Made by a program: the position numbers and the translations under genes. Shown piece by piece: positions 1-7,831 of a stretch of DNA of 7,831 nucleotides. How positions within the stretch are numbered: position 1 is the first letter of the stretch; every line of letters begins with the position of its first letter. The notes below the pieces were generated by a model. The model had not been told where the DNA came from. It ran no database searches and was given only the letters and a program-made list of their open reading frames with translations. Source of the stretch: Octopus sinensis (Eukaryota); the NCBI RefSeq assembly GCF_006345805.1, contig NW_021828734.1, positions 1 through 7,831 of the forward strand, read 5' to 3'.

Positions 1-149
1 TATCACTCTATCCCTCTCTCTCTCTCCGTGTATGTGTGTGTGTGTGTATGTGTATATATATATAATAATATATATATATACATACACACACATACATATA
101 TCTTTATAAATACATATGTGTGTGTGTATGTGTGTGTGTGTATGTATGT

Positions 150-187
<38 letters not shown>

Positions 188-365
188 ATATATATTATAT
201 GTGCATGTAAGAATGTATATATGCGTATATGGATGTATGTTATTTGTACACTCACACAGACACACCGGTCGCACATATATAGGTTATATATATTATATAT
301 TACCCCACACATATATATTTGTTTATATACGTATGCGTATATAATATATATGTATACACTCACAC
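1..365. repeat. Compound (CT)n/(TG)n/(TA)n/(CA)n microsatellite and low-complexity tract
   Basis: Dinucleotide runs directly visible; overlapping ORFs translate to YI/CV/HT repeats. Confidence 0.95.
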
Positions 366-404
366 ATGGGTGTGTATTTTGAGTGTGTGTTTTTTAATCC
401 TTAT

Positions 405-515
405 GCAGTTACATGGTTTCGTGTTTAGCGTGAGACTTTGGCCAATTATCTTGTACTGTAGCACCGGGCTGGTCGAAGCTTCCTCAGACGGAAACTGGGA
501 GTAAGCCAATCGTTT
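405..515 (+). mobile_element. Degenerate internal fragment of a cephalopod-type tRNA-derived SINE
   Basis: acatggtttcgtgtttag...actttggccaattatcttgtactgtagcaccgggc...agacggaaactgg resembles the recalled octopus SINE body (ccacatggttccgggttcag...accttgggcaagtgtcttctactatagc...agacggaaactg). The start also resembles ccatgtggtttcgagttcag at 5808-5827. Confidence 0.55.
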
Positions 516-548
516 GTGTGTTCGTGTGTGTGTGCTGTACTTATATAT

Positions 549-679
549 ATGGGGAAAGTTTACGAAAAAAAAACAAAAGACGAAGACAGGTGGTGTACAA
601 AACAAACAGATGTATTAGTATAACGCTCAGGAATAGAAAAAGTCTTTTACATTTCGAGCCTACGCTCTTACACAGACAC
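549..679 (-). mobile_element. Interspersed repeat in TA tracts, probable Penelope-like terminal remnant
   Basis: 551-617 is homologous to 6590-6653 (acaaaagacgaag[a/g]caggtgg...aaaacaaac...tgtatta). The minus strand of 641-679 reads gagc-gtag-gctc-GAAA-tg-TA, resembling the 3' half of a hammerhead. Confidence 0.5.
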
Positions 680-730
680 ACACACACATACATACACATA
701 TATATATATATATTATATATATGTATGTTA
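675..730. repeat. (CA)n(TA)n microsatellite
   Basis: Directly visible. Confidence 0.9.
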
Positions 731-765
731 CAGTAGGCGTGTAAAAATTTGTGTTATTTCTTATA

Positions 766-820
766 GGGATCGAACCTCGTGTTTGAAGTAAACTGTTCAA
801 ACATGCGATCCACTGCACCA
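766..820 (-). mobile_element. Isolated tRNA-like Pol III promoter head (SINE head or tRNA pseudogene)
   Basis: Minus strand has A-box TGGTGCAGTGG (820-810) and B-box GGTTCGATCCC (776-766) at tRNA-like spacing. No convincing acceptor stem. Confidence 0.55.
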
Positions 821-1174
821 AGGTGACATCATAAATTTGAATCTCAAATCAACAAACATAGCATTATCAGCTAGGATTATACATTCTATCGGCCTGTCAA
901 GGAGTACCTCAATCTCAAGGTAGATAAGATAGTTATGCAGTTCCTACCCATACTAGCATTTTAAATATTATCTCCCCTGGGAAACGAACGGAACCTATTT
1001 CTTACATTTTTATTCTGTATGTCTTTGTTCTGAATCTATATAAATTTGTTATATGTTTGAATTTTATGAGCATGTAATCTAAATTTTGAGCCCCCCCCCA
1101 TATCGTGACACATTTATTGAAGTACGAATAATCGATATTATTGTACTTTAAGAATTATCCTTGTTTGATTTTCT

Positions 1175-1470
1175 TCAGTACTTTTCCCTAGGCATGTCCT
1201 TCTTTAAAGTCCAGTAATATTCAACATGTATACTAGAGCTCTGCTTATTTTGGTAACGCTTTTCCACGGCGGAAGTTTTCAGTTGAAAACGCTTCCCATG
1301 TTTGTCTCTAATCACATCAGACGACAACTCAAGAAATGAACTTTTAATGACATCTTGCTCTACATTGTTTGGTAAAGGCTTAAGCCAGTCACCTTCTATC
1401 TCAGAATAGTTTAGAACCTTCGTATTTCCCAAGAAGTTAGCGCAGGCGTTTTCGAAGTTTTGCGATGCAA
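1175..1470 (-). pseudogene. Decayed C-terminal fragment of a DNA transposase, probably CMC/Chapaev3-like
   Basis: Joining frames gives FENACANFLGNTKVLNYSEI / YQTM*SKMSLKVHFL (MSLKVHFL at 1353-1330, other frame) / DKHGKRFQLKTSAVEKRYQNK...YYWTLKKD. This matches the recalled motif order FLGN.K..NY / MSLKIHFL / DEHGERFHQDI..MEKRYQG / YCW.L.RD. Contains frameshifts, a stop and a deletion. The family name is from memory. Confidence 0.75.
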
Positions 1471-1627
1471 AGCGTGGAATTTTCTTTTGATGTGAATTAA
1501 ATGGATATACTCTTTTAATAATTGCATCGAAGATACAGAAAATTATGACACAATTGAAATAAGTTTGGGGGATATTTATAATCAGGGTGGATCACATGTG
1601 ACAGTGGTATTAAGGGAATATGCATTC

Positions 1628-1680
1628 ATCGTAAGAGTTGGGCAAAATGCTTAGCGGTATTTATTCCGGTTCTTTAAATT
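1628..1680 (+). mobile_element. Truncated head fragment of the tRNA-SINE family seen at 4799-5358
   Basis: gggcaaaatgcttagcggtattt matches gggcgaaatgcttagcggtattt at ~5193-5215. The fragment is cut off by the (TAA)n tract. Confidence 0.7.
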
Positions 1681-1687
1681 AAATAAT

Positions 1688-1733
<46 letters not shown>

Positions 1734-1752
1734 TAATAATAATAATAATAAT
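1681..1752. repeat. (TAA)n microsatellite
   Basis: Directly visible. Confidence 0.95.
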
Positions 1753-1860
1753 AGAAATTGTTGAAAGGGACCCTATGAGATCTTAGACAACAAGTTGCTG
1801 TCCGCTCTCACGGAATTAACCGAACAAGTATGATCGAGGGCTCTGAGAGGTAAAATATAA
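1753..1860 (+). mobile_element. Probable extreme 3' end (3'UTR) of an R4/Dong-like retroelement
   Basis: Short unique insert between trinucleotide tracts with an A-rich end. It carries an interrupted stem-loop (1776-1810) of the same architecture as those at the ORF ends at 3275-3307 and 4238-4277. Confidence 0.4.

Positions 1861-1957
<97 letters not shown>
1861..1957. repeat. (CTA)n(ATA)n compound microsatellite
   Basis: Directly visible. Confidence 0.95.
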
Positions 1958-2478
1958 CTGATTGGAAGTGTTATCATGTACATTCTTTGTCTTGGTATAA
2001 AAGATGGGCTACAACAAATATTCTGCTCAATATCACAGATATGCTTGTCAGTTGTTTGACCTTAACTACTTAAGCATGTTTCTTGGTGTCTGAGCATGTT
2101 TCTTAGTTTCGTGCATCTCTGATCACGAGCAGAAGTAGTTGGGGAATATCATAGCCATGTGTTGAGAGGGGTTCTTAGGGTATTGAGTAATTCATCCCTG
2201 GAAACATGGGTGTTTCGTTCAACTTCCTTAAACAACCCTTATTCAAGGACCTTTCAAGCGGGATGGGCTACTTGACCTGCAGATAATTCTAACTGGGCCC
2301 CATCTGCAAGGTCATGCACTGTTTATCTTGATGTGAGATCACCATGTCGCGCACATATGGTTGTGATGCATGTGCCTGGTGTACCCTTATCAGACGGGTA
2401 GTCATGATGGGTATTCTGGGCTTTGTATATTTTACTCCAGCGTCACTTTGATGGTATGCACTACTCTGTCACTCAATA
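1958..2478 (+). mobile_element. Non-coding TAA-associated retroposon, copy 1 (longer)
   Basis: 2196-2478 aligns closely with 3451-3727. Both end at ...cactcaataa followed by trinucleotide repeat. No recognisable coding motif. Confidence 0.8.
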
Positions 2479-2502
2479 ACAACAACAACAGCACTACTAC
2501 TA

Positions 2503-2552
<50 letters not shown>

Positions 2553-2556
2553 ACTG

Positions 2557-2601
<45 letters not shown>

Positions 2602-2638
2602 ATAATAATAATATAATAATAATAATAATAATAATAAT
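2475..2638. repeat. Compound (AAC)n(TAC)n(TGC)n(TAC)n(AAT)n microsatellite
   Basis: Directly visible; produces the poly-N/T/A/S stretches in the ORF track. Confidence 0.95.
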
Positions 2639-3350
2639 GACTTGAAGAACAGAGGCACTTATATGTGCAAAAGAAGAATAAGCTTTGCGGACAAACTATG
2701 GGAAGTGCAAAATTGAGAAAACAAACCGAGAGTGACAAATGTAGAATGTGTGAGAGGAGTGAAACGGCATGGCACATTGTTAGTAAAAATTCGGAATTGA
2801 CACAACGGAATACACAACGGTGATATGACAATGAGCCATTGGGAACTTTGTGGAAATTATGACCTAGAAAGATCAAAGACTTGGTATGACTAACTCCCAG
2901 AAGGAGTTAATGAGGATGAGGATTGCAAAATACTGTTGGATGCAATGATTCGGTGTAACCATCAAATTAGACATCGGAAACTTGACATTGTTATGGTGGA
3001 CAAAAAAACAACTTGTATGATAGTCGACATAGCTTGTCCCGATGACAACGTGTTCAAGGAGAAAGAAGAAGAAAAACTGAACAGCTATGATAATCTGAAG
3101 TGGGAAATAAGCAAACTGTGGACAATAAAGAAAGTGGACGTACCAGTGCCCAACTACAAAAGCGACTGAAAAAGTCTGGAACAAGTATAAAAATAGAACA
3201 CCCATAAAAATCATCATTGCTTGGAACTGAAAGAGTTCTCCGAAGGGTTCTTGAAGCATGATCAGTAAACAAGTGTCACCTTTGTCTGCTGGCTGTGGAC
3301 AGCTGACTCTTTCCAGCATACCCAGCATAATAAGCTGTGAGTTTTCATAT
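2639..3350 (+). mobile_element. 5'-truncated, decayed R4/Dong-like non-LTR retrotransposon (zinc knuckle, restriction-like endonuclease, 3'UTR)
   Basis: Translation across frameshifts: TEALICAKEE*ALRTNY; SDKCRMCERSETAWHIVS (CCHC knuckle from 2740, last Cys lost); R*YDN (RHD motif); KTWYD*LPEGV; RHRKLDIVMVDK..TCMIVDIACP..KEEEKLNSYDNL (PD..D RLE core, PD mutated to LD); LLGTERVLRRVLEA* (stop 3259-3261). Flanked by (TAA)n on both sides, the known Dong target. Confidence 0.9.
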
Positions 3351-3360
3351 AATGATGATG

Positions 3361-3439
<79 letters not shown>

Positions 3440-3450
3440 CAACAACAACA
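3350..3450. repeat. (TGA)(TAA)n(CAA)n microsatellite
   Basis: Directly visible. Confidence 0.95.
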
Positions 3451-3727
3451 TCACTGGAAACACAGGTGTTTCGTTCAACATCCTTAAACAACCCTTATCT
3501 AATGACCTTTTGAGCTACTCAGCCTGAAGAAAATTCTAACTGGGCCCCACCGGCAAAGTCTTGCACTGTTTATCTTGATACGGGATCACCATGTCACGCA
3601 CATATGGTTGTGATGCATGTGCCTGGTGTACCATTATTAGATGGGTAGTCATGATGGGTATATTGGGCTTCGTATATTTCTACCCCAGTGTCACTTTGAT
3701 GGCATGCACTACTCTCGCACTCAATAA
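3451..3727 (+). mobile_element. Non-coding TAA-associated retroposon, copy 2 (more 5'-truncated)
   Basis: Direct-orientation homologue of 2196-2478, e.g. shared gcacatatggttgtgatgcatgtgcctggtgtacc. Same 3' end, different 5' start. Confidence 0.8.
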
Positions 3728-3750
3728 AAGCAACAATAACAACAACAACA

Positions 3751-3940
3751 TTGGTGCCAAGCTGCATCGGCCTTTGCCTTTCCCTTGGATAACATCAGTG
3801 GTGTGGAGAGGGGAGGCTGGTATGCATGTACGACTGCTAGCCTTCCACAAACAAACTTGCCCGGACTTGTGCCTCAGGGGGTGGGGGTAACTTTCTAGGT
3901 GCAATTCCATTGTCATTCGTGACCAAAGGGATTCTCCTCC
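3751..3940 (+). mobile_element. Fragment of another interspersed repeat (probable SINE 3' part)
   Basis: GC-richer island between (CAA)n and (TAA)n that resembles a recalled abundant octopus repeat. No second copy in the window, so strand and family are tentative. Confidence 0.45.
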
Positions 3941-3980
<40 letters not shown>

Positions 3981-3995
3981 AATGATAATAATAAT
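3941..3995. repeat. (TAA)n microsatellite
   Basis: Directly visible. Confidence 0.95.
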
Positions 3996-4360
3996 TATGA
4001 AATCAACATATTATCGGGAAAGAAAGAGAAAAGATTGATAAATATGGAGACCTGAGAAATTAGATCGCTAAGATGTCGCAGCTACGAGAGTCAAACATAA
4101 AGGATGTCCCTGTTGTCATCGGAGCATTGAGTTCAATACATCCAGCCGGAGAACGTCTGGAAACTTTAGAAATACTCTACAATCTAGGTGTATTGCAAAA
4201 ATCGACATTACATGGAACTGCACGCATATTGCGTAAAGTACTGTCTGAGGTCCTTGTTGTGACCTGACAGACAGTACAAATCCCCCGTAGACACAATGTC
4301 TTCAATCAACAACATCACGATATTGGATGCTGTGCAACATCTTAAATAGAAATAATAATA
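3996..4360 (+). mobile_element. 3' end of a second, distinct R4/Dong-like retrotransposon
   Basis: KEREKIDKYGDLR / IAKMSQL..VPVVIGALSSI..LQKSTLHGTARILRKVLS is the typical RLE C-terminus, paralogous to 3060-3260. The 3'UTR is different and ends in aaataataata. Confidence 0.85.
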
Positions 4361-4509
4361 GTTTCAAATATTGGCACAGGGCCAGCAATTTTTAGAGGAT
4401 AGGATTCCTCGATATCATTAACCCAGTGCTTAACTGGTACTTTATTTTATTGATCCAGAAAAAATTAAAACAAAGTTTCCCTCAGCCGGATTTGAACTCT
4501 TAACGTAAT
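4361..4509 (-). mobile_element. Degenerate tRNA-SINE copy, same family as 4799-5358, inverted
   Basis: Reverse complement reads ttacgttaagagttcaaatccggctgagg...aaagtaccagttaagcactggg, matching ~4862-4950. Confidence 0.8.
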
Positions 4510-4554
4510 TGGTGGCGGCGAACGTAGCCCTATCCAACAAGTATGTGACTATAA

Positions 4555-4798
4555 GTGCTGTCCCTACTCACTCAAGGCATCGTTCTGAGTTTTCTCTTGT
4601 TTGTCATAATGTCAAACACAAAAATAAAATCTGTCTCACTCGGCAGTTATATAGATAACACCAAAGTAATACGAAATATGAGAACAAATGACAGTGTCTA
4701 TGTCCTACAAGAAAATTTCGATCCCTTCCGCCCCGCATATACAACAGATTGAATGACGATAATACTTCGTTCAACTCTACAATATTCCATGTCTTCAA
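4555..4798 (+). pseudogene. Highly decayed reverse transcriptase fragment of an APE-type LINE (CR1/L2/Jockey group)
   Basis: TQGIVLSFLLFVI...SYIDNTKV...LQENFD corresponds to PQG.VLGPLLF...YADDTK...LQ.DLD. A shifted frame continues IYNRLNDDNTSFNSTIF, corresponding to W...N.M.FN..K. The catalytic YADD has decayed to YIDN. Confidence 0.65.
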
Positions 4799-5358
4799 GG
4801 CGGCGAGCTGGCAGAAACGTTAACACGCCGGTCGGAATGCTTAGCGGTATTTCGGCTGCCGTTACGTTCTGAGTTCAAATTCCGCCGAGGTCGACTTTGC
4901 CTTTCATCCTTTCGGGGTCGATTAAATAAGTACCAGTTACGCACTGGGGTCGATATAATCGACTTAATCTGTTTGTCTGTCATTGTCTGTCCTCTCTGTG
5001 TTTAGCCCCTTGTTCTGAGTTCAAATTCTGCCGAGATCAACTTTGCCTTTCATTCTTTCGGAGTCAATAAATTAAGTACCAGTTGCGTACTGGGGTCGAT
5101 GTAATCGACTTAATCCCTTTGTCTGTCCTTGTTTGTCTCCTCTATGTTTAGCTCCTTGTGGGCAATAAAGAAATAAGAAACGTTAGCACACCGGGCGAAA
5201 TGCTTAGCGGTATTTCGTCTGTCTTTATGTTCTGAGTTCAAATTCTGCCGGCGTCGACTTTACCTTTCATCCGTTCGGGGGCGGTAAATTAAGTACCAGT
5301 TGCGTACTGGGGTCGATCTAAAAATTTCGAGCCTCGTGCTTAGATCGGAGAAGAAAAG
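4799..5358 (+). mobile_element. Trimeric tRNA-derived SINE composite (units ~4799-5011, ~5012-5176, ~5177-5358)
   Basis: Head ggcggcgagctggcagaaacgtta (A-box-like). The block gttctgagttcaaatt(c/t)..gccg..gtcgactttgcctttcat..aagtaccagtt..actggggtcgat occurs three times. A-rich tail. Probable TSD at 4781-4798 and 5359-5377. Confidence 0.9.
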
Positions 5359-5771
5359 AATATTCTATGCCTTCCAATGTGAAAATAGGATTCCCACCGA
5401 AATGTTTTACCTTGATTCCGAACAGGGAAAATAGCACAAGACTTTGACTCCCTTCATAACTCTTGTATATCTGAAGATATATATTTCGCTAGACCAGCGA
5501 TTTCAAACGGAACACAGCGGATTTTAAATATATAATTCCATGTTTTAAAAAAGCCATATTAATGCTGGAATCTCTTGAAAAACATGTGAATTATAATTTC
5601 GTTATATACAAGGATATATATTTTCTAATTAAAAGAAAAAAAAATCCAACATTTTTTTTTCCTTTCAACTTTCTGTACGAAGTGCAACAAGAGTTTCATG
5701 TTCCTTGTAGAGTGTTGTATGGACTCATAATTACTGAGAACTGCTGTTCTAAATACAATCGCAAAGTGGCA

Positions 5772-5843
5772 ACAAGCATGGCTGTGTGGTGAAAACTCGC
5801 TTTGCAACCATGTGGTTTCGAGTTCAGTTCCAATGAATAATAT

Positions 5844-5897
<54 letters not shown>

Positions 5898-5985
5898 ATG
5901 TATATGTATGCATGTATATGTTGTGTGTTTGTCTGTGTTTACCATGCCCCGTACAGTTCACAGTCAGTGGTTCGATAAAAGATAC
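5772..5985 (+). mobile_element. Fragmented tRNA-SINE: head 5772-5835, (TA)n expansion, 3' body remnant ~5920-5985
   Basis: A-box TGGCTGTGTGG (5779-5789) and B-box-like GAGTTCAGTTC (5820-5830). Downstream gtgtttaccatgccccgtac...gtggttcgataaaagatac resembles the recalled family body. Confidence 0.6.
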
Positions 5986-6050
5986 ACACACACACACACA
6001 CACACACAGACACACACACAAAATATATATATATATATGTGTGTGTGTTA

Positions 6051-6119
<69 letters not shown>

Positions 6120-6160
6120 TATATTATTTATATAATGTATATATATATATATATATATAT
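5836..6160. repeat. (TA)n/(CA)n/(TG)n microsatellite cluster
   Basis: Directly visible. Confidence 0.95.
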
Positions 6161-6293
6161 AAGAAAATAGTAAAGAGTGAAAAAACGACAGAAGGCTTAA
6201 ATGTTAAAAAATATATATATTTGTGTCAAAATGTCTGGAGAATATCGAAAAATTTTTTTCCTTTCCTTAAAATGACATAATTTCATAATTTTT

Positions 6294-6333
6294 AAAGAAA
6301 TACCGGTTTCGCGTGTAGCTTTTCAAATTTCTT
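6294..6333 (-). ncRNA. Mirror copy of the hammerhead motif with one extra U before the core
   Basis: Minus strand reads aagaaa-U-UUGAAAA-gcuacacgc-GAAA-ccgg-UA-uuucuu. The 1-nt insertion may disrupt the stem I register. Confidence 0.5.
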
Positions 6334-6334
6334 G

Positions 6335-6376
6335 TGAAGAAATTGAAAAGCTACACGCGAAACCGGTATTTCTTTA
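6335..6376 (+). ncRNA. Putative minimal type I hammerhead ribozyme, U3-A8 core variant
   Basis: Stem I (ug)aagaaa 6335-6342 with uuucuu(ua) 6369-6376; core UUGAAAA 6343-6349; stem II GC-uacac-GC 6350-6358; GAAA 6359-6362; palindromic stem III ACCGGU 6362-6367; GUA cleavage triplet ending at 6368. Confidence 0.7.
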
Positions 6377-6546
6377 AAATTATGAAATTATGTCATTTTA
6401 AGGAAAGGAAAAAAATTTTCCAATATTCTCCAGACATTTGACACAATATATATATATTTTTTAACATTTAAGCCTTCTGTCGTTTTTTCACTCTTTACTA
6501 TTTTCTTATATATTCACCCACGTGCTTTACCAAACAAACTTTCTTA

Positions 6547-6548
<2 letters not shown>

Positions 6549-6588
<40 letters not shown>

Positions 6589-6658
6589 ACGGGAAGCTTT
6601 ATGAAAATAGACAAAAGACGAAGGCAGGTGGAAAACAAACGAACATTGTATTACATAC

Positions 6659-6741
<83 letters not shown>

Positions 6742-6785
6742 TATATATATACATACACACATATATACATATATACATACATAGA
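6549..6785. repeat. (TA)n microsatellites enclosing a short interspersed repeat fragment (6590-6653)
   Basis: TA runs are directly visible; 6590-6653 is homologous to 551-617. Confidence 0.9.
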
Positions 6786-6788
6786 TTT

Positions 6789-7170
6789 GGAGGCGAGGCG
6801 CAATGGCCCAGTGGTTAGGGCATCGGACTCACGGTCCTAGGATCACGGTTTCGATTACCAGACCGGGCGCTTTGAGTGTTTATTGAGCGAAAGCATCTGA
6901 ATCTCCACGAGACTCCGGCAGTGGGTGGTGAACCCTGCTGTACTCTTTCACCACAACTATCTCTCACTCTTTCTTCCTGTTTCTGTTGTACCAGTATTTC
7001 AAAGGGCCAGCTTTGTCACACTCTGTGTTACACTGAATCTCCCCGAGAACTATGTTAAGGGCACACGTGTCTGTGGAGTGCTCAGCCACTTGCACGTTAA
7101 TTTCACGAGCAGGCCGTTCCATTGATCGGATAAACTGGAACCTTCGTCGTCGTAACCAACGGAGTACCAC
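6789..7170 (+). mobile_element. Near full-length tRNA-derived SINE (head loosely tRNA-Arg-like) with (ATAC)n tail to ~7222
   Basis: A-box TGGCCCAGTGG (6804-6814), B-box-like GGTTTCGATT (~6847-6856), ~300 bp GC-richer body, then a simple-repeat tail. Confidence 0.8.
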
Positions 7171-7299
7171 GATACATACATACATACATAGATACAAACA
7201 TACATACATACATACATACATACGAAATATTTTTGGAAATTTTGTCCCCAACTTTAAGAAAGAGTGTAACAAATGAGTAATGTAAGGTACTGCACTTAA

Positions 7300-7375
7300 A
7301 AATATTTGTTCGATGAAACCCTTTAGAGCAGTGCCCCAGTATAGCCGCAGTCCAATGAATGAAACAAGTATAGGG
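7300..7375 (+). mobile_element. SINE 3' tail fragment
   Basis: gcagtgccccagtatagccgcagtccaatgaatgaaacaagta is the inverted homologue of 7633-7690. Strand is taken from the recalled family consensus. Confidence 0.7.
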
Positions 7376-7632
7376 TATATACTTCCTCCAGCATTCTAAA
7401 GTGAAGACCCTAAAGTATGTAATATACACAAGTCCCAGCGGTTATGGCCTCTGTCTGTAATTTGTTTTCTTTTTCTTGAATACTTTTTGCAATCTGTCCA
7501 GTTGGTAGATAAGTCCTGGGATGTCATGATGTGATAACTGTTGGAAATATGGGACTTCCAGAGGATAAACATCACTGTTGTGTCTCTCACAGTAAATGTT
7601 TTCACTACCAAACATGCTCTTTAAACTTTTAC

Positions 7633-7690
7633 CTTTTACTTGTTTCAGTCATTGGACTGCGGCCATGATGGGGCACCGCCTTGAAAAGGG
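7633..7690 (-). mobile_element. SINE 3' tail fragment, inverted
   Basis: Reverse complement aaggcggtgccccatcatggccgcagtccaatgactgaaacaagtaaaag matches ~7325-7373. Confidence 0.75.
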
Positions 7691-7831
7691 TATAGACCCC
7701 GGTTTTTATGTACGCGTCCACCCCGGTATTTATGTAAGGTAGTGCCAGATCTCAATATTTCCTTCCTAAAACACTTGCATCAAGAACTTACTCAGTAACT
7801 GTTTGACTTGTTCATAACTACACAACGGCCT

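Follow-up and report, generated by a model that had tools for sequence, protein, structure and literature searches.

We analyzed a 7,831-nt stretch of Octopus sinensis DNA (contig NW_021828734.1; hereafter the window) and found, inside a TA repeat, a 359-base palindrome with a minimal hammerhead motif on each strand, adjoining its centre. The palindrome is very probably a relic of the pLTR type found in Penelope-like elements (PLEs). We favour, with somewhat better than even confidence, the reading that it is a dead, heavily 5'-truncated PLE pLTR insertion whose two arms arose by fold-back during integration. The window as a whole consists of AT-rich repeat DNA of animal type, in which several interspersed repeats accompany arrays of (TA)n, (AAT)n, and (ACT)n. 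In the Atlas search, the leading cluster was most frequent in Mollusca, the phylum being recorded for 3 of its members. The features of the palindrome and its borders, in window positions, are the following.

6023-6161, no strand: left (TA)n array, likely insertion target (6155-6161 may be target or element)
6155-6333, minus strand: left arm (179 nt), a tail-less copy of the putative pLTR end in inverted orientation
6295-6333, minus strand: hammerhead copy, predicted fold of -4.9 kcal/mol
6333-6328, 6327, and 6326-6320, minus strand: its stem I 5' strand, an extra T, and its core
6319-6311, 6307-6302, 6301, and 6300-6295, minus strand: its stem II, ACCGGT, A17, and stem I 3' strand
6326-6344, no strand: perfect hairpin at the very centre (8 bp, loop of 3 nt), predicted DNA fold of -4.1 kcal/mol on either strand
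6334-6336, plus strand: spacer GTG, of which 6335-6336 lengthen plus-strand stem I to 8 bp
6335-6376, plus strand: minimal type I hammerhead, U3-A8 core variant (descriptor scan, shuffles, and folding)
6335-6342, plus strand: stem I 5' strand, 8 bp
6343-6349, plus strand: core TTGAAAA, the U3-A8 variant
6350-6358, plus strand: stem II, GC/TACAC/GC, 2 bp
6359-6361, plus strand: GAA (the GAAA box is 6359-6362)
6362-6367, plus strand: palindromic ACCGGT (helix III)
6368, plus strand: A17, in a GUA triplet, with the predicted cut between 6368 and 6369
6369-6376, plus strand: stem I 3' strand
6337-6513, plus strand: right arm (177 nt), the putative pLTR end in direct orientation
6514-6548, plus strand: 35-nt AC-rich extension on one arm only, likely a Penelope-type tail
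6545-6588, no strand: right (TA)n array, likely insertion target

A first-pass annotation of the same DNA had described a palindrome of about 360 bp with arms of about 178 bp around a 3-nt spacer, and the alignment agrees with it: the arms 6155-6333 and 6337-6513 flank GTG and are identical in 174 of 180 columns (96.7% identity by blastn), the differences being two transitions and four single-base indels. The transitions lie at right-arm positions 6420 and 6422, and one of them sets a CpG in the left arm against a CpA in the right, the kind of change that real decay would give. All four indels fall in homopolymer or TA runs and could stem from slippage or from sequencing error. We assigned the spacer to the right copy because two of its three bases extend plus-strand stem I. 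The ends were also as annotated, with a continuation of about 35 bp on the right arm (6514-6548, 35 nt) that is missing from the left and with (TA)n at both ends of the palindrome (arrays at 6023-6161 and 6545-6588). The left arm runs into (TA)n at a TATATAT common to both arms (6507-6513 and 6155-6161), which may be part of element or target. No target-site duplication other than TA was found around the palindrome, and the (TA)n on both sides hides any TA duplication.

The plus-strand hammerhead motif exceeds chance. A strict descriptor applied to both strands of the window gave a single match, at 6335-6376 on the plus strand; 500 dinucleotide-shuffled versions of the window yielded 0 matches, and 20,000 arm shuffles yielded 2; with a stem I of at least 6 bp, the count was 0 in 20,000 arm shuffles. 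The motif has the core boxes TTGAAAA and GAAA (with the U3-A8 variant allowed), an 8-bp helix I closing the core, a palindromic helix III in the form of ACCGGT, and GUA as the NUH triplet. Helix II contains the G10.1-C11.1 pair and is just 2 bp long. Cofolding predicts a homodimer in the form of a double hammerhead held by an intermolecular ACCGGU helix, at -19.9 kcal/mol versus -6.2 kcal/mol for one monomer, and the monomer fold is no better than those of shuffles (z of -0.99). The predicted folds also pair U3 with A17. Pairing of C3 with G17 in hammerheads inhibits cleavage, and by analogy the predicted U3-A17 pair would do so as well. The 2-bp stem II and the predicted pairing of U3 with A17 make catalysis by this motif, real as it is, doubtful. 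Rfam covariance models gave no hammerhead family among 56 matches (E up to 1), nor among the four matches obtained with 6325-6400 (E up to 10). A match to MIR7807 (63 bits versus a gathering score of 90) merely reflects the hairpin and was rejected.

Like the palindrome, the minimal hammerheads of metazoan PLEs have type I topology, the G10.1-C11.1 pair, and a palindromic helix III (PMC4209133), and the same source describes in metazoan PLEs both the use of a palindromic helix III for cleavage as a dimer and the occurrence of opposite-strand pairs. The U3-A8 core corresponds to the Cercyon variant of Schistosoma (PMC4209133). Among the 56 motifs in Fig. S3 of that paper, the shortest stem II is 3 bp, in contrast to 2 bp here, and U3 occurs in 3 of the 56, with G, U, and U at position 17, where the octopus motif has A. 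An A at position 17 is common in the Hydra, Neptune, and Naiad clades, which also share the TA target (PMC8557442). The hammerhead of Hydra-1_Obim differs in sequence from the one described here, with a C3 core and a 7-bp stem II (PMC8557442), and the matches listed when three arm motifs were compared with the Hydra, Naiad, and Chlamys consensus sequences published in the supplement of PMC8557442 lay in unrelated contexts.

The annotation had further placed an outward-facing ribozyme motif on each strand. This stands in full for the plus strand; the minus-strand copy is present on its own strand, with an extra base before the core. A match to it requires tolerance of a 1-nt slip or of two mismatches in the core; its stem I has 6 bp, and the single inserted nucleotide, at 6327, separates stem I from the core. 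The claim that the apex adjoins the 5' strand of hammerhead stem I is borne out, since stem I begins at 6335-6337.

Several other repeats occupy the window. A second PLE-like 3' fragment (545-676, minus strand) sits in (TA)n/(TG)n, ends in a TA run, and has a decayed hammerhead with a 4-bp stem II hairpin, a GAAA box, and a predicted stem I, the first core box being degenerate. Its upstream part is replaced by (TG)n near the predicted stem I. It folds with the topology of the palindrome hammerhead and belongs to a different family, and the descriptor scan missed its hammerhead even with two core mismatches. A shorter sister of this fragment (6589-6652, minus strand; 79% over 66 nt) lies tail-to-tail in the (TA)n array that closes the palindrome and stops short of the hammerhead. 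Broken frames on the plus strand at 2700-3260 and 3990-4250 adjoin (AAT)n and contain a CCHC-like knuckle and restriction-like endonuclease motifs; we take them to resemble the 3' end of non-LTR retrotransposons. They gave no Pfam match, and a protein search with a LINE-like frame gave 0 of 63 candidates. Two copies of a 285-nt repeat (2194-2477 and 3450-3725, 85% identical) end in (AAC)n-like runs beside trinucleotide arrays. A SINE-like repeat at 4795-5321, partly tandem with a 146-nt period, recurs at 1640-1662, and an inverted SINE-like fragment about 350 nt upstream of it (4422-4508) could pair with it in a transcript; the SINE-like repeats are presumably octopus SINEs by their look. The plus-strand element at 6795-7223, in which a tRNA-like head and an (ATAC)n tail enclose about 330 nt, is presumably a tRNA-derived SINE, and the ARAGORN tRNA scan gave 0 genes. 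Finally, a 60-nt inverted pair (7318-7377 and 7630-7691, 82% identical, about 250 nt apart) may be either a pair of SINE pieces or the terminal inverted repeats belonging to a small DNA element.

The Penelope-like reading of the palindrome, already made in the first-pass annotation, is well supported by its anatomy and by the literature. PLE insertions have an adjacent, inverted, 5'-truncated copy, a tail of 30 to 40 bp, and a preference for (TA)n or microsatellites (PMC8557442). Here, an adjacent head-to-head inverted copy and a junction palindrome are present, a tail of 35 nt, within the published range, occurs at one end, and the hammerhead core starts 205 nt before 6548, within about 100 to 250 nt of the 3' end; in the (TA)n-targeting PLE clades, too, the hammerhead lies about 100 to 200 nt from the 3' end (PMC8557442). 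Nearly the same sizes occur in Pen2a_Av of Adineta vaga, with a pLTR of 218 bp, an inverted copy of 181 bp, and a tail of 31 bp, against 212-215, 179, and 35 in the octopus locus (PMC3846280). Pen2a_Av, Pen2_Av, and Pen3a_Av likewise have head-to-head pLTRs, a junction palindrome, and a tail at one end; in contrast to the octopus locus, where the direct copy is the pLTR end alone and the insertion sits in (TA)n, the A. vaga copies extend into an ORF or captured gene, with target duplications of 8 to 10 bp (PMC3846280). The right arm holds a TA run (6447-6458) and a TCACT (6488-6492) that weakly resemble the TATA and Inr motifs of Pen2a_Av (PMC3846280). By analogy with these insertions, the locus is structured like an inverted-pLTR PLE insertion of putative PLE membership.

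The 35-nt extension likely belongs to the element, as suggested by its length and by a weak similarity to the 3' end of the 545-676 fragment, with which its end shares an 8-mer (1,166 of 100,000 shuffles; a weak, post hoc comparison). In PAc, the Poseidon element of Anolis, two RT start sites bound the tail, and the uncleaved RNA is the dominant RT substrate (PMC11167929). AC-rich tail bounds, an AT-rich target, and a ribozyme read through uncleaved are traits of PAc to which the octopus locus compares (PMC11167929). The PAc ORF starts in stem II (PMC11167929), whereas the ATGs at 6382 and 6390 of the palindrome open just a short frame, for which protein searches gave no homologue.

The 394-bp element lacks an RT plus GIY-YIG ORF and in this differs from an autonomous EN+ Penelope-like element; neither RT nor GIY-YIG sequence was found anywhere in the window. 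Five of five peptides gave no Pfam family, the 41-aa arm peptide had 0 matches among 1.84 billion representatives, and further protein searches gave 0 of 3 candidates and, in the Atlas, a best score of 0.76; a PLE ORF start inside the arm was accordingly rejected. As expected, there was no meaningful match of the arm or core to mobile or cellular prokaryotic DNA: there was one weak 41-nt match in plasmids (E of 4e-3) and none in phages or prokaryotic genomes. Non-LTR retrozymes are, like the palindrome, non-coding, hammerhead-bearing, and PLE-related (bioRxiv 10.64898/2026.07.22.740005). They are, however, head-to-tail tandem units, while the palindrome is one head-to-head pair (bioRxiv 10.64898/2026.07.22.740005), and no further copy of the arm was found in the window, either as a tandem array or as a direct copy. 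Taken by itself, the locus most likely represents a truncated Penelope-like insertion of the ordinary sort, with its inverted pLTR and tail, and today it is most likely without function.

The position of the apex bears on how the arms arose. The predicted cuts, between 6368 and 6369 and between 6301 and 6300, lie about 33 to 35 nt from the palindrome centre. With the predicted cleavage site about 33 nt downstream of the apex, the palindrome is not a cleavage product, and an inversion at that site was ruled out, the cores being complete in both arms. The retention of the whole core in both arms also argues that the template was uncleaved at the ribozyme, in agreement with the preference of the Anolis PLE protein for unprocessed RNA (PMC11167929). 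Fold-back through stem I itself was ruled out as well, as the core would then remain in a loop and be present only once. By our estimate, the chance that an apex falls within a few bases of some landmark in a 200-nt repeat is several per cent or more. In Penelope of Drosophila virilis, the intron's 3' end coincides with helix I's 5' end (intron 416-491, hammerhead position 3 at 496; PMC4209133), and by this comparison at least one PLE has a real landmark at the 5' boundary of helix I. Penelope-13_HM resembles the octopus locus in having an antisense hammerhead within an inverted 5' copy; that copy spans nt 1-966, with the hammerhead listed at 102, far from the junction (PMC8557442). Opposite-strand hammerhead pairs in Schistosoma are about 100 to 700 bp apart, in contrast to cores that start 17 nt apart here (PMC4209133). 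In a literature search covering mostly papers outside subscription, we found no published report of palindrome apexes aligned with hammerhead stem I. The kind of structure is already known, and novelty would be limited to the position of the fold beside the ribozyme, provided that this position recurs.

In the fold-back that we favour, an RT/GIY-YIG protein acting in trans would have nicked (TA)n and primed cDNA at 6548, the distal end of the tail. The RT would then have passed through the uncleaved ribozyme, a step suggested because the entire core is in both arms, and synthesis would have stopped where stem I has its 5' edge, near 6334. The new strand would have snapped back via the 8-bp hairpin with a 3-nt loop at 6326-6344, a candidate primer by its predicted fold, and then been copied. 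Copying would have stopped at the internal TATATAT (6507-6513) and joined the (TA)n opposite, leaving the tail on one arm only, and repair or replication would have turned the hairpin into a palindrome. We prefer this course because one stop explains the near-zero spacer and the apex has an 8-bp hairpin, and also because that hairpin's edge is where the arms are offset by one base; the offset is possibly a priming scar, and the three other indels allow chance. A single stop at stem I is sufficient for the symmetry of the arms. In the head-to-head inverted pLTRs of A. vaga, junction palindromes have been attributed to self-priming, in that proposal on an antisense template (PMC3846280). The annotation had attributed the inversion to a fold-back or template switch at the ribozyme boundary. 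The fold-back half of that claim fits the published self-priming; a causal role of the ribozyme is unsupported because there is a single case, the apex is not the cleavage site, and the junction of Penelope-13_HM is far from its hammerhead.

The same end structure could result from priming on two strands or from a later switch at the DNA level. In the former case, which we hold to be unlikely though the best placed of the alternatives, a dimeric PLE protein would nick both (TA)n strands and prime two cDNAs, one from each tail-defining start site, and both would pass through the uncleaved ribozyme, stop at the 5' edge of stem I, and be joined head to head. The Anolis protein does cleave and extend both strands, has two tail-bounding starts, and is a predicted dimer (PMC11167929), and the landmark at helix I in D. 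virilis Penelope (PMC4209133) and the 545-676 fragment, which also yields to a microsatellite near its predicted stem I, are consistent with a hard stop there. At stem I, no more than 3 nt separate the arm ends, as such a stop would have it, but two coincident stops are then required instead of one, and the arms differ by just two substitutions. Other pairs speak against a stop at the ribozyme, given the spacing in Schistosoma (PMC4209133) and the distant junction of Penelope-13_HM (PMC8557442), and the 6589-6652 fragment ends before any hammerhead.

Similarly unlikely, and next in order, is that a solo pLTR fragment came first and that its inverted arm was made afterwards, by template switching during replication, which would have entered from the left (TA)n through the self-complementary TATATAT (6507-6513) and come back at the 5' end of the fragment. 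Arrays of (TA)n are unstable, the left arm stops precisely at the 7-nt TA microhomology, and a short hairpin sits at the apex, all of which suit such a path. Against it, no host flank is duplicated, and a 35-nt tail with a head-to-head layout is a recurrent PLE signature (PMC8557442, PMC3846280).

A more specific role for the ribozyme, to which we give little credence, would make the 5' edge of stem I, and not the cleavage site, a fixed stop or joining point in this PLE family through double-hammerhead RNAs and a dimeric RT. Two template RNAs joined by ACCGGU would feed a dimeric RT priming from both nicked strands, the RT would stop at stem I, and the cDNAs would be joined head to head.

The two remaining explanations are very improbable. 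A foldback or MITE-type DNA transposon, almost all terminal inverted repeat and inserted at TA, would account for the long inverted repeats, the 3-nt spacer, the TA flanks, and the lack of coding capacity, but not for an asymmetric 35-nt extension or a complete PLE-type hammerhead motif beyond chance, and we know of no transposase family whose termini resemble the palindrome ends. A fold-back chimera or assembly artefact fits four of the six arm differences, which are single-base indels in runs such as long-read errors give, yet it is disfavoured because the flanks (5300-6160 against 6514-7400) have no inverted match after simple-repeat filtering, both sides returning to unrelated sequence whose complementarity is confined to TA repeats; the pair of transitions, including one at a CpG/CpA site, and a tail of published length are likewise not what it predicts.

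A read-through RNA spanning 6155-6548 is predicted to fold as one hairpin at -245.6 kcal/mol (z of -43; 0 of 100 shuffles as stable), and the pair probability of stems I and II is 0.0 in it, versus 0.80 to 0.98 in 6334-6400. In a transcript of one arm (6334-6548), the probability of the ribozyme helices is also about 0, so that they form in the short 6334-6400 context only. The computation thus upholds the earlier suggestion that the ribozyme is sequestered in a read-through transcript. On these models, the locus, if transcribed through, would form a long hairpin with neither ribozyme folded; action of Dicer or ADAR on it, and extrusion of a cruciform from the DNA, are plausible. Lizard Penelope repeats undergo heavy editing, and predicted double-stranded RNA is abundant in octopus (PMC5625713); palindromes of this kind could enlarge the pool of editable double-stranded RNA.

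The function of PLE hammerheads has been stated to be unclear (PMC8557442), and hammerhead cleavage is dispensable in vitro (PMC11167929). Were the 5' edge of stem I to act as the fixed stop or joining point of paired templates, the ribozyme would serve without catalysis, as a scaffold for pairing and as a boundary element; this would account for inverted pLTRs and explain the unclear role of these hammerheads. If the apexes and 5' ends of the family pile up at the 5' edge of stem I, they would provide a cheap genomic test of the origin of inverted pLTRs and, at the same time, of a non-cleaving role of the ribozyme.

Follow-up and report, generated by a model that had tools for sequence, protein, structure and literature searches.

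Hammerhead ribozymes with a U3-A8 pair in the core have been described for Penelope-like retroelements (PLEs) by Cervera and De la Pena (2014, PMC4209133), who report about 1,300 matches to a U3-A8 descriptor in Schistosoma mansoni and in whose supplement the cores UUGAAAAA and UUGAAGAA are both tabulated for PLEs. The monomers of Penelope hammerheads show no cleavage and the dimers a slow one (PMC4209133; review PMC6765202), and dimer cleavage at low rates is also given for the small PLE hammerheads of Lunse, Weinberg and Breaker (2017, as covered in the review PMC6765202). Natural hammerheads with U3-A8 were active in vitro, and hammerheads with a short stem II were linked to support by pseudoknots, in the set of Perreault et al. 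(2011, PMC3088659). The hammerhead of a Poseidon element is protein-assisted, and insertion in vitro could do without it (PMC11167929). A CX2-5CxxC linker between the reverse transcriptase (RT) and the endonuclease (EN) is common to the Neptune and Nematis elements, and a tail of 30-40 bp on one end has been described for elements of this kind (PMC8557442).

The window, i.e. the whole stretch of 7,831 nucleotides of Octopus sinensis DNA that was analysed, contains a minimal type I hammerhead at positions 6337-6374 of the plus strand, recognised by its parts and by a descriptor match and located in the right arm of a palindrome. The two strands of stem I are at 6337-6342 (5') and 6369-6374 (3'), the core U3-U4-G5-A6-A7-A8-A9 is at 6343-6349 and a stem II of 2 bp at 6350-6358, in which G10.1 (6350) pairs with C11.1 (6358) and C10.2 (6351) with G11.2 (6357) around the loop II UACAC (6352-6356). 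GAAA (6359-6362) and the stem III palindrome ACCGGU (6362-6367) follow, and A17 is at 6368, the predicted cut being directly 3' of A6368; all of these are on the plus strand. U4 G5 A6, A9, G12 A13 A14 A15.1, U16.1 and H17 are all present and ordered, positions 3 and 8 form a Watson-Crick pair (U-A), and positions 9 and 10.1 follow each other directly, without the extra base, which the homologous motifs L227 and L237 lack as well. Each part was located where the original prediction had placed it within 6335-6376, and in the same order.

The descriptor accepted C-G, U-A or U-G as the 3-8 pair and required a stem II of at least 2 bp opened by G-C, GAAA, a palindromic stem III, UH and a stem I of at least 5 bp. 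It matched the window once, at position 6343, and matched none of 1000 dinucleotide-shuffled windows. The folding energy of the 42-mer was not significantly different from that of shuffled sequences (z −0.86), and no hammerhead family was among the 89 matches, at E values up to 10, of an Rfam scan of the window, which represented microsatellite and hairpin artefacts. The 42-base motif is almost certainly a genuine minimal type I hammerhead motif of a Penelope-like element.

Stem I had been predicted to consist of six Watson-Crick pairs extended by a GU and a UA pair. The six pairs were found in register, but the outer two are a by-product of the palindrome junction, since the right arm begins at 6337 and U6335 and G6336 are bases of the left arm. 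Family copies have CAC immediately before stem I, where the window has bases of the other arm, and contig ends come loose behind 6337. The right arm has its six in-register pairs because it contains one U fewer than its subfamily, in which one unpaired U lies between stem I and the core. As an exact string, the hammerhead of the right arm occurs once in the genome, and the form with the extra U has 55 exact copies, the left arm of the window among them. Compared with the near copy L002, the right arm has four one-base homopolymer deletions and one insertion in about 180 nt, whereas the left arm differs at a single spot. This contrast between homopolymer indels in the right arm and a nearly clean left arm suggests a consensus (assembly) error, which is the likely origin of the one-base deletion behind the perfect stem I of the right arm; the deletion may instead be a private mutation, and no contig in the comparison crosses the junction of the two arms.

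The right arm (6337-6548, plus strand) is the pseudo-LTR at the 3' end of a Penelope-like element, truncated on its 5' side and complete with its tail, and was delimited from copies which are 93-98 % identical over query positions 3-201. The tail of about 35 nt (6514-6548, plus strand) is absent from the inverted partner, a tail-less 5'-truncated copy at 6161-6337 on the minus strand which was defined by sequence comparison and forms the palindrome. This left arm carries a second hammerhead copy (6295-6333, minus strand) in the standard form of the subfamily, with the one unpaired U. The arms are flanked by (TA)n tracts at 6023-6160 (left) and 6549-6585 (right), the former being the likely insertion target, and 29 of 29 other best copies likewise end in (TA)n. 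Among inverted arm pairs in the genome the tail was on one arm only in 13 of 13 cases, the tailed arm having been selected by the query, and the spacing of the arms ranged from about 0.2 to several kb; such variable spacing points to truncation-inversion rather than to fixed terminal repeats. The window copy contains no ORF and is a dead-on-arrival insertion, consisting of two opposed ends, each truncated at its 5' side, that meet at 6337 within (TA)n.

Other repeats were also seen in the window. Related repeat pieces are present at 553-670 and 6591-6639, and the minus strand near 640-665 resembles stem II and GAAA of a further Penelope-type hammerhead that is truncated or decayed. Broken reading frames at 2642-3260 and about 4000-4250, which adjoin (TAA)n tracts, look to us like the 3' part of non-LTR elements that encode a restriction-like endonuclease. 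SINE-like repeats are found at 4795-5330, with units of 146 bp, and at 6790-7170, and a weak tRNA-like Rfam match, below threshold, is at 6804-6861.

A search of the octopus genome with the repeat of the window gave 1655 candidates, of which 40 were scored; the top ones of these, the window aside, were 93-98 % identical. The core string has 803 exact copies in the genome (control 0). Other copies extend upstream by variable lengths into an ORF encoding RT and EN, and in the longer ones the hammerhead is about 145 nt downstream of the end of this RT-GIY-YIG ORF. One natural copy has an open frame of 850 amino acids (P0001), in which the RT domain (PF00078) scores 30.8 bits against a Pfam cut-off of 29.6 and contains a DKG motif, and in which a CX4CX2C linker lies between RT and EN. 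The C-terminal GIY-YIG domain (PF01541) is below the cut-off (E 0.069), with the motif visible and CxxC between its two motifs, and PF01541 is carried by many of the relatives of the protein (120 listed). The named relatives are from bivalves or bivalve-symbiont bins. Several Penelope-type proteins (P0029, P0044, P0050, P0088 and P0113) and the loci L216-L220 are filed under bacterial symbiont genomes or MAGs, where they are likely to be host DNA in the bins.

The locus L031 contains two direct hammerheads 3988 bp apart and in addition an inverted 5' copy. The original assignment to a Penelope-like family is borne out by the RT and GIY-YIG ORF upstream, the pseudo-LTR tandem, the inverted 5'-truncated copy and the tail on one end. 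The term retrozyme-like, which had been offered with it, does not apply, because the family has an RT/EN ORF and a repeat unit of about 4 kb (3988 bp), compared with non-coding tandem units of 150-450 bp. Judged from its conceptual translation, the host element is an endonuclease-bearing Penelope-like element whose linker fits Neptune or Nematis.

Homologous elements were fetched by protein alone, the motif not being used, and 16 of them had at least 150 nt of 3' sequence. Ten of the 16 have a sense-strand hammerhead, 83-447 nt downstream of the ORF match; one of these ten is weak and five were read by eye from a loose expression. The 3-8 pair is C3-G8 in eight, U3-A8 in one and U3·G8 in one, and ACCGGU is present in four. 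In L227, with 45 % protein identity, the 2-bp stem II and ACCGGU are as in the window, but the core has C3-G8 and the stem I of 8 bp is unrelated; the motif occurs there as two direct copies 3.7 kb apart. A further 73, more distant, loci gave 12 sense and 2 antisense matches, 2 of these with U3-A8. A related abundant PLE family (L050-L052, L119 and L120), whose motif is about 2 kb downstream of the ORF match, combines U3-A8 with a U10.1·U11.1 opening of stem II, and a U·U opening is common to the protein-found homologs L217, L228, L231, L234 and L235.

Stem I covariation among copies, which had been suggested as a check of the motif, was seen in an alignment of nine chosen rows from which bulged lineages were left out. 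Both sides changed in 7 of the 11 pairs, namely the 3-8 pair and all but one of the 7 pairs in stem I (0 of 500 shuffles), and G10.1-C11.1 was G-C in 9 of 9 rows; the two outside rows are from one metagenome and therefore amount essentially to one outside comparison. Within the genome, stem I of eight unrelated motif groups sums to 27 pairs, although three of the eight are without an in-register stem I; 14,833 mismatched strand pairings between the groups average 5.1 pairs and reach 16 at most. Since homologs that were found by protein share the fold with C3-G8 and with different stem I letters, U3-A8 is compensatory, as had been claimed, and by the sequence comparison the motif is homologous by descent to the canonical C3-G8 hammerheads of related elements.

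Core variants in the genome were counted as raw pattern matches with stem III fixed as ACCGGU, using patterns which overlap partly and include chance and non-hammerhead matches. C3-G8 gave 145 matches (control 35) and U3-A8 with a base other than A at position 7 gave 3084 (control 47), to which the window's family adds 803; C3·A8 (312, control 44) and U3·G8 (340, control 43) both exceeded C3-G8, and strict Watson-Crick pairing of positions 3 and 8 is therefore not kept throughout this genome. The expectation that searches for CUGANGA would overlook most motifs of this kind held in this genome (145 C3-G8 against 3084 + 803 U3-A8). The mismatch and wobble forms of the 3-8 pair include coherent subfamilies neighbouring that of the window, beside which a C3·A8 subfamily exists. 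G at position 17 was found in 3 copies, whereas A, C or U stands there in 803 and 501 copies. A repeat whose start resembles the C3·A8 form (L117 and L118) has no stems.

An anchor downstream of the hammerhead had 944 matches, the first 95 of which were taken as an anchored set. The core was intact in 74 of these 95 copies, and 21 were truncated or mutated. The commonest and most abundant subfamily, with a perfect 7-bp stem I, accounted for 55 of the 74 intact cores. Another 8 were of the window's subfamily, in which a single U is unpaired at the junction, and the other 11 (11 of the 95 copies) had U3·G8 with the same stem I junction bulge. The unpaired U is shared by the window's subfamily and three neighbours. 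Preferential conservation of the core and stems among copies, which had been expected, was assessed in 66 of the 95 anchored copies (29 without an upstream match were dropped). Substitutions were fewer in the core (4/1254) than in the flanks (85/3498 and 89/5280), and about 0.003 per cell across the motif as against 0.017-0.024 in the flanks, but loop II was as low as the core (1/462). The comparison therefore does not single out the core, loop II being equally low and the flanks holding subfamily-diagnostic sites.

In sister lineages the motif is mostly 110-240 nt downstream of the ORF match, loop II is varied, position 17 is A, C or U and the outer stem I pair is G-C, G·U or A-U; because it was the core pattern that led to these lineages, only their stems and the position of the motif count as independent evidence. 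An in-register stem I is also present in older lineages. Stem II has 2 bp in the window's family and 1 bp in some sister families, and its second pair is C-G or U-A in most. In a midpoint-rooted tree of 44 ORF-end rows, perfect-stem U3-A8 forms branch basally in a clade of 37 rows (99/99) and the bulged forms fall in a crown group (100/99), with the abundant perfect-stem subfamily mostly nested among them; L013 disrupts the simple nesting. Loss and then regain of the first stem I pair is suggested by this tree, the order of events being suggestive only with a midpoint root and no clade test. A hairpin of 11-12 bp, predicted by folding at 6369-6406 (plus strand), offers the 3' strand of stem I a competing pairing. 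It is limited to the youngest subfamilies, i.e. the crown group, which rules out a conserved downstream switch hairpin.

The computed fold of the monomer is marginal (−1.2 to −2.3 kcal/mol), and in a dimer joined through ACCGGU one centre has a computed energy of −11.5 to −12.7 kcal/mol. In local context the pairing probability of stem I is about 0.17 for the best subfamily and 0.05 for that of the window, and it is about 0 within the whole palindrome, the window being a near-perfect hairpin. Transcripts reading through both arms are predicted to fold as a long hairpin which buries the motif, and the window copy is therefore probably inert; activity of this copy in place is, on these models, very unlikely. 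Among the listed holders of the sequence none is on record as RNA, and one presumed-RNA contig which spans the predicted cut site is uninformative on RNA ends.

We consider with good confidence that the motif is best explained as the hammerhead of the 3' pseudo-LTR of an abundant Penelope-like element, likely cut as a dimer after A17, with the window copy probably inert. In tandem full-length transcripts two copies would pair via their ACCGGU palindromes and would then be cut after A17. Published Penelope work suggests that cleavage would be slow and dimer-dependent, perhaps needing the protein of the element, and that it would release RNA of unit length from tandem or read-through transcripts. 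Weak dimer cleavage by the main subfamily is somewhat favoured.

The same features could be read in other ways. A chance match within a fold-back (MITE-like) palindrome might be suspected from the near-perfect hairpin of the window, from the Rfam scan without a hammerhead and from the unique deletion needed for the perfect stem I, but no shuffled window of 1000 matched, the spacing of inverted arms is variable (about 0.2 to several kb), and canonical homologs exist. The canonical hammerheads of the protein-found homologs, together with the covariation, rule this explanation out, and its probability is negligible. Hardly more probable is a ribozyme of a non-autonomous tandem retrozyme: the window's family extends upstream into the RT/EN ORF, repeats at about 4 kb and differs in its stems from another tandem family, of 355-359 bp and likewise with ACCGGU in its hammerheads, whose presence in the genome is the point in favour of such an origin. 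It was ruled out by the linkage to the ORF, the end of which is upstream in 44 rows. The 355-359 bp repeat itself (L110-L116 and L037-L047, e.g. G000:C4:158033903-158034647) occurs as a tandem and inverted repeat and, from its sequence, looks like a non-LTR retrozyme; its hammerhead has a 4-bp stem II, a 6-bp stem I and ACCGGU-C, and all four 3/8 combinations are present. C7-G8 is a CpG, so that G8A in this repeat may begin as CpG decay.

More weight is due to the possibility that the motif descends from a hammerhead but has lost the need for cleavage in the young subfamilies, where it would be a decaying relic or be kept as a protein-binding or pairing site. This would be consistent with the U3·G8 and bulged-junction subfamilies (11 of the first 95 of 944 anchored copies), with the existence of a C3·A8 subfamily, with a stem II of 1 bp in some lineages and with the competing hairpin that arose in the crown group; hammerhead mutants left insertion in vitro unblocked (PMC11167929), and Naiad elements thrive without canonical hammerheads (PMC8557442). 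However, the commonest subfamily has a perfect 7-bp stem I (55 of the 74 anchored intact cores from these 95 copies), G17 is nearly absent, and substitutions are fewer in the motif than in its flanks, loop II being as low as the core. We therefore regard loss of the role of cleavage as rather unlikely, and prefer a Penelope-like hammerhead that is cut as a dimer. It is conceivable, as a tentative suggestion, that the genome keeps a natural allelic series (C3-G8, U3·G8, C3·A8 and U3-A8, with loss and apparent regain of the stem I pair 1.1), each member of which has been multiplied. The subfamily series is a ready panel for asking if the hammerhead is necessary to Penelope elements: a cleavage rate that follows the success of the subfamilies would directly demonstrate selection on the ribozyme in vivo, and an equal spread of dead variants would show that the ribozyme is dispensable.

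Published work already covers the class of ribozyme, its host element and its U3-A8 core, and the ribozyme adds little to this. Novelty of the core, implied in the original prediction, has to be given up, because U3-A8 and the UUGAAAA core are reported for Penelope hammerheads in PMC4209133. No paper on cephalopod hammerheads of this clade was found in a search outside of which were the 2017 survey, most subscription papers and supplement 1 of PMC4209133. Searches with a canonical core would give a number of hammerheads that is many-fold too low for this genome (for the ACCGGU type, 145 C3-G8 as against several thousand U3-A8).

In the part of PMC4209133 compared, the minimal hammerheads of metazoan PLEs agree with the motif described here in being of type I, in their location in the pseudo-LTR, in the palindromic stem III, in G10.1-C11.1 and in U3-A8. 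The U3-A8 variant of S. mansoni belongs to Cercyon elements, the row S. mansoni 4 has the UUGAAAA string of the motif's core, U3·G8 is represented by Saccoglossus 1, and hammerhead pairs on opposite strands, 100-700 bp apart, are also reported. The octopus motif differs in its stem II, of 2 bp as against at least 3 bp in the PMC4209133 rows compared, and in lacking the extra base between positions 9 and 10.1, which is present in most of those rows and absent in a few. It also differs in the 6-nt palindrome of stem III and in that U3-A8 is the majority form among the ACCGGU-type motifs of the genome. Natural U3-A8 (C3U/G8A) covariation and a stem II that is often of 2 bp are shared with the hammerheads of Perreault et al. 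(2011, PMC3088659), and a short palindromic stem III with the PLE hammerheads of Lunse, Weinberg and Breaker (2017), as given in the review PMC6765202. The host element resembles Neptune and Nematis as described in PMC8557442, both in its protein, with the DKG motif in RT, the CX4CX2C linker and the C-terminal GIY-YIG with CxxC, and in its insertions, with inverted 5'-truncated copies, a tail of 30-40 bp and microsatellite targets.
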